Part shown: piece after piece, positions 1-64,000 of the stretch
Position numbering within the stretch: position 1 is the first letter of the stretch
Layout: every line of letters begins with the position of its first letter
From: an uncultured Candidatus Saccharibacteria bacterium
Lineage (GTDB): Bacteria > Patescibacteriota > Saccharimonadia > Saccharimonadales > Saccharimonadaceae
DNA length: 64,000 nt
Direction of reading: 5' to 3'
Assembly: GCA_964566735.1 (NCBI GenBank)
Contig: CAZMJB010000001.1
Location: forward strand, 21,516-85,515
The notes under the pieces: model-generated
What the model was told of the DNA's origin: nothing
Databases searched by the model: none
What the model saw: the letters and a program-made list of their open reading frames with translations, nothing else
Program-made: the position numbers and the translations under genes

Positions 1-908
1 AGTTCAAGAGTTTCACCGGCACCAAACCCTACGGCAGCGAGTCGTAGGGTTTTCTGCGTTGAGTGGTGAGCACCGTACAGTTCGGCAGCAAAGCGCATTT
101 GATTGAGCTTTTTAGGGGTAATTGCTTCAATTCCGGCACCTCCATGCGAGGATCGATATTTCACTTCGATGAAATACCTAGTGTCATCCGACTCCGCGAT
201 AATATCTATTTCACAGTATTTGGTTTTCCAATTTCTCTCGAGCACATTGAAGCCGTTTTGCCTTAGCCACTCTGTCACTTCAGTCTCTGCCATGCTACCA
301 CGGGACGCCATTGGAGTTACATTTTTTGCGGTAGGTTCATTGCCTATTAGTTTCGCAATAGGCGCAAATGAGCGTCGATGGAGAGGTGTTACACCGTGCT
401 CTACTAATGCTCGTTGGTGTTTTGCCGTGCCGTATCCAACATGCGATCCAAAGCCATATTCTGGATACATGCTATCTTGCTCTTCCATATAGGTATCGCG
501 AGCCACCTTCGCTACGATTGAAGCTGCGGATACAGCCGGGACAAGAAAGTCTGCCTTTGGCATTGTCGTAACGTACTGGCCCTTGCTCGTTTCTTTGAGG
601 AAATTAATCGTTCCGTCAATCACAATCTCATGATATGGAGTTTGGACAGCCTCTACAGCTCGGATGGTCGCAAGGCGCAGTGCGGCAGATAGGCCAATGG
701 CGTCGAGCTCTTCGGCATGTACCCAGCCGAGCCCCCAACCAAGTGCACCCTCACGAATTTGAATATCAAGTTCCGTTCGGCGCTTTGCTGAGAGTTTTTT
801 ACTATCAGTCAGACCTTCAAGGGTAAAGTTTTCAGGGAACACCACGGCCCCCACTACGAGTGGGCCAGCCCATGGGCCTCGCCCTACTTCATCAATCCCA
901 AGAATCAT
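1..908 (-). CDS. rnhB: Ribonuclease HII fused in frame to a YraN/UPF0102-like endonuclease domain; the 3' end runs off the window start
   Basis: It is absent from the ORF track because it is open to the window edge. Hand translation from the ATG (complement of 908-906) gives MILGIDEVGRGPWAGPLVVGAVVFPENFTLEGLTDSKKLSAKRR...PAVSAASIVAKVARD...GYGTAKHQRALVEHGVTPLHRRSFAPI, which carries RNase HII hallmarks. A short linker follows, then from about 293 MAETEVTEWLRQNGFNVLERNWKTKYCEIDIIAESDDTRYFIEVKYRS (YraN-like). I checked every in-frame triplet from 3 to 908 and found no stop. Confidence 0.8.
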   Translation of the reverse strand, partial: MILGIDEVGRGPWAGPLVVGAVVFPENFTLEGLTDSKKLSAKRRTELDIQIREGALGWGLGWVHAEELDAIGLSAALRLATIRAVEAVQTPYHEIVIDGTINFLKETSKGQYVTTMPKADFLVPAVSAASIVAKVARDTYMEEQDSMYPEYGFGSHVGYGTAKHQRALVEHGVTPLHRRSFAPIAKLIGNEPTAKNVTPMASRGSMAETEVTEWLRQNGFNVLERNWKTKYCEIDIIAESDDTRYFIEVKYRSSHGGAGIEAITPKKLNQMRFAAELYGAHHSTQKTLRLAAVGFGAGETLE

Positions 909-936
909 TCTTTTATTATACTAGCGAATAATGAAC

Positions 937-1629
937 TTATTCTTGATTGTCTTGCGGATTACGTGGAGAAAAGACTCTTGGTATATGGCCGGCTTCCTTT
1001 TCAGAATAGGCATAATTGAGGAAATAATCCGTATGCACATTACTTAGTAGCTCGGATGGCGGCATGGCCTGGAGGGGCGTGTCACCGTGTGCAATCGCCA
1101 AACCAATTTGCGCCTCTTCAATACTCCGTCGACTTGGATACCCCATAGAACCCAATTGAGTAGAACTAAACAATACAGTTGGCTCGAAATCATCCGTAGC
1201 ATATCGAGATTGTACTTTATGTGAAGGATGGTCAATTAATACAAGAACTTCATTTTCAGTGCGCCAGAGTTGCACTTTATCAGGGGTAAGGTCACGAAAC
1301 ACCCGTGTCGTAGCACCTTCGGCTCCATGCACTACCCCTCCCCTAAAGCATCCAGCGCTTGGCGTGTAGTGAATGTTAAACGGATCATAGCGATATACCG
1401 TCGTGTATCGAGGCTTATTATCTTCAAGTTGATCACGGAGTGCCGTAAGCGCTTCGGATTCATACAGTTCGACAAATAAGGCGTCCAGCACCTCGGGTGA
1501 GCTTGTATCCTGGTGGTCGTACTTATTGTAGAAATCTGTGAAGATGTTCTCTTGAAGCGCTCGCCATTTATAATGCTCGATCACTCGTCTGTGCTCTCTA
1601 TCCTGCTGTTCTCGACCATAGTTCACCAT
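937..1629 (-). CDS. Hypothetical protein (230 aa)
   Basis: Long ORF on the same strand as its neighbours. I recognise no motif. Confidence 0.5.
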   Translation of the reverse strand: MVNYGREQQDREHRRVIEHYKWRALQENIFTDFYNKYDHQDTSSPEVLDALFVELYESEALTALRDQLEDNKPRYTTVYRYDPFNIHYTPSAGCFRGGVVHGAEGATTRVFRDLTPDKVQLWRTENEVLVLIDHPSHKVQSRYATDDFEPTVLFSSTQLGSMGYPSRRSIEEAQIGLAIAHGDTPLQAMPPSELLSNVHTDYFLNYAYSEKEAGHIPRVFSPRNPQDNQE

Positions 1630-1714
1630 TATTCGCTCTCCCTCTTAATAGTCCGAGTATAGCATAAAAACACCCCGTCAATTGACAGGGTGTTTAAAAG
1701 ATTATAAGGCAGAA

Positions 1715-2236
1715 CTAAGCGTCAGCATGACGAGCTTCAACTTCAGCTTGCTTTGCAGCAAGTTCAGCGTCTTCAGCAGCCTTTTCAGCAGCCTTCTCTT
1801 CAGCAGCAACCTTTGCTTCTTCCTTAAGACGAGCAGCTTCTTCTTCAGCATGGGTGTCAACAATGCTGTTTACACCTTCGCGGTCAAAGTTAACAGCCTT
1901 AAGGCGAGCACTCTTACCGCTACGGTTACGTAGGAATGAAAGGTAATTACGGCGAACCTTAGAACGACGAGTGATTTCAATCTTTTCTACGAGTGGGCTG
2001 TGAAGAAGGAAGCTCTTCTCAACACCGATACCGCTGGCGATCTTACGAACAGTAATACGCGCGGTGTGCGACTTAGCACGGTCTACACGGATAACAACGC
2101 CTTCAAAAACCTGAATACGCTCTTTGTTACCTTCTTTAATTTTCTGGTGAACACGGACGGTATCACCACTCTTTGCGTCAACAACAGCAGCCTTGCGTTG
2201 CTCGTTGTTCACTTTTTGGATAAGTGCAAAACTCAT
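1715..2236 (-). CDS. rplS: 50S ribosomal protein L19 with an Ala/Glu/Lys-rich C-terminal tail
   Basis: L19 core motifs are present: GDTVRVHQKIKEGNKERIQVFEGVVI, LHSPLVEKIEI and RRSKVRRNYLSFLRNR. The last ~55 aa are low complexity. Confidence 0.9.
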   Translation of the reverse strand: MSFALIQKVNNEQRKAAVVDAKSGDTVRVHQKIKEGNKERIQVFEGVVIRVDRAKSHTARITVRKIASGIGVEKSFLLHSPLVEKIEITRRSKVRRNYLSFLRNRSGKSARLKAVNFDREGVNSIVDTHAEEEAARLKEEAKVAAEEKAAEKAAEDAELAAKQAEVEARHADA

Positions 2237-2367
2237 TAGTTATTCCTCTTTCGTACCATGTTGGCACTTGTTTATGCTCAGGTGGAACTGGGTGCTAGCC
2301 ACGTAGTTGTATCCCTACGGCTCCGGCTCCCGCAACCTAAGCGGTTACTCTATACAATCAGTGATTT

Positions 2368-2396
2368 ATTATAGCACTAATTGGAAGATTTTGGAA
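2368..2396 (-). promoter_or_regulatory. Putative rplS promoter, TTCCAA-17-TATAAT with an extended TGn
   Basis: On the minus strand the -35 TTCCAA is at 2396-2391 and TGC+TATAAT at 2376-2368. This leaves a ~125-nt GC-rich leader before the rplS ATG at 2236. Confidence 0.5.
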
Positions 2397-2415
2397 GACC
2401 CGTTTAGTAGAGTGA

Positions 2416-3363
2416 CTAGAGTCCAGCAGGCCCAAATGATGTCGAAGCATGTTCTGCTGCATTCCACGTCCAACCCGAACTACTTCCGTCTCCATACCCC
2501 ACAGGTATCGAATCAGCGCTCAACATTGCACCATCAAATTCAACAAAATCGCCTGCGACCAAACCCGAACCCATGCCATAGACGGCAAATGTCAACCTGT
2601 CCATATTTGGCGTCACAGGAATCGACAGTGTTAAGCGCGTCCACGTATTCGGCACGAGTGCCACAAGCGACCCCGCCACCGTTCCAATATTCGTACTCGA
2701 CGAATTTCGTCTTTCGGCATGAATCCGGTACGACACTGCTTTGCTCGAACGCACCCAAATAGCAAGTTGGTATTCTGATGTCGAATTTAGCCCTGTTACT
2801 TGAGTATAAGGACCAAAATTACTTAAAGACCCATCAGCAGAAAGTGCGTAACGAAACGTTCGATCACCCACCTGGCCGCCGCTTGTCGGATTCGAAGAAG
2901 AGCCTGCAGCGCCGCCTATAAGTCCAGGCGTATTCCATGTCCAGCCCGACCAACCAGTTTCAAAACTCGGATTTATGACCATGTTGGTCGTACAAACAGC
3001 TCTGGTTGGACTCGCATTTTCTGAAGACGTAGCGAAAGAAATATCAGACTTTGAAGTGTTCGTTGCCGAAACGCAGTAGTCTGCATTGTCTGCCGATACA
3101 AGGTATCGATAGGTCGTGTCGGCGCTACTTACAAGACCGGTCTCGGTCTCAAATGCGGCAATACTTGGGTAAGCCCCGGCCGTCACACGTTTCGTCGCTA
3201 GTATTTTTCCCGCCTGGGATGCGGAAGACTGCGTCGCTGATTCGCGTGCACGATTTTGTATGCCATTATACGCCACGATGGTAATGGCGGCTAGAATTGC
3301 GATCACAACCACAACGATAAGGAGTTCGACAATCGTAAAGGCCTTAGATGTTGCACTGTTCAT
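2416..3363 (-). CDS. Type IV pilin-like protein with a C-terminal jelly-roll/CBM-like module
   Basis: The N-terminus KAFTIVELLIVVVVIAILAAITIVAYNG is a prepilin cleavage/methylation motif followed by a hydrophobic helix. The C-terminal half opens with NPSFETGWSGWTW, a CBM4/9-like signature. Confidence 0.8.
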   Translation of the reverse strand: MNSATSKAFTIVELLIVVVVIAILAAITIVAYNGIQNRARESATQSSASQAGKILATKRVTAGAYPSIAAFETETGLVSSADTTYRYLVSADNADYCVSATNTSKSDISFATSSENASPTRAVCTTNMVINPSFETGWSGWTWNTPGLIGGAAGSSSNPTSGGQVGDRTFRYALSADGSLSNFGPYTQVTGLNSTSEYQLAIWVRSSKAVSYRIHAERRNSSSTNIGTVAGSLVALVPNTWTRLTLSIPVTPNMDRLTFAVYGMGSGLVAGDFVEFDGAMLSADSIPVGYGDGSSSGWTWNAAEHASTSFGPAGL

Positions 3364-3385
3364 AGTACCTCGATCGTATCTGCTA

Positions 3386-5026
3386 TTAAATTACCCTATT
3401 AATCTCTTCGATAGTCGTTTCACCACGAAGTGCTGCGAGTACGCCATTTTGAAGCAATGTCACCATGCCATTTTCTCGAGCTGTCTTTGCAATCACCTCG
3501 GCGTGGACATCACTGATGTCTCCGCGAAGGAACTTTTGGATCTCGTCGCTTACCACGAGTTGTTCCATAATCACTACGCGACCGTTATAGCCAAATGGTG
3601 AACTTTCAGTAGTAACGGGGCGATACAGCTGGAAGTTTTCCAGGTCAGGCTTATCAGCATGCTCGGGAAGATCCTTTAAGACGTCACGAATCCACTGTTT
3701 TGTCGTTTCATCAGGGTCATACGCCTCTTTACTGTCGTCATTGAGCCGTCGAACAAGCCGCTGAGCAATTACGAGGCGAATCGCGCTACTAAAGATTGGA
3801 TTTTGACCAATAAGATCAATCATGCGGCTAAAAGCTGCGGCCGTATCAGTAGCGTGGAAGGTCGAGAGTACAAGGTGGCCAGTAATTGAAGCTTGAATGG
3901 CTGTTTTTGCCGTATCGGCATCGCGAATCTCGCCCACCATCACAACGTCTGGGTCAAGACGAAGCACCGAACGAAGGTGGTCGGCAAAACTCTGACCACC
4001 AGTCGTATCAACCGGAACCTGTGAAATACCAGGCACGCTAAATTCGATTGGGTCTTCAAGGGTGATAATTTTTCGGTCGAGCGTATTAAGCGCGTTAATC
4101 ATACTGTACAATGTTGTTGACTTGCCCGATCCTGTTGGACCAACCATCAACACCATGCCGCGCGGATGGCTAATAATATCATCAATCTCGCGCCGTTCAG
4201 AAGGAGCGATATTCAGCCTATCAATACTGAGCATCGATTCATCGTAATTAAATAAACGAATTACCGCATCTTGGCCGTACATAGTCGGCACCATCTCGAT
4301 ACGCATGTTCAAAATGTGCCGTGCCTCGCCTTCACCAATTTCCTGCTGCATATGCCCTGATTGCGGTTCGTTTGAAGCTGTTGAAAGGTTTGCCCGTGAA
4401 GCAAGCGCGCCTAAAATAACACGGTATCGGTCTTGGTCGAGCGTTGCAACAGGGTGAAGAGCGCCGTCAACACGCATCCTGATACGGATGCCATCACGCT
4501 GGTTTTCGATATGAATGTCGCTCGCCCCAAGCTTGTCTGCCTGCTTAATGATGAAATCGAATACTTCATCGCTTCCCACGCTATTGAGCGTCTGGCTCAC
4601 CTGGTCGATTGTCTCGCTATCACCAGCGTTAGCAATTTTAATATCCTGGTAAGTAACTTGCACTGGCGGGTCAAACCGATCCATCATTGCCCTAAAGGCA
4701 GTCTGGCTAATGAGGTAGTATGAAACGTTTTGTGCCTGTGCGGCGTACTTATCGGCGAGCTCTTTTAGTAATGATTGTGGTGTTTGAGTTGTAATACCAA
4801 ACTCCCACGGCGAAGAATCGCCCCCCGCAATCAGTGGCACAATGCGGTTTTTGTGCATTGTATCAACGTCAAGAACATCTTCGGCAAGCGTTAGGGTCGC
4901 TTCGATAGGACGCATGTCCAAGTACGGGAGCCCTAGAATAGCAGCACGTCGCTGCGTACTCTGCTCATCGGCCTCCCGGGCCTGCTGCTGAACTCGATCT
5001 TCATCCATTGCTTTTAATGGTATCAA
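3386..5026 (-). CDS. pilB: Type IV pilus assembly ATPase (GspE/PilB family)
   Basis: 546 aa with Walker A GPTGSGKSTT and a GspE-type ATPase core (VMVGEIRD, GHLVLSTFH). It is flanked by pilin genes. Confidence 0.9.
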   Translation of the reverse strand: MIPLKAMDEDRVQQQAREADEQSTQRRAAILGLPYLDMRPIEATLTLAEDVLDVDTMHKNRIVPLIAGGDSSPWEFGITTQTPQSLLKELADKYAAQAQNVSYYLISQTAFRAMMDRFDPPVQVTYQDIKIANAGDSETIDQVSQTLNSVGSDEVFDFIIKQADKLGASDIHIENQRDGIRIRMRVDGALHPVATLDQDRYRVILGALASRANLSTASNEPQSGHMQQEIGEGEARHILNMRIEMVPTMYGQDAVIRLFNYDESMLSIDRLNIAPSERREIDDIISHPRGMVLMVGPTGSGKSTTLYSMINALNTLDRKIITLEDPIEFSVPGISQVPVDTTGGQSFADHLRSVLRLDPDVVMVGEIRDADTAKTAIQASITGHLVLSTFHATDTAAAFSRMIDLIGQNPIFSSAIRLVIAQRLVRRLNDDSKEAYDPDETTKQWIRDVLKDLPEHADKPDLENFQLYRPVTTESSPFGYNGRVVIMEQLVVSDEIQKFLRGDISDVHAEVIAKTARENGMVTLLQNGVLAALRGETTIEEINRVI

Positions 5027-5062
5027 AAAACGTAAGCGTTTTACAGTGATATACTACTGAAT

Positions 5063-5548
5063 ATGCCTGAAATCATCGTTATTGTTCACAATATTCGCTC
5101 GACCCACAATGTAGGGGCGATTTTCCGTACCGCCGAGGGCTTTGGCGTGAAGAAAATTATTCTGAGTGGATACACGCCGTACCCCAAGACTACTCCAGAC
5201 TCACGACTGCCGCATATTGCCGAGAAGCTCACCGCACAAATACACAAAACTGCACTGGGCGCCGAAGAAATTGTCCCCTTTGAATATCAGGACGAGCCAG
5301 ACTTTGAGTCTCTGCGAGAAGCTGAGTATCGTATCGTTGCGCTCGAACAGACAGACAATAGTCATAATCTTAGAGACTATGCTGCGCCCGAAAAAGTAGC
5401 GCTTCTCCTTGGCGAGGAAGTACATGGTATCACAGAAGAACTCCTTCAACGGGTCGAGGATATCATTGAGATTCCTATGTATGGTACAAAAGAATCGTTC
5501 AACGTTTCCGTGGCAACGGGCATTGCCCTTTTTGCGCTGACTAAATAA
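5063..5548 (+). CDS. SpoU/TrmH-family RNA 2'-O-methyltransferase
   Basis: HNVGAIFRTAEGFGV and the C-terminal knot motif IPMYG..ESFNVSVATGIALF are present. Confidence 0.8.
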   Translation: MPEIIVIVHNIRSTHNVGAIFRTAEGFGVKKIILSGYTPYPKTTPDSRLPHIAEKLTAQIHKTALGAEEIVPFEYQDEPDFESLREAEYRIVALEQTDNSHNLRDYAAPEKVALLLGEEVHGITEELLQRVEDIIEIPMYGTKESFNVSVATGIALFALTK

Positions 5549-5549
5549 A

Positions 5550-6467
5550 TTACTGGAGCGGCGTAGGACCAATCGAAGCAGAGGCGTTTTGGGTTCCCGC
5601 CCAAGTCCAGGCTGAATTGTTTCCATCGTTATACACCGAAGCCGATGAACCTTCATCAATCATAGCTCCATCTACATAAAACGTATGCGCTACAGCCGTG
5701 CTATTTCTAAGGACAATGTCTGCCGAAGCAGCGGTCGCACCCATGGTGCGCGTCGCGGTGAGTCGCTGCCACGAGCCGTTTGCGGTAATAGTGGCTGAGT
5801 TAGTACGGGCACCTATTAGTGTGTTCGTAGCGTCCATTTCGCCGAGCTCTAGGCGCATTGTTTTTCCGGACTCACCCTTTACCCAAATTGAAGCAGTATA
5901 TGTGAGATTGGGTAGAACAGTCGCACGAGCCGTCGTATACACACCCTGATTAGCCGCAACACCGTTTGATACCGCCTGAAGTGAAGCTGTACCCGAATTA
6001 AACTCTGTTGTTACTCGCGTGAGTGTCGTTCCCGCCGTTCCCGCTGCCGCCCAGCCACTTGTATTCAGTTCAAAACTCGGGTTGAGTACGAGGTTTGCAG
6101 CACACCTACCCGCAACTGTTCCACTTGATTTATTTGTTACCGCCCAGGCTGTCTGGTGTTTTGTTGCTGAAATACAGTGAGCTCGTACGTTGGCCGTAGT
6201 GATAAAACGGTAATCGTAGGTAGTATCGGTATCATTTGTTATTCCTGCGTCATCTAACACGGCTGGGTATCCATCGCTATTGACGGCGGCATAGGCAAGC
6301 ACCTTCTTACTTGCCTGAGAAGCCGCAGATTGAACAGCGGAGTCTTTAGCGCGATTTGAAATACCGTTATAAGCAACGATAGTGATGGCAGCGAGTATCG
6401 CGATAACCACTACGACGATAAGAAGCTCGACAATCGTAAAACCTTGTTTGTTTACCCACCTGTTCAT
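5550..6467 (-). CDS. Type IV pilin-like protein with a C-terminal jelly-roll/CBM-like module (paralog of 2416-3363)
   Basis: The N-terminus is GFTIVELLIVVVVIAILAAITIVAYNG. The C-terminal half starts NPSFELNTSGWAAAG and ends like the first pilin (SAWTWAG...ASIGP). Confidence 0.8.
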   Translation of the reverse strand: MNRWVNKQGFTIVELLIVVVVIAILAAITIVAYNGISNRAKDSAVQSAASQASKKVLAYAAVNSDGYPAVLDDAGITNDTDTTYDYRFITTANVRAHCISATKHQTAWAVTNKSSGTVAGRCAANLVLNPSFELNTSGWAAAGTAGTTLTRVTTEFNSGTASLQAVSNGVAANQGVYTTARATVLPNLTYTASIWVKGESGKTMRLELGEMDATNTLIGARTNSATITANGSWQRLTATRTMGATAASADIVLRNSTAVAHTFYVDGAMIDEGSSASVYNDGNNSAWTWAGTQNASASIGPTPLQ

Positions 6468-6490
6468 TACGTTCGAGTATACCTTCAGTT

Positions 6491-9400
6491 TTACTTAAGC
6501 ACAACCGCGTCTTCACCTAAAATCTTAACGAGACGGCCAATTAACTCATCGCTTCCATCAACGCGAAACGGCATTTTAATTGCCGACTGCTTTTCAGGAC
6601 CAAGCACTAATACCATATCGCTCAGCCCCGGGAAATGTGAGCACTCATTTCGAATACGCATGAGCGCCGTTTGATCATCTGGGTCTTTTACGTGCACAAA
6701 TAGCTTCTTGAGTACCTCAGCGGCCGGTGGAGGCCCAGAAGGCTCACGAGGCGCACTGCTTGCACCAGGCCCGCTTGCGGCAGGCTTCGGGAAACCTCCG
6801 CCACCGTTTCCATTACCCTTATACGGGGTACGTGGCTTACGTGTTGCCACCACCTTCCCCGCTTTTGGCTTCGTCATAATACGGCCGGTCGATTCGTACG
6901 TACGAAGCTCTTCGTCGTCCACAATTTGAATATCATCTGCGATAAGTTTGACGTCACTTGTGAGGTTGCCGTCACGGTCACGTGCCGAAACCTTGCCAGT
7001 CGCACGAATAACAGCATCTTGTACCAACTTCGCTCCCACTTGCTCGTAAAGGTTCGGGAACACGATCACTTCGGACTCACCCGTCTTATCTTCAAGCTTC
7101 ACAAATGCCATCTTCGTACCGCTCTTCGTCACAATTGAGCGCACCGCCGATACAAGCCCTCCGATAGTGAGCGACTTCCCATCGATATCTTGAGTCATCT
7201 CCGTCACGGGTACGGTCTGTTCACTAAAGTAGGCGTCGTAGTTATCGAGTGGGTGGGCACTGATATAGAGTCCGAGGAGTTCTCGCTCCCACGTGAGGCG
7301 CTCCTTGTCGGTATGCTTCACCGGCGCTGGAGTCAAAGATACCGTTGGCTGAATGGCCGCCACATTTGCCATGCCACCAAACAGGTCCGTTTGACCGCTG
7401 AGTGCTTCTTTTTGCAGCTTCGAAGCAAAGCCTTGAATGGTTTCAAGGTTAAAGAGAAGGTCTGAACGGTCGGCCATTTCATCGAAAGCACCCGTTTTAA
7501 TAAGTGAATCCCAGGCTTTTTTGTTTACCTTCTGCGTTGAAACACGTTTTGCAAAGTCTTCGACACTCGTAAACTTGCCGTCTTCACGGGCGCGGAGAAT
7601 TTCTTCAACCACACCGACACCGACACCCTTTACCGCTGCCATACCAAAACGAATTTCATTCTCACCTGGCACAACCGCGAACTCTACATATGACTCATTC
7701 ACATCTGGCGAAAGCACCTTAATGCCCATGTGCTTACATTCGGCAATTTCGATTGCAAGGCGCTCGGTGTCATCGGCGTCGCTTGTCATAAGAGCTGCCA
7801 TAAAGGCGTCTGGGTAGTGCGCTTTAAGGTACGCCGTCCAATACGCAATAAGTCCGTAACATGCGGCGTGTGACTTGTTAAAACAGTAGTTCGCAAACTC
7901 TTCCAGCTGATCCCAAAAGGTCTCGGCATCTTTTTGCTTCGCGCCGCTTACTTTCATAGCCCCTTCTACAAAGTCGACTTTTACCTTACGCATGAGGTCA
8001 ATATTCTTCTTACCTACCGCCTTACGGAGGGTGTCCGCCTGACCACCGGTAAACCCGCACCATTCCTTGGAAATCTGCATGAATTGTTCCTGATAGACAA
8101 GAATTCCATACGTGTTTTTCAATGAGTTTTCGAGACCTTTATCGAGATACGTAATTGGCTCTTCACCATGTTTACGCTTAATAAAACTATCGATAAACTG
8201 CATCGGACCCGGGCGATACAATGCCACCATTGCAATAATGTCGTCGAAGACCGATGGCTTCAATTCGCGCAAATAGCGCTTCATTCCAGCGGATTCAAGC
8301 TGGAAGACACCGGTTGTGTCACCGCGCTGGAAAAGTGCGTAGGTTTTTGCGTCATCAAGAGGAATGGCGTTAAGATCGATGTCGGTCTTATATACTTTTT
8401 TAATAATACGAAGTGCATTATTAATAATGCTAAGGTTTGAAAGACCCAAGAAGTCCATCTTCAAAAGGCCGAGCTCCTCTACCTGTCCCATCGGGAACTG
8501 CGTTGCCGGAACACCCTTTTGCGACATTTCAATTGGTACAAACTTCACAATATCATCTGGTGCAATCACCACACCAGCCGCGTGCACCCCATGGCTGCGA
8601 ATCGTGCCCTCAAGACGCATGGCAAAATCAATCACCTGTTTTGCTGTCGGATTCGTTTCATATTCGTGTTTGAAATCTGCATCTTCTTTTACACTCACTG
8701 AAAGTGGAATATGTCGACCCTGTACTGGTTGCGGCACCAGCTTCGCAATACGGTCACTTTCGCCATATGGAACCTGCAGAACGCGCGCTACGTCACGCAC
8801 CGCTGCACGAGCAGCCATCGTACCAAATGTGACGATGTTCGCTACCTTTTCAGCGCCGTACTTATCGGTACAATACTGAATAACTTCATTGCGGCGAGTA
8901 TCCTGAATGTCGATATCGACGTCGGGCATACTAATACGGTCTGGGTTCAAGAAACGCTCAAAGAGGAGGTCATACTTGAGCGGGTCGAGCTCAGTAATAC
9001 GAATCGCATACGATACAATAGATCCAGCCGCACTACCTCGACCAGGACCAAAGATAATCCCCTGATTCTTTCCCCAGTTAATAAAGTCCTGAACAATCAA
9101 GAAGTATCCATTGTAGCCCATACGGTCCATGACATCGAGCTCATATGCAGTGCGTTCGAGTACCTCATCTGATAGCAATTTCTTTGCATCCTCAATCGAT
9201 AAATTCTCTGACTCTTCCTGCGAGACACCACCATAGCGCCACGCCAAACCCTGAAAGGTAAGCAGGTCGAGGTAACTTTTTTCGTCATGTCCTTCTGGCG
9301 TAGGGAATGTTGGAATTAAAATTTTCCCTAGCTCAATATCCACATTGCAGCGATCAGCAATCACCTTAGTATTCGCCACGGCCTCGGGGTGAGTTTTCGA

Positions 9401-10231
9401 CCATCGTTCAATGATTTCATTCGGGTCGGTAACGTGCAGTTCAAAGTCCTTCAAAGACATGCGCTTTTCATCGCTCAAGTATGCACCCGTACCAACACAA
9501 AGCAAAATTTCGTGGGTATCCTGATCTTCGTGTGAAAGGTAATGTCCATCACTGGTCACAACCATAGGGATGTCGAGGTCTTCAGAAAGACGCTCAAGGT
9601 GGCCGTTAATTTTTACTTGTACATCCCAAGCGGTCTTCGACTCGAGGTGCCCGTGGTCTTGCAGCTCAAGGTAGTACCGATCACCGAAGACACTCTTATA
9701 CCAAGAAGCGATATTCTTTGCCTCTTCGTAGTTATCGACGCGAAGGTTCTCACCCAGCTCGCTACTGGCACACCCAGAAAGAATAATCAGTCCTTCGTTA
9801 TACTTTTCAAGCAGTTCACGGTCGATACGCGGCTTATAATACATGCCTTCAAGGTTGGCAGTAGTACTGAGCTTCATGAGGTTTTGATAGCCCGTATTGT
9901 TCATTGCCAGGATAATAAGGTGATAGCGAGCCTTGTCTTTTTGCGGGTCGCGGTCATGGCGACTTCGCGCAGCCACATACGCTTCCATACCCAAAATTGG
10001 CTTAATGCCCTCAGCATTGGCAGCTTTATAGAAATCGAGGACTCCTGACATTGTGCCATGATCAGTAATCGCCACCGCTTCCATACCCATTTCTTTTACG
10101 GTTTCGATGAGCTTTGGAATTTTGCTCAGACCGTCAAGAAGACTGTGGTGTGTATGGTTATGTAAGTGGACGTACTGGGACGTTTTTAAAGTGGCCCCCT
10201 GTGTTGGTGTAGATGATACTTCAACCCCCAT
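6491..10231 (-). CDS. dnaE: DNA polymerase III alpha subunit
   Basis: 1246 aa with an N-terminal PHP domain (HLHNHTHHSLLDG), a polymerase core and an OB fold. A Gly/Pro-rich linker and an extra C-terminal domain follow. Confidence 0.95.
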   Translation of the reverse strand: MGVEVSSTPTQGATLKTSQYVHLHNHTHHSLLDGLSKIPKLIETVKEMGMEAVAITDHGTMSGVLDFYKAANAEGIKPILGMEAYVAARSRHDRDPQKDKARYHLIILAMNNTGYQNLMKLSTTANLEGMYYKPRIDRELLEKYNEGLIILSGCASSELGENLRVDNYEEAKNIASWYKSVFGDRYYLELQDHGHLESKTAWDVQVKINGHLERLSEDLDIPMVVTSDGHYLSHEDQDTHEILLCVGTGAYLSDEKRMSLKDFELHVTDPNEIIERWSKTHPEAVANTKVIADRCNVDIELGKILIPTFPTPEGHDEKSYLDLLTFQGLAWRYGGVSQEESENLSIEDAKKLLSDEVLERTAYELDVMDRMGYNGYFLIVQDFINWGKNQGIIFGPGRGSAAGSIVSYAIRITELDPLKYDLLFERFLNPDRISMPDVDIDIQDTRRNEVIQYCTDKYGAEKVANIVTFGTMAARAAVRDVARVLQVPYGESDRIAKLVPQPVQGRHIPLSVSVKEDADFKHEYETNPTAKQVIDFAMRLEGTIRSHGVHAAGVVIAPDDIVKFVPIEMSQKGVPATQFPMGQVEELGLLKMDFLGLSNLSIINNALRIIKKVYKTDIDLNAIPLDDAKTYALFQRGDTTGVFQLESAGMKRYLRELKPSVFDDIIAMVALYRPGPMQFIDSFIKRKHGEEPITYLDKGLENSLKNTYGILVYQEQFMQISKEWCGFTGGQADTLRKAVGKKNIDLMRKVKVDFVEGAMKVSGAKQKDAETFWDQLEEFANYCFNKSHAACYGLIAYWTAYLKAHYPDAFMAALMTSDADDTERLAIEIAECKHMGIKVLSPDVNESYVEFAVVPGENEIRFGMAAVKGVGVGVVEEILRAREDGKFTSVEDFAKRVSTQKVNKKAWDSLIKTGAFDEMADRSDLLFNLETIQGFASKLQKEALSGQTDLFGGMANVAAIQPTVSLTPAPVKHTDKERLTWERELLGLYISAHPLDNYDAYFSEQTVPVTEMTQDIDGKSLTIGGLVSAVRSIVTKSGTKMAFVKLEDKTGESEVIVFPNLYEQVGAKLVQDAVIRATGKVSARDRDGNLTSDVKLIADDIQIVDDEELRTYESTGRIMTKPKAGKVVATRKPRTPYKGNGNGGGGFPKPAASGPGASSAPREPSGPPPAAEVLKKLFVHVKDPDDQTALMRIRNECSHFPGLSDMVLVLGPEKQSAIKMPFRVDGSDELIGRLVKILGEDAVVLK

Positions 10232-10249
10232 CGCTAGTACTAGTATAGC

Positions 10250-10277
10250 GAAAACTACAGACTAAGTCTGTAGTTTT
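10250..10277. terminator. Bidirectional intrinsic terminator
   Basis: Stem ACTACAGAC, loop taa, stem GTCTGTAGT, with an A-run upstream and a T-run downstream. Confidence 0.6.
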
Positions 10278-10299
10278 TAATGCATATTTAACTATTTAG

Positions 10300-10578
10300 T
10301 TACTGAGAAGTTTGAACCGTGTCAACGATGTATTGGACAAAGTCACCGACTGCACCTGGAATGTCAGCAAAAAGCGACAAAAACCAGAGGACAACCGCAA
10401 CGACAATCGTTGCACCAATCACCGTGCCAAGGCCGAAGAATACACCTCGGAAAAAGTTTACACCGTAAATTTGAGCTCGAGATTTGTGAAAATCGTAAAA
10501 TAGATCTTCCAATACGGCCCGGCGTGCACCAAGTTCGCTTTCGCGGTCTACTTTGTGCTTAATCTTTTTAACCACCAT
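10300..10578 (-). CDS. Small membrane protein
   Basis: 92 aa with a charged N-terminus and two hydrophobic segments. Confidence 0.5.
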   Translation of the reverse strand: MVVKKIKHKVDRESELGARRAVLEDLFYDFHKSRAQIYGVNFFRGVFFGLGTVIGATIVVAVVLWFLSLFADIPGAVGDFVQYIVDTVQTSQ

Positions 10579-10587
10579 TGTAAAAGG

Positions 10588-10911
10588 CTACTTCTTTTTA
10601 GTGGTTGGCTTCTTAGAAAAGCCCTTTTTAGCGCCAGCAACGGCCTGTTCGGTACGACCCTTGAGCTCATTTGCCTTGTCGGCAGCTTCGCCAATAAACT
10701 CCTCGGCCTTACCCTTTACTTGTCGCGCCTTCTTCTCGGCCAAGTCTTTTACTTCGCCCGCTTTTTCAGCTGCAGTATCTTTCGTTTTCGTAGCAACGTC
10801 CTTGATGTCTTGTCGTGTTTCTTTGCCGCTCTTTGGAGCGATAAGAATTCCGGTTACAAAACCAGCAATAGCACCGAATACTACCCCTGCAGCTGCTTTA
10901 CCCTTTGACAT
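10588..10911 (-). CDS. YtxH-domain protein
   Basis: AGVVFGAIAGFVTGILIAPKSGKETRQDIKD is the typical YtxH N-terminus. The rest is Lys/Ala/Glu-rich helix. Confidence 0.7.
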   Translation of the reverse strand: MSKGKAAAGVVFGAIAGFVTGILIAPKSGKETRQDIKDVATKTKDTAAEKAGEVKDLAEKKARQVKGKAEEFIGEAADKANELKGRTEQAVAGAKKGFSKKPTTKKK

Positions 10912-10912
10912 A

Positions 10913-11176
10913 TTAGTTACTCCCTTTTTTAGATTTAGATGTAAATTTCTTTATGTAACGGTTCACCATTTCAGCGATGAACAGTGGTGATGTAAGGCGA
11001 CTGACGCCAACAACTGCATTATCAATGTGTGATACGGTGCTTTGCGCTGATTTCGCGAGACGACGAATTTCAGAGGTTAGCTTTATGAGGTAAATCCCCA
11101 GAATGATTGCAACCACGAGAAAAACAGAAAGAACACTTGCAACGATAATCACCAATATTTCTGCGGCTTGGTCCAT
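10913..11176 (-). CDS. DUF948-like single-pass membrane protein
   Basis: 87 aa with an N-terminal TM helix followed by a coiled segment. It is immediately upstream of the YtxH gene with a 1-nt gap. Confidence 0.55.
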   Translation of the reverse strand: MDQAAEILVIIVASVLSVFLVVAIILGIYLIKLTSEIRRLAKSAQSTVSHIDNAVVGVSRLTSPLFIAEMVNRYIKKFTSKSKKGSN

Positions 11177-11273
11177 GTATGCTCCTTTTATTGATTACTT
11201 TTTGTGTTTAATTGTAGTATACGCTTCATTTTGCTTTATTGACAAGTTAGTTGTCAAGTCGCTGTTTTGTACT

Positions 11274-12725
11274 CTATCCTAAGCGTTTGCGAATCATCTC
11301 CTGCGCCATAGCAGGATTTGCCTTGCCTTGAGATTTCTTCATTACCTGGCCAACAAGGAAGCCAATAGCTTTATCCTGACCGGCCTTAATATCTTCGATT
11401 GATTTTGCACTTGCTGGGTCGGCGAGGACTTCGTCAACAACAGCGCCAATCGCGCCCTCGTCGCTTACCTGAAGGAGATTTTTAGATTCAGCAATTTGGC
11501 GTGGTTGTACATCGCTTGTGAGGAGCTCTTGGAATATTTCCTTCGCAGCAGTGCTCGATAGCTCATTCTTAGCTACCATTTCAGAAAGTTCGATATACCC
11601 GGCTGGTGAGAAGTTACTCGCAATAGCAGCTTCTTCCTCACTCCCACTTCCCACTGCGCTTGCAAACCAGTGCGCCACACGGCGTGCGGCATCGTCACCA
11701 GCAGCCTGTTGAATTTCAGACACGAGCTTTGCGTAGCTTTGTGTCGCAATCAATGCCTCAACGACTGAGCGGTCGAGGTTCATACTCGCCCAGGCGTCAC
11801 GGTACATGTTTGGCAATGCAGGTACAGTCGCCTGAATCGTTTCGATTTCTTCCTTCGTAAGAACAATTGGTGGAATATCAGCGTCAGGCATGTAGCGGTA
11901 ATCCTGCGCGTCTTCTTTGCTGCGCTGTGAGCTTGTGCGTCCAGTGGCATCGTCCCAACCGCGAGTTTCCTGAACAACCTTTTCACCCTTTTCGAGGATT
12001 TCGATTTGACGCTCAAATTCATGCTGCGCCGCACGCTCTACGCTCTTAAACGAGTTCAGGTTCTTCACTTCAGCACGAGTACCGAGTTCGGCTGCGCCCT
12101 TTTTCGCTACAGAGATATTCACATCAAAACGCATATTACCGTGGAACAAGTTTCCGAGTGTTACACCCGCATACGTCATGAGTCGGTGAAGTTCGGTCGC
12201 ATAGGCTTTTGCACCTGCAGCAGAGTGAATATCCGGTTCAGAAACAATTTCAATTAGTGGTGTACCGGCACGATTAAGGTCCACGAGGCTGTGGGTGCCG
12301 TAATGGGTCAGTTTACCAGCGTCTTCTTCGAGGTGGGCGTGATGAATACGCACGTGAACCATTTCGCCATTTTCGAGGGGTGCGTCAATATAACCATCAA
12401 GAATAATCGGCTGATACATCTGGCTAATCTGGTAGCCCTTAGGAAGGTCAGGGTAAAAATAGTGCTTGCGGTCGAAGCGACTAACTTCAGCAATACCCGC
12501 GTTGAGTGCTTTGCCGGCCTTAACAGCAAGCGTGACCGCCTCACGGTTAAGTACCGGGAGCATACCCGGGAGGCCAAAGTCAATTGGACTCGTTGCGATG
12601 TTTGGATCTTTATCGCGGGCATCGTTGTCAGCACCACTAAAAAGCTTGGTTGCGGTAGCAAGCTGCACGTGGCATTCAATACCGATAGTCATTTCATATT
12701 GATCGAGAACTTCAGGTGAAGGCAT
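11274..12725 (-). CDS. gatB: Asp/Glu-tRNA amidotransferase subunit B
   Basis: 483 aa with GatB N-terminal motifs (IGIECHVQL, HLEEDAGK) and a C-terminal YqeY-like tail. Confidence 0.95.
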   Translation of the reverse strand: MPSPEVLDQYEMTIGIECHVQLATATKLFSGADNDARDKDPNIATSPIDFGLPGMLPVLNREAVTLAVKAGKALNAGIAEVSRFDRKHYFYPDLPKGYQISQMYQPIILDGYIDAPLENGEMVHVRIHHAHLEEDAGKLTHYGTHSLVDLNRAGTPLIEIVSEPDIHSAAGAKAYATELHRLMTYAGVTLGNLFHGNMRFDVNISVAKKGAAELGTRAEVKNLNSFKSVERAAQHEFERQIEILEKGEKVVQETRGWDDATGRTSSQRSKEDAQDYRYMPDADIPPIVLTKEEIETIQATVPALPNMYRDAWASMNLDRSVVEALIATQSYAKLVSEIQQAAGDDAARRVAHWFASAVGSGSEEEAAIASNFSPAGYIELSEMVAKNELSSTAAKEIFQELLTSDVQPRQIAESKNLLQVSDEGAIGAVVDEVLADPASAKSIEDIKAGQDKAIGFLVGQVMKKSQGKANPAMAQEMIRKRLG

Positions 12726-12726
12726 A

Positions 12727-13155
12727 TTAAATTGCTCCCATGTCTTTTAAGCCTTGTTTGTAGGCGATAAGTGCTTGTCGTGCACGGTCGTAATCGACAC
12801 GAGCATCCGTTTCGTGTGCCAAGCGGTTACGGAGCTTGTGGGCGGCCCACACACCGTTACCGTTCGTCCATTTACCCTGGCACTGCTTCATGCGCTCTGC
12901 CATTGTCTTGCCCGAAAGGCCACGGTCGCGCAGTGATTGATCGAGTAGTTTGTCCGCGTCAAAAATACATACCGTATAGCTGTGTTCGTCGTCGCGTTTT
13001 AGCTTTGATTCAATTGCCATCCAACGACTACGATATTTATCTTGGTCGAGCGTACGCGGGCTATTCTTGGCAATAGAAATGAAGACGAATAGAAGGCCGC
13101 CGAAAATAAGAATTGCTGAAAAGAAAAAGATAATTGAAAGTGTTTGATCCATCAT
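12727..13155 (-). CDS. TM-anchored small protein with an RNxxAH (HEPN/Abi-like) motif
   Basis: 142 aa with an N-terminal TM helix and a helical C-domain containing AHKLRNRLAHE. It overlaps gatA by 4 nt and ends 1 nt before gatB. Confidence 0.55.
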   Translation of the reverse strand: MMDQTLSIIFFFSAILIFGGLLFVFISIAKNSPRTLDQDKYRSRWMAIESKLKRDDEHSYTVCIFDADKLLDQSLRDRGLSGKTMAERMKQCQGKWTNGNGVWAAHKLRNRLAHETDARVDYDRARQALIAYKQGLKDMGAI

Positions 13156-14516
13156 GCTTCCACCTCTTTCGCAATTGCAAGCAACACTGCGTCCGATTGG
13201 CGTGGTCCAATAAGCTGAACGCCAACTGGCAGTCCTGCGTCAGTTGTGCCAGCTGGTACTGAAACAGCTGGAAGGCCGGCAAGACTCGCCGGTACCGTCA
13301 TGATGTCAGCGAGGTACATTTTGACTGGGTCGGCTACATTCTCGCCCAGCGCAAACGCTGGGGTCGGTGCAACTGGTCCAACAATAAGGTCAAACGACTC
13401 AAAGAGACTGTTAAACTCGTTAATCAAAAGTGTGCGCGCTTTTTGCGCTTGGAGGTAATACGCATCAAAGAAGCCGCTCGAAAGCACATAGCTTCCAATC
13501 ATTATACGGCGCTTGTTTTCGGGCATAAAGCCATGGTCACGAGAAAGCCCGTATACTTCACCGAGGCTTTGTGCTTCGGCACGATTTCCATAGCGAATAC
13601 CATCGTATCGACCAAGGTTACTGCTAATCTCTGCTGGAACAACAATGTAATAAATAGCGAGCGCGTACTTCACCATCGGAAGACTCACCTCTTCAACAGT
13701 GTGACCCTTCGCCTTCAGCTGCTCAATGTACTCAGTTACCCTTTGACGCACTTCCACGTCAACGTCTTCGGTCATAAACTCTTTAATCACACCAATACGC
13801 TTCGGTGCTTCAATTACCTCTGGTTTAAAGAAGTCAGGAAGTGTCGTCATGTCCTTGCGGTCACGACCACTAAGGATATCCATAACCAGCTCGGCATCTT
13901 CGGCGGTTGCAGACAAAACACCAATCGTGTCGGTACTACTTGCCATCGCTACAACACCATACCGGCTGACTGTCCCGTAGGTTGGCTTTATCCCGACAAC
14001 ACCGTTAAAGCTGGCTGGCTGACGAATTGAACCACCCGTGTCGGTTCCGAGTGTAAATGGCACAATATCGAGCGCCACAGCTACCGCTGAGCCACCGCTA
14101 CTCCCCCCGGCAACGCGGGTTTGATCTACGGCATTCTTCGTTGGGCCAAATGCTGAGTTTTCGGTACTTCCACCGTGCGCAAAAGCGTCAAGGTTAGCCT
14201 TACCAATACAAATCGCACCCTCGGCCTCTAGCTTTTCGATAGCAGTCGCCTGGAGAGGAGCCTCAAAACCTTCGAGAAACTTACTTGCAGCGGTTGTCGT
14301 GCCGCCAAGCGTCAAAAAGTTATCCTTGGCAATGAACGGGACGCCCGCTAAGCGACCCGTGATTTCACCTGCATCAACTTTGCCGGCGCGCTCGAGGGCG
14401 CGGTCCTCACTCAGAGATAGGATGGCGTTAAAAGCTTCGTTTTCGCGAGCCTTCGTAAGAGCTCGTTCGACATTTTCACGTGCACTCACACCAAGATAAT
14501 CAGAAATTTTCACCAT
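13152..14516 (-). CDS. gatA: Glu-tRNA(Gln) amidotransferase subunit A
   Basis: 454 aa with the amidase signature GGSSGGSAVAVA. Confidence 0.95.
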   Translation of the reverse strand: MVKISDYLGVSARENVERALTKARENEAFNAILSLSEDRALERAGKVDAGEITGRLAGVPFIAKDNFLTLGGTTTAASKFLEGFEAPLQATAIEKLEAEGAICIGKANLDAFAHGGSTENSAFGPTKNAVDQTRVAGGSSGGSAVAVALDIVPFTLGTDTGGSIRQPASFNGVVGIKPTYGTVSRYGVVAMASSTDTIGVLSATAEDAELVMDILSGRDRKDMTTLPDFFKPEVIEAPKRIGVIKEFMTEDVDVEVRQRVTEYIEQLKAKGHTVEEVSLPMVKYALAIYYIVVPAEISSNLGRYDGIRYGNRAEAQSLGEVYGLSRDHGFMPENKRRIMIGSYVLSSGFFDAYYLQAQKARTLLINEFNSLFESFDLIVGPVAPTPAFALGENVADPVKMYLADIMTVPASLAGLPAVSVPAGTTDAGLPVGVQLIGPRQSDAVLLAIAKEVEA

Positions 14517-14517
14517 A

Positions 14518-14808
14518 TTACAAAACTTTCGGTACTTTTATTTGTTGCTGTTCAGCTGATGGTGCCATCGCAATGAGCTCATCACGGCCAAGTCCATAAT
14601 TATCAACGACGTCGTCGCGCCATACGTTCTGAAGGTCGGTCACCTGATAGGTTGGCTCCACGCCATCGGTATTGAGTTCGGCCAACTGGTCAATGTAACC
14701 GAGGATATTGCTCAGATCAATGCGAAGCGCCTCTGCTTCTTGATCATCAAGTTGCAAACTACTTAGCTGTGCGAGGCGGTGCACATCATCAGTCGAAATA
14801 TCTGTCAT
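14518..14808 (-). CDS. gatC: Asp/Glu-tRNA amidotransferase subunit C
   Basis: The ORF track entry is 14518-14889. I place the start at the internal M (MTDISTDDVHRLAQLSSLQL...), which gives a GatC-sized protein. Confidence 0.8.
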   Translation of the reverse strand: MTDISTDDVHRLAQLSSLQLDDQEAEALRIDLSNILGYIDQLAELNTDGVEPTYQVTDLQNVWRDDVVDNYGLGRDELIAMAPSAEQQQIKVPKVL

Positions 14809-14895
14809 ATACCTTATTGTATAACAGCGGTCACGAAAGGCCAATGACACATTTTCACACCCTGCATCTATTGCGCTTATGATAAACATGAAGGA

Positions 14896-15545
14896 ATGAG
14901 TTATCGCACAAAATCTGGCTTTACCATTGTCGAGCCGCTTATTGTTGTAGTCGTCATTGCTGTCCTTGCAACGATTACCATCGTCAGCTTTAATGGCATT
15001 TCAACCCGAGCGCAGGAAACTGGGTTTAAAACTGACCTTAGCTCTCAAAACAAGAAGCTTGAAATTGAAAAAGTAAAAGCGGTGCTATGAACACGGACAT
15101 CGTCGAGCAATTTCGCTCTGTTTCACTAAGTAGCAGCACTGTCTCCTATCGATACGGAGATTCTTACGGTCAATGTCTTGAAATTACTACGATTACTACG
15201 CCGACAAAACAATACTATATCAATACAACAGGAGGGGTGAGTGAGACGCTTCCAGGCACTTGCCCTACGCCCTCGAGTACAGTTACAATCCGTTGCATTA
15301 CAGGAGAGGTTTCCCTCACCGTACGCCAGACAAACTATATGAGCGCTGCCGTTTCGCTTGAATATGCAACTCCTTATGGAAATAGTACAAATGCATCCGT
15401 TCTTCCTGGTGCATCTGCGACCGCGGCGTTTTCTGTACGCCAACCTACGATGCAGGCGGGCGTTGCAACGGTAAAAATAACGAACTCAACTAACCCTTCG
15501 GAGTCAACCACCCGGTTTCATCCATATCCAGCAGCAAGCTGTTAA
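14896..15545 (+). pseudogene. Type IV pilin-like gene split into two overlapping frames (14896-15090 and 15087-15545)
   Basis: ORF1 is only the prepilin N-terminus (GFTIVEPLIVVVVIAVLATITIVSFNG...). ORF2 has no signal sequence but contains the pilin-body motif TVSYRYGDSYGQC, which resembles TTYRYLVSADNADYC in the intact pilins. The frames switch within an A-rich tract at 15068-15090. Confidence 0.55.
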
Positions 15546-17512
15546 AGTTTTGATTGAATCTCAGCAATCAAATCGCGAAGTTCTGCTGCCTTTTCAAACT
15601 CAAGATTCGCACTGGCCAAATCCATTTGCGCTGAAAGGTCTTTCACGAGGCTCTTATACTCGTCTTTTGGAATCTTTTTCAGGTCAAGCTTCGGTTTTTC
15701 GTCATCCTTCTTTGGGATGATTGCACGAAGTCCTTCGTCGATTTCCTTTGCGACACTGGTCGGCGTAATACCATGTTCAGTGTTATACGCTTCTTGAATA
15801 CCGCGACGACGATTCGTTTCATCAATAGCTTGCTGCATTGATTTTGTAACGTTATCGGCATACATAAGCACCTTCCCTTCAAGGTGACGAGCGGCACGAC
15901 CGATAATCTGAATCAGCGCACTCGCACTACGCAGGAACCCTTCCTTATCGGCATCAATAATAGCAACGAGGCTTACTTCTGGCAGGTCGAGACCTTCGCG
16001 AAGCAGGTTGATGCCAACTAGTACATCGTAGACGCCCGTACGAAGGTCACGCAAAATATCGCTTCGTTCTAATGTATCGACTTCACTGTGAATATACGCA
16101 GTCTTAATGTCGAGCTCAAGAAGATACGTTGAAAGGTCTTCGGCCATACGCTTAGTGAGCGTTGTCACGAGCACGCGCTGGCCCTTTTCGACGCGTTCAC
16201 GAATTTCGGCTATTAGGTCATCGATTTGGCCTTCTGTTGGGCGAATAATAATTTCTGGGTCAATAAGCCCTGTTGGGCGAATAATCTGCTGGACAGGCTC
16301 TGGACTATGCGACAGTTCATATTCGGCTGGGGTTGCTGATACATACACCGCCTGGTGCAAGTGACGGTTAAATTCGTCAAAGGTCAACGGACGGTTGTCG
16401 AGTGCACTTGGCAAGCGGAAGCCATGCTCAACCAGCACTTCCTTGCGTGCGCGGTCGCCATTATACATACCGCGAACCTGCGGTAAGGTCATGTGGCTTT
16501 CATCAACGAACAGCAAGAAGTCATCGGGGAAATAATCGAGCAGCGTTGCTGGCTGTTCGCCAGGCTCACGATTAGTGAGGTATCGGCTATAATTCTCGAT
16601 TCCCTTCACAAAGCCCGTTTCTTCAAGCATTTCAATATCATACTTTGTGCGCTGACCAAGGCGCTGGGCTTCAAGCAATTTATCGTGCTTTTCAAAGAAG
16701 TCCATGCGGTCTTCAAATTCACGCTTAATGTTTTCAATAGCATGCGCCAGTTTTTGCTTCGGCGTTACGTAGTGGCTACTTGGAAAAATATCAACTTGCG
16801 CAGGCTCGCCTAAAATCTCACCCGTAAGTGGGTCAATGCGAGTAATGCGCTCGACTTCATCACCAAAGAACTCAATACGGTACGCAACATCGCTACCAGC
16901 AGGGAAAACATCGACAATATCACCCTTTACACGAAAGGTTCCGCGGTGAAAATCGATATCATTGCGTTGGTACTGAATATCCGTAAGGAGTCGAATAAAT
17001 TTATCTTGCTGGCGGCGTTCGCCGCGCTTCACGGTAATCGACATCTCGGCATAATCATCTGGCGAACCAATACCGTAAATACAGCTTACGCTGGCAACGA
17101 TAATCGTATCGCGACGTGTAAGAAGCGCAGTGGTTGCAGCGTGACGCAAACGGTCGATCTCATCGTTGATCTTGCTGTCTTTTTCAATGTAGGTGTCGCT
17201 ACTCGCAATGTAGGCTTCTGGCTGGTAGTAATCGAAGTAACTTACAAAGTAGTGAACCTCATTTTCAGGGAAGAACGACTTAAACTCACTGTAAAGTTGA
17301 GCGGCGAGTGTTTTGTTGTGCGCAAGCACAAGTGTCGGCGCTTGGCGCTGGGCAATAATGTTCGCCATCGTGAACGTCTTACCCGAACCGGTCACACCAA
17401 GGAGGGTCTGCTCACGCTCACCCTTGTCGAGCCCTTCAACCAATTGAGCAATAGCCGTCGGCTGGTCACCGGTTGGCTCATACTTCGAAGATAGAACAAA
17501 ACGCTGGTTCAT
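15542..17512 (-). CDS. uvrB: Excinuclease ABC subunit B
   Basis: 656 aa with Walker [11 protein letters not shown], helicase motifs and a C-terminal UVR domain. Confidence 0.95.
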
Positions 17513-17547
17513 CTTTTCTATTATAACTCAAGGGAGCTTCAGGAGTA

Positions 17548-18153
17548 TTAGTCGATGTTCTTCAGCAAACTAAACGCATCACTGAATGACTTTTGATACG
17601 ACTGAAGTTTAGCAGTATCGCTCGTGCAGGTTGCATCAGCAAGTGAAAGTCCGTACGTTGTACCATCTACGGTTGTGGTTTTCGTCAGCGTCCCCCGCTC
17701 GCCCTCTGTCGGACTTGCAAGGATTGAAGCAAAGGTACCAGCGTCATTTGTGCACTTCGTACCGATAAGCTGTGGACTTCGGAACTCTACATACCGCGTA
17801 CCGTTGTTTGCTCGGAGCACTTCATATTCAAAGCCGCCGATTCCCTTGACGTATGACACGGTGATGTCCATCGGTACAATATCGACAGTTGCTACTCTTG
17901 CGAGATCAAGCGCAGGCTCACCCGAGGTGCTTTCACTACTTTGCTGCTGATTGGTTTGGTTTTGACCATTGTCCGGCGTTTCAACCCCCTGATTGGCATC
18001 ATTTTCCTGACTCACCTGCTCCTGTTGAACATACGGGTCCTCTTTGCCTGGCGAGAGGGTTCGTATAAGGGCTACAGTACCGACGGCAACCAATAAGACG
18101 GCTAGTATCGATAGAGTGGTAACGAGCGTGCGCTTCCTCTTCTTGTGTGCCAT
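17548..18153 (-). CDS. Membrane-anchored hypothetical protein
   Basis: 201 aa with an N-terminal TM helix, then a Gln/Asn-rich linker and a Cys-containing domain. Confidence 0.5.
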   Translation of the reverse strand: MAHKKRKRTLVTTLSILAVLLVAVGTVALIRTLSPGKEDPYVQQEQVSQENDANQGVETPDNGQNQTNQQQSSESTSGEPALDLARVATVDIVPMDITVSYVKGIGGFEYEVLRANNGTRYVEFRSPQLIGTKCTNDAGTFASILASPTEGERGTLTKTTTVDGTTYGLSLADATCTSDTAKLQSYQKSFSDAFSLLKNID

Positions 18154-18215
18154 ATTCCCTCGCAGTTAATTACTACTAAGCATAGCCAGTTCAGGCTTTT
18201 AAGTAAAGATGACTT

Positions 18216-20171
18216 TTAACGATTGTCTTTTCGGTATGATTCGTTGATGTACTCTAGGATTTCGTCGTAATTGTCGTAGATGCGGTAAAGCTCGGTATCC
18301 TCATAGCCAATCGTTTGATATTGGTCGAGCATGATTTCACGAATCGCCGCATCAAACGGACGCCAGAAATCGCTTCCTACCAAGATAATCGGCTGTTTTT
18401 CAATCTTACCTGTTTGAACCAGCGCAAGGATTTCAAAGAGTTCGTCGAAGGTACCAAAGCCACCTGGGAAGTAGATGAAGGCGCTCGAGTCGAGGGTCAT
18501 TGCCACTTTGCGACCAAAGAAGTGCTTGAATTGGAAATTTTCAGTCGTGTATTCATTCAAAGCCTGTTCATTAGGAAGCAGGATGTTGAGTCCAATAGAC
18601 GCACCGCCGGCTTCATACGCACCGCGGTTAGCCGCTTCCATAACGCCATTTCCACCACCAGTAATAACCGCAAAACCATCCTGAGCAAGACGACGAGAAA
18701 GGTCGTAGGCACCCATGGTTACGTTATCATCTTGAGGCTTACGCGCAGACCCAAATACGGTGACTGTCTTTTCGTGACGAGCAAGAATTGAGAACACACT
18801 TTCGAATTCATCAACCACTGTGTCAAGGCGATCCTCTGCCGCCGCAATGAGACGTTCACGAATAATGAGGTTCTTCTTGGTGCGGTCTTTACGGATTGCC
18901 GAAGACTTCTTCGTTTTTGGCTTCACAACAGGAAGCTTTTCCGGAGCAATCATGTCGTTATCGAGCTGAGAAAGCACTTGATCTGCCAAGTTCTTGAAGC
19001 CCATGTAGCGTACAAAGATCTCGTTCCAAAGACTCTCACGGAAGTGATACGCGTAGCGCCCACCATATGATTCTTTATTTGAATAGGCGAAGCTGACGTC
19101 AAAGAGGTTAAAAGCAACCGGGAAGCCGTCATAGTTAAGCCCCACGTAGTCGCGATCTTTCCAGAACTCGAGTTCTGGGTCGAGTTGGAAGAGCAAATCT
19201 TCAGCGCGGCGCCAGTGAAGGTCTTCGGGTTGTACGTGTGGCTCAAAGGCGACGCTGTCAATTGAGTCTTCCTTGTGCTTACCAAGGTAGCGTTGAATCA
19301 CACGCCAGTGCACGCGCTTGCCAACCATTTGGCTGCCCGTACCTGGGTCGGCTATAAGGGTCTCCACCACGGTCTTACCAAAGTGTGGCTGCTTGCTTTT
19401 GAGCTTGAAGAAGGTCGAGTAGAGCTTGACTTCATTCATGTAATGGAAGAGTAATGGTAATGTCTTAAGTGCGAGGCCACGCATCTTACGTACGTGCATC
19501 GGAACAACCACAATAATGCCCATTTCTTTGGTGTGGGTAACGTTGTGAAGTTTCTTCTGCACGAAGTGCGCTGCAAGGTCAACATACTTGTCGTGATCCA
19601 TTTGTACGATACGCAGGTCACGTTCTTCGTAGTCAGCTGGAGTAATTTGTTTAAAGAGTTCGTTGTACTGAACAAGCCATTCAGGACCTTCAGAGAAACG
19701 AAGGGCGGTGTAAATTTCGTCGAAGTCCTCGCCTTCAAACATCTTTTCGATGTCATCATAGCCAAGTTTTTTCATGAGTTGCTTTGGTGGCATTTGACGA
19801 AGAAGGTCTTTCGCACGTTCACGCTTCAATACGAAAACTTTACGGTTGAACTTCACCTTATTGGCAGCTTCAACCATAAATGGCACGAGGTATTTTACCT
19901 CTTCTGAACGCGCTTCATCGGCGCCAATAATACGCACAAGTCGCTTAATGTCGGTTTCGACGCGGCCAAGCAAGGCGTGATACACCTCTTCACCAGTAGC
20001 AGCAGCCGGGTTAAGCCCGAGGGTGCGAAGGTTTTCGTGCGCCATTGCGGTAATATCGCCAATAAGTTTGACATCAGCGCCTGTACGACCGCTCACTTCT
20101 TCGAGTTGGTGCAATGCCTGTGTGAAGATTGGCTCTTCTGCATCGAGTAGGTCACTTAAAAATTTTGCCAT
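18216..20171 (-). CDS. Fusion protein with an unknown ~440-aa N-terminal domain and a C-terminal LOG-family (TIGR00730-type) domain
   Basis: The C-terminus VTVFGSARKP...AVITGGGNGVMEAANRGA...FPGGFGTFDELFE carries the LOG motifs GGGxGxM and PGGxGTxxE. I do not recognise the N-terminal domain. Confidence 0.75.
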   Translation of the reverse strand: MAKFLSDLLDAEEPIFTQALHQLEEVSGRTGADVKLIGDITAMAHENLRTLGLNPAAATGEEVYHALLGRVETDIKRLVRIIGADEARSEEVKYLVPFMVEAANKVKFNRKVFVLKRERAKDLLRQMPPKQLMKKLGYDDIEKMFEGEDFDEIYTALRFSEGPEWLVQYNELFKQITPADYEERDLRIVQMDHDKYVDLAAHFVQKKLHNVTHTKEMGIIVVVPMHVRKMRGLALKTLPLLFHYMNEVKLYSTFFKLKSKQPHFGKTVVETLIADPGTGSQMVGKRVHWRVIQRYLGKHKEDSIDSVAFEPHVQPEDLHWRRAEDLLFQLDPELEFWKDRDYVGLNYDGFPVAFNLFDVSFAYSNKESYGGRYAYHFRESLWNEIFVRYMGFKNLADQVLSQLDNDMIAPEKLPVVKPKTKKSSAIRKDRTKKNLIIRERLIAAAEDRLDTVVDEFESVFSILARHEKTVTVFGSARKPQDDNVTMGAYDLSRRLAQDGFAVITGGGNGVMEAANRGAYEAGGASIGLNILLPNEQALNEYTTENFQFKHFFGRKVAMTLDSSAFIYFPGGFGTFDELFEILALVQTGKIEKQPIILVGSDFWRPFDAAIREIMLDQYQTIGYEDTELYRIYDNYDEILEYINESYRKDNR

Positions 20172-21140
20172 TTAATACTCCTTTTCCGTCAGCGGCATAT
20201 CGTGTAGCTCAACACCTTTATGTAAAATTCCTTCTTTCGCACCAATAAACTGCACCACTGAGGTAGAGTTTGCACTTGCAAAAATAATCGAGTCTTTCAG
20301 TGATTTTTCTTGTGCATAGGCACTGAGGAAACCTGAACCAAACGCGTCACCAGCACCAGTACGGTCAATCACTGGAACGTCTTCATACATACCAGCTGAA
20401 ACAATCGTCTTGCTATCAGTTGCGACAACGCCATTTGGACCATCACTCACAATAGCAACAGGTACAAAGTGTGTGAGGTGGCGCACAAGCTCTTCGGATG
20501 TTTCACCGTGTACGATCATCTGAGCTTCTTCCTTATTTACCGCAAGCACGTGAACATCTTCGAGGAGACCCTTGAGCTTATCGGTTTCTTTGAGCTCAAC
20601 CCCAGCTGGGTTGAGCATCACCTTTACATTGTGCTGGGCAGCGCGCGTAATAATGCGCTCAAGTAATTCCATATCACCAAGTGACGAGATGTAAATCCAC
20701 TGCCCCTCGTCGATAATTGAAAGGTCGAGTTCTGGGCTCTTAGCAGTTGGCATCGTTCCCTTGTAGTTAAGGATTGTACGCTCTCCACCCTCCAGCATCA
20801 AAATAACTGAATAGCTGGCTTTAAAGTGTTCGCTCTGGTGCACGTGACTCGTATCAACACCTTCACGGTCGAGGCTTTGAAGTATTGTCTCACTCGGCGC
20901 ATCATCACCGATACACCAGGCGTACTTACTGTGAATACCTTGGCGCGCGAAAGTAACTGCCGCGTTGGTAACGTTGCCCCCAGTTGAAAATACAACTTCA
21001 TCGAGATCGAGCTTCTGCCCAACAGGAAGTTGCTCATACTTTACGCCCTTATGTTCAAATTCGGTGAACGCATCAGCGCTCTTAAGGAACACATCCTGTG
21101 TCGCCTTACCAATAGTAACGATTGTTGGCACTTGCCCCAT
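20172..21140 (-). CDS. PfkB-family carbohydrate/nucleoside kinase
   Basis: 322 aa with the C-terminal motif DRTGAGDAFGSGFL. Its stop abuts the start of the LOG fusion. Confidence 0.8.
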   Translation of the reverse strand: MGQVPTIVTIGKATQDVFLKSADAFTEFEHKGVKYEQLPVGQKLDLDEVVFSTGGNVTNAAVTFARQGIHSKYAWCIGDDAPSETILQSLDREGVDTSHVHQSEHFKASYSVILMLEGGERTILNYKGTMPTAKSPELDLSIIDEGQWIYISSLGDMELLERIITRAAQHNVKVMLNPAGVELKETDKLKGLLEDVHVLAVNKEEAQMIVHGETSEELVRHLTHFVPVAIVSDGPNGVVATDSKTIVSAGMYEDVPVIDRTGAGDAFGSGFLSAYAQEKSLKDSIIFASANSTSVVQFIGAKEGILHKGVELHDMPLTEKEY

Positions 21141-21143
21141 AGT

Positions 21144-22055
21144 TCAGACGACTGCCTTCCCGGCGCATCCAAAGGCTTGGATCTTTTCTTCAACCACTGC
21201 TTGCACAGCGTCTTTTACACGGTCCATGAGCTTCACAACGGCAAATTCGTCTGGATGTGCTTTAAGCTCTTGCTCCATGACAGTGCGGAATGCGTAGCGC
21301 ATGTCGCTGTTGATGTTAATCTTGCTCACGCCAATTCGAGCCGCATCTTCGAAGAAGTGAAGCGGAGTTCCCGAGCCACCGTGGAGGCTAATTTGGCACG
21401 GAATTGCTTCACGAATTCGGCCGAGGAGTTCAAGGTCGAGTTCTTTTGGTACAGGGTACTTACCGTGGAGATTTCCGATTGCAGCAGCAAATGTATCAAT
21501 GCCCGTTGCTTCAACAAATGACTTTGCGCCTTCTGGGGTTGAGAAGGTTTTCTTGATTTCTTCGTAGTTAATTTCTTCGGTGTGCACGTTACTGCTTCCA
21601 CCAAAGTAGTGTGGTTCACTTTCAACGAGAGCGCCGGTGAACTTTGCATATTCAACCACTTCGCGGGTCTTTGCAATGATCTCTTCTTCTGAAGCATCGT
21701 GATTCGCCTGTGAAATGTCGATGTGAATAAATTCATACCCAGCATCGATCGCCTGCTTACATGCTTCGACGGTAGGGCTGTGGTCGAGGTTAAGGTACAT
21801 CTCGATGCCGTATTCTTTTTTGTAGTTGTCGACCATGTCACGGACGTTCTCGAGGCCCATAGCCTCCACTTCACCCTGACTCACTTCAACCAGCACCGGT
21901 GCGTTGGTTTTTTGCGCTGCACGTGCAATCGCAATAAGCGTTTCTTGGTTGTCGATATTAAACGCACCAACCGCAAAGCCCTGCTGACGACTTCGTTGCA
22001 TAAGATGACGAGCGCGCAGTGTATTGTCGCGAATTTCTGCTATTGTTAGCCCCAT
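21144..22055 (-). CDS. fba: Class II fructose/tagatose-bisphosphate aldolase
   Basis: 303 aa with FNIDNQETL, LNLDHS and ISLHGGSG. Confidence 0.85.
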   Translation of the reverse strand: MGLTIAEIRDNTLRARHLMQRSRQQGFAVGAFNIDNQETLIAIARAAQKTNAPVLVEVSQGEVEAMGLENVRDMVDNYKKEYGIEMYLNLDHSPTVEACKQAIDAGYEFIHIDISQANHDASEEEIIAKTREVVEYAKFTGALVESEPHYFGGSSNVHTEEINYEEIKKTFSTPEGAKSFVEATGIDTFAAAIGNLHGKYPVPKELDLELLGRIREAIPCQISLHGGSGTPLHFFEDAARIGVSKININSDMRYAFRTVMEQELKAHPDEFAVVKLMDRVKDAVQAVVEEKIQAFGCAGKAVV

Positions 22056-22105
22056 TGAATAATGCCCCCTAAAGATAATGATTACTCTTGGGACCAGTAT
22101 ACCAC

Positions 22106-23098
22106 TTATGCTTGGTGGTAGCGAGGCATTTCTTCAACAAATTTTTCAACAGCTTCGGCGACTTTATCGCCAGTTAGCTCAAAGTATTCCATCAGTTCAT
22201 TCGGAGCACCCGACTCACCAAAGCGATCATTAATACCGATGCGCTTTACAGGCATAGGCAGCGTTGAGCTCAAGAATTCAGTCACCGCACTTCCAAATCC
22301 ACCCGCAGCCTGTGCTTCTTCTGCTGTTACAACGCGGCCAGTCTTTCGAGCGCTGGCTAGAAGTGTTTTTTCATCAAGCGGCTTGATAGTTGGAACGTGC
22401 ACAACTTCGGCGTTAATGCCTTGTTTTTCAAGGTATTGGGCAGCGAGAAGGAGTTGGTAGGTCATCGTACCAGTACCGAACAGTGAAACGTCTTCACCTT
22501 CTTTCAGTACGTAGGCTTTTCCAATTTCAAATGGTGATTCTTTCGTACTGAAAATAGGAGTTTTTTCACGAGCAAGACGAAGGTATGAGGGCTTGCCATT
22601 TTCGGCAATCGCAAGTGTCGCCTTTTCGGCTTCAATGCTGTCACCAGGTGCAACAACGACCATATTAGGCAGGACGCGCATAATTGCAATGTCTTCGAGC
22701 ATTTGGTGGGTTGCTCCGTCAGGACCAACGCTGACACCGGCGTGTGAGCCAACAACCTTTACTGGCTGGTTATTCAAAGTGGCAGTGGTGCGAATTTGCT
22801 CCCAGTTTCGCCCAGGGCTAAAGGCAGCATAGCTACTGGTAAATGGAATCTTGCCCGCACGAGCAAGACCGCTTGCTACAGTGACAAGATTCTGTTCTGC
22901 AATACCAATTTCAACAAACCGCTTTGGAAACGCCTCCCGGAATAGATGCATTTGGGTACTTTCGGTAAGGTCAGCACAGAGCGCAACAACATTTTCGTTA
23001 TTTTCACCGGCAATTTTAAGGCCACGGCCGAATCCAGCACGGATCGGTTCGAGTTCAACCTCTTTGTTATATACCAATGGATTTAATGGATATGTCAT
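22106..23098 (-). CDS. Transketolase, C-terminal (pyrimidine-binding) subunit
   Basis: 330 aa with EIGIAEQN and GATHQMLEDIA. It overlaps the N-terminal subunit gene by 4 nt. Confidence 0.9.
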   Translation of the reverse strand: MTYPLNPLVYNKEVELEPIRAGFGRGLKIAGENNENVVALCADLTESTQMHLFREAFPKRFVEIGIAEQNLVTVASGLARAGKIPFTSSYAAFSPGRNWEQIRTTATLNNQPVKVVGSHAGVSVGPDGATHQMLEDIAIMRVLPNMVVVAPGDSIEAEKATLAIAENGKPSYLRLAREKTPIFSTKESPFEIGKAYVLKEGEDVSLFGTGTMTYQLLLAAQYLEKQGINAEVVHVPTIKPLDEKTLLASARKTGRVVTAEEAQAAGGFGSAVTEFLSSTLPMPVKRIGINDRFGESGAPNELMEYFELTGDKVAEAVEKFVEEMPRYHQA

Positions 23099-23958
23099 AC
23101 ACCAGCCCCCTCATGCGTAATTTTGCCACCAAGTGTTCGTAGATCTTCAAGCGCCTCTTTGGCCTGCTCAGCGTTTGGTGGAATACCGTGCCACTTGTAG
23201 TTATATTCCATAAAGTCCACACCCTTACCTGGAATCGTGTGCGCAATGACTACCGTTGGACGGTTTGTAATGGCGCGCGCCTCACTCGCTGCATTAATGA
23301 TACTTTCAATATTGTGGCCATCGATTTCCAGAACGTGCCAGCCAAATGACTCCCACTTACCCTTTAGGTCTTCGAGTGGCATGACGTCTTCAGTTGTCCC
23401 GTCAATTTGAATATTGTTGCGATCAACGAAAGCAATGAGCTGAGACAACTTGTACTTACCGGCAAACATGGCAGCCTCCCAGATGTTACCTTCGTTCAGC
23501 TCACCATCACCCATGACGGTATACACGAAGCGGTGTGGGTTTTCATCGAGATAGCGAAGGCTATAGGCATAGCCGGCAGCTTGTGAGAGGCCACTCCCAA
23601 GAGGGCCACTTGTGTTTTCGAGGCCCGGAAGCTTTTCACGCTCCGGGTGACCTTGAAGGCGGCTACCGAACTTGCGAAGGGTGGTGAGTTCGGTTTTATC
23701 AAAGAAACCAGCCTCAGCCATAGCTGCATACTGCACAGGTACACAGTGGCCGTTACTTAAGAAGAATACATCGCGCTCTTTCCACTCAGGCTCATTTGCC
23801 TTGAAATTCATAATGTCGAAATACAGCGCCGCAAAAATATCAGCGAGCCCTAACGGACCGGCGCTATGGCCGCTTCCGGCCGCTTCGAGCATTGTAATGA
23901 TATCGCGACGAATGTCGTTCGCCTTCTGTTCAAGTTGTGCAATTGTTAACTGACCCAC
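23095..23958 (-). CDS. Transketolase, N-terminal (TPP-binding) subunit
   Basis: 287 aa with GHSAGPLG and GDGELNEGNIWEA. Confidence 0.9.
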   Translation of the reverse strand: MGQLTIAQLEQKANDIRRDIITMLEAAGSGHSAGPLGLADIFAALYFDIMNFKANEPEWKERDVFFLSNGHCVPVQYAAMAEAGFFDKTELTTLRKFGSRLQGHPEREKLPGLENTSGPLGSGLSQAAGYAYSLRYLDENPHRFVYTVMGDGELNEGNIWEAAMFAGKYKLSQLIAFVDRNNIQIDGTTEDVMPLEDLKGKWESFGWHVLEIDGHNIESIINAASEARAITNRPTVVIAHTIPGKGVDFMEYNYKWHGIPPNAEQAKEALEDLRTLGGKITHEGAGV

Positions 23959-23959
23959 C

Positions 23960-24604
23960 CTAAATTACTCCGTGCTTATTAATTTCTTTAACTAGTTCGT
24001 TGTATGTATCCGCCGGACTGGTTGCGTTGGCGATTTCTCCACCAACATTCAGTACTTCTACTCCACCCTGCGTGAGTGTGTAGGCATTCTCCATTTTCAC
24101 ACCACCATCCCAACCAATCTCAACGTCGGCTTTGATCTTCTTGATGAGACGAATCTTTTCAAGCTGCATCATACTTGCCGTGCCGCCAAACTTTCCAAGG
24201 TCACCCGAGAAAATCATCACGTGGTCAGATGCTTGAATGGCCGCTTGAACAGATGAAGGTACCGTTGTCTTAAGGAGCGCGACGCCGGCCTTAATGCCCG
24301 CCTGCTTCAGTGCCGCAAGGTGCGGTACAACATCTTCCTGCGCCTCAGCGTGAAGAATCACCATACTTGGCTTCAGCTTGATGAGCTGCGCGATATGTTC
24401 AGAGGGACGCGCCACCATTGCGTGAATATCGACCTCCCAGCCTTCTGGCCAGAATAGCTGGCTTTCACTAAGAAGGAACGTTGGTGCAAACTCGCCATCA
24501 CTAATATCAATGTGCACACGACGAGCAAAAGGTTGGATTTTAGCGGTAGACTCGCGGAGCTGATCGATTGTCTCGGCCATCACAGTAGGAACAATAATAC
24601 TCAT
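23960..24604 (-). CDS. rpe: Ribulose-phosphate 3-epimerase family protein (divergent)
   Basis: The order of HIDISDGEFAP, DIHAMV, GIKAGVAL and EIGWDGGV follows the RPE barrel motifs. Confidence 0.65.
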   Translation of the reverse strand: MSIIVPTVMAETIDQLRESTAKIQPFARRVHIDISDGEFAPTFLLSESQLFWPEGWEVDIHAMVARPSEHIAQLIKLKPSMVILHAEAQEDVVPHLAALKQAGIKAGVALLKTTVPSSVQAAIQASDHVMIFSGDLGKFGGTASMMQLEKIRLIKKIKADVEIGWDGGVKMENAYTLTQGGVEVLNVGGEIANATSPADTYNELVKEINKHGVI

Positions 24605-25056
24605 TACCCAAGCTCATCCAATTCTGCGTTACGACGCTTAAAACGCACTGCGTTAGCGAACTCGGTATTGAGCCAGGTTTCAAGAATACCCTGCCACGCC
24701 GACTCTTCTTCACCCACAATACGCGCAGGTAAACAAAGGACGTTGCTGTCATTATCGTAGCGTGTCATCTTTGCTTCAAAAGCATCCCAAATAACACTCG
24801 CACGAATGCCACGGAATCGGTTGGCTGCCATTGCGACGCCCTGACCACCCCCACATACAAGAATACCGCGCGGGTCTTTCTCGGTACTTCCTAGCACCTT
24901 CAAGGCGACTCGTTGTGCAAATACCGGAAAATCATCAGACGGGTCGAGTACGGCGTCGCCGACGTCCTCCACTTCATACCCATGCTTTGCAAGATACGCA
25001 AAAATCTCCTCTTTCAAGTGAAATCCTTGATGATCCGCACCCAAGTAAATTTTCAT
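24604..25056 (-). CDS. rpiB: Ribose-5-phosphate isomerase B
   Basis: MKIYLGADHQGFHLKEEI and GILVCGGGQGVAMAANRFRGIRA are present. Confidence 0.9.
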   Translation of the reverse strand: MKIYLGADHQGFHLKEEIFAYLAKHGYEVEDVGDAVLDPSDDFPVFAQRVALKVLGSTEKDPRGILVCGGGQGVAMAANRFRGIRASVIWDAFEAKMTRYDNDSNVLCLPARIVGEEESAWQGILETWLNTEFANAVRFKRRNAELDELG

Positions 25057-25084
25057 AAATTTAAGTATAAGCTATATGGCCGTA

Positions 25085-25117
25085 AGAAAAAAGGCCGAGA
25101 GCGCCATGCTTTCGACC
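25085..25117 (-). terminator. Intrinsic terminator after gap
   Basis: The minus strand reads GGTCGAAAGC-atggc-GCTCTCGGCC followed by TTTTTTCTT. Confidence 0.55.
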
Positions 25118-25139
25118 TTTTATCATTTTCGCTTCAGAA

Positions 25140-26153
25140 TTACTTGATTGTCTTCGCAATATCAGCAACAAGTTCAACCAAACGGTTTGAGTAGCCCCAT
25201 TCGTTGTCGTACCAAACCATAACCTTTGCAAGGTTACCGCCAACCACCTTCGTAAGAAGCAGGTCAACAACACCTGAGTGGCTGTTTCCGATGTAGTCGC
25301 GGCTTACAAGTGGCTCTTCACTGACGCCAAGAATACCTTGGTAGTAAGGCTCGGCAGCAGCCTTCTTGAATGCAGCGTTGATTTCTTCAACAGTAACATC
25401 ACGCTCAAGAAGCACGGTTACGTCGCTGATTGAAACTACTGGAGTTGGAACGCGGATACTGAGTCCGTCGAACTTACCTTCAAGTTGAGGCAAGGTCTTG
25501 GTAACAGCAATCGCCGCACCGGTCGTGGTAGGAACAATGTTTTCAGCAGCGTTACGACCTTCACGAAGGTCCTTTGCAGGAGCGTCCTGAATCGCCTGGC
25601 TTGCAGTGTAGCTGTGTACGGTCGTAAGAAGTGACTTCTCTACACCGAACTCAGCATCAAGAACTGCCATAACCGCACCAAGTGAGTTCGTGGTACAGCT
25701 TGCGTTACTAATAACGTGGCTAGCGCCCTCTACCTTGTCTTCGTTTGCACCAAGAACAATCGTGTCGACACCATCGCTCTTTGTTGGACCACTAATGACG
25801 ACGCGCTTAGCGCCGGCTGCAATGTGAAGCTCAGCAGATTCCTTGTCGGTGAAGCGACCGGTTGATTCGATCACGAGCTCAACACCAAGGGTTCCCCATG
25901 GAAGCGCCGCTGGGTCTTTTTCGGCGGTCACCTTAATGTGCTGACCGTTCACGATGATTCCTGCGTCGTCGTAAGACACGTCGTACTTGTAGGTACCGTA
26001 GTTGCTGTCGTGCTTCAAAAGGTACGCCAGTGTTTTTGTATCGGTAAGGTCGTTGACGGCGACTACTTCAAGATCACTACGATCAAACGCCAGCTTGAAT
26101 GCATTTCGCCCAATACGGCCAAATCCGTTAATACCAATTTTAGTTTTTGCCAT
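25140..26153 (-). CDS. gap: Glyceraldehyde-3-phosphate dehydrogenase
   Basis: 337 aa with INGFGRIGR and the active site SNASCTTN. Confidence 0.95.
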   Translation of the reverse strand: MAKTKIGINGFGRIGRNAFKLAFDRSDLEVVAVNDLTDTKTLAYLLKHDSNYGTYKYDVSYDDAGIIVNGQHIKVTAEKDPAALPWGTLGVELVIESTGRFTDKESAELHIAAGAKRVVISGPTKSDGVDTIVLGANEDKVEGASHVISNASCTTNSLGAVMAVLDAEFGVEKSLLTTVHSYTASQAIQDAPAKDLREGRNAAENIVPTTTGAAIAVTKTLPQLEGKFDGLSIRVPTPVVSISDVTVLLERDVTVEEINAAFKKAAAEPYYQGILGVSEEPLVSRDYIGNSHSGVVDLLLTKVVGGNLAKVMVWYDNEWGYSNRLVELVADIAKTIK

Positions 26154-26191
26154 ATGCCCCCATTTCTTAGTAGTTATGCATGACTAATTTA

Positions 26192-26219
26192 AGTATAAGC
26201 ATTTTGAATATCAAGTCAA
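26192..26219 (-). promoter_or_regulatory. Putative gap promoter, TTGACT-16-TATACT
   Basis: On the minus strand TTGACT is at 26219-26214 and TATACT at 26197-26192. It lies directly downstream of the terminator of the upstream RNA locus. Confidence 0.55.
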
Positions 26220-26545
26220 AAAATTAATGGGGGTCGACGCTACAGTGAGCGCCGACCCCCCGTGTGACGAGCCGATTTCTCAGACGCCCATAGGCAATAC
26301 CTCCAGGGTTGGGTGGTGCCCTCGGAGCCGAAAAGTGTTCACAGTTCGACCCCGAGGGGGCATTGCGCGCGGTGTCGCGCCCGTTATCTCAGTCTGGTGC
26401 AGTCTGAAACCCTCGTTGTTGCGAGCGCCCTTAGGCGCTGCGGTCGTTCAAGGGGACCGCTCTCTACTCAGAGAACGAGCGCGATGTGAATCGTCAATCG
26501 TTCAACTCTATACTGCAGAGTTGCTGGTGACTTTATCCGCTTAAA
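26218..26545 (-). ncRNA. Unassigned ~320-nt GC-rich structured RNA candidate with its own promoter and terminator
   Basis: There is no credible ORF on either strand. The promoter is at 26550-26578. Local helices are at 26503-26523, 26461-26474, 26424-26439, 26365-26380 and 26301-26327. A 12-bp-stem terminator at 26229-26260 is followed on the minus strand by ATTAATTTTTT. Confidence 0.5.
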
Positions 26546-26549
26546 AGCT

Positions 26550-26578
26550 ACTCTACTCGCCCTCGAAAATCATGTCAA
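26550..26578 (-). promoter_or_regulatory. Putative promoter of the RNA locus, TTGACA-17-TAGAGT
   Basis: On the minus strand the -35 TTGACA is at 26578-26573, followed by an exactly 17-nt spacer and the -10 TAGAGT at 26555-26550. Confidence 0.55.
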
Positions 26579-26597
26579 CAAACTGTATACTAAACAC

Positions 26598-28142
26598 ATG
26601 AAAAAGGCGGATATTTTATCGTACGCACAGCCCTTTTATGACGAGGATCAGCTCCTTGAGCTTGGTCACGCCATTGATGTTGCCACAAAAGCCCACAAAG
26701 GCCAAAAACGTAAAAGCGGCGAACCCTACATTATTCACCCTCTTAATGTTGCCTCAATTCTGATTGAGTGGGGCATGGATGTCGACAGTGTCATCGCCGG
26801 CATTCTTCATGACACCGTCGAAGATACCAGTATATCTTTAGAGGAATTAGAATCGCAGTTCGGCAAAGACGTCGCCTTCTTAGTAGATGGCGTAACCAAA
26901 GTCTCGCAGGCACGTGCCGGCATGCAGGACCTTACCGAATATCTTCCACAAACCAAAGATAACCTCTCAAAGCTTCTTATTGCCATTGGGCAAGATGTAC
27001 GTGTGATTATTATTAAGCTCGCCGACCGTCTTCACAACCTCCAAACCCTCCAGCACATGCCTCGTGAGAAACAAATCAAAATCGCTCGTGAAAGCCTTGA
27101 GGTGTTTGGGCCAATGGCCGATCGTCTGGGTATGGGTCGGGTGCGCATGCAAATAGAAGAGCTCGCCTTCAGTTTTCTTGACCCTGAAGAATTCAAAAAG
27201 CTGCAAATCCTTATGAAAAAGCGCCTTGGCAAAAGTACGCGTAAGCTGGGTATTGTGCGCGAAGAAGTTGACCGCGCCCTGAAAGCACAAAACGTTCCAC
27301 ACGAAATTAACGGTCGCGTAAAAAGTATTTACAGCCTTCACAAAAAACTGCTTAAAGTCGAAAACAACATCGATGACATTTACGACCTGATGGCGCTTCG
27401 TATTATTGTTGAAACAAAAGAAGATTGTTACCGCGTACTTGGTATCCTACACGCACTTTACCAACCAATGATTGCCCGCATTAAAGACTACATTGCGGTA
27501 CCAAAACCAAACGGCTACCAAAGTCTTCACACCACCGTTCTCACGCCGGCGAAACAAATCGTTGAATTCCAAATTCGTACCTACGAGATGCACGAATTCG
27601 CTGAGCGTGGACTTGCAGCGAGCTTCCACTACCACGAGCAAAAGAGCTCAAAAGATTACATGCGTGGCGGCAAAAAAGGCGCAGTCCTGCCTTCTCATAT
27701 GCAGTGGATCACTCAGCTTCAAGAAATTGCCACCAAACTTCGTAGCGGTGAAGAAATCCCCGAGTCACAACTTTCAATCGACCTGTTTGGTGACCGCATT
27801 TTCGTCTACTCACCACGTGGCGATATCTATAACCTGCCAGAAGGTGCCTACCCACTCGACTTTGCCTACCTCGTACACAGTGACATCGGCAAACACAGCT
27901 ATGGCTTCCGTGTGAATGGTTCAATTCACCCCTTCGATAAGCCGCTTCAAAACGGTGATGTCGTCGAAGTTATTACACGAAAAACCTCGCTGCCAAAAGC
28001 GACCTGGCAAGACCTCGTCACGACCACCCATGCTCGTGCCAAGCTCCGCGCTCAACTCCGTAAGGTTGGAGCCATTGAAAGCATTAGTCACGCAGCCGGT
28101 ATTATTCGCGAAAAGACGCGTCTTAAAAAAGATGCCGCATAA
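26598..28142 (+). CDS. rel: RelA/SpoT-homolog (p)ppGpp synthetase/hydrolase
   Basis: 514 aa with an HD domain (HPLNVA, HDTVEDT), a RelA_SpoT synthetase domain and a TGS domain. Confidence 0.9.
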   Translation: MKKADILSYAQPFYDEDQLLELGHAIDVATKAHKGQKRKSGEPYIIHPLNVASILIEWGMDVDSVIAGILHDTVEDTSISLEELESQFGKDVAFLVDGVTKVSQARAGMQDLTEYLPQTKDNLSKLLIAIGQDVRVIIIKLADRLHNLQTLQHMPREKQIKIARESLEVFGPMADRLGMGRVRMQIEELAFSFLDPEEFKKLQILMKKRLGKSTRKLGIVREEVDRALKAQNVPHEINGRVKSIYSLHKKLLKVENNIDDIYDLMALRIIVETKEDCYRVLGILHALYQPMIARIKDYIAVPKPNGYQSLHTTVLTPAKQIVEFQIRTYEMHEFAERGLAASFHYHEQKSSKDYMRGGKKGAVLPSHMQWITQLQEIATKLRSGEEIPESQLSIDLFGDRIFVYSPRGDIYNLPEGAYPLDFAYLVHSDIGKHSYGFRVNGSIHPFDKPLQNGDVVEVITRKTSLPKATWQDLVTTTHARAKLRAQLRKVGAIESISHAAGIIREKTRLKKDAA

Positions 28143-28145
28143 CAC

Positions 28146-28835
28146 ATGGCTGAATTAAACGTTGCACTATCGACGGTTGCTGATGGGAGTATGCTGAATC
28201 GTCATGATGATAACGACAAGTCAGTCATTTCAAATCGTCAAAGGTTCCTTGAATCACACGGAATATCTTTTGAAGATACGCTGCGCCTCAATACAGACCT
28301 CACTCGCCGCGCGGCCAATACAAACTCGAATTTCTGTACATACGAATACGTCGATGAAACGAATGCTGGTGACGGAATAAAAGGCGCGAGTCTCATCGTC
28401 GCCGATGCAATTGTTACGGACAAAAAGAACCTCCCCTTAATGCTCCCTGTGGCCGATTGCATTGGGGCTGTATTGTTCGACCCCTCAAATGAAGTCTTAA
28501 TGATGAGCCACCTGGGCCGACATAGCCTCGAACAACAAGGCGCTCTTCGCTCTGTTGAACATCTCGTCGAGCACTTTAAGAGTAACCCTGCCGACATTAA
28601 GGTGTGGCTCACGCCTGCTGCAGGAAAAGAAGAATATCCAATCTGGGCACTCCATAATAAGGGCATGAAAGAAGCTGCCTTAGAGCAACTCGAAACAGCT
28701 GGTATCCGCCAAGAAAACCTACATGATGACTCTCGAAGCACAACGGCCGACACTGACTTTTACTCCTACAGCGAGTTCCTTAAAGGAAATAGAAAAGAAG
28801 ACGGCGACCATATGATCGCCGCCGTCATGCTGTAA
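28146..28835 (+). CDS. YfiH/PgeF (DUF152) family protein
   Basis: ADAIVT, LPVADCIGAVLFD and MSHLGRHSL match the conserved Cys/His pattern of the family. Confidence 0.7.
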   Translation: MAELNVALSTVADGSMLNRHDDNDKSVISNRQRFLESHGISFEDTLRLNTDLTRRAANTNSNFCTYEYVDETNAGDGIKGASLIVADAIVTDKKNLPLMLPVADCIGAVLFDPSNEVLMMSHLGRHSLEQQGALRSVEHLVEHFKSNPADIKVWLTPAAGKEEYPIWALHNKGMKEAALEQLETAGIRQENLHDDSRSTTADTDFYSYSEFLKGNRKEDGDHMIAAVML

Positions 28836-28848
28836 TACTTTCCGCTCT

Positions 28849-29379
28849 TTAGCGGTTGTTCCAGCGTTCCACAGATTCGTGAATAATCGCCTTCGCTTCT
28901 TCCGCGTCGCCGAATCCCTTCACAATAGTGCTACCAGGCTTTTTAAGGTCTTTGTAGTGGGTGAAGTGGTGCTCGATTTGTGCAAGCAGTTGCTTTGGAA
29001 GATCCTCAAGGCTCTTGATAGCATTGCCGGTGTTGCGGTCGTCGGCTGGGACAACAATTACCTTGTCGTCAATTTCGCCGTCGTCTTCAAACTTCATAAC
29101 ACCAATTACATTTGCTTCAAGGAAGATACCGGTCGTCAGTGGAGTGTCGGTAATAATCAGTGCGTCGAGTTCGTCACCGTCTTCGTCGAGTGTTTGTGGA
29201 ATAAATCCATAGTTGGTTGGTTTTGCAAAAATTGCAGGTTCAACACGGTCGAGTTGGAACACCGCAAGCTCACGGTTCCATTCAATTTTGTGTGAACTGC
29301 CGGTTGGAATTTCAACGACAACGTTAATCACGCCGCCATCAATATCACCAGGGCCAAGAATCTTGTTAAAGTCTGCCAC
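28849..29379 (-). CDS. ppa: Inorganic pyrophosphatase
   Basis: EIPTGSSHKIEW, YGFIPQTLDEDGDELDALI and a size of 176 aa. Confidence 0.9.
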   Translation of the reverse strand: MADFNKILGPGDIDGGVINVVVEIPTGSSHKIEWNRELAVFQLDRVEPAIFAKPTNYGFIPQTLDEDGDELDALIITDTPLTTGIFLEANVIGVMKFEDDGEIDDKVIVVPADDRNTGNAIKSLEDLPKQLLAQIEHHFTHYKDLKKPGSTIVKGFGDAEEAKAIIHESVERWNNR

Positions 29380-29450
29380 GCTTGTTCTCCTTTGTTTTCT
29401 ACTCCTGTTATTTTAGCAGTTTTTGCCCCGAGCGTATATAATGTACCTCA

Positions 29451-30425
29451 GTGAAACTGATTTCTCCAACGCAATATGTGCGAGAAGCTGCAGACGCCGT
29501 CGCTAAGGCAAAGACGCGCGTCTATTTGATGTCGATGGTCATCGCAGACCACGAAGCAACGCACCCGCTTATTCTGGCGCTTGAAGAAGCTGCGCAGCGC
29601 GGTGTTGAAGTCGTAGTTGCAGCAGATATCTTTACCTACGGTGAAGTAAGTGGCGGCTTCCTTCCGCTTCGCTATTACAGCCACGGCGCCCGAAGCACAA
29701 ATCGTATGGTTAAAACCCTCAAAAAAGCTGGGGTAAAATTCCACTGGCTTGGCCGTGGTCGCATTACACTCTACCATGGACGAACCCACAGTAAATGGTG
29801 TGTGGTTGATGACACCCTCTTCACCTTCGGGGGTGTAAACCTCTACGAAGAAGGGATCCAAAATATCGACTACATGTTCCGCCTGACCGACGCAAAACTT
29901 GCCGATCGTATTGTCGAAGAACAAAAACGCGTTCAAAAAGCCGAAAGTCGATCGGGGAACTTCCCGAGTGTCGCGCATGAACATGGCGAAATGACCGTTC
30001 TCATTGACGGCGGTTTTATTGGTCAGTCGGTTATTTACCGCCGCGCCATCGAGCTTGCCGAAAAGGCGACGCACATTACTTTTGTTTCGCAGTACTGTCC
30101 AACGGGAAAGCTCTCGCGAATCCTGGCTAAAAAATCGACGACGCTTTACTATAATCGCCCCCTCCAAGCAGAAGGGCTAAACCGCATTGCCATCCGCATT
30201 GGGCAAATCGCTACTGGGCTCAAAACAAGCTACACCAAGGCCCGCTACCTCCACGCAAAGTGTATCATTTTCACGTTTGAAGATGGCTCAAAGGCAGCAA
30301 TTACCGGCTCACATAACTTTGCCTACGCTGGTGTCCTACTTGGCACTCGTGAAGTGGCTCTGCTAACCCGGGATTCTCAAATTATCGATCAGCTCGAAAC
30401 CTTCATTGAAAAAGAAGTGAAATAA
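29451..30425 (+). CDS. Phospholipase D-family protein with two HKD motifs
   Basis: HGRTHSKWCVVDD and YLHAKCIIF...GSHNF are present. No TM segment is evident. The start is a GTG and is uncertain. Confidence 0.7.
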   Translation: MKLISPTQYVREAADAVAKAKTRVYLMSMVIADHEATHPLILALEEAAQRGVEVVVAADIFTYGEVSGGFLPLRYYSHGARSTNRMVKTLKKAGVKFHWLGRGRITLYHGRTHSKWCVVDDTLFTFGGVNLYEEGIQNIDYMFRLTDAKLADRIVEEQKRVQKAESRSGNFPSVAHEHGEMTVLIDGGFIGQSVIYRRAIELAEKATHITFVSQYCPTGKLSRILAKKSTTLYYNRPLQAEGLNRIAIRIGQIATGLKTSYTKARYLHAKCIIFTFEDGSKAAITGSHNFAYAGVLLGTREVALLTRDSQIIDQLETFIEKEVK

Positions 30426-30454
30426 AAACCGCCGGAACGCCCGACGGTTTTTTA
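30425..30454. terminator. Bidirectional intrinsic terminator
   Basis: AAACCGCCGG, loop aacgc, CCGACGGTTT followed by TTT. It lies between the convergent PLD gene and trxB. Confidence 0.6.
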
Positions 30455-30464
30455 TAGCAATGAA

Positions 30465-31406
30465 TTAACGATCAAAGTTATCGAGATATTCGCGAATCGA
30501 CAGCGCAGCTGCAGCGCCCTCGCCCACCGCACTGGCAATTTGCATTGTTGCGCCACTTCGAACGTCGCCACTCGCAAATACACCCTCTACAGCAGTTTCG
30601 AGATGGTAATTCGTCTTTACGAGCCCTACTTCATCGAGCTCAACACCACTTCCTTCCAGGAACTGAGTGTTTGGCTTCAAACCAACGAACACAAAGACGC
30701 CATCAACTGCGAGCTCTTTGGCTTCACCCTTTTCGGTCATCTTGACGCCCGTCACTCGTCCGTCATCTGCCAAGACAATCTCATCAGTTGCGGTTTCGAG
30801 ATGAATTGTCACCTTGCCTTCGTCAACATATTTTTGAAGGTCTTGCTGCAAAATGTCGCTTGCCTTAATAGTGCTACGAACAAGCAGGTCAATATGACTT
30901 GCGTAACGTGTCAGGAAGATGGTTTCTTGGAGTGCAGAATTTCCGCCGCCAACAACCGCAAGTGTGCGGTCACGGTAAAATGCCCCGTCACAGGTTGCAC
31001 AGTAGTGAACACCGCGACCATATGACTCAGCTTCACCTGGAACGCCAATTTTCTTGTAGTCGCTTCCCGTTGCAATAAGGACAGCCTTTGCCTTAATGTC
31101 TTGTCCGTCGATGGTAACAATTTTATATTTACCGTCAACACGAATCGCCGACGCCTCACCAAAATCAACTTGGGCACCAAAGCGAGTCGCCTGAGCCTCA
31201 AGTTCGCCGGCCAGCTTCATACCTTCAATACCATCGGGAAATCCAGGGTAGTTATCGACGCGGTCCGTTATCGCCGCCATGCCTCCGATGGTTGCTTTTT
31301 CGTAAAGGACGGTATCGATATCCTCACGGGTTGTATAAATAGCCGCGGCGAGTGCGCTTGGACCCGCCCCAATCATGATAACGTCGCGGATGCTATTGGT
31401 TTCCAT
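30465..31406 (-). CDS. trxB: Thioredoxin reductase
   Basis: The start is moved to the internal M (METNSIRDVIMIGAGPSALAAAIY). CATCDG is the redox-active site, and GGGNSA is present. Confidence 0.9.
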   Translation of the reverse strand: METNSIRDVIMIGAGPSALAAAIYTTREDIDTVLYEKATIGGMAAITDRVDNYPGFPDGIEGMKLAGELEAQATRFGAQVDFGEASAIRVDGKYKIVTIDGQDIKAKAVLIATGSDYKKIGVPGEAESYGRGVHYCATCDGAFYRDRTLAVVGGGNSALQETIFLTRYASHIDLLVRSTIKASDILQQDLQKYVDEGKVTIHLETATDEIVLADDGRVTGVKMTEKGEAKELAVDGVFVFVGLKPNTQFLEGSGVELDEVGLVKTNYHLETAVEGVFASGDVRSGATMQIASAVGEGAAAALSIREYLDNFDR

Positions 31407-32034
31407 AGAGCCTCGCTTGGAGGTTAATGAGTTCTTGTGGAACTTCAACTGTTTCGGGGGTTGGAATAGTAACAATCACAAACTTAATTGGAGTGTTTGG
31501 TGGAATGTTTTCGCCACTTCCGGTTTCACCGTAGGCAAGCTCACTTGGGATGCTGAGTTCACGAACACCACCAACTTTCATGCCCACTACGCCGTCGGTC
31601 CAACCTTTAATAACTTGACCAGGACTTGCAGTAAATGGTGCTTTAAGGCTGCCGTCATCGTTAATTGAACTGTCAAAAATAGTGCCTTCTGGGTTCCAGC
31701 CAATGTAGTAGGCAGTAAATGTCGATTCAGCCGTTAACTCTTCGCCCGTCCCAACTTCAAGGTCTTCGGTTTTGAGCTCTGTCACACTAGCTGCATCAAA
31801 TGCACTGACGCGAGATGTATACTGGTTTACTTTTTCAGAATACTGCGCCGAAAGCTCTTGTTCTTGTTTCTTGGCGGCGTTTTGATACTCAGCTAAGAGT
31901 TCGTTGTAGCGCGATTGATCGCTCTGGCTGTTTTGGTTCGCGAGCACGATGATCGCAAATGATCCAATCGTACCCACCGCCATAAATACTGCGATGATCC
32001 AAATTCCAATTCGTTGTGCTTTTGTTGTAGCCAT
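31393..32034 (-). CDS. FKBP-type peptidyl-prolyl isomerase, membrane anchored
   Basis: It has an N-terminal TM helix. The C-terminus reads FDSS...GQVIKGWTDGVVGMKVGGVRELSIPSELAYG. Confidence 0.8.
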   Translation of the reverse strand: MATTKAQRIGIWIIAVFMAVGTIGSFAIIVLANQNSQSDQSRYNELLAEYQNAAKKQEQELSAQYSEKVNQYTSRVSAFDAASVTELKTEDLEVGTGEELTAESTFTAYYIGWNPEGTIFDSSINDDGSLKAPFTASPGQVIKGWTDGVVGMKVGGVRELSIPSELAYGETGSGENIPPNTPIKFVIVTIPTPETVEVPQELINLQARLYGNQ

Positions 32035-32038
32035 ATCT

Positions 32039-34516
32039 CTAAATTACCTTTCCGTCAGTGGCCTGATTCACTCGTTCAATTACTGCATTAATTACTTTTG
32101 CTACATCATCATTTGTCATAGTTTTGTCGTACGAAGCAAGGGCAATACGAATCGTAATGTTCTTCGTATCACCTTCTGCCGGTTGGTACATGTCGAGTGG
32201 ACTCACCGTTGTAATGAGGCCTGTTTCGGCGAGTGCTTGCTCGGCAGTCGTCACAATGGCGTCATAAGGTACAGCTTGTGCCACCTGGAAGCAGATGTCT
32301 CGTTCGGTGCCAGGGTAACGGCTGAGTGGACGGTACTGAATACCGACCGCTTGCGCGCTTCTAAGAAGTTCGCGTGGGTCAATTTCAAACCCTGCGGTGT
32401 ATTCTGGTGTTTTAAATGCCTTTTGAACAGACTTCTTGTATTCACCAATCACACCAAGTACCGCATTCGTGTTTCGATCAACAACAACCGCACTTCGTTT
32501 TGGCTCAAATGGCGCAATAAGCGCGCTTTCGCCATCGATTGCACGGTATGAAACTTCAACACCCACTGCAGCGAGTGCATATTCAAGCATGTGCTTAGCG
32601 TCGTAATACGCAGCACCCTTTTTCTTTGAATCAGTCAACACGAGTGCGATGCGGTCTTTTTCAACGGGAACATTCTCGTCAGTCAAACCATCCTGCTTCT
32701 CGTGTACCTTGTTTGCTTCGAAAAGTGCAAATGAACCATAGCCCGCCTTGACGTTAGCAAATACGTTTGAGAGCAAGCTTGGAGTCAGTGTTTGTCGGTA
32801 GTGCTGAAGCTCAGGGCTAATACTGTTCACGATGCGGTAGGCGTTAGCTGGGTCTTGGCCAGCTTTTTTTAATGTATCGCCGTGCACGAAGCTGTATGTC
32901 AGTACTTCATTCGCACCCGCACGAACAAGTCGCTTGCGAATAATTGTACGGAGCTCATCAAAGTCACCAGGGCGAACTGCCACAAAATCACGACGAGGGA
33001 GTGTCAGGTTAATGGTGTCGAACCCAGCAAGACGTCCCACTTCTTCGATCAAATCTTCAGAAATACGAATATCTTGGCGCCAGTACGGTACGGTCACGGT
33101 CGCTTCGAGGCCATCAAAGGTTACTTCAAACCCGACATTTCGAAGGAGCTCGGCAATATCTTCAGAGGCAAACTGCGTACCAAGGGTTTTATTCACCTGT
33201 GGTTCACTCACCTTTACGATAATTGGCTCACGGGTTCCTGGGTAATCTTCAACAATCCCACTCGTTACGCGTGCGCCGGTGTGTTCTTGGAGCATGCGTA
33301 CCGCTTCAACGAGTACTGGGGTGCTGAGTGGCGCTGGAATTCCCTTCGTAAATCGGGTGACCGCTTCGGAGAATACGCCATGACGCATTTGGCTTGAACG
33401 CATGTGGTACAAGTCAAAAGTTGCAACTTCAAGCAGAACGTTTTTGGTTGTTTCATCAACAAGAGTGCTTTGGCCGCCCATAATACCGGCAAGGCCAATA
33501 GCTGTGTCGCCAGCTGCAATCACAATATCGGCTGTGTCGAGCTCGACTTCTTTACCATCGAGCAGGACGAGCTTTTCGCCCGCGCGGGCAGTACGAACGC
33601 GTACGGTGAAATCATCACCGGCTATAGCACGAACCTTGTCGTAGTCGTAGGTGTGAGATGGCTGACCGGTAAGGATCATGAGGTAGTTTGAAACGTCAAC
33701 CGAAGCATTAATTGGGCGGACACCACTGCGCGCCAGGTAGGTTTGGAGCTGAATTGGTGATTTCGCGGTCTCATCAACGCCGCTCAGCACAATAGCCTGG
33801 AAACGGTCTGAAAGCTCGGCGTCTTCAATGGCAATACGTGGCGCTTCAAGTGAACCGTCGTTTTGAAGATCTGCTTGCAGGACATTCAACCAATCAGGTG
33901 TTTGGAATGGCAGGCCTTGAATACCGGCAATTTCACGCGCAAAGCCAATCACCCCAAACGCGTCTGGGCGGTGCGTCAGTGACTTGTTTTCAATATCAAG
34001 CAGGTAGTCGTTGAGTTCATACAGCTCAGCAAATGAGGAACCTGGGGCCGCTTCTTTATCGAGCTCGAGAATCCCTGAGTGGTCATCGTAGAGGTCAAGT
34101 TCGCGAGCACTGGCGAGCATACCGTTGCTCATGACGCCACGGAGGGGCTTTGCACCGAGTACAAATGGCTCAGCGTCGGCATAGGTTTCAGGCACGACAC
34201 TGCGCGGTGGCAACCATGCTACCAAAAGGCCAGCGCGAACATTTGGCGCGCCGCACACAACCTGAACCAGGCCGTTCTCATCGCGTTCAACATCTTGCAC
34301 GACACCGCCATCGTCAATTTTGGTGACATTTAGGTGGTCAGAGCCTTCAAGCGGACCACATTCAACTACGCGCGCTACAACAACACCACTGTACTTTTCA
34401 CCGATGTTTTCGACACTTTCAATCTCAACAAGACGCGCACCAATAAGGGTCGCGAGTTCATCAACGGTTCCGTCGATTTGAGTGAATTTCTTTAACCAGT
34501 TTACAGAGATAATCAT
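32039..34516 (-). CDS. pheT: Phenylalanine-tRNA ligase beta subunit
   Basis: 825 aa with tRNA-binding, B3/4, B5 and FDX-ACB domain order. It overlaps pheS by 4 nt. Confidence 0.95.
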   Translation of the reverse strand: MIISVNWLKKFTQIDGTVDELATLIGARLVEIESVENIGEKYSGVVVARVVECGPLEGSDHLNVTKIDDGGVVQDVERDENGLVQVVCGAPNVRAGLLVAWLPPRSVVPETYADAEPFVLGAKPLRGVMSNGMLASARELDLYDDHSGILELDKEAAPGSSFAELYELNDYLLDIENKSLTHRPDAFGVIGFAREIAGIQGLPFQTPDWLNVLQADLQNDGSLEAPRIAIEDAELSDRFQAIVLSGVDETAKSPIQLQTYLARSGVRPINASVDVSNYLMILTGQPSHTYDYDKVRAIAGDDFTVRVRTARAGEKLVLLDGKEVELDTADIVIAAGDTAIGLAGIMGGQSTLVDETTKNVLLEVATFDLYHMRSSQMRHGVFSEAVTRFTKGIPAPLSTPVLVEAVRMLQEHTGARVTSGIVEDYPGTREPIIVKVSEPQVNKTLGTQFASEDIAELLRNVGFEVTFDGLEATVTVPYWRQDIRISEDLIEEVGRLAGFDTINLTLPRRDFVAVRPGDFDELRTIIRKRLVRAGANEVLTYSFVHGDTLKKAGQDPANAYRIVNSISPELQHYRQTLTPSLLSNVFANVKAGYGSFALFEANKVHEKQDGLTDENVPVEKDRIALVLTDSKKKGAAYYDAKHMLEYALAAVGVEVSYRAIDGESALIAPFEPKRSAVVVDRNTNAVLGVIGEYKKSVQKAFKTPEYTAGFEIDPRELLRSAQAVGIQYRPLSRYPGTERDICFQVAQAVPYDAIVTTAEQALAETGLITTVSPLDMYQPAEGDTKNITIRIALASYDKTMTNDDVAKVINAVIERVNQATDGKVI

Positions 34517-35529
34517 GATGCAAATTTCCTTAAGAACGCGAGTTTAGCCGATTCGAAGTGGCGAAGATCTTCAATGCCGTATTTGAGCATGACGAGCCGT
34601 TCGACTCCCCCGCCCCATGCGAATCCGCGATACTGGGTTGGGTCGATGCCAGCTTCCTTGAGGACGTTCGGGTGAATCATGCCACAACCAAGCATTTCGA
34701 GCCACTCGCCCGGCTTACCACCAATAGCAGCAGGCTTTTCAATGGCAAATTCAAGGCCAGGTTCGACAAATGGGAAGTAGGCTGGTTGGGTTTTGACGCG
34801 AAGTGCCTGCCCGTAATAGGTTTCGAAGAAACTACGGAGGGTTCCGAGCATGTCGCCAAGTGTCGCATCTTTACTGACAAACACGCCTTCACATTGGTAG
34901 AAGGTGTGTTCGTGGGTAGCATCGACGTCTTCGTTACGGAAGACACGGCCGTAACTAATTGCGGCAATTTGCCCGCCAGCTTCGAGTTTTGCTTTACCGT
35001 CCTTCAAAATACGGTGCTGCATGGTAGAGGTGTGCGCAGGTGGAATATAGCCTTCTTCGGTACGGAAGGTGTCGTAACCGTCACGCGCTGGGTGATCTTC
35101 TGGGAAGTTGAGGGCGCCAAACATATGGTGGTCGTCATCAATTTGGCGTGACTCAACCGCTTCGAAGCCCATACGGGTAAAGACGTCGACGACGTTTTCG
35201 AGCTCTTTGGTGAGCGGGTGCTGGGTACCATTTTCGGTTGGAAGCAGCGACGGTGCCTTACTGTTCACATCCCAAGGGGCGGTGATATCAATCGGCTGCA
35301 CATCAGCAGATTCAAGCTCGTTTTCACGCGCTTCAATCGCCGCTTCAACCGCGAGCTTCACTTCGTTTACTTGTTTACCAAATGCGCCACGCTCTTCGGC
35401 TGGAAGCGAACCGATTGCGCCGTATAACTCTCGAATTTCTGGGGCTTTTAAGACATCGCGAGGAGAATCGCTTGACGCGACCTTCCCAAGCAAGGACTGC
35501 TTCACACCCTCAACATCATATGTGGACAT
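34513..35529 (-). CDS. pheS: Phenylalanine-tRNA ligase alpha subunit
   Basis: 338 aa with class II motifs (FPEDHPARD, GFAWGGGVERL). Confidence 0.95.
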   Translation of the reverse strand: MSTYDVEGVKQSLLGKVASSDSPRDVLKAPEIRELYGAIGSLPAEERGAFGKQVNEVKLAVEAAIEARENELESADVQPIDITAPWDVNSKAPSLLPTENGTQHPLTKELENVVDVFTRMGFEAVESRQIDDDHHMFGALNFPEDHPARDGYDTFRTEEGYIPPAHTSTMQHRILKDGKAKLEAGGQIAAISYGRVFRNEDVDATHEHTFYQCEGVFVSKDATLGDMLGTLRSFFETYYGQALRVKTQPAYFPFVEPGLEFAIEKPAAIGGKPGEWLEMLGCGMIHPNVLKEAGIDPTQYRGFAWGGGVERLVMLKYGIEDLRHFESAKLAFLRKFAS

Positions 35530-35582
35530 AACTAGTACCTAGTATACGCTAGAACTAGCGTCTGTGCGAGAGAAAAATCACC

Positions 35583-35816
35583 CTACATTGTGGCGACAAT
35601 AAGCCAAATCGCAATCCCGATAATAGCGATGGCAATAAGCACCCAAACCCACGCAAGACTGGTGGTTGATTTGGTGTCTTTCAAAAATGCCGCGTCATCG
35701 ACACCGTCAGGCCGTTCTGTTTCGAGCGCTTTCTTTTTTGCCTTGTCTTGAAGTTCGGCGGCAACGCGCTTTTGCAGGTCGGTTCGGGTCTCGTTTTGCT
35801 TCATATATAAACTCAT
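35583..35816 (-). CDS. Small membrane protein
   Basis: 77 aa with a charged N-terminus and a C-terminal TM helix. Confidence 0.45.
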   Translation of the reverse strand: MSLYMKQNETRTDLQKRVAAELQDKAKKKALETERPDGVDDAAFLKDTKSTTSLAWVWVLIAIAIIGIAIWLIVATM

Positions 35817-35976
35817 ACTATCTACTATAGCACTTCAGTGTGGCTCCTTCTTGTTTATGGTATCTCGCCTCACGGCGACATTGCACTGTGTCACCTCGGA
35901 AAAGCATATGTGATATGCTTTTCACTCGCCTCCTTGTGCTATACTTGAGGCATGTTCACTATAAGGAGGGAAACAT

Positions 35977-36828
35977 ATGGCTACTAAGAAGGCCACTACT
36001 ACAAAAAAGAAAGCTCCTGTAACTAAGAAGACGACCGTAAAGGCAGCTTCAGTTGCAGCGACTAAAACGACCGTCAAGACCGTTCCTGCTACTGCAAAGA
36101 AGCAAAGTCTTGGCCAGCACATTGAAACATCACTCCTGTCAGGGTCACTCTGGCGTGCGCTTGGTGCCGAATTCCTCGGTACATTCTTGCTTGCTGCCGT
36201 GGTGATTGCAGGACAAGGTCAACCGATCTTCGTTCTCTTTGGACTCGTGGGTATCGTACTACTCATCGGTGCAATCTCTGGCGCACACGTTAACCCAGCG
36301 ATCACCCTTGGTGCCTGGGCAACACGTCGTATCGGATGGCTCCGTGCTATCGGATACATCTTTGTACAATTCCTTGGTGCTGCTGTTGCGTACTTCGTAC
36401 TTTCAGCATTCCTCGGTGGTGCAACACAGCCTACTGCTGAACAACAATCATACGGCCAAACTGCAGCAAGCCTCTTCAAGGCTGTTGACATCGCTCAGCT
36501 TACTGGTAAGGAATGGTACGTGTTCTTCGCTGAAGTACTCGGTACCGCAATCCTTGGTTTCGGTGTAGCCGCAGCAACTCGCGCAAAGGACAACCTCAGC
36601 GCAGCATTCTCAGTTGGTCTTGGTATCTTCATCGCTCTCATGATCGGTGTTACCGTTACCGGCTTCGTATCAGCAAGCAGTATCCTCAACCCTGCCGTTG
36701 CACTTTCACTCCAAGCTTACGTTGGTGGCGTTTGGGCCTTCCTCGTATACGGTCTTGGTGCGATCATCGGTGGTGTTCTTGGGTTCCTTATCCACGACTT
36801 GCTTCGTGGTAAGAACCGCGCCGCTTAG
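35977..36828 (+). CDS. MIP/aquaporin-family channel with a Lys/Thr-rich N-terminal extension
   Basis: Two NPA boxes (HVNPAITLG and ILNPAVALS). An AAGGAGGG RBS sits upstream. Confidence 0.85.
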   Translation: MATKKATTTKKKAPVTKKTTVKAASVAATKTTVKTVPATAKKQSLGQHIETSLLSGSLWRALGAEFLGTFLLAAVVIAGQGQPIFVLFGLVGIVLLIGAISGAHVNPAITLGAWATRRIGWLRAIGYIFVQFLGAAVAYFVLSAFLGGATQPTAEQQSYGQTAASLFKAVDIAQLTGKEWYVFFAEVLGTAILGFGVAAATRAKDNLSAAFSVGLGIFIALMIGVTVTGFVSASSILNPAVALSLQAYVGGVWAFLVYGLGAIIGGVLGFLIHDLLRGKNRAA

Positions 36829-36843
36829 TTCACTAAGCACAAT

Positions 36844-36877
36844 AAAAAATCCGCTCGTACGAGAGCGGATTTTTTTA
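36844..36877. terminator. Bidirectional intrinsic terminator
   Basis: AAAAAATCCGCTC, loop gtacga, GAGCGGATTTTTT. Confidence 0.65.
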
Positions 36878-36886
36878 TGGCGGTCG

Positions 36887-37237
36887 TTACTTTGAAGCTG
36901 CAGCGCGACGAGTATCAGCAGCGGTTTGCTGCACCTCTCCCGAAATAATCTTAGCGCGGCTTGATACTTCTTCCTTCACACGACCCGCGGTGCGCTTTAC
37001 GCCACCAGCGGCATCGTTTGCAATATCTTTCAAGTGGTCAGCGCTATCGGCAAGTTCATCTTTAACGACCGTGGCACCTTTCTTCACTTCTTCCATACCA
37101 GCCGAAGCCTTCCCCTTATATTCTTTCGCCTTGTCAGCGATGTCCCGTCGGGTTTCTTTACCACTCTTTGGTGCAAGTAGAATACCTGCGACAAAAGCTC
37201 CGACGGCAACTGCTGCAATTGTTAGTGCTTTACCCAT
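36887..37237 (-). CDS. YtxH-domain protein (second copy)
   Basis: AVGAFVAGILLAPKSGKETRRDIADKAKE has the same N-terminal signature as 10588-10911. Confidence 0.7.
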   Translation of the reverse strand: MGKALTIAAVAVGAFVAGILLAPKSGKETRRDIADKAKEYKGKASAGMEEVKKGATVVKDELADSADHLKDIANDAAGGVKRTAGRVKEEVSSRAKIISGEVQQTAADTRRAAASK

Positions 37238-37246
37238 ATATCCTCC

Positions 37247-37474
37247 TTATCTTTTTTTAATCGTACGGATTGCATTGGCGATCTCGGCAAATACTTTCAC
37301 CGGTGAGAACCAGTTGGTAATGCTCGCCATATTCTCGGTTGTTTGTTGAACATTGCTCGCAATCTTGTTCAACTTCACTGCCAGCACAATTGCGACAATT
37401 ATCAATGTGATAATAACCACCGATAGTACTATAAGGTTTACTGTAAGCAGCGTGATGACCGTTGCTATGTCCAT
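37247..37474 (-). CDS. DUF948-like single-pass membrane protein (second copy)
   Basis: 75 aa with an N-terminal TM helix. It has the same position relative to YtxH as 10913-11176. Confidence 0.5.
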   Translation of the reverse strand: MDIATVITLLTVNLIVLSVVIITLIIVAIVLAVKLNKIASNVQQTTENMASITNWFSPVKVFAEIANAIRTIKKR

Positions 37475-37562
37475 GGGACCTCCTGTCTTTTAGTGCTATC
37501 TTGAGCGCTTTAAGCTCTATCTAATATTATTCTCCACGAAACTGAGAATTTCCTGTATACAC

Positions 37563-38180
37563 TTAGGAGTTCTGAACTAAGTCCCAAACATAATAATTTG
37601 TTTTGTCGGGTTGGTCTTCGATATATCCCTCAGGGTTAAAAGCCGATTCGGGTATAACGGTTTCGAATTTATAAAAGATGTAGGAACTTTCAAGACCTGG
37701 GTACGTATCGGGTGTGAGCACTTTCGCTGTAGAGCCATGTGATTGTACGGAGATTATTTCTTTAATGCCCAGCTCCTCTTCAAGCGCTCGCATAACGGCA
37801 ACTTCCGGTGCTTCATCCGCCTTTAACTTTTCACCTAAGGATGAATCAAGCGTGCGACGCTTTATGTTGTCTTCGCGTCCGTCTTTGAATTCTTGACGAT
37901 CTTCTCTGAGGCGATACACGTCGCCATTCGATAGTTCGCAAAACACATCCACCCATACAACGCGGAGTTCTCGAAGGATTTCACCATTCGACTTTACTGT
38001 AATAGTTGATTCACCCTCGTGAATTTCGTCGAGAAGGTTCTCAATGGTCTTTGCGGGCCCCATACCAAAGCGGTCAACATGGACGCCGCCACGGCGTAAA
38101 GCCGTTTTGAGCTGTTGAACCGTTGTACGCTCGTCGAAAACCACCCCTTGTTCTAATTGTGAGAACTCGGGGTTTGTCAT
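37563..38180 (-). CDS. NUDIX-like hydrolase
   Basis: The start is moved to MTNPEF, directly after the rmuC stop. The Nudix-box-like stretch is GEKLKADEAPEVAVMRALEEELGI. Confidence 0.5.
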   Translation of the reverse strand: MTNPEFSQLEQGVVFDERTTVQQLKTALRRGGVHVDRFGMGPAKTIENLLDEIHEGESTITVKSNGEILRELRVVWVDVFCELSNGDVYRLREDRQEFKDGREDNIKRRTLDSSLGEKLKADEAPEVAVMRALEEELGIKEIISVQSHGSTAKVLTPDTYPGLESSYIFYKFETVIPESAFNPEGYIEDQPDKTNYYVWDLVQNS

Positions 38181-38181
38181 G

Positions 38182-39255
38182 CTACAGCTCGTCCTGCTGT
38201 GGTTTATCAATAAGCAGCGGCTCTATACTTTTGTTGGTGCCGGCGATCTTGGTAACGTCGGTATCGACCTTCGCGAGTTCCTTATGGGCATTGTTGTAGT
38301 GCCCCACGGTTGTCCCAAGTGACTTTCCGAGTTTTTCCATGAAGCTATCAAACGCTGCAATGTGTCGGCCGAGCTTTCCAACTTGGACCTGGATGTCTTT
38401 GGCTTGCTCTTCAATTTGAAGACTACGAAGTCCTTGGAGGACGGTTTGTAGGTAGGCCATAAAGCTGGTTGGACTCACGATAACCACCTTTTTTTCGCGG
38501 AAGGCGTATTCAATAAGGTCGCGGGCGCTCGAGCCAGTTCCAACGTCGCCGATAAGTAGGTCGTAATACAGTGATTCGCTTGGAATAAACATGAAGGCAA
38601 AGTCCATAGTACCTTCGGCTGGGCGGATGTATTTACTGGTTTCGTCGATACGACCCTTAAGGTCGTTACGGACTTTTTTGAGCCATTCTTCACGCTCGCT
38701 TTTGGTTTGTGAAGCAACCATACGGTTATAGTTTTCAAGGCTAAACTTGCTGTCAACTGGGAGGATCTGGCCTTTATCGAGGAACACCACCGCATCGGCA
38801 ATGACACCGTCGCGGAAGCTATACTGCATTTTGAAGTTCTTGACCGGCAAAATATTGGCAAGGACAGATTCAAGGTAGTATTCACCAAAGACACCGCGTT
38901 GCTTTGGATTCTGCAGCACGTTTTGAAGGGTCTTAAGTTCATCCGCTACATCAACGACTCGGCGGTTAGTTTCGTCGAGCTTGGTGAGACGCTGCGATAC
39001 ATCGCCCACCAGCTTCATACTTTCGGTGAGCTGTTTTTGCATTGAACTCTGCATATTGGTTGCGTTGCGTTCAAGCTTGTCGCCAAGGTTTGTCTGAAGC
39101 GCCGCAATGGTGCGGTTAAGTTCAGTAACGTCCGCTTTCAAAAGCTCGACGCCGCCCGTTTGCTTTAAATCACGAAGACGCTGCGTAATAACAAAGAGCG
39201 CAGCGCCCATGCCGGCAATAGCCAGCACTAAAAGAATTATGACCACCATTTCCAT
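38182..39255 (-). CDS. rmuC: DNA recombination protein RmuC
   Basis: 357 aa with an N-terminal TM helix, a coiled coil and a C-terminal RmuC nuclease-like region (DFAFMFIPSESLYYDL). Confidence 0.85.
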   Translation of the reverse strand: MEMVVIILLVLAIAGMGAALFVITQRLRDLKQTGGVELLKADVTELNRTIAALQTNLGDKLERNATNMQSSMQKQLTESMKLVGDVSQRLTKLDETNRRVVDVADELKTLQNVLQNPKQRGVFGEYYLESVLANILPVKNFKMQYSFRDGVIADAVVFLDKGQILPVDSKFSLENYNRMVASQTKSEREEWLKKVRNDLKGRIDETSKYIRPAEGTMDFAFMFIPSESLYYDLLIGDVGTGSSARDLIEYAFREKKVVIVSPTSFMAYLQTVLQGLRSLQIEEQAKDIQVQVGKLGRHIAAFDSFMEKLGKSLGTTVGHYNNAHKELAKVDTDVTKIAGTNKSIEPLLIDKPQQDEL

Positions 39256-39259
39256 GGTA

Positions 39260-39745
39260 TTAGTATAGCACCAGGATGAGCCGGATGACCACTACAAGCA
39301 CCGCGGCGAGTGCCAATGATAGTGCGAACCATCGAAGGCGCGCCACCATCGAGAACAACCCATAGCTCGCTGCGTAGAAGAAGAGTCCCCAAAGCAGTGT
39401 TGCCCACCATGGAAGGCCGTTCAGAATTGCACCAAGGTCCCATAAAAGGAACAATGAGGCGACTGAAATAATGATTGGGCGTGGTTGTAAGTAACGCACG
39501 AGAAGCCATGTACCAGCCACGGCAACCAAAATAGCTGCAATACTCCCGCTAATACCGACCGAATTTACACATGCCGCAGCGGTCGCAATATCACGACACG
39601 CGATTGGCTCAACAATATACTGCCGCAGAATGGCGGTAAGAATCCACCATAACAGGCCTATTCCAAGACCAATGTATACACTTTGCCCCTTTGCCCACCA
39701 CGGTTCAACGACGACTTGCTGCTCGTTCTGAATGACTTTTGCCAT
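39260..39745 (-). CDS. Polytopic membrane protein
   Basis: The start is moved to MAKVIQNEQQ. Four or five hydrophobic segments are present. Confidence 0.5.
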   Translation of the reverse strand: MAKVIQNEQQVVVEPWWAKGQSVYIGLGIGLLWWILTAILRQYIVEPIACRDIATAAACVNSVGISGSIAAILVAVAGTWLLVRYLQPRPIIISVASLFLLWDLGAILNGLPWWATLLWGLFFYAASYGLFSMVARLRWFALSLALAAVLVVVIRLILVLY

Positions 39746-40226
39746 GACCGCGCTCCTCCTGCTTTCTTGGTACGTTACTGTACCATAAAGCACCGACAAG
39801 CGCAATTCCGACCCCTCCAATGACGTCGAGTGGCGTGTGGACGAGTGCGAGGACGCGGCCGATACATACAAGAATGGTAAGACCGGCAAGAACGATGGTG
39901 ACTTTTTTCATCCGAGTTTCGAACCAAACGGCTAATGTAATGGCGGTGACGAACAGCGCGTGATCTGATGGGAAGCCTGGGTTATTTAGATACAGAGCAC
40001 CCGGGTCGACGCCGAGGAGTTCGAATGGACGAAGTGCTTCGGGTTGGTAAACGGTTCCTATGAATTTTGCCAGCATGTACGAAGTAAGCCCCGCCATAAG
40101 GACACGACTATAGGCTTCGAAGCGCTTCCCCTTTGGCACCTTGAATAGCAGTGCCCAGGCACCAATAAGGATTACAGGAATGACGGCTGCGTCAGCGATA
40201 ATGCGAATGAATAATTCGATATGCAT
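39705..40226 (-). CDS. PAP2-family phosphatase
   Basis: The PAP2 motifs PGFPSDHALF and HTPLDVIGG are present. Confidence 0.75.
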   Translation of the reverse strand: MHIELFIRIIADAAVIPVILIGAWALLFKVPKGKRFEAYSRVLMAGLTSYMLAKFIGTVYQPEALRPFELLGVDPGALYLNNPGFPSDHALFVTAITLAVWFETRMKKVTIVLAGLTILVCIGRVLALVHTPLDVIGGVGIALVGALWYSNVPRKQEERGHGKSHSERAASRR

Positions 40227-40360
40227 ATAGGGTTAAGTATACGCTTGTGGGGGGATTTTTAACATGAGAGGTTTGGGGATTTTATTTATTTTGGTTTTGT
40301 GTAAAAATTTAATAATTATTTAACAAATCGAGCGTAAATTGAGTTACATATATCAATAAA

Positions 40361-41062
40361 ATGGGAGGCACCATGAAACTGCTCGTTATCGAGGATAATC
40401 CTCGTCTTTCTGCGCGCATGAAACAGCAACTACAGAAATGGTATATTGTTGAGGTTGCAAATACTGGCGACGAAGGACTGAAATTAGTATCGAACGACAC
40501 ATTCGATACAATACTGCTCGACTTAGGCCTACCTGACGCCCCTGGACTAGAGGTATGCCGGCAGATCCGTTTAATTACTCCAGATACACCCATTCTTATA
40601 GTTACGGGAATCGACACTATTTCAAGCAAGGTGGATCTCCTCGACAATGGTGCCGACGACTACATCACCAAGCCCTTTGAACTAACAGAACTTCGTGCAC
40701 GCATTAACGCCCTCGCGCGACGACGAGAAAGAAGTGCATATATGCCCTCGTTATCACTGGGTGACTTAATTATCGAACCCGCGAGTCGTAAAGTTACGAG
40801 AGACGGGCAAGAGATCTCGTTGCGAAGAAAAGAATTCGACATACTAGAGTACCTAGTAAGTAATACTGGTCGCGTTTTATCAAGAGAAATGATAATAAAT
40901 CATGCATGGCCAATAGCGAATCGAGGATGGACAGGTTCCGTAGATGTGCATATTAAGCAACTCCGAGACAAGGTGGACAGGCCATTTTCATACCCACTTA
41001 TAAAAACATCGTACGGCGTAGGGTACATGGCCGTTATGCCGAAAGACAAAGTGACAGAATAG
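40361..41062 (+). CDS. OmpR-family response regulator
   Basis: A receiver domain (LLVIEDN, ILLDLGLPD) plus a winged-helix domain (LRRKEFDILEYL, YGVGY). Confidence 0.9.
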   Translation: MGGTMKLLVIEDNPRLSARMKQQLQKWYIVEVANTGDEGLKLVSNDTFDTILLDLGLPDAPGLEVCRQIRLITPDTPILIVTGIDTISSKVDLLDNGADDYITKPFELTELRARINALARRRERSAYMPSLSLGDLIIEPASRKVTRDGQEISLRRKEFDILEYLVSNTGRVLSREMIINHAWPIANRGWTGSVDVHIKQLRDKVDRPFSYPLIKTSYGVGYMAVMPKDKVTE

Positions 41063-41070
41063 CGGTTCTT

Positions 41071-42423
41071 ATGCCAATTTCGAACCTTGAACTCAGTGGT
41101 GCAGCGCGAATTACGCGGCTCGTAGCATATGGTACATTTGGCGTCGCCGTTACATTAACCGCACTCATACTTGTTTATGATATTTTCAATGCCTCTCCTC
41201 CAAGAACAAGATTTTGGATTGGCTGTGGTGTTATTGCATACACAGTTCTAGTAATCTATCTTTCCCTTCATCAACGGATAAAGACGGCAAACTGGCTCCT
41301 CATCCTATTATTCGAACTCCTCGCGAGTGTAGTGCTTATTAATTGGGGGCTTAGCTCCACTGTTGGCATACTGACAGCAAGTTTCGCCATTCTCTTGCCG
41401 GGAATATTTATGACACCTCGCAGCATTCTTCCCGTCACGGTTATTACGCTTGCAGTTATGTTACTCGCTCACATGATACATGTGCTCGGAATTGTCACTC
41501 CGATAGCGTACATACCACCCAATCCATCAAGCGCCTTAGATGTTATAGCCTACGCGACAATTCTATCTGTTTTTGCACTTGTATCATGGGTTTCCGCAAG
41601 GCAGTCAACACTTAGTCTCGAAAGGGCTTTGGATGCAGAAGAAGAAGTGAGAAAACAGAAAAATTCTTTAGCTCGCGAGTTAGAGAAGGAGTCTAACCGA
41701 CTAAGACAAGCACAGCTTCAGCAAATACAACAGCTGTATAAATTCGCTGTTATTGGACAGTCTACGGCGGCAACTCTCCATGAACTATCTAACCATCTGA
41801 GTGTCCTTAACTTAGACATCGACGACATGAAGCAACAGCACCGCCATTCTAAGGCAATTGAAAACGCGGAAGATGGTATAAAGTACATCAACCGCATGAT
41901 AAGAAAAGCCAGAGCCCAGCTCAACAATACTAATTCCAATGATCTAAGTTTTAATGTCCATACCGCCCTGAATCAGTGCACTAAGGATCTACGGCAAAAA
42001 TTACATTCTCACCATATTGAACTTCTTATATCAGGAGTGCGTAACAAGAAGCCCGTTATTATCAACGGAGACCCAATAAATTTGATTCAAGCCCTTTCCA
42101 TTCTTATCAACAATGCTATCGATGCATGCACGGCAACATCCCAACCGCAAATCAAAATATCTGTTACTGACTTAAAACGGATAATAAAAATTCGAGTATC
42201 TGACAATGGAAGCGGGATTGATGAATCTATTAGAAACAAGATATTCCAGCCGCTTGAAAGCACCAAGCCATCCGGACTTGGTGTTGGACTATACATTGCA
42301 AAGCATCTTATTGAATCGCAATTTAACGGAACCCTGGAATGTATTGACTCAAAACATGGCGCAACATTCCAGGTTTCAATTAGTAAAAAATGGAATCAGA
42401 GGGAAATTAAGGTCGCTCGGTAA
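41071..42423 (+). CDS. Sensor histidine kinase
   Basis: A polytopic N-terminus, an H-box (ATLHELSNHL), an N box (ILINNAIDA) and G boxes (DNGSGI, GLGVGL). Confidence 0.85.
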   Translation: MPISNLELSGAARITRLVAYGTFGVAVTLTALILVYDIFNASPPRTRFWIGCGVIAYTVLVIYLSLHQRIKTANWLLILLFELLASVVLINWGLSSTVGILTASFAILLPGIFMTPRSILPVTVITLAVMLLAHMIHVLGIVTPIAYIPPNPSSALDVIAYATILSVFALVSWVSARQSTLSLERALDAEEEVRKQKNSLARELEKESNRLRQAQLQQIQQLYKFAVIGQSTAATLHELSNHLSVLNLDIDDMKQQHRHSKAIENAEDGIKYINRMIRKARAQLNNTNSNDLSFNVHTALNQCTKDLRQKLHSHHIELLISGVRNKKPVIINGDPINLIQALSILINNAIDACTATSQPQIKISVTDLKRIIKIRVSDNGSGIDESIRNKIFQPLESTKPSGLGVGLYIAKHLIESQFNGTLECIDSKHGATFQVSISKKWNQREIKVAR

Positions 42424-43249
42424 TACCGACTATATTCTTCAGATATTCAGCCAAACTCTTCACATACCCACCCACAACCTCGTGCCCAGCTATAAGTCGC
42501 TTCGCCGTTACATTTTCCTTCGTCTTAGCCAGCGTGGTTATATGTTTTTTAATAACCACTGGGTCAAAAGTTCCGTAAAAAATATCAATCGGTATTTTTA
42601 ACGTAGCCACATCCGCAAGCGCAGTCTGGTTAATAATACTTGCTTCGAGTGCGCCCAAATACGAGCCCACATTATCTTGTGTTATATTCAGCGTCTTATT
42701 CGCTAGCCCAAGCTTCACTGCGAGTGGCGACAATGCCTCGAGCTGCTCGGGGTGTTTCTTTGCTACGCGGTAAAGCTCGCGGAGCATGTCGTCGCCCGTC
42801 GGGATGCGCTTTCCTTCTGCAGTTGGGCTGTAAAATGGTGGGCTACACAGTACAAGGCGCTTTGGTAAAAGGGTGTATCGCTTCGCCACTTCAACAGCCA
42901 CGAGTGCCCCAAGCGAGTGTCCAACCAAAATCGGTTGGTGTGCCATGCGGAGCCCGAGCAATGTAATTCCAAGTGAGCGTGCCTGTGTCTTGGCATTGTA
43001 GATCGCCCAGTCTGGCTTTGGTGATCCGCCAAACCCAAGTAAGTCTACGCCAATAATGCGAACGTCTTTTGGCATTAGCGCCACCACGTCATCCCACGAA
43101 TGAAGCGTATTGCCAATACCGTGAATAAATACAAAAGTTGCGCGCGGCTTCTTTGGCGATTGGAATTCCTTCACATTCAATGTATATGGAATGCGCAGGT
43201 AGTGGTGCACAAAATTTGAAACGGACGCACGAAACGAAGCCTTAGTCAT
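42407..43249 (-). CDS. Alpha/beta hydrolase
   Basis: The nucleophile elbow GHSLGA is present. Size is 280 aa. Confidence 0.75.
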   Translation of the reverse strand: MTKASFRASVSNFVHHYLRIPYTLNVKEFQSPKKPRATFVFIHGIGNTLHSWDDVVALMPKDVRIIGVDLLGFGGSPKPDWAIYNAKTQARSLGITLLGLRMAHQPILVGHSLGALVAVEVAKRYTLLPKRLVLCSPPFYSPTAEGKRIPTGDDMLRELYRVAKKHPEQLEALSPLAVKLGLANKTLNITQDNVGSYLGALEASIINQTALADVATLKIPIDIFYGTFDPVVIKKHITTLAKTKENVTAKRLIAGHEVVGGYVKSLAEYLKNIVGITERP

Positions 43250-43269
43250 AGGTTTATAGTAGCAAACCT

Positions 43270-43587
43270 TTAGCCATGAAGAAATTTAAGTCCCACCACA
43301 CAGGCAATAATGCCAAGAATCAGTAATATCTTCGCCAGTGAAATAGGCTCCATTCCTGTAAGCATGGCATAAATAGCCGTTAACGATGCACCGATACCCA
43401 CCCACACCGCATAGGCGGTTCCAATAGGGAGGGTGCGCGTTGCATAGGCGAGGCCGAGCATACTCAACACCAATGCTACAACAAAGATAGCCGAAGGCCA
43501 CAGCTTTGTAAGGCCTTCTGATTTGCCAAGGGCGGTCGCCCAGACTGCTTCTAATATTCCCGAGACGATAAGTACAAACCAAGCCAT
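43270..43587 (-). CDS. sugE: SMR-family exporter, SugE/Gdx type
   Basis: The start is moved to MAWFVLIVSGILEAVWATALGKSEGLTKLWPS...LPIGTAYAVWVGIGA, which is close to SugE over its whole length. The longer ORF-track N-terminus is translated riboswitch sequence. Confidence 0.85.
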   Translation of the reverse strand: MAWFVLIVSGILEAVWATALGKSEGLTKLWPSAIFVVALVLSMLGLAYATRTLPIGTAYAVWVGIGASLTAIYAMLTGMEPISLAKILLILGIIACVVGLKFLHG

Positions 43588-43600
43588 AAAAACATTCCTT

Positions 43601-43641
43601 CTGCGTCGTCTTTGCCTACCTGGTACGTCGCGATCGTCAGG
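43601..43641 (-). promoter_or_regulatory. Guanidine-III (ykkC-III)-like riboswitch
   Basis: The minus strand reads CCUGACGAUCGCGACGUACCAGGUAGGCAAAGACGACGCAG. P1 is CCUG/CAGG. A loop GCGACGU can pair with the 3' ACGACGC as a pseudoknot in 6 of 7 positions. The ACG, GUACC and AAGACG blocks fall in the same order as the ykkC-III consensus as I recall it. The SD GAAGGAA follows 3 nt later, then sugE. Confidence 0.6.
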
Positions 43642-43674
43642 ATAATTAAAATTTATCAGCAAAAGCTCAAAGCT

Positions 43675-44250
43675 TTAAGTAGAGTCGTCCTCTCCCGCCT
43701 CAGCAGGAAATTCATAATTAAACTTGAGCAACATTTCTACAAGCTTAATAATACTAGTGGCCCGTTCCTCATCCATAATGACAATCTCATGATTTGCTTC
43801 ATTTCCCGCTTTTCGAATTTGATCAATCCATGATTTACTTTTCGGAGGGGTGTAGTGGTTGTCTGCAAGGTAAGTTACGTATTCCGCAAATGTTTTACCC
43901 TTATCGGCTCCGAGCTCAACTGCAATATGCATCAACAGCTTGCGAGCAGCTAAAACCGCAGAAGTATAACTCCCAACTGCCGTAGAATTGCGAATTTCAT
44001 TATACAAATCCGCGATGTCATTAGGTAAGTGTCCTACTGTGCTACCTAGCAAAGACCCGGGAGTTTGTTTATCATCGAAAGAAAAATAGGTAGGCTTATT
44101 ACACGCATGACACACATAAACCTCCCCCCTCTTTTCATAACCATCGTGTGAATAATAGCCGACGTTTGAGCTAACGCGCTCTCCACAGTGTCCGCAAGAG
44201 AAACTTATACTTTCTAGCTTTGATAGCTGTTGCCATGTCCCAGGTTCCAT
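43675..44250 (-). CDS. DUF4145/HEPN-like protein with an N-terminal Cys4 zinc ribbon
   Basis: CGHCGERV...CHACNKP forms the zinc ribbon. The C-terminal helical domain carries the family motif IDQIRKAGNEANHE. Confidence 0.6.
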   Translation of the reverse strand: MEPGTWQQLSKLESISFSCGHCGERVSSNVGYYSHDGYEKRGEVYVCHACNKPTYFSFDDKQTPGSLLGSTVGHLPNDIADLYNEIRNSTAVGSYTSAVLAARKLLMHIAVELGADKGKTFAEYVTYLADNHYTPPKSKSWIDQIRKAGNEANHEIVIMDEERATSIIKLVEMLLKFNYEFPAEAGEDDST

Positions 44251-44290
44251 AGTGTAATTCTACGTCATTTATACAAATACTCAAATAAGG

Positions 44291-44436
44291 ATTGAGTGGA
44301 GGGATTCGGTCACCTCCGGCGACCCCGCGAGTTCACGATTGGAGCTCAAGCTCCATCGGAACGTCGCCCTCAAACAGCCACTGGCTGTTTTCGCCCCCTC
44401 ATGCCACTCGGGGGTTCTCGTGTCGTTCACAGAGCC
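44291..44436. other. GC-rich multi-hairpin segment of unknown class; strand unresolved
   Basis: Helices: 44298-44302/44313-44317, 44318-44323/44363-44368, 44340-44345/44350-44355, 44372-44379/44383-44390 and 44394-44398/44410-44414. The ORF-track entries here are implausible as proteins. Confidence 0.4.
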
Positions 44437-44473
44437 AAAGAAAAAGCAGGCATAAAACCTGCTTTTTCTTTGG
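44435..44473. terminator. Bidirectional intrinsic terminator directly after tRNA-Gln
   Basis: A perfect 16-bp stem, CCAAAGAAAAAGCAGG, loop cataaaa, CCTGCTTTTTCTTTGG. It overlaps the encoded CCA of the tRNA. Confidence 0.7.
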
Positions 44474-44545
44474 CTAGGGTGGAGGGATTCGAACCCCCGA
44501 ATGCCAGGACCAAAACCTGGTGCCTTACCACTTGGCGACACCCTA
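44471..44545 (-). tRNA. tRNA-Gln (anticodon UUG), CCA encoded
   Basis: Manual cloverleaf: acceptor TAGGGTG/CACCCTA, anticodon arm CCAGG-TTTTGGT-CCTGG, T arm GGGGG-TTCGAAT-CCCTC, discriminator G, CCA. Confidence 0.9.
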
Positions 44546-44609
44546 TTAGCGTACCGACATATTATACAGTAATAGGGGTAAATGCTCAAGCCTTATAAGG
44601 CGGCGGTAA

Positions 44610-45149
44610 TTATGAAGTCTTCTTGCCTTTTACGCCGTTTGAGCGCTCAACATGGGCGAATTCGCCGTGGATTTCAAACAAGAAGTACGCAGTAACGGCA
44701 ATCCAGAGGGTACCGAAGATAAGGTTTCCTACGAAGCCGAGTGGATTGAGGGTCAAGACCGCACCGACGACCATCGCAATAATCGCAACCAGCCATGATG
44801 CAAATAGCAGCACCCAGCCCTTTTTCTGCTTTGCCTTGAGTGGTGAGATGGCGAATGCCATGAGCAGGAATTCAATTGCCGTAAAGAACAGTCCCACTGC
44901 AGCGTTCACAATTAACCAGCCTACAAAAGTTGTAGAGGCGTAGTATGAAACCACCGGACTCCCCAGTGACGTAAGGTGCGTAATAAGTGCACCAAGCAGG
45001 CCAAGTGCGCCAATACCGGTAAGCACCGTTCCAATCACTACAATCCACCAAACATTATCGCCAAGCCAAGTACGCACACCCGCAGGTAAGTGCGGAACAT
45101 CTTTTAGCCATCCTTTAATGGTTCGCTCGAGTTTTGATAACGCGTCCAT
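44610..45149 (-). CDS. Polytopic membrane protein
   Basis: The start is moved to MDALSKLERT, which is preceded by a GAGGAG RBS. Four hydrophobic segments are present. Confidence 0.5.
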   Translation of the reverse strand: MDALSKLERTIKGWLKDVPHLPAGVRTWLGDNVWWIVVIGTVLTGIGALGLLGALITHLTSLGSPVVSYYASTTFVGWLIVNAAVGLFFTAIEFLLMAFAISPLKAKQKKGWVLLFASWLVAIIAMVVGAVLTLNPLGFVGNLIFGTLWIAVTAYFLFEIHGEFAHVERSNGVKGKKTS

Positions 45150-45203
45150 ATGCAAAATCTCCTCTTTTACCTTCATCATACCCCTGTGCTGGGTATTTCT
45201 CAA

Positions 45204-45773
45204 CTAGTTTTTTGTGCGACTTCCTGGCCACAGCCCCCAAGTGGCCCAAGCGACTAAAATACAGAGTGCCAGCGATACGGACACTACCCACCAGCCTGGC
45301 ACTAACGGCACGAGGGTACCAAGGTACCCAACGGTCTCGACTGCGGGACGGGTCAGCGCCACCCAGAAGCTTATAAACGTCCACAGGCCAGCAACCAGCC
45401 AGCCGAGCACCATACTGAGCCAACGAAACGCCGGGCTCACGGCCATGCCAAGTAAAAATGGCAGCGCAAAGATCTCGGCCACAATAATAAGCGGCGCGAG
45501 CATATGGGTAATGACATCACCAAACGGCAATGCCATAGCTGGAATAAGCTCAAGGAATTCCTCGAGCGTAAAGAGTTGCGTCAATGCAAAAACAACAAAA
45601 ATACCCGTGAGCAGTATCGCCATTTGGCGTGATTCTTTTGTTCGAGGCTTTGGTGCGGGCGTTGCTTTTACAAGGATACTCATGCCATTCAGTATACGTC
45701 CGTGCTTATGGTTTTGCCAAACTGTTGTCATTTTTAACTTTTTTGTAAAATACGCTTGCGCTTTTAATTGCAT
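45204..45773 (-). CDS. Polytopic membrane protein (start uncertain)
   Basis: 189-aa ORF with four hydrophobic segments and several candidate internal starts. Confidence 0.45.
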   Translation of the reverse strand: MQLKAQAYFTKKLKMTTVWQNHKHGRILNGMSILVKATPAPKPRTKESRQMAILLTGIFVVFALTQLFTLEEFLELIPAMALPFGDVITHMLAPLIIVAEIFALPFLLGMAVSPAFRWLSMVLGWLVAGLWTFISFWVALTRPAVETVGYLGTLVPLVPGWWVVSVSLALCILVAWATWGLWPGSRTKN

Positions 45774-45938
45774 TTCAGTACAGTAGTGAACAAGCGAAAG
45801 TTACAAAAACAAACAAACTCCAAAAAAATTCCAAAAAAGATTTTTTTACTTGTTGTAGCTAACGCTATACGATATCCACCACAACACGAGAATTCCCGCT
45901 TCGGCGGGTTTTTTCGTGGCTTCAATTTCGGCGCTCAC

Positions 45939-46592
45939 CTATTCGGCTTTAAAAGAATTCTCTTCGCGCCACTTCGCGATTGCCGCGTGGTTACCACTTA
46001 AAAGTACCTCAGGTACCTTCATGTCGCGGAACTCAGCTGGCTTTGTGTACTGCGGGAACTCTAAAGTCTCACCATCAGAAAAGCTTTCAATTTCAGCGCT
46101 TGCCGCGCCGCCAAGTACACCCGGGATAAGCCGGACAATGCTATCAATAATCGTCATAGCCGGAAGCTCTCCGCCCGTAAGGACATAATCGCCCACACTT
46201 ACCTGCTCATCAACCAATGTCACGATGCGCTCATCGTAGCCTTCATAGCGGCCACAAATAAAAATGTAGCCATGATCTGCGTCTGCATAGCTTTGCGCGG
46301 TCGCCTGCTTCCAGCGCTGGCCTCGTGGCGTCATGAGGAGCACCTTTGCTGTTGGGTCATTTGCTTTTGCAGCTTCGACGGCAGCAAATAGCGGCTCGGG
46401 CTTCAGAAGCATGCCATCACCACCACCATACGGCGTGTCGTCTACTTGCTGGCGCGGGCCAATACCATAATCGCGTAAATTAATAAGTCCAAACTCAACA
46501 GCGCCCTGGTTCTGGGCTTTCCACATCATTGAGCTATTCAGCACGCCTTCAAACATTTCCGGAAATAGCGTGACTACTTGGATTTTCTTCAT
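45939..46592 (-). CDS. trmD: tRNA (guanine37-N1)-methyltransferase
   Basis: 217 aa with DDTPYGGGDGMLL and FICGRYEGYDERI. Confidence 0.95.
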   Translation of the reverse strand: MKKIQVVTLFPEMFEGVLNSSMMWKAQNQGAVEFGLINLRDYGIGPRQQVDDTPYGGGDGMLLKPEPLFAAVEAAKANDPTAKVLLMTPRGQRWKQATAQSYADADHGYIFICGRYEGYDERIVTLVDEQVSVGDYVLTGGELPAMTIIDSIVRLIPGVLGGAASAEIESFSDGETLEFPQYTKPAEFRDMKVPEVLLSGNHAAIAKWREENSFKAE

Positions 46593-46599
46593 CTGTACT

Positions 46600-46628
46600 A
46601 GTGTACGCTACATTGATATTTTTGTAAA
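46600..46628 (-). promoter_or_regulatory. Putative leaderless-type trmD promoter, TTTACA-17-TACACT, with the -10 ending 7 nt before the ATG
   Basis: On the minus strand TTTACA is at 46628-46623 and TACACT at 46605-46600, with the ATG at 46592. It overlaps the divergent promoter at 46613-46641. Confidence 0.5.
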
Positions 46629-46641
46629 TATGTGCTATAAT
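46613..46641 (+). promoter_or_regulatory. Near-consensus promoter, TTGATA-17-TGc-TATAAT
   Basis: TTGATA is at 46613-46618, followed by an exactly 17-nt spacer ending in TGC, and TATAAT at 46636-46641. Confidence 0.6.
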
Positions 46642-46673
46642 ATATGTATCAGTCCCCTACGACAGGAGTTGTC

Positions 46674-46931
46674 ATGAGTTCTGCAAGCACCGTGCTGATC
46701 GGTTTCTACACCGTTTCGGCCGAGTACATCGAGGCGAGCGACATCGTCCACACCGAGGCCGTCGAGGACAGCACCCCCGACATGCCGCCCACCTACAAGA
46801 TCATCTACACCCTCGAGGGATCCGACGAGGAGAGGATCGCATGGGTGGACCTGACGTGGTTCAACACCCTGAAGCCGTACGTGCTGCGCTACAGGGCTCG
46901 CCTCAACGCCGAAGCTGACGCCCTCGGCTGA
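46674..46931 (+). CDS. High-GC3 acidic hypothetical protein (85 aa), apparently xenologous
   Basis: An AGGAG RBS lies 5 nt before the ATG at 46674. The ORF-track start at 46644 falls at the predicted TSS. By my hand count about 75 of 85 codons end in G/C, unlike the neighbours. I recognise no family. Confidence 0.6.
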   Translation: MSSASTVLIGFYTVSAEYIEASDIVHTEAVEDSTPDMPPTYKIIYTLEGSDEERIAWVDLTWFNTLKPYVLRYRARLNAEADALG

Positions 46932-47097
46932 CCACCATCGCCGATACCGTCGGCAACGCCCCCAACGAAGAAAGTCTGCTGTTGAGCTGCAATACGCACT
47001 CCGGCTTGTCGCTCTTCAGGGGGCTTTCTTTATTGGGTCAAAAATTGCATTTATGATTTAAAGTATCCGCGCCCCGGGCTTTTCTATTCATAACGAT

Positions 47098-47135
47098 GTA
47101 TATAAACAAATAGACACCCTGAACGGGGTGTCTAT
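47098..47135 (-). terminator. Intrinsic terminator after the KH-domain gene
   Basis: The minus strand reads TAGACACCC, loop cgttca, GGGTGTCTA followed by TTTGTTTATAT. Confidence 0.6.
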
Positions 47136-47222
47136 TATACACATAAGCTCTCAACAAAATGTGGTTTTGTCGCTCGCATGAGCTGTTCTCGCAGTTCAAA
47201 GTGTGTTCTGAACTGCTTGTGA

Positions 47223-47624
47223 TTATATATCAAGATCGTCGAGGTCTGCAAGCTCTTGGCGAGTCTTTTTTGTGTATTCAGAACTATTGTCCACAGCTTC
47301 ATCTGTTGGACTTTCCACAGCTTCTGGATCTGTGGAAACTTGAGCATCTTCACTACTAAGGGTAGCGCCGGTTTGGCCATCGTTGTTTACAATCTTCAAG
47401 TTGTAGCGTGCATCATTCTTGGTACCAAGTGCGCGAAGAAGTGTACGGAGGCTCTGCGCGGTTACCCCGCGCTTACCAATGACACGTCCAAGGTCGTCTG
47501 GATTCACCGTAAGAGTAAGCAACACTCCCTTTTCGTCGATAACGCGGTCGACGACAACGTCGTCTGGATTTCCAACGACTGATTTTACGATATATTCTAT
47601 GAACTGCTGGTCTATGGTCGACAT
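47223..47624 (-). CDS. KH-domain RNA-binding protein (YlqC-like) with an acidic C-terminal tail
   Basis: The start is moved to MSTIDQQ, preceded by GAGGAGGGG. The KH motif VIGKRGVTAQSLRTLL is present. The gene occupies the usual position after rpsP. Confidence 0.85.
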   Translation of the reverse strand: MSTIDQQFIEYIVKSVVGNPDDVVVDRVIDEKGVLLTLTVNPDDLGRVIGKRGVTAQSLRTLLRALGTKNDARYNLKIVNNDGQTGATLSSEDAQVSTDPEAVESPTDEAVDNSSEYTKKTRQELADLDDLDI

Positions 47625-47729
47625 GTGGCCCCTCCTCGTGTCTCTGTCAAAGTATCGTACCTTTATTGTAGCATAGCGCTCTTTTTTGCCTACAATAAGC
47701 GTAAGCATTATTTTACCCCTTAGAGAGTA

Positions 47730-47758
47730 TTGACTTTTAAGCTATAAAGTGATATAAT
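47730..47758 (+). promoter_or_regulatory. Consensus-like promoter, TTGACT-17-TATAAT
   Basis: TTGACT is at 47730-47735, followed by an exactly 17-nt spacer, and TATAAT at 47753-47758. Confidence 0.6.
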
Positions 47759-47838
47759 TCAGCTCAACACTTTCTCTACTGGTAACAGTATGAGGTCGTG
47801 GAAGCAGTACCTGTCGGAAAAACTACGAAGGGACCATC

Positions 47839-48408
47839 TTGTCCAACAAGAACGACCGCACGCAGCGGCCGACCCAGAAGTACAGCGCCGCCGAGCTCAA
47901 GGAGCTGGCGGTGGAGGCGATCAAGATCATCGGCGATGCCACGGAGCCGGACGAGACCATCTCGTTCATCTCCCGGGAGACCCTGAAGATCTACATCGCG
48001 CTCCTCGGAGACGGGCGTCGGGCGAACGCCCGCAAGCACGCCGGCGTCGCCATGCAACAGATGCAGCAGAAGCTCAAGGCCGAGCGCTACCCGCACGCGA
48101 CCTGGCAGCGAGGCTGCGCCAAGGCGACCATCAACAGCGCGCTGGGCTACGCCCGCCGCGTGCTGAAGGGCAAGCTGCGTCACGAGGACGCGGTCGGCCT
48201 GATGAACCGCACCATCGAAGACCGCATCGCCAACCGCAAGGCCTTCGAGGAGAGCGGCGCCGGCTACGACGCGCGACGCCGTGCCAAGAGCGGCATCAAG
48301 ACGGAGCGCCCCTCCGCCCTCCAGGGTGGCCAGCGCTCGCGCAACACCCGCATGGAGCCGCACAAGCGCAACAAGCGGCACGCCGCGGCGTGGAGCGACG
48401 CCGCCTAG
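47839..48408 (+). CDS. High-GC3 basic hypothetical protein (189 aa, TTG start), apparently xenologous
   Basis: Among the overlapping ORFs in this GC-rich block, this is the frame I examined codon by codon and the only one whose translation is not Arg/Gly/Pro-dominated. The first 30 codons after the start all end in G or C (hand count). The C-terminal third is Arg/Lys-rich. I recognise no family. Confidence 0.6.
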   Translation: MSNKNDRTQRPTQKYSAAELKELAVEAIKIIGDATEPDETISFISRETLKIYIALLGDGRRANARKHAGVAMQQMQQKLKAERYPHATWQRGCAKATINSALGYARRVLKGKLRHEDAVGLMNRTIEDRIANRKAFEESGAGYDARRRAKSGIKTERPSALQGGQRSRNTRMEPHKRNKRHAAAWSDAA

Positions 48409-48455
48409 GCGACCACCGACAGGGAATCTCGATTCACCCCCCCGAGTCGAGCTAC

Positions 48456-48498
48456 AGCCCCCGGGACCCACGAGGTCCTGGGGGCTTCCCTCTTTTTA
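48456..48498 (+). terminator. Intrinsic terminator of the high-GC ORF
   Basis: AGCCCCCGGGACC, loop cacga, GGTCCTGGGGGCT followed by TCCCTCTTTTTA. Confidence 0.65.
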
Positions 48499-48510
48499 TA
48501 GACTTTTTAC

Positions 48511-48542
48511 TAATAAAAAAATCCCGCCGAGATGGCGGGATT
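48511..48542 (-). terminator. Intrinsic terminator after rpsP
   Basis: The minus strand reads AATCCCGCC, loop atctc, GGCGGGATT followed by TTTTTTATTA. Confidence 0.65.
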
Positions 48543-48560
48543 CATAACACGTGAAATAGA

Positions 48561-48941
48561 CTATTCAGCGCTTTCAGCAGGTGCTTCGGCTTCTTCTACA
48601 GGAGCTTCTTCAACTACTTCTTCCTTTGGTTGGTTCTTGCGGAGCTTTTCAGCGTTACGGATAGCTTTTTGCTTGTCGCTTGAAGCTTCTTTTACCCACT
48701 TAGGGAGTTTCACACCAGCTTCCTTGAGGAGCTTGGCAACACGAGGTGTTGGTTGCGCACCGTTGTCGAGGTACTTTTGCGCTACTTCAACTTGAACGTT
48801 AGCATCTTTAGTGTGTGGGTTGTAGCTTCCTACGTACGCAACAACACGACCGCTTGATGGGTGGCGTTGTGACTCTTGTACAGCGAGGCGGTAGGTTGGG
48901 TAACCGGCGCGTCCTACGCGTTGCAAACGAATTGCGAGCAT
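48561..48941 (-). CDS. rpsP: 30S ribosomal protein S16 with a C-terminal extension
   Basis: MLAIRLQRVGRAGYPTYRLAVQESQRHPSSGRVVAYVGSYNPH is the S16 core. A Lys/Glu/Ala-rich tail follows. Confidence 0.95.
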   Translation of the reverse strand: MLAIRLQRVGRAGYPTYRLAVQESQRHPSSGRVVAYVGSYNPHTKDANVQVEVAQKYLDNGAQPTPRVAKLLKEAGVKLPKWVKEASSDKQKAIRNAEKLRKNQPKEEVVEEAPVEEAEAPAESAE

Positions 48942-49045
48942 ATTTTAAACTTTTCCTTTAACTCTTTAGTCTATTGTGTAATAGCATTGATTTGAATTCT
49001 CTGGCTATTTTACACGTTTTATCTCTGTAAGTCAAGCCTGGAGAG

Positions 49046-49750
49046 CTAGGCCTGGTAGGTTTTCAGTGCAGCTTTCGCAGCTTCTTGCTGAGCAGCCTGC
49101 TTGCTTGGGCCAACACCTTGGCTTACGAGGCGATCACCGGCATAAACGCCGAGGGTGAATACCTTGTCATGATCTGGGCCAACTTCTTCAATAACAATGT
49201 AGCGAGGAGTAACCCCATCTACCTTTTGCATCACTTCCTGGAGGTGTGACTTAGGGTCGCGCCATGAACCTTCCTTCAAAATGTTGTCGAGCTTTGAAGT
49301 AATGTGCTTCGTAATAAATACTTCGGCGTCCGCGTAGCCACGCTCGAGGTAAATCGCACCAATCAGTGCCTCAAAGGCATTAGCAAGAATCTGTAGACGT
49401 GCACGCTCACTCCCCTGCTTCTCCCCACGGCTCATGCGAACAAGTGGTTCGTAGCCCAGCAGCTGCCCAGCAGCACCAATACTTTCGGTGCGCACAAGCG
49501 CCGCCCGCCAGCTTGTCAAAATACCTTCGGCTTCTTCATAATTGCGGAACAAAAAATCGGTTACAACAAGCTCAAGCACGGCGTCACCAAGGAACTCAAG
49601 TCGCTCGTTGTGCGCCGATACGCTTTTACGGTGTTCGTTTACATAACTACGATGTGTAAGCGCCGTGACAAGAAGGTCAATATTTTGAAACTCAAACCCA
49701 AGCTTCTCTCGAGCAAAATCTTGGTACGGAGCTGTTTGCATCCCACTCAT
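49046..49750 (-). CDS. rnc: Ribonuclease III
   Basis: The signature NERLEFLGDAVLE is present, with a C-terminal dsRBD. Confidence 0.95.
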   Translation of the reverse strand: MSGMQTAPYQDFAREKLGFEFQNIDLLVTALTHRSYVNEHRKSVSAHNERLEFLGDAVLELVVTDFLFRNYEEAEGILTSWRAALVRTESIGAAGQLLGYEPLVRMSRGEKQGSERARLQILANAFEALIGAIYLERGYADAEVFITKHITSKLDNILKEGSWRDPKSHLQEVMQKVDGVTPRYIVIEEVGPDHDKVFTLGVYAGDRLVSQGVGPSKQAAQQEAAKAALKTYQA

Positions 49751-50241
49751 TACAAGTTCTCCTGCCGAATGCGCTTCATCGCAAGCAGCATTAATTTACC
49801 GATGTCTTCATATTCAATTGCATCCAAAGCATCGTGGAATGGGAACCATTGAATACCATTCATCCATTCTTCTTTTTGAATCGCGTTGGTATCACCCTTT
49901 GCGCGTACAAGGTAAATTTGGGTAGTCATAAGCACCAGCTTATCGACTCGGCGGTAACGGAAATGAATTTTACCGAGCCAGCCAAGAAGATCAACTTCTT
50001 TTAGGCCAGCCTCTTCGCCAATCTCGCGGCGAGCGGTTTGTTGCGCAGTTTCACCTTCTTCAATGTGCCCCTTAGGTATCGTCCAGCGGTCTTTTGCGTC
50101 CTGAATCAGCAGGATCTCTACGCCTTTTGCGCCATGGCGAAAGACAATCCCACCTGCGGTCGGTTCACGGACAATTTCTTGAATAGATGGTTTTTTGCGC
50201 GAAAAGTATTTCTTAAACTTATCGAACTGTGGTGTCGCCAT
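49750..50241 (-). CDS. NUDIX hydrolase
   Basis: The Nudix box is GHIEEGETAQQTARREIGEEAGL. Confidence 0.85.
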   Translation of the reverse strand: MATPQFDKFKKYFSRKKPSIQEIVREPTAGGIVFRHGAKGVEILLIQDAKDRWTIPKGHIEEGETAQQTARREIGEEAGLKEVDLLGWLGKIHFRYRRVDKLVLMTTQIYLVRAKGDTNAIQKEEWMNGIQWFPFHDALDAIEYEDIGKLMLLAMKRIRQENL

Positions 50242-50680
50242 TCTCGGCTCCCTCTACAAGTGTGCGGTACGCGGTACCAAGTACCCCGTTTACAAACTTG
50301 CTCGAGTTATCGGAACCAAACGCTTTTGCGAGCTCGACGGCTTCGTTAATTGCTACCTTTGGTGGAACAATGTCTGCCTGGTGCAGAAGTTCATAGACAC
50401 CAATACGAAGGATGTTACGGTCGACACGAGCGATCTGCTCGATAGGCCAGTCTGGTGCAATTGGCTGAATCTTGCCATCAATAGCTTGTTGTTCTTTTAG
50501 AACACCAGCTACGAGGGAATCGACAAACTCTGTGTCATCAATCGCGGTTTCGTATCGCTCGAGATTGCGCGATAGAATTTCTTTAACATCAGCGGAATCG
50601 TCAGAAGACTCTTTACGGAATTCATATTCGTAAAGTGTTTGAAGTGCGACGATGCGGCCGAGATGACGATTAGATGCCAT
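50219..50680 (-). CDS. nusB: Transcription antitermination factor NusB
   Basis: 153 aa with RIVALQTLYEYEF and AINEAVELAKAFG. Confidence 0.9.
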   Translation of the reverse strand: MASNRHLGRIVALQTLYEYEFRKESSDDSADVKEILSRNLERYETAIDDTEFVDSLVAGVLKEQQAIDGKIQPIAPDWPIEQIARVDRNILRIGVYELLHQADIVPPKVAINEAVELAKAFGSDNSSKFVNGVLGTAYRTLVEGAENGDTTVR

Positions 50681-50749
50681 AATGCGTTGGTTCTCTTTGT
50701 TATTGTAAATGTAGCTTTATGTAAGTATACGCTTAAATGAGCGTAAGTG

Positions 50750-50774
50750 AAAAACGCCTGCTACTTAGCAAGCG
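50750..50774 (-). terminator. Intrinsic terminator overlapping the rpmF stop
   Basis: The minus strand reads CGCTTGCT, loop aagt, AGCAGGCG followed by TTTTT. Confidence 0.5.
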
Positions 50775-50910
50775 CCTTACCGGTTTCTTTGCGAGTTGTC
50801 TTAACCTTTACAGGTGACTTTCCGTTCACACGACGAGCAAGCGTCAGACGCAGGTGGCTGCGGCGGAGACCCGTCTTTCGTGGGCTACTCTGCTTCTTTG
50901 GTTGTGCCAT
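50761..50910 (-). CDS. rpmF: 50S ribosomal protein L32
   Basis: It is below the ORF-track size cut-off. Hand translation gives MAQPKKQSSPRKTGLRRSHLRLTLARRVNGKSPVKVKTTRKETGKALAK. The L32 N-terminal pattern MA.PK.K.S...RR.H is present, and an AAGGAG RBS sits upstream. Confidence 0.85.
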   Translation of the reverse strand: MAQPKKQSSPRKTGLRRSHLRLTLARRVNGKSPVKVKTTRKETGKALAK

Positions 50911-51066
50911 TCAAAGTGCTCCTTTTCCTAGGTGTTATTAAATCTTAGGGTTCATTATACTATTTTTACTACAGTTACTCAAGGGGGGTGACCACATAAG
51001 ATAACGATTGTGCTTACTATCGCTTATATGGTATTGTAATGAAAATACTTAAAACACAAACATATC

Positions 51067-51615
51067 ATGCCAATAGAAGACGAATTTGACCCAAGTGAAG
51101 GAAGCCCCTTTATCAAAGGTGCCTCAACACTTGACCCAGAGATGGCGGCCAGGGCTCGGAGCCTCGTGCCCCCTGCGGCCGAAACGACGCAACCGACAAG
51201 AGAGCGCGTAAGCCTCACACCCCCTCCTCCACCTGTGGTCGAGCGTAATTCTGAACCCGAGAATATGCGCCTCAGGCTCACTCCTCGTGGACGACGCCTT
51301 GGCGCAGCGGTACTGGCGGGCGGCGTTACGGCCGCGGTTGCCGTAGGAGTTACGGCGGGAGCAAACGCTATCAATGCAGCGGAGACAGAAGCGCTTTTAT
51401 CATCACCGACTATTGAAGCGCACGTACAGCAAGGTGACGGACTGCAGAAACTTATTGAAGAGAATGTTCCAAGCGTCGCCTCTGGAGAGAGGGACTGGCG
51501 AGACGTTGCTGACGATATCAGTCAACTACCGCAGAATAGCGAGATTACCGAGCCGGGCTACGTCCTTATGCCAGGCGACACGGTCTCCATTCCTATTTAC
51601 GAATCAAATAAATAA
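51067..51615 (+). CDS. Membrane-anchored hypothetical protein
   Basis: 182 aa with a Pro-rich N-terminus and one TM helix (AAVLAGGVTAAVAVGVTAGA). The C-terminal domain ends YVLMPGDTVSIP. Confidence 0.55.
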   Translation: MPIEDEFDPSEGSPFIKGASTLDPEMAARARSLVPPAAETTQPTRERVSLTPPPPPVVERNSEPENMRLRLTPRGRRLGAAVLAGGVTAAVAVGVTAGANAINAAETEALLSSPTIEAHVQQGDGLQKLIEENVPSVASGERDWRDVADDISQLPQNSEITEPGYVLMPGDTVSIPIYESNK

Positions 51616-51616
51616 C

Positions 51617-51644
51617 AAAAAACGGCCACCGAGGCCGTTTTTTA
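51617..51644. terminator. Bidirectional intrinsic terminator
   Basis: AAAAAACGGCC, loop accga, GGCCGTTTTTT. It lies between convergent genes. Confidence 0.65.
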
Positions 51645-51655
51645 TACAAGTAATT

Positions 51656-54544
51656 CTAAACTACCACACTTACAAGGCGCCCAGGTACGTAAATCACTTT
51701 CTTCGGTTCACCTTCGACAAAGCGCACAACATTTTCGTGTGCTAATGCCTGCTTTTTGATCTCTTCAGGGTCAGTATCTTTCGCTACCTGAATCTCACCA
51801 CGAAGCTTTCCGTTCACCTGAACAGCAATCGTAATGACGTCTTCAACAATCAGCGCCTCATCCCATACTGGCCAGCTACCATTTTGTACGAGCCCTTCGC
51901 CGCCAAGTTGCTCCCAAAGTTCGTTTGCCATGTGAGGCGCAAATGGCTCGACGAGTTGCACTAATGTCTTCAGCGCTTCTGGCCATGCATCTTCTGAATA
52001 GCCGTCAATCTTAAACTTATAGAGGTCGTTTACAAATTCCATCAACGCTGCGATTGCCGTGTTGAAGCTAAGGCGACGAATGTCATCGGTTACCTTGCGG
52101 ATCGTCTTGTGCTGCGCAACTCGAATCGCATCATCGTTTTTAGTGACATTCTTTTCAGCCGTCCCGTCGTATTGCTGGACGAGCGTCCAAATACGATTAA
52201 GGAATCGGTAAATACCCGCAATACCGCGTGAATCCCAGTTTGCATCAAGCTCAATAGGACCCATGAAGAGCAAGTAGGTGCGGAGTGCGTCGGCGCCGTA
52301 GCCCTGGTCAATAACAACCAGTGGGTCGATCACGTTACCCTTACTCTTACTCATCTTCGTACCATCTTCGGCATTAATGTAGCCGTGGTAGACGAGCTTC
52401 TTTACGGGTTCAGCAACATCAAGGAGCCCCATGTCTTTGAAGACATGTGACCAGAATCGTACGTACAGAAGGTGTGCAACCGCGTGGTCACCACCAACAT
52501 AGAAATCAACCGGGTTCCAGTAGTTTGCTTTCGCAGGCTCCCACGCCTGAGCGCTATTGTTCGGGTCGCTATAGCGAAGTAGGTACCAGCTTGAACATGC
52601 ATAACCGTCCATGGTGTCGGTTTCGCGCTTTGCAGGTTTGCCACACTCAGGACAGGTCGTATTTACCCATTCCGATGCATGTGCAAGCGTCGATTGGCCA
52701 TCACCCTTAGGCGCAAAGTCTTCAACCTCAGGAAGTACCACTGGTAGTTGGTCTTCGGGGACAGCAACTGCACCATGTTCTTCACAATGGATAATTGGAA
52801 TCGGCGCACCCCAGTAGCGCTGACGGCTAATGAGCCAGTCGCGCATTTTGAAGGTAGTTTTTGCAGCACCAAGGTTGTTTTCTTCGAGCCAGGTGACGAT
52901 TGCTTCGCGGGCTTCTGCGGTTTCTGTCCCACTAAAGTCACCCGAGTTTACCAAGATACCCTCACGTACTTCAGTGTCGATCGTCTTCCCCTCTAGGTAC
53001 GCTCGCCACATCCTTTCGTGATCGCTCCAGGTAAGCCGTGCTTCGACGTCTTCCTTCGCTACCCATTCAATACGGTGGAGCCCTTGCTCAATTTCACTTT
53101 CAACTTGAACGGTTGGGTCAATAACGACCTCATACGCCGCGCCATATGAAAGCTGGTTGCGATTCTTTCCAATGCGGTACGCGTAGGTTGCAGACTCTGG
53201 GCTCACCTTGTTAATGCTAACAATCGTCGTGTAGCCGGTTTCTTCCATAATTTCACGTCGAATAGCCGCTTCGGTTGATTCGTCTTCGGCATCAACACCG
53301 CCACCAGGGAAGTGGACTTGCAATACATTTTCTTTTTCTTCAATTTGAAGCAAGTATTTACCTTCTCCGTCGGTGATAATTGCATCAATAACAGGACGCT
53401 TCAAGGTTTCGACATCATCACGAAGCGCACCTTCGCCTGAAGTATGCACTTCGTAGTTTGCAACCACTTGGACGACTGGAAGCTTGTACTTTTCAGCAAA
53501 CGCAAGGTCGCGTTCGTCATGCGCCGGAACAGCCATAACCGCACCGGTGCCGTAGCCGCCAAGAACATAATCGGCTACCCAAATAGGCACCTTTTCACCA
53601 TTCAATGGGTTGATTGCGTATGACCCAGTAAAGACACCCGTCTTTTCCTTCGTGTCGTTCGTTCGCTCAATTTCAGACTTCTTAACAGCTTCTTTAATGT
53701 ACGCCTCGGTCGCTTCTTTAAAGTCACCTGTCGCAAGCTTCAATGACAAAGCGTGTTCAGGCGCAAGCACCACAAACGTCGCACCAAAAATGGTGTCTGG
53801 GCGGGTTGAAAATACCGTAATAACGTCATCGGAATCAGCAACCTTAAACTGAATTTCGGCGCCAACAGAGCGGCCGATCCAGTTGGTTTGTGCGGTCTTA
53901 ATTTTTTGCGGCCAATCAAGGCCATCAATGTCATCGAGCAGTTCATCTGCGTAGTCGGTAATCTTGAAGAACCATTGCTTCATTGATTTCTTTTCAACCA
54001 ATGAGCCACAGCGCCAACAGTGACCGCCTTCTACTTGCTCGTTGGCAAGCACAGTTTTATCAACCGGGCACCACCACTGCAAAGCCTCTTTTTGGTAAGC
54101 AAGGCCGCGCCTATAAAATTCAGTGAAGATCCACTGGGTCCATTTGTAATACTCAGGGTCACTGGTGTTAATTTCACGTGCCCAATCGATACTCGAGCCA
54201 ATTCGTTTAATCTGGTTTTTGAAGTTAGCGATAAACGTTTCAGTTGCGACAACCGGAGATGTATTGGTTTTAATCGCATAGTTTTCGGTCGGGAGGCCAA
54301 AAGCATCCCACCCCATTGGGTTTAATACATTATGACCGTGTTGGCGGTAAAAACGAGCAATCGCGTCAACAATTGAGTGCTCAAAAGCATGTCCTGTGTG
54401 CATACCAGCGCCGCTTGGATACGGGAACATTGGCGACACATACGTTTTTACGCGGGTGTCATTATCAAGTGCAGCAAAGGCTTGCTGCTCCTCCCAAATG
54501 TGTTGCCATTTGGGTTCTATTTCTGCCGGGTTGTATCGCCTCAT
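51656..54544 (-). CDS. leuS: Leucine-tRNA ligase carrying an inserted NUDIX domain
   Basis: The start is moved to MRRYNPAEIEPKWQ. HTGH and KMSKSKGN class I motifs are present. A ~165-aa insert lies between AHDERDLAFAEKYKLPVVQVV and GILVNSGDFSG and contains a perfect Nudix box, GVDAEDESTEAAIRREIMEETGY. Confidence 0.95.
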   Translation of the reverse strand: MRRYNPAEIEPKWQHIWEEQQAFAALDNDTRVKTYVSPMFPYPSGAGMHTGHAFEHSIVDAIARFYRQHGHNVLNPMGWDAFGLPTENYAIKTNTSPVVATETFIANFKNQIKRIGSSIDWAREINTSDPEYYKWTQWIFTEFYRRGLAYQKEALQWWCPVDKTVLANEQVEGGHCWRCGSLVEKKSMKQWFFKITDYADELLDDIDGLDWPQKIKTAQTNWIGRSVGAEIQFKVADSDDVITVFSTRPDTIFGATFVVLAPEHALSLKLATGDFKEATEAYIKEAVKKSEIERTNDTKEKTGVFTGSYAINPLNGEKVPIWVADYVLGGYGTGAVMAVPAHDERDLAFAEKYKLPVVQVVANYEVHTSGEGALRDDVETLKRPVIDAIITDGEGKYLLQIEEKENVLQVHFPGGGVDAEDESTEAAIRREIMEETGYTTIVSINKVSPESATYAYRIGKNRNQLSYGAAYEVVIDPTVQVESEIEQGLHRIEWVAKEDVEARLTWSDHERMWRAYLEGKTIDTEVREGILVNSGDFSGTETAEAREAIVTWLEENNLGAAKTTFKMRDWLISRQRYWGAPIPIIHCEEHGAVAVPEDQLPVVLPEVEDFAPKGDGQSTLAHASEWVNTTCPECGKPAKRETDTMDGYACSSWYLLRYSDPNNSAQAWEPAKANYWNPVDFYVGGDHAVAHLLYVRFWSHVFKDMGLLDVAEPVKKLVYHGYINAEDGTKMSKSKGNVIDPLVVIDQGYGADALRTYLLFMGPIELDANWDSRGIAGIYRFLNRIWTLVQQYDGTAEKNVTKNDDAIRVAQHKTIRKVTDDIRRLSFNTAIAALMEFVNDLYKFKIDGYSEDAWPEALKTLVQLVEPFAPHMANELWEQLGGEGLVQNGSWPVWDEALIVEDVITIAVQVNGKLRGEIQVAKDTDPEEIKKQALAHENVVRFVEGEPKKVIYVPGRLVSVVV

Positions 54545-54573
54545 AACAGAGTAAGTGTAGCACAAGAGGCGAC

Positions 54574-56025
54574 TTAGTTAAACTCGGTCATCATTTCCGC
54601 TTCGTCTGAAGATAGCTCGCTGCTTGTTTCAGAGAATGAGCCGAAATATTCTTCGTAGGCTTTTTCGATATCGGCTTGAAGCTCAGAGAGTGGAATCGCG
54701 TCGGTTGGAATTTCAACAGTTTGGTCTTGGTTGAAGACTGGGTTAACAACAATATTGCCCTTGGTTCCGTCTTCGTCCGCCTTCAAGTTCACCTCTGTTA
54801 TATAGTGTCCAAAACGGCTCACCCAAATTTCAGCTTCAGTTTCAGTGCCATCATCCTTCTTCGCGTCGTCGCTTACGATATCTTCAAACTTAATCGATTC
54901 ATCACATTCTGCAAAGCGTTGGCCAAGTTCGGTTGCCCCAAAGCCCGTAAAGAACGCGTCGGCAACTTCAGGGTCTGCACTGAGCTTGTACCCCAAGCTT
55001 CCTTGCCCATTAATGGTGCGCGAGCCAAGCTTATCACCAACAATAATGAACTGGTTATTCTTATAGAGGGCTTTGGTTTCGTCTTCAACTTTTCGAAGGA
55101 AGGCCGCGTCTTCATCGAGCTGCTTTGAAATGTCCGCCACGCATTGCTGTGACTTTTGGTAGTCTTCGCTAAAGTCGCCAAGATCTTCTTTGCCAATCTT
55201 GATCCAACGGCTATCGATTTTCTCAATCACACCCCCAAAGACTTCAAGACTGAGCTGCCCGTTTGATTGCTCTTCAATAGAAGCGGCTAACTTTTTCGCT
55301 TCATTGAGCTTAATGTAAATGTCACCATCGGCGCCGTAAATTCCTTCGCCATCAACAGTAAAGCTCGTACCATCAGCTGCGAACGTCAACTTTACGGCCA
55401 TCTGTGCATTTGCTTCGATGCTATTTTTTGCAGATGCTTCGAGCTTCAATGTGTATTCATCGCTTTCAAGTTCAAGTGTACCCGTCGCACTGACCGTCTT
55501 TGCGGTAATGGCATTTACGACAGCATCGGTAACGACTTTTTCTGGATTTTGGTACCAAAAATTATACGCAAACGCACTTCCGCCAATAAGGAGTGCTGCA
55601 ACCCCGGCGACAATAAGGCCAATAATAAGTGGTTTCTTCGTTTTCTTAGGGGTCGCAGTTGAGTACTGAGCGGGTTGCGCAGCAACAGGAGCGGCGGCAA
55701 CAGGAGCTTCTTCTGTCGTTGAAACCGGTTCACCGTCCGCTGAAGTTGCGGTGTCCACAGGTACCGATTCTTCTGGCGCTATTGGCTGCTCAAGAGGAGC
55801 CGCCTCAGATACAGGTGCTGCATTTTCCGTTAAGATAGGCTCTTCAGTTGGAGCTGGCTCTACGGCACTATCTTGCTCAACAGGTATCTCGGCTTGATCG
55901 GTGGATTCTTCCGTCAGCAAACTCGAGGTATCGTCAGGTGAAGGTAAGGTCGACGGTTCGTCCTGAGGCCCGGTTAGTGGTTCGTTTTCTGGTGACACTA
56001 TTTCGTCTTTTGGTTCGTCTCGCAT
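54574..56025 (-). CDS. Membrane-anchored hypothetical protein
   Basis: 483 aa with an acidic/Pro-rich N-terminus, one TM helix (LIIGLIVAGVAALLIGGSAFA) and a large extracytoplasmic domain. Confidence 0.55.
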   Translation of the reverse strand: MRDEPKDEIVSPENEPLTGPQDEPSTLPSPDDTSSLLTEESTDQAEIPVEQDSAVEPAPTEEPILTENAAPVSEAAPLEQPIAPEESVPVDTATSADGEPVSTTEEAPVAAAPVAAQPAQYSTATPKKTKKPLIIGLIVAGVAALLIGGSAFAYNFWYQNPEKVVTDAVVNAITAKTVSATGTLELESDEYTLKLEASAKNSIEANAQMAVKLTFAADGTSFTVDGEGIYGADGDIYIKLNEAKKLAASIEEQSNGQLSLEVFGGVIEKIDSRWIKIGKEDLGDFSEDYQKSQQCVADISKQLDEDAAFLRKVEDETKALYKNNQFIIVGDKLGSRTINGQGSLGYKLSADPEVADAFFTGFGATELGQRFAECDESIKFEDIVSDDAKKDDGTETEAEIWVSRFGHYITEVNLKADEDGTKGNIVVNPVFNQDQTVEIPTDAIPLSELQADIEKAYEEYFGSFSETSSELSSDEAEMMTEFN

Positions 56026-56071
56026 ACTATACTCTCACTTATTAGCTTCTGCCTTAAGCATACCATAAGCA

Positions 56072-57355
56072 TTACGAGAGATTAGAGAAAAAATCACGCT
56101 TCTTCTTAAGCCAAGCCGGAGACTGACGCACAAGCTGCTCCTCGTCTTCTGTCGAGTGAAGCACGACCTTCACACCCTCTTCAAGATAAATACCACCTTG
56201 TGAGCCTTTAAAGAGGAGTGCAGCGCCACGCTCAAGGAATTTATGCGCATAGGCACCAGCATCAATAGCACTTTTGAAACTTACGACGTGGCAGCCATTT
56301 GCGCGCGCAACCGGCGCAAGGTATTTCTCTGCGTCCTCTCCTACGGTAATAATGTGGGCGAGCTCGACTGGGTCACATAACTTACCGACAGCTGCGTGCT
56401 CGGCTTCAGACATATCACCAAGCTCGTTCATACTTCCGAGCACCGCAATGCGCTGCGGAACATTCATCTGATACAGCGCGCGCAGTGCCGAAGCGACCGC
56501 AAGTGGGCTCGAGTTATATGTATCGTCAATAATAATCGAGCTATTCACTCCACGCAGCAGATTCATGCGCCCTTGTACCGCTCGAATCTTACTCATCCCA
56601 ACAGCAACTTCTTCTGGTGTCATGCCAAGCTTCGCCGCTACTGCTCCAGCCGCTACTGCTGCACGGGTACTGTGCTCACCAATCAGCTGCAGTGTTGTGG
56701 GGACGGCCTGTTGATATTCCGGCGCAACAAACACGCCCGTAAAGCCATCTTCAAACGCATAGTCGCTGCTGTCGAATCGGTATTCAGCCGCATCGGTTGT
56801 GCCATAAGTATTCAGGTTTGGGTTTGTAATGTCTTGTGCATACACACCAGGCACATCATCCCTGTTAATAAGCGCCCATTTACTATAGTTTGCTGCCGAC
56901 AACTCTTCTGCCGCCACTGCATCCATTGTTTTGAAAAATTCCATGTGCTCCGGAGCAACGGACGTCACCACGGCAAGATCTGGCTTGAGATAGGTACCGA
57001 AGTGTGGAATTTGGCCAATGCCATCGGTGCCAAGCTCCTGAACAATCACATCCACGTCAGCAGGCTGTTTAATGCGCAGCTTTACGGCTTTAAATACCGT
57101 CATCCACTGGCCAAGGTTTCGAATATCATCCGGAAACTCAACACCTAAAATTGCGAGTGGCGCACTGAGTTCAGAGTTATGATTCCCTTCATGAAGACGA
57201 ACACGGAATTTCTCGTTGAGCACCGTACCGATCGCGATTTTTGTACTGGTCTTGCCAACGCTTCCAACAACCGCAACAAGTTTTACTTCCGGATGCTTTT
57301 GAAAATATTTCTTAACGGCGCGTTCAAGTTTTGATCGAATGAAGGTTTTAAACAT
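56072..57355 (-). CDS. murF: Mur ligase, MurF-like (UDP-MurNAc-tripeptide--D-Ala-D-Ala ligase)
   Basis: VVGSVGKTSTK is the P-loop. GNHNSELSAPL matches the MurF-type GN.NN.iG.P pattern, and APEHMEFF is present. Confidence 0.75.
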   Translation of the reverse strand: MFKTFIRSKLERAVKKYFQKHPEVKLVAVVGSVGKTSTKIAIGTVLNEKFRVRLHEGNHNSELSAPLAILGVEFPDDIRNLGQWMTVFKAVKLRIKQPADVDVIVQELGTDGIGQIPHFGTYLKPDLAVVTSVAPEHMEFFKTMDAVAAEELSAANYSKWALINRDDVPGVYAQDITNPNLNTYGTTDAAEYRFDSSDYAFEDGFTGVFVAPEYQQAVPTTLQLIGEHSTRAAVAAGAVAAKLGMTPEEVAVGMSKIRAVQGRMNLLRGVNSSIIIDDTYNSSPLAVASALRALYQMNVPQRIAVLGSMNELGDMSEAEHAAVGKLCDPVELAHIITVGEDAEKYLAPVARANGCHVVSFKSAIDAGAYAHKFLERGAALLFKGSQGGIYLEEGVKVVLHSTEDEEQLVRQSPAWLKKKRDFFSNLS

Positions 57356-57406
57356 TAGGTCTATTATAGGACAGCTCGAGAAAATACACGAATAGCTAAT
57401 TTACTA

Positions 57407-57637
57407 CTAATGGGTTGGGTGCCATTTGTCATCCTCCCCCTTCTCGTATTTCTTCTTCACCGCAGACCATGCCACTTTATGCGCCGTTTCTTCACGATCT
57501 GCATCTCCATGCCTATCTTCAGGGTCTTTATATTCTTCATAAGCACTATTAAATGCTTCCTTATAAATATCTTGGGCGTGATCGGGCAATACAGATTTCA
57601 CGTTATCGGGTAATTCGCTCGTTGATTTGTAGGGCAT
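57407..57637 (-). CDS. ChaB-family protein
   Basis: 76 aa. LPDNVKSVLPDHAQDIYKEAFNSAYEEY...AHKVAWSAVKKKYEK matches the ChaB pattern. Confidence 0.7.
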   Translation of the reverse strand: MPYKSTSELPDNVKSVLPDHAQDIYKEAFNSAYEEYKDPEDRHGDADREETAHKVAWSAVKKKYEKGEDDKWHPTH

Positions 57638-57675
57638 ACATCCTCCTCACTTATTACCTTCTTAGTATACGCCGA

Positions 57676-57708
57676 CCAACAGAAAACCACCTCCTTTTAC
57701 AGAGGTGG
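57676..57708 (-). terminator. Intrinsic terminator with no upstream CDS on its strand
   Basis: The minus strand reads CCACCTC, loop tgtaaaag, GAGGTGG followed by TTTTCTGTT. Confidence 0.5.
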
Positions 57709-58026
57709 CTCTTTGCTGCTGCGCGCCCACCCGGGGCGGCTTGCTGTTCAGATATGTTTGTTTTAGCACGGGTCACCCCATGCGCATCAGCATATGTAAA
57801 GTATGCAACGACTCAGCAAAAAACGCAAGCGGTTTACACCCCCTTTTCACAAAAAGTGCCTGCTATAGTATTTTTCCTGAAAATATGATTAGATAAGCTT
57901 GTTCAGAAACGCACTCGTGCCCAAGCACCTAGAGCGCATCTCTTACAGAGGTACACTCTCTCGTTCGCCGAAGCGCTTGCCAGCAGGTCGATCTGACAGC
58001 AACTAAATAGAACAGAGAGTATATCT

Positions 58027-58356
58027 ATGTCACAAGTAAACTTGTTTATCGGAAGCCTCGCATACGCGACTACTGACGACAGCCTCAAGGCATTCTTCGA
58101 GACTATCGGTGAAGTTACCAGCGCACGCGTTGTAACTGATCGCGACACTGGCCGTTCAAAGGGCTTTGGTTTTGTGGAATTTGCTGATGAAGCAAACAAC
58201 CAAAAAGCTATCGACGAATTGAACGGTAAGGAACTTGATGGTCGTGCCATCAACGTTAACCTTGCTCGTCCAAAAGAAGATCGTCCTCGCCGTGACTTCG
58301 GCGGTAACGACCGCGGTGGCAACGGTGGTGGTGCATTCCGCCAACGTAGCTGGTAA
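58027..58356 (+). CDS. RRM-type glycine-rich RNA-binding protein
   Basis: RNP2 is LFIGSL and RNP1 is KGFGFVEF. The tail is Arg/Gly-rich. Confidence 0.85.
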   Translation: MSQVNLFIGSLAYATTDDSLKAFFETIGEVTSARVVTDRDTGRSKGFGFVEFADEANNQKAIDELNGKELDGRAINVNLARPKEDRPRRDFGGNDRGGNGGGAFRQRSW

Positions 58357-58368
58357 TTCCAACCGCTT

Positions 58369-58402
58369 TAAAATAACCTCCCGCTTGGGAGGTTATTTTT
58401 TG
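58369..58402. terminator. Bidirectional intrinsic terminator
   Basis: AAATAACCTCCC, loop gctt, GGGAGGTTATTT followed by TTT. Confidence 0.65.
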
Positions 58403-58405
58403 TCT

Positions 58406-58765
58406 TTATCGAAAGAGAGGCGAGACGAGTTGATCGTACGGGAGGTTAAACAAGGTAACAATAAGTCCAAAAGCGTTCAATAGCCATAATGTTGCTACAA
58501 CGACCGCACCGGTAAGTCCCAGCACGAGCACCTTCACAAACCAGTTTTGTCGCTTTAGCCATGCAACCCATCGGTCGTAGGTGCCTTTGGCGAATTCAAG
58601 CACACGGGCGGCAAATACAAATTCTGTTGCAAGAATAGCAAGCCCCCCAAATACAATCAACCAACCCGGACCCGGATACGGCACTAAGATAAGTCCAATT
58701 AAAACAACCAGTCCACCGACAATCCCAATCAAGAATTTCTTTGTGTGTCGGCTAAAGGCTTTCAT
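58406..58765 (-). CDS. PGPGW-motif membrane protein
   Basis: LVPYPGPGWLIVFGGLAILATEF is present. Confidence 0.65.
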   Translation of the reverse strand: MKAFSRHTKKFLIGIVGGLVVLIGLILVPYPGPGWLIVFGGLAILATEFVFAARVLEFAKGTYDRWVAWLKRQNWFVKVLVLGLTGAVVVATLWLLNAFGLIVTLFNLPYDQLVSPLFR

Positions 58766-59156
58766 TATTCTGGCAGCTCCTTAAATACTTCCGGAGACTT
58801 TCGGTAGTACTCATTCCATTCGTCATCATCCTTTAATGCAAGTGTTTCAACGAAGAGCCCTTTCGAAAATCCACCTTTCTTTTTACGTTTCTCTGCCTTT
58901 ATCGTATCGATTTCAGTTGAAGAAATGGTGTACGCAGCAGCTAAATCTTCGACAACCTGAAGCACATCAGCAAGTTCACCAGCTACCGAGGCTTTGTCAC
59001 TCAGATCAATCTCATTTGCTTCTTCGATGAGCTTATTTTTCAGCGCCTGAACAAGTTCTTCTTTAGACAACTCGCGGTAGGTAGCTTCTTGATCCAGTTC
59101 AACATATATTTCTTCGAGTCCATCACGCACGAGTTTATTAAATACAAATGTTGCCA

Positions 59157-59157
<1 letters not shown>
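58765..59157 (-). CDS. MazG-like/PRA-PH-like nucleotide pyrophosphohydrolase
   Basis: The N-terminus is FNKLVRDGLEEIY, followed by a helical EExxE-type region (LIEEANEI, ELADVLQVVEDL). Its start overlaps the ligA stop by 1 nt. Confidence 0.55.
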
Positions 59158-62164
<3,007 letters not shown>

Positions 62165-62181
<17 letters not shown>

Positions 62182-63040
62182 TTTCGTTAAGCCTCTTTAT
62201 ACGTTCTTCGAGTGGCGGGTGTGAACTGAAAAGCTTTGCGAAAAAACCTGGTTGGAGTGGATTACTAATAAAAAGCTGAGCGGTCGCAGAGTTCTGCTTT
62301 TTCATTGGCTGACCATATTGCAGGAGTTTGCCGAGCGCACTGGCCATACCAGCTGAATCGCGGGTTGTCATTGCTCCGGTTGCATCAGCGAGGTATTCGC
62401 GCTGTCGGCTAATCGCCATCTGTACAATTGCAGCAATGATTGGCGCGAGAATAATCACAATCAACCCAATAATAATGATTGCTGGGTTTGAACCTTCGCG
62501 GCGCTCACCCCCAAAGAACAACATGCGAAGCACAATGTCAGACAAAATACCGATAGCGCTTACAAGTCCGAAGGCAATCATACTGACGCGAATGTCGTAG
62601 TTTTGGACGTGGCCCATTTCGTGCGCCATAACAGCATTAAGTTCACGATCATCCATGATATCGAGTAGTCCGGTAGTTGCTGCAACAATAGCGTGCTTCG
62701 GGTCGCGGCCAGTGGCGAAGGCGTTCGGCGCTGCATCGTTAATGATGTACACCTTCGGCATCGGCATACCTAATGTAATTGAAAGGTTTTCGACGGTCCT
62801 ATATAGGCGCGGGTTGTCTTTTTTCTCGATTTGCTGAGCACCGGTCATTGCTACGGCAAGAGAGCCAGCAGCAAAATACTGAATGAGTGCATAAATAAGC
62901 ACCCCACCAAGTACCCACCAGGTAATCGAGGTGTCGCCAAAGAAAACACTGACGATATACCCAAGACCGGTAATAAGGCCAACAAACACCGCCATAATGA
63001 GGACGGTGTTGCGTTTGTTGGCCGCAATTGCGTTATACAT
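62165..63040 (-). CDS. htpX: Zinc metalloprotease HtpX (M48)
   Basis: HEMGHVQN is present, together with TM helices. Confidence 0.9.
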
Positions 63041-63060
63041 GAGCTTTTATATGTCCTTTA

Positions 63061-63624
63061 CTAGAACTTAACTTCAACCGGCTTGTTCGCAGCAGCTTGC
63101 TCAGCAATGTCAACTTCGAAGAAGTCGCGGTTTTTGAACCTAAACATACCGGCCACAACGTTCGCTGGGAATGTTTGGATTTTGGTGTTGAGTGATGTAA
63201 CACCTGAGTTGTAGAAACGACGTGCGCCTTGAATCTTGTCTTCAGTATCAACAAGCTCACGCTGCAGTTCTACGAAGTTTTCGTTTGCCTTAAGGTCTGG
63301 GTAGCTTTCAGCAACCGCAAACAGACTCTTCAATGCACCTTCGAACTGGTTTTCTGCAGCAGCAGTTTCTTTTACGCCATTCGCGTTAATAACGTTGGCA
63401 CGAGCTTCGGTTACAGCTTGGAAAACACCAGATTCGTGCTTTGCGTAGCCCTTTACGGTCTCGATGAGGTTTGGAATGAGGTCGAGACGACGCTTCAATT
63501 GAACATCAATGTCACTCCACGCTTCTTCAACACGCACACGTAACGTAACAAGACTGTTGTACGTCGCCCACACGAAAATACCGATCAGTACTACGACACC
63601 AAGAACTATCCAAAATGCAATCAT
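63061..63624 (-). CDS. lemA: LemA-family protein
   Basis: It has an N-terminal TM helix and typical LemA repeats (YNSLV...RRLDLIPNL...RRFYN). Confidence 0.9.
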   Translation of the reverse strand: MIAFWIVLGVVVLIGIFVWATYNSLVTLRVRVEEAWSDIDVQLKRRLDLIPNLIETVKGYAKHESGVFQAVTEARANVINANGVKETAAAENQFEGALKSLFAVAESYPDLKANENFVELQRELVDTEDKIQGARRFYNSGVTSLNTKIQTFPANVVAGMFRFKNRDFFEVDIAEQAAANKPVEVKF

Positions 63625-63739
63625 CTTTTCTCCTTATTTCTATACTCTTAATTATAGCAAAATAGCACGTGCTTTCCGAGTTTTTGCTGAGAAATTAAAT
63701 AAAATACACCCCCTTAAATATAAGAGGGTATATAAGTTC

Positions 63740-63826
63740 TGGTGCGCAGAGCGGGACTTGAACCCGCACGGCCGTGAAGCCAAGAGATTTTAAGTCTCTC
63801 GTGTCTACCAATTCCACCATCCGCGC
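63740..63826 (-). tRNA. tRNA-Leu (anticodon UAA), CCA encoded
   Basis: Manual cloverleaf: acceptor GCGCGGA/TCTGCGC, anticodon arm AGAGA-CTTAAAA-TCTCT, a long variable arm, T arm GCGGG-TTCAAGT-CCCGC, ACCA. Confidence 0.9.
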
Positions 63827-63947
63827 TTATTGCTGTATCTAGATACAAAATATACATAGTGGACGTTATGCGTATCGTAACCGACACGCGTGTCTACTAT
63901 ATATTTACGTTTCACGCAGCCACCATCCGGGCTACTATCAACGTGGT

Positions 63948-64000
63948 TGGAGGCACCTACGGGTAACGCTCCCGTCTACACGGTTTTGCAGACCGTTGCC
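63948..64000 (-). tRNA. tRNA-Cys (anticodon GCA), 3' two-thirds only; the 5' part lies beyond the window
   Basis: The minus strand reads ...ACGGT-CTGCAAA-ACCGT, GTAG, ACGGG-AGCGTTA-CCCGT, AGGTGCC, U, CCA. The discriminator U73 fits Cys. The T-loop is non-canonical. Confidence 0.5.

What the first reader, a model, noticed from the sequence alone, without database searches (positions are those of the whole stretch)
52961..53461. Complete NUDIX hydrolase domain inserted into the editing region of LeuRS
Bacterial LeuRS normally has a short connector between AHD.RD..FA.KY.L and G.L.NSG.F.G, about 18 aa in the E. coli enzyme as I recall it. Here that connector is about 165 aa. It contains a textbook Nudix box, G-x5-E-x7-REUxEExGU, as GVDAEDESTEAAIRREIMEETGY. 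Nudix-fold-like flanks are also present (VIDAIITDGEGKYLLQ...; IEWVAKEDV). All catalytic Glu residues of the box are intact, so the domain looks functional rather than vestigial. A pyrophosphohydrolase embedded in an aminoacyl-tRNA synthetase could act on aminoacyl-adenylates, Ap4A-type by-products or alarmones. I am not aware of this architecture. The window encodes two further Nudix proteins, at 49750-50241 and 37563-38180.
Basis: partly seen in the sequence, partly recalled or inferred. Interest (0 to 1): 0.65.

Follow-up and report, generated by a model that had tools for sequence, protein, structure and literature searches.

The report
Nudix hydrolase domain inside LeuRS
The leucyl-tRNA synthetase of this Saccharibacteria-type (CPR) bacterium really does carry a complete, apparently active Nudix pyrophosphatase domain in a loop of its proofreading domain; the same fusion recurs in over a hundred sequence clusters of ultra-small bacteria, and I found no paper describing it.

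Summary
leuS (window 51656-54544, minus strand, 962 aa) has 166 residues (aa 362-527; 52964-53461) where insert-less relatives and Thermus LeuRS have a 13-17 residue loop of the CP1 editing domain. The insert passes Pfam's Nudix threshold and has a canonical Nudix box. It folds confidently as a Nudix domain (pLDDT 92.9). The LeuRS HIGH, KMSKS and editing motifs are intact.

It is not a mis-assembly. An independent contig spans both junctions, and 47 of the 120 closest LeuRS proteins have the same architecture.

- The same Nudix family is embedded in LeuRS in at least 109 of the 150 best 50%-identity clusters.
- It sits at five or more insertion points, with up to three copies per protein.
- The catalytic Glu residues are 98-100% conserved.
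- Relatives exist as free genes, one 2 nt upstream of leuS.
- Relatives also exist as stand-alone "CP1 + Nudix" proteins.
- CPR LeuRS also carries inserted Ham1/ITPase, HAD and alpha/beta-hydrolase domains.

Best reading: an active, house-cleaning-type nucleotide pyrophosphatase carried on LeuRS as a permissive scaffold. The substrate is unknown, and Ap4A clearing or tRNA-end roles remain possible. No paper describing this was found.

The parts
51656..54544 (-). leuS coding sequence, 962 aa counted from the ATG at 54544. The ORF stays open up to a TTG at 54565.
   Evidence: TIGR00396 scores 1002.6 bits against a cut-off of 548.4. The closest solved structures are bacterial LeuRS.
54389..54400 (-). 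HIGH signature (HTGH, aa 49-52) of the class I synthetic site. It is intact.
   Evidence: H49, G51 and H52 are invariant in alignment A2.
53462..53884 (-). N-terminal part of the CP1 editing domain (aa 221-361). It includes the Thr-rich motif STRPDT (53792-53809) and AHDERD with the conserved Asp residues (53507-53524).
   Evidence: Pfam PF13603 matches profile positions 2-146 of 185.
52964..53461 (-). Inserted segment of 166 aa (aa 362-527). It replaces a 13-17 residue CP1 loop.
   Evidence: The segment is a gap in 73 insert-less relatives. It replaces Thermus LeuRS residues 363-379.
53015..53401 (-). Nudix fold proper (Pfam PF00293 match, aa 382-510).
   Evidence: One search gives the Pfam match. 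The AlphaFold2 model of the insert has pLDDT 92.9. Foldseek matches Nudix structures at probability 1.0, with TM-scores up to 0.80 normalised by target length.
53231..53299 (-). Nudix box GVDAEDESTEAAIRREIMEETGY (aa 416-438). The putative metal-binding residues are E431, E434 and E435.
   Evidence: R, E, EE and G are invariant in 37 inserts. The Glu residues are 98-100% conserved in 162 instances.
52847..52963 (-). C-terminal part of the CP1 editing domain (aa 528-566, EGILVNSG...), which resumes directly after the insert.
52343..52357 (-). KMSKS signature (aa 730-734). It is intact.

Best explanation
Shown. The window's single leuS gene encodes a LeuRS that looks fully equipped, with HIGH, KMSKS and the editing Thr-rich and Asp motifs all intact. 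Its CP1 proofreading domain carries, in a loop, a complete Nudix domain. This domain belongs to a distinct Nudix family that is recurrently embedded in LeuRS. The family keeps the Mg-binding REx2EE glutamates almost without exception. It evolves about 6.5 times faster than the synthetase core but remains under purifying selection.

Inferred. The domain is an active Mg2+-dependent pyrophosphohydrolase working on a free nucleotide-type substrate. Candidates are a non-canonical (d)NTP, an NDP-X compound or a dinucleoside polyphosphate, that is, a 'house-cleaning' activity.

Inferred. LeuRS serves mainly as a permissive, constitutively expressed scaffold. It keeps this enzyme, and in other CPR lineages Ham1/ITPase, HAD phosphatase and alpha/beta-hydrolase domains, co-expressed and co-localised with the translation machinery of a minimal genome. 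The two active sites need not share a reaction cycle. Aminoacylation and editing proceed as in ordinary LeuRS.
For: -
- The fold is supported. The full-length model has pLDDT 85.3, with the Nudix part at 83-94.
- Conservation: the box residues are invariant across inserts that share only 21-30% identity. Across 162 instances, E69 is 99%, E72 98%, E73 100%, K98 98% and W132 96% conserved.
- Selection: insert dN is 0.37 against core dN 0.056, and insert pN is 0.29 against pS 0.84.
- Scaffold idea: the same family sits at five or more positions in LeuRS, with up to three copies. Copies cluster by site, which indicates old independent insertions.
- Further inserted hydrolases occur in the same LeuRS proteins: HAD_2, Ham1p_like (196 bits) and Ser_hydrolase.
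- House-cleaning context: a stand-alone CP1-Nudix gene lies between MazG, Ham1, NTPase_I-T, CYTH and another Nudix. A free-standing member lies with Nudix, a YfbR-like HD domain and inositol-P phosphatase.
- Function without a synthetase body: complete free-standing proteins of 143-200 aa and CP1-Nudix proteins of 270-291 aa exist.
Against: - No substrate is identified. The family reaches no curated NCBIfam Nudix equivalog; the best is RppH at 25 bits against a cut-off of 116.
- The association with LeuRS is strikingly specific. All 39 representatives of at least 900 aa are LeuRS. Most insertion points lie in or at the hinges of CP1. A pure scaffold model does not explain either fact.
- A free-standing member sits 2 nt upstream of leuS. 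Stand-alone proteins keep a degenerate CP1. Both hint at a real functional tie to CP1 or tRNA.
- The profile used was built from LeuRS inserts, so the LeuRS specificity is partly ascertainment.
- I could not obtain model coordinates, so the geometry relative to the editing and synthetic sites is unknown.
Confidence: 0.45

Rival explanations
1. By-product coupling. The Nudix domain clears adenine dinucleoside polyphosphates (Ap4A, Ap3A) or related side products that LeuRS itself makes from Leu-AMP plus ATP or ADP. It sits on the enzyme so that these are destroyed at the source.
For: - Ap4A hydrolase of Aquifex (3i7u) is the second-best structural match, with TM-score 0.76 normalised by target length.
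- A lupin Ap4A hydrolase and RppH/NudH are among the best sequence matches.
- A free-standing member lies in an apparent operon with leuS.
- Embedding appears exclusive to LeuRS.
- From general knowledge: aminoacyl-tRNA synthetases are the main source of Ap4A.
Against: - All similarities are generic, at about 19% identity and far below family cut-offs.
- Homologues work without a synthetase body and sit in unrelated contexts.
- Co-inserted Ham1, HAD and alpha/beta-hydrolase domains have nothing to do with Ap4A.
- From my own knowledge, not tested here: LeuRS is not among the strongest Ap4A producers.
Confidence: 0.2
2. tRNA- or RNA-end directed. CP1, which binds the tRNA 3' acceptor end, acts as the targeting module. 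The Nudix domain removes a pyrophosphate-linked group (cap, pyrophosphate or ADP-ribose-type adduct) from tRNA(Leu) or another RNA. This would be a repair or quality-control step.
For: - Most insertion points are in CP1 or at its two hinges.
- Stand-alone proteins consist of the whole CP1 plus Nudix. Their editing residues are degenerate (TRPDT to EYPEL, AHD to AHI), but the Nudix box is intact (Pfam).
- The weak best family matches are RNA pyrophosphohydrolases RppH and YtkD, and Dcp2.
- One free-standing member overlaps the 3' end of pth, next to hisS, fmt and truB.
- One CP1-Nudix gene lies in a conjugative-element accessory region.
Against: - Other insertion points lie outside CP1, at about q627-640.
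- Many free-standing members have no CP1.
- I know of no pyrophosphate-linked tRNA modification in these organisms.
- Nothing here tests RNA binding.
Confidence: 0.15
3. Non-catalytic insert. The Nudix fold is a structural or ligand-sensing module, like the Nudix domain of the regulator NrtR, which modulates LeuRS without hydrolysing anything.
For: - The Arg of the RE pair is replaced in about 16% of family members.
- The insert evolves much faster than the core.
Against: - The three box glutamates are 98-100% conserved over sequences down to about 20% identity.
- The window's own box is fully canonical.
Confidence: 0.05
4. Assembly chimera that joins a Nudix gene into leuS.
For: Read depth is low, about 5x, in the runs that hold the sequence.
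Against: - A Logan contig of an independent assembly spans 52709-54000 without a single difference.
- The reading frame is continuous.
- 47 of the 120 closest LeuRS proteins, from NCBI, JGI, ENA and Logan, have the same architecture.
- A syntenic locus carries it as well.
Confidence: 0.01

Closest known systems
Canonical bacterial LeuRS (Thermus thermophilus 1H3N/2BYT; E. coli 4AQ7)
   Same: The whole synthetase body matches: 804 bits to 1H3N and Foldseek TM-score 0.80 normalised by target length. HIGH, KMSKS, the Thr-rich motif and the Asp editing motifs are present. The CP1 editing domain (PF13603) is present.
   Different: 166 aa with a Nudix fold replace the Thermus loop 363-379. The leucine-specific domain of Thermus (about residues 580-635) has no counterpart. 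No solved LeuRS contains a Nudix domain.
Nudix (di)nucleoside polyphosphate and RNA pyrophosphohydrolases (RppH/NudH; Aquifex Ap4A hydrolase 3I7U; NudI; MutT)
   Same: The Nudix box and the alpha/beta/alpha fold match. These are the best, though weak, sequence and structure matches.
   Different: Identity is about 19%. Scores are far below every curated cut-off, for example RppH at 25.5 bits against 116 and MutT at 19 against 148. The family has its own conserved R23, K98 and W132 and an N-terminal strand. It occurs embedded in another enzyme.
Other bifunctional fusions of an adenylyl-transfer enzyme with an accessory enzyme domain: NadM-Nudix (NMN adenylyltransferase / ADP-ribose pyrophosphatase, NCBIfam NF003790) and IleRS with a GNAT domain (NCBIfam NF040702)
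   Same: They are precedents for a Nudix domain fused to a nucleotidyl-transfer enzyme, and for a class I aaRS that carries an unrelated enzyme domain. Both names appear in the NCBIfam lists.
   Different: They involve different partner enzymes and different topology. I did not examine those proteins here, so the comparison rests on their curated names only.
Free-standing editing-domain paralogues (trans-editing factors such as AlaX and YbaK/ProX; from my own knowledge)
   Same: The 270-291 aa CP1 + Nudix proteins found here are stand-alone copies of an aaRS editing domain.
   Different: They derive from LeuRS CP1. Most have lost the editing residues, and they carry a Nudix domain. They are relatives of the window's insert, not the window's own protein.

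Membership tests
Nudix hydrolase superfamily (PF00293) | Score above the Pfam gathering threshold | tested here: met
   48.7 bits in the full protein and 52.9 bits for the excised segment, against a threshold of 21.1.
Nudix hydrolase superfamily (PF00293) | Nudix box G-x5-E-x7-R-E-U-x-E-E-x-G-U | tested here: met
   GVDAEDESTEAAIRREIMEETGY is an exact regex match. RE, EE and G are invariant in 37 inserts.
Nudix hydrolase superfamily (PF00293) | Alpha/beta/alpha sandwich fold with the box on a loop-helix-loop | tested here: met
   The AlphaFold2 model has pLDDT 92.9, and helix 65-77 covers the box. Foldseek finds 420 PDB matches at E <= 0.001, and the 50 best listed are all Nudix proteins. This is a prediction only.
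Nudix hydrolase superfamily (PF00293) | Mg2+/Mn2+-dependent hydrolysis of a nucleoside diphosphate linked to X | not testable with these tools
   This needs enzyme assays.
Bacterial leucyl-tRNA synthetase (TIGR00396 leuS_bact) | Score above the curated equivalog cut-off | tested here: met
   1002.6 bits against a cut-off of 548.4.
Bacterial leucyl-tRNA synthetase (TIGR00396 leuS_bact) | HIGH and KMSKS class I signatures, and a CP1 editing domain with the Thr-rich motif and conserved Asp | tested here: met
   HTGH at aa 49-52, KMSKS at 730-734, STRPDT at 246-251 and AHDERD at 341-346. PF13603 scores 216 bits.
RppH/NudH RNA pyrophosphohydrolase - Ap(n)A hydrolase (NCBIfam PRK00714 models) | Score above the curated equivalog cut-off | tested here: not met
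   25.5 bits against a cut-off of 116. No member of A1 or A3 comes near the cut-off.
MutT 8-oxo-dGTPase (PRK10776 / TIGR00586) | Score above the curated equivalog cut-off | tested here: not met
   19.1 bits against 148, and 18.1 against 97.9.
Nudix Ap4A hydrolase subfamily | Subfamily-specific residues downstream of the box, such as the conserved Tyr about 17 residues after it (from my own recollection of the literature) | tested here: inconclusive
   The window has Y at +16 and +18 after the box (SATYAYR). That column holds Y, F, H or G in other inserts. The structural match to 3i7u is generic at 19% identity.

The most novel reading that the evidence does not exclude
CP1 + Nudix is a functional unit in its own right. 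The LeuRS editing-domain fold targets the acceptor end of tRNA(Leu), or a nucleotide that mimics it. The Nudix site then removes a pyrophosphate-linked group from it. This would be a previously unknown tRNA repair, quality-control or anti-toxin activity. It is built into LeuRS in CPR bacteria. It is also mobilised as a stand-alone 270-290 aa protein, for example on conjugative elements of Bacteroidales-type genomes.
Probability: 0.12. Interest if true: 0.9.

Novelty: new variant of a known kind. Interest (0 to 1): 0.7.

Why it matters
Aminoacyl-tRNA synthetases of bacteria are usually thought of as architecturally conservative. Here an unrelated, apparently active hydrolase has been inserted into the proofreading domain of an essential synthetase. 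This has happened repeatedly, at several positions and in up to three copies, across the Candidate Phyla Radiation. Other small hydrolases (ITPase, HAD, alpha/beta-hydrolase) are inserted alongside it.

If the Nudix activity is coupled to LeuRS or tRNA, this is a new layer of translational quality control. If it is not, it shows how minimal genomes pack 'house-cleaning' enzymes onto essential proteins.

Either way, three things follow:
- It defines an uncharacterised Nudix family.
- It reveals stand-alone LeuRS-CP1-derived proteins.
- It explains mis-annotations, such as a 168-aa Nudix protein named 'leuS' in a public record.

Tried and rejected
- **Insert-only homology search.** Searching the insert alone in the word-indexed protein collection found nothing. 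This was a limitation of the index, since the full-length search then found dozens of insert-bearing relatives.
- **Neighbouring Nudix as donor.** I tested whether the nusB-adjacent Nudix gene (49750-50241) donated the insert. I rejected this: it scores only 24 bits against the insert profile, and it is also present in the insert-less syntenic locus.
- **"Polymorphic among close relatives".** I rejected this reading. Synonymous sites are saturated (pS 0.67-0.74), so the 90%-identical cores are old lineages. The NJ tree of the core is too poorly resolved to count gains and losses.
- **Core residues associated with the insert.** The search for them was confounded by phylogeny and gave nothing usable.
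- **Geometry.** The predicted coordinates are not exposed, so I could not measure distances between the Nudix cleft and the editing or synthetic sites.
- **Expression.** No RNA runs were found.
- **Defence link.** PADLOC gave only a weak hit to a candidate Nudix model, at most 27.6 bits.
- **Literature.** Six full-text searches and two papers read found no description of a LeuRS-Nudix fusion. The library does not cover subscription journals.
- **Mobile-element or intein-like origin.** I saw no supporting feature. GC content in the insert (0.47-0.52) is like that of the rest of the gene.
Full report
**Observation.** The region lies inside one long ORF on the minus strand, 51656..54565.
- NCBIfam identifies it as bacterial leucyl-tRNA synthetase: TIGR00396 at 1002.6 bits against a cut-off of 548.4.
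- The likely start is the ATG at 54544, giving 962 aa. All protein numbers below use that start.
- Pfam finds the LeuRS editing domain PF13603 only up to profile position 146 of 185. It then finds a NUDIX domain, PF00293, at 48.7 bits against a gathering score of 21.1. The excised segment alone gives E = 4.9e-14.
- The canonical Nudix box is present as GVDAEDESTEAAIRREIMEETGY, aa 416-438, window 53231-53299.

**Boundaries and state of the host enzyme.** I aligned the 120 closest LeuRS proteins.
- 73 proteins of about 808 aa have a gap exactly where the window protein has aa 362-527, which is 52964-53461.
- Those proteins read '...LPIIEVVEKPGDTPEQVFHGEGTLINSG...'. The window protein reads '...LPVVQVV[166 aa]EGILVNSG...'.
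- Against Thermus thermophilus LeuRS (1H3N), the insert replaces residues 363-379, a 17-residue stretch within the editing domain.
- The synthetase looks complete. HTGH (aa 49-52), KMSKS (730-734), the editing Thr-rich motif STRPDT (246-251) and AHDERD with the conserved aspartates (341-346) are all intact.
- In passing: the protein has no counterpart of the Thermus leucine-specific domain, about residues 580-635.

**Fold.**
- AlphaFold2 on the insert with 37 homologous inserts gives pLDDT 92.9 and pTM 0.86, with a helix over the Nudix box.
- Foldseek against the PDB returns Nudix proteins throughout the 50 matches listed. The top matches are 2azw, the Aquifex Ap4A hydrolase 3i7u, YmfB and NudI. 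Probability is 1.0, TM-scores reach 0.80 normalised by target length, and identity is about 19%.
- The full-length model has mean pLDDT 85.3, with the Nudix blocks at 83-94. Overall it matches bacterial LeuRS structures, none of which contains a Nudix domain.
- Coordinates are not exposed. The orientation of the Nudix cleft relative to the editing and synthetic sites therefore remains unknown.

**Not an artefact.**
- In run X1, a contig from an independent assembler covers 52709-54000 with no differences. It spans both junctions, though depth is only about 5x.
- 47 of the 120 closest LeuRS proteins carry PF00293 at the same place. They come from NCBI, JGI, ENA and Logan assemblies.
- The locus of the 86%-identical P0002 has the same genes in the same order: Mur ligase, unknown, leuS, unknown, small ORF, nusB, Nudix-163, rnc, rpsP. 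So does the locus of the insert-less P0013. The only difference is the insert.

**Evolution within Saccharibacteria.**
- The closest named relative is LeuRS of 'Candidatus Saccharibacteria bacterium 49-20'. The runs that hold the sequence are labelled metagenome or soil metagenome.
- Three insert types occupy the same site: A (the window's type), B and C. A shares only 21-30% identity with B and C.
- Even so, F53, G56, G57, R71, E72, E75, E76, G78, K101, E125 and W135 (alignment A1 numbering) are invariant.
- Between the window and P0002, the core has dN 0.056 and the insert has dN 0.37. Synonymous sites are saturated, with pS 0.74-0.84.
- The insert therefore evolves about 6.5 times faster than the very constrained core, but it is clearly under purifying selection. 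These '90% identical' LeuRS proteins belong to old lineages.
- The NJ tree of the core intermixes insert types and insert-less forms on very short internal branches. I cannot say how many gains or losses occurred.

**The wider phenomenon.**
- A profile of the inserts was searched against 1.84 billion cluster representatives. It finds 411 clusters at E <= 1e-10.
- Of the best 150, 109 contain LeuRS segments around the Nudix match. All 39 representatives of at least 900 aa score at least 445 bits against the window LeuRS.
- The commonest position is the window's CP1 loop, with 98 instances.
- The same family also sits at about q212 (often as a tandem pair), at the N-terminal CP1 hinge (about q236-241), at about q590, and at about q627-640.
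- Some proteins have two or three Nudix domains. Pfam confirms this for P0125, P0130, P0132 and P0139.
- Copies at a given site resemble copies at the same site in other proteins (0.56-0.66 identity). Copies within one protein share only 0.19-0.44 identity. This indicates old, separate insertions.
- Over 162 domain instances, the three box glutamates are 98-100% conserved, K98 98%, W132 96% and R23 91%.
- In a scan of species-representative genomes, 57 of the 80 best loci are LeuRS genes with the insert.
  - Their record titles include Saccharibacteria, Magasanikbacteria, Paceibacterota, Berkelbacteria, Moraniibacteriota, Taylorbacteria and Minisyncoccia.
  - A few bins are labelled Tenericutes or Bacilli, or Woese-/Pacearchaeota.
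  - Some labels are probably mis-binned (Gammaproteobacteria, Muribaculaceae).
  - I did not verify the taxonomic labels.

**Relatives outside LeuRS.** There are two kinds.
- Complete free-standing proteins of 143-200 aa share the family's N-terminal strand and conserved residues. They are 41-45% identical to type C inserts.
  - One lies 579 nt upstream of an insert-less leuS.
  - Its orthologue lies 2 nt upstream of a leuS that also carries an insert.
  - One overlaps the end of pth, next to hisS, fmt and truB.
  - One sits among Nudix, a YfbR-like HD domain, inositol-phosphatase and PNPOx genes.
  - Others are in unrelated contexts.
- Proteins of 270-291 aa consist of the entire CP1 domain with the embedded Nudix and nothing else.
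  - In most of them the editing residues are lost (TRPDT to EYPEL, AHD to AHI), while REVxEETGY is intact.
  - One such gene lies in a run of house-cleaning genes: NTPase_I-T, Ham1, CYTH, MazG, Nudix, Ham1.
  - Another lies in a conjugative-element-like region with PcfJ, PcfK and KilA-N.
- The window's own neighbouring Nudix gene (49750-50241) belongs to a different family.

**Other passengers on LeuRS.** The Nudix-bearing CPR LeuRS proteins often have further inserts of 130-210 aa. Pfam identifies them as follows:
- HAD_2 in L009, directly after the Nudix in the same CP1 loop, and in L049.
- Ham1p_like ITPase in L076 at 196 bits, and weakly in L006.
- Ser_hydrolase alpha/beta-hydrolase in L003, L006, L038 and L049. 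L040 has a look-alike segment that I did not scan.
- One unidentified segment in L044.

**Mechanism.**
- Shown: a complete LeuRS plus a conserved, canonical Nudix module in a CP1 loop.
- Inferred: the module is catalytically active.
- I commit, at 0.45, to the reading that it is a house-cleaning-type nucleotide pyrophosphatase and that LeuRS is mainly a permissive, constitutively expressed scaffold. Four findings support this:
  - The family works without a synthetase body.
  - It sits at several positions and in several copies.
  - It is accompanied by other small hydrolases, two of which (Nudix and Ham1) are classical nucleotide-pool sanitising enzymes.
  - Its stand-alone relatives lie in house-cleaning clusters.
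- This reading does not explain the apparent specificity for LeuRS and for CP1 and its hinges, the leuS-adjacent free gene, or the retention of a degenerate CP1 in the stand-alone proteins.
- Those facts keep two rivals alive. One is clearing of Ap(n)A-type by-products of LeuRS (0.2). The other is an activity directed at the tRNA or RNA end with CP1 as the targeting module (0.15).
- A non-catalytic role is unlikely (0.05), and an artefact is excluded in practice (0.01).
- The substrate cannot be named from sequence. Every curated Nudix equivalog is missed by a wide margin. The most frequent weak matches are RppH, NudI, YfcD, YtkD and NudB.

**Comparison with what is known, and novelty.**
- The protein is a member of bacterial LeuRS and of the Nudix superfamily by every feature I could test.
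- It is not a member of RppH, MutT or any other curated Nudix family.
- Six full-text searches and two papers checked found no description of a LeuRS-Nudix fusion, nor of LeuRS as a carrier of hydrolase domains in CPR. The library lacks most subscription journals, so absence is not proven.
- The sequences themselves are in public databases, annotated simply as leucine--tRNA ligase. One free-standing Nudix is even named 'leuS'.
- I rate it a new variant of a known kind, of real interest to people who work on aaRS and on CPR biology. The decisive experiments are ordinary enzymology and a structure.

Noticed in passing
L009, L049, L076, L006, L038, L003, L040, L044 (LeuRS ORFs around the match; segments listed): CPR LeuRS proteins that carry the Nudix also carry other inserted domains. 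HAD_2 is in L009 and L049. Ham1/ITPase is in L076 (196 bits) and weakly in L006. Ser_hydrolase alpha/beta-hydrolase is in L003, L006, L038 and L049; L040 has a look-alike segment that was not scanned. An unidentified segment of about 130 aa is in L044. LeuRS seems to be a hotspot for enzyme-domain insertion.
   Followed up: partly
P0302-P0337, e.g. P0323 (L084 7001-7876) and P0318 (L086 7001-7828): Stand-alone proteins of 270-291 aa consist of a whole LeuRS CP1 editing domain with an embedded Nudix. In most, the editing residues are degenerate. One lies in a house-cleaning gene cluster and one in a conjugative-element-like region. The P0325 cluster has 436 member sequences.
   Followed up: partly
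P0124, P0125, P0137 (cluster representatives); L049 (Taylorbacteria, 1735-aa ORF): These LeuRS proteins have three Nudix domains: a tandem pair at about q212 plus one in the CP1 loop. The L049 ORF additionally has Ser_hydrolase and HAD inserts.
   Followed up: partly
window 51656-54544 (aa about 725-729): The window LeuRS, and its 808-aa relatives, have no counterpart of the Thermus leucine-specific domain (Thermus residues about 580-635).
   Followed up: no
window 49750-50241 (-) and 50219-50680 (-): A 163-aa Nudix gene overlaps the end of nusB by 23 nt and is followed by rnc. The nusB-Nudix-rnc-rpsP order is conserved in L081 and L082. This Nudix belongs to a different family from the LeuRS insert.
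   Followed up: partly
It has a box-like 'MRALEEELGI'. The ORF ends at 38210, not 38180.
   Followed up: partly
window 52628-52800: One short contig of run X2, a related strain, joins 52628 to 52800. It skips 171 nt, which is 57 codons in frame, covering about aa 583-639 and the CxxC...CPEC zinc-knuckle region of LeuRS. Only 22 nt support one side, so the evidence is weak.
   Followed up: no
window 63740-63826 (-) and 44471-44545 (-): tRNA-Leu(UAA) and tRNA-Gln(UUG) genes. No other Rfam family reaches its gathering threshold in the window.
   Followed up: no
window 51067-51615 (+): A 182-aa Pro/Ala-rich ORF lies between leuS and nusB, on the opposite strand, in a locally GC-rich stretch (0.59). 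A gene of similar size sits at the same place in L081 and L082. It has no Pfam family on record.
   Followed up: no
P0284 (L090 2563-3069): A free-standing 168-aa Nudix of this family is named 'leuS' in its NCBI record (Candidatus Taylorbacteria). The name was presumably transferred from insert-bearing LeuRS proteins.
   Followed up: no
L022, L047, L048: Contigs whose record titles say Woesearchaeota, Methanosarcinales or Pacearchaeota encode bacterial-type LeuRS with the Nudix at the same site. The cause is either transfer into DPANN archaea or mis-binning.
   Followed up: no
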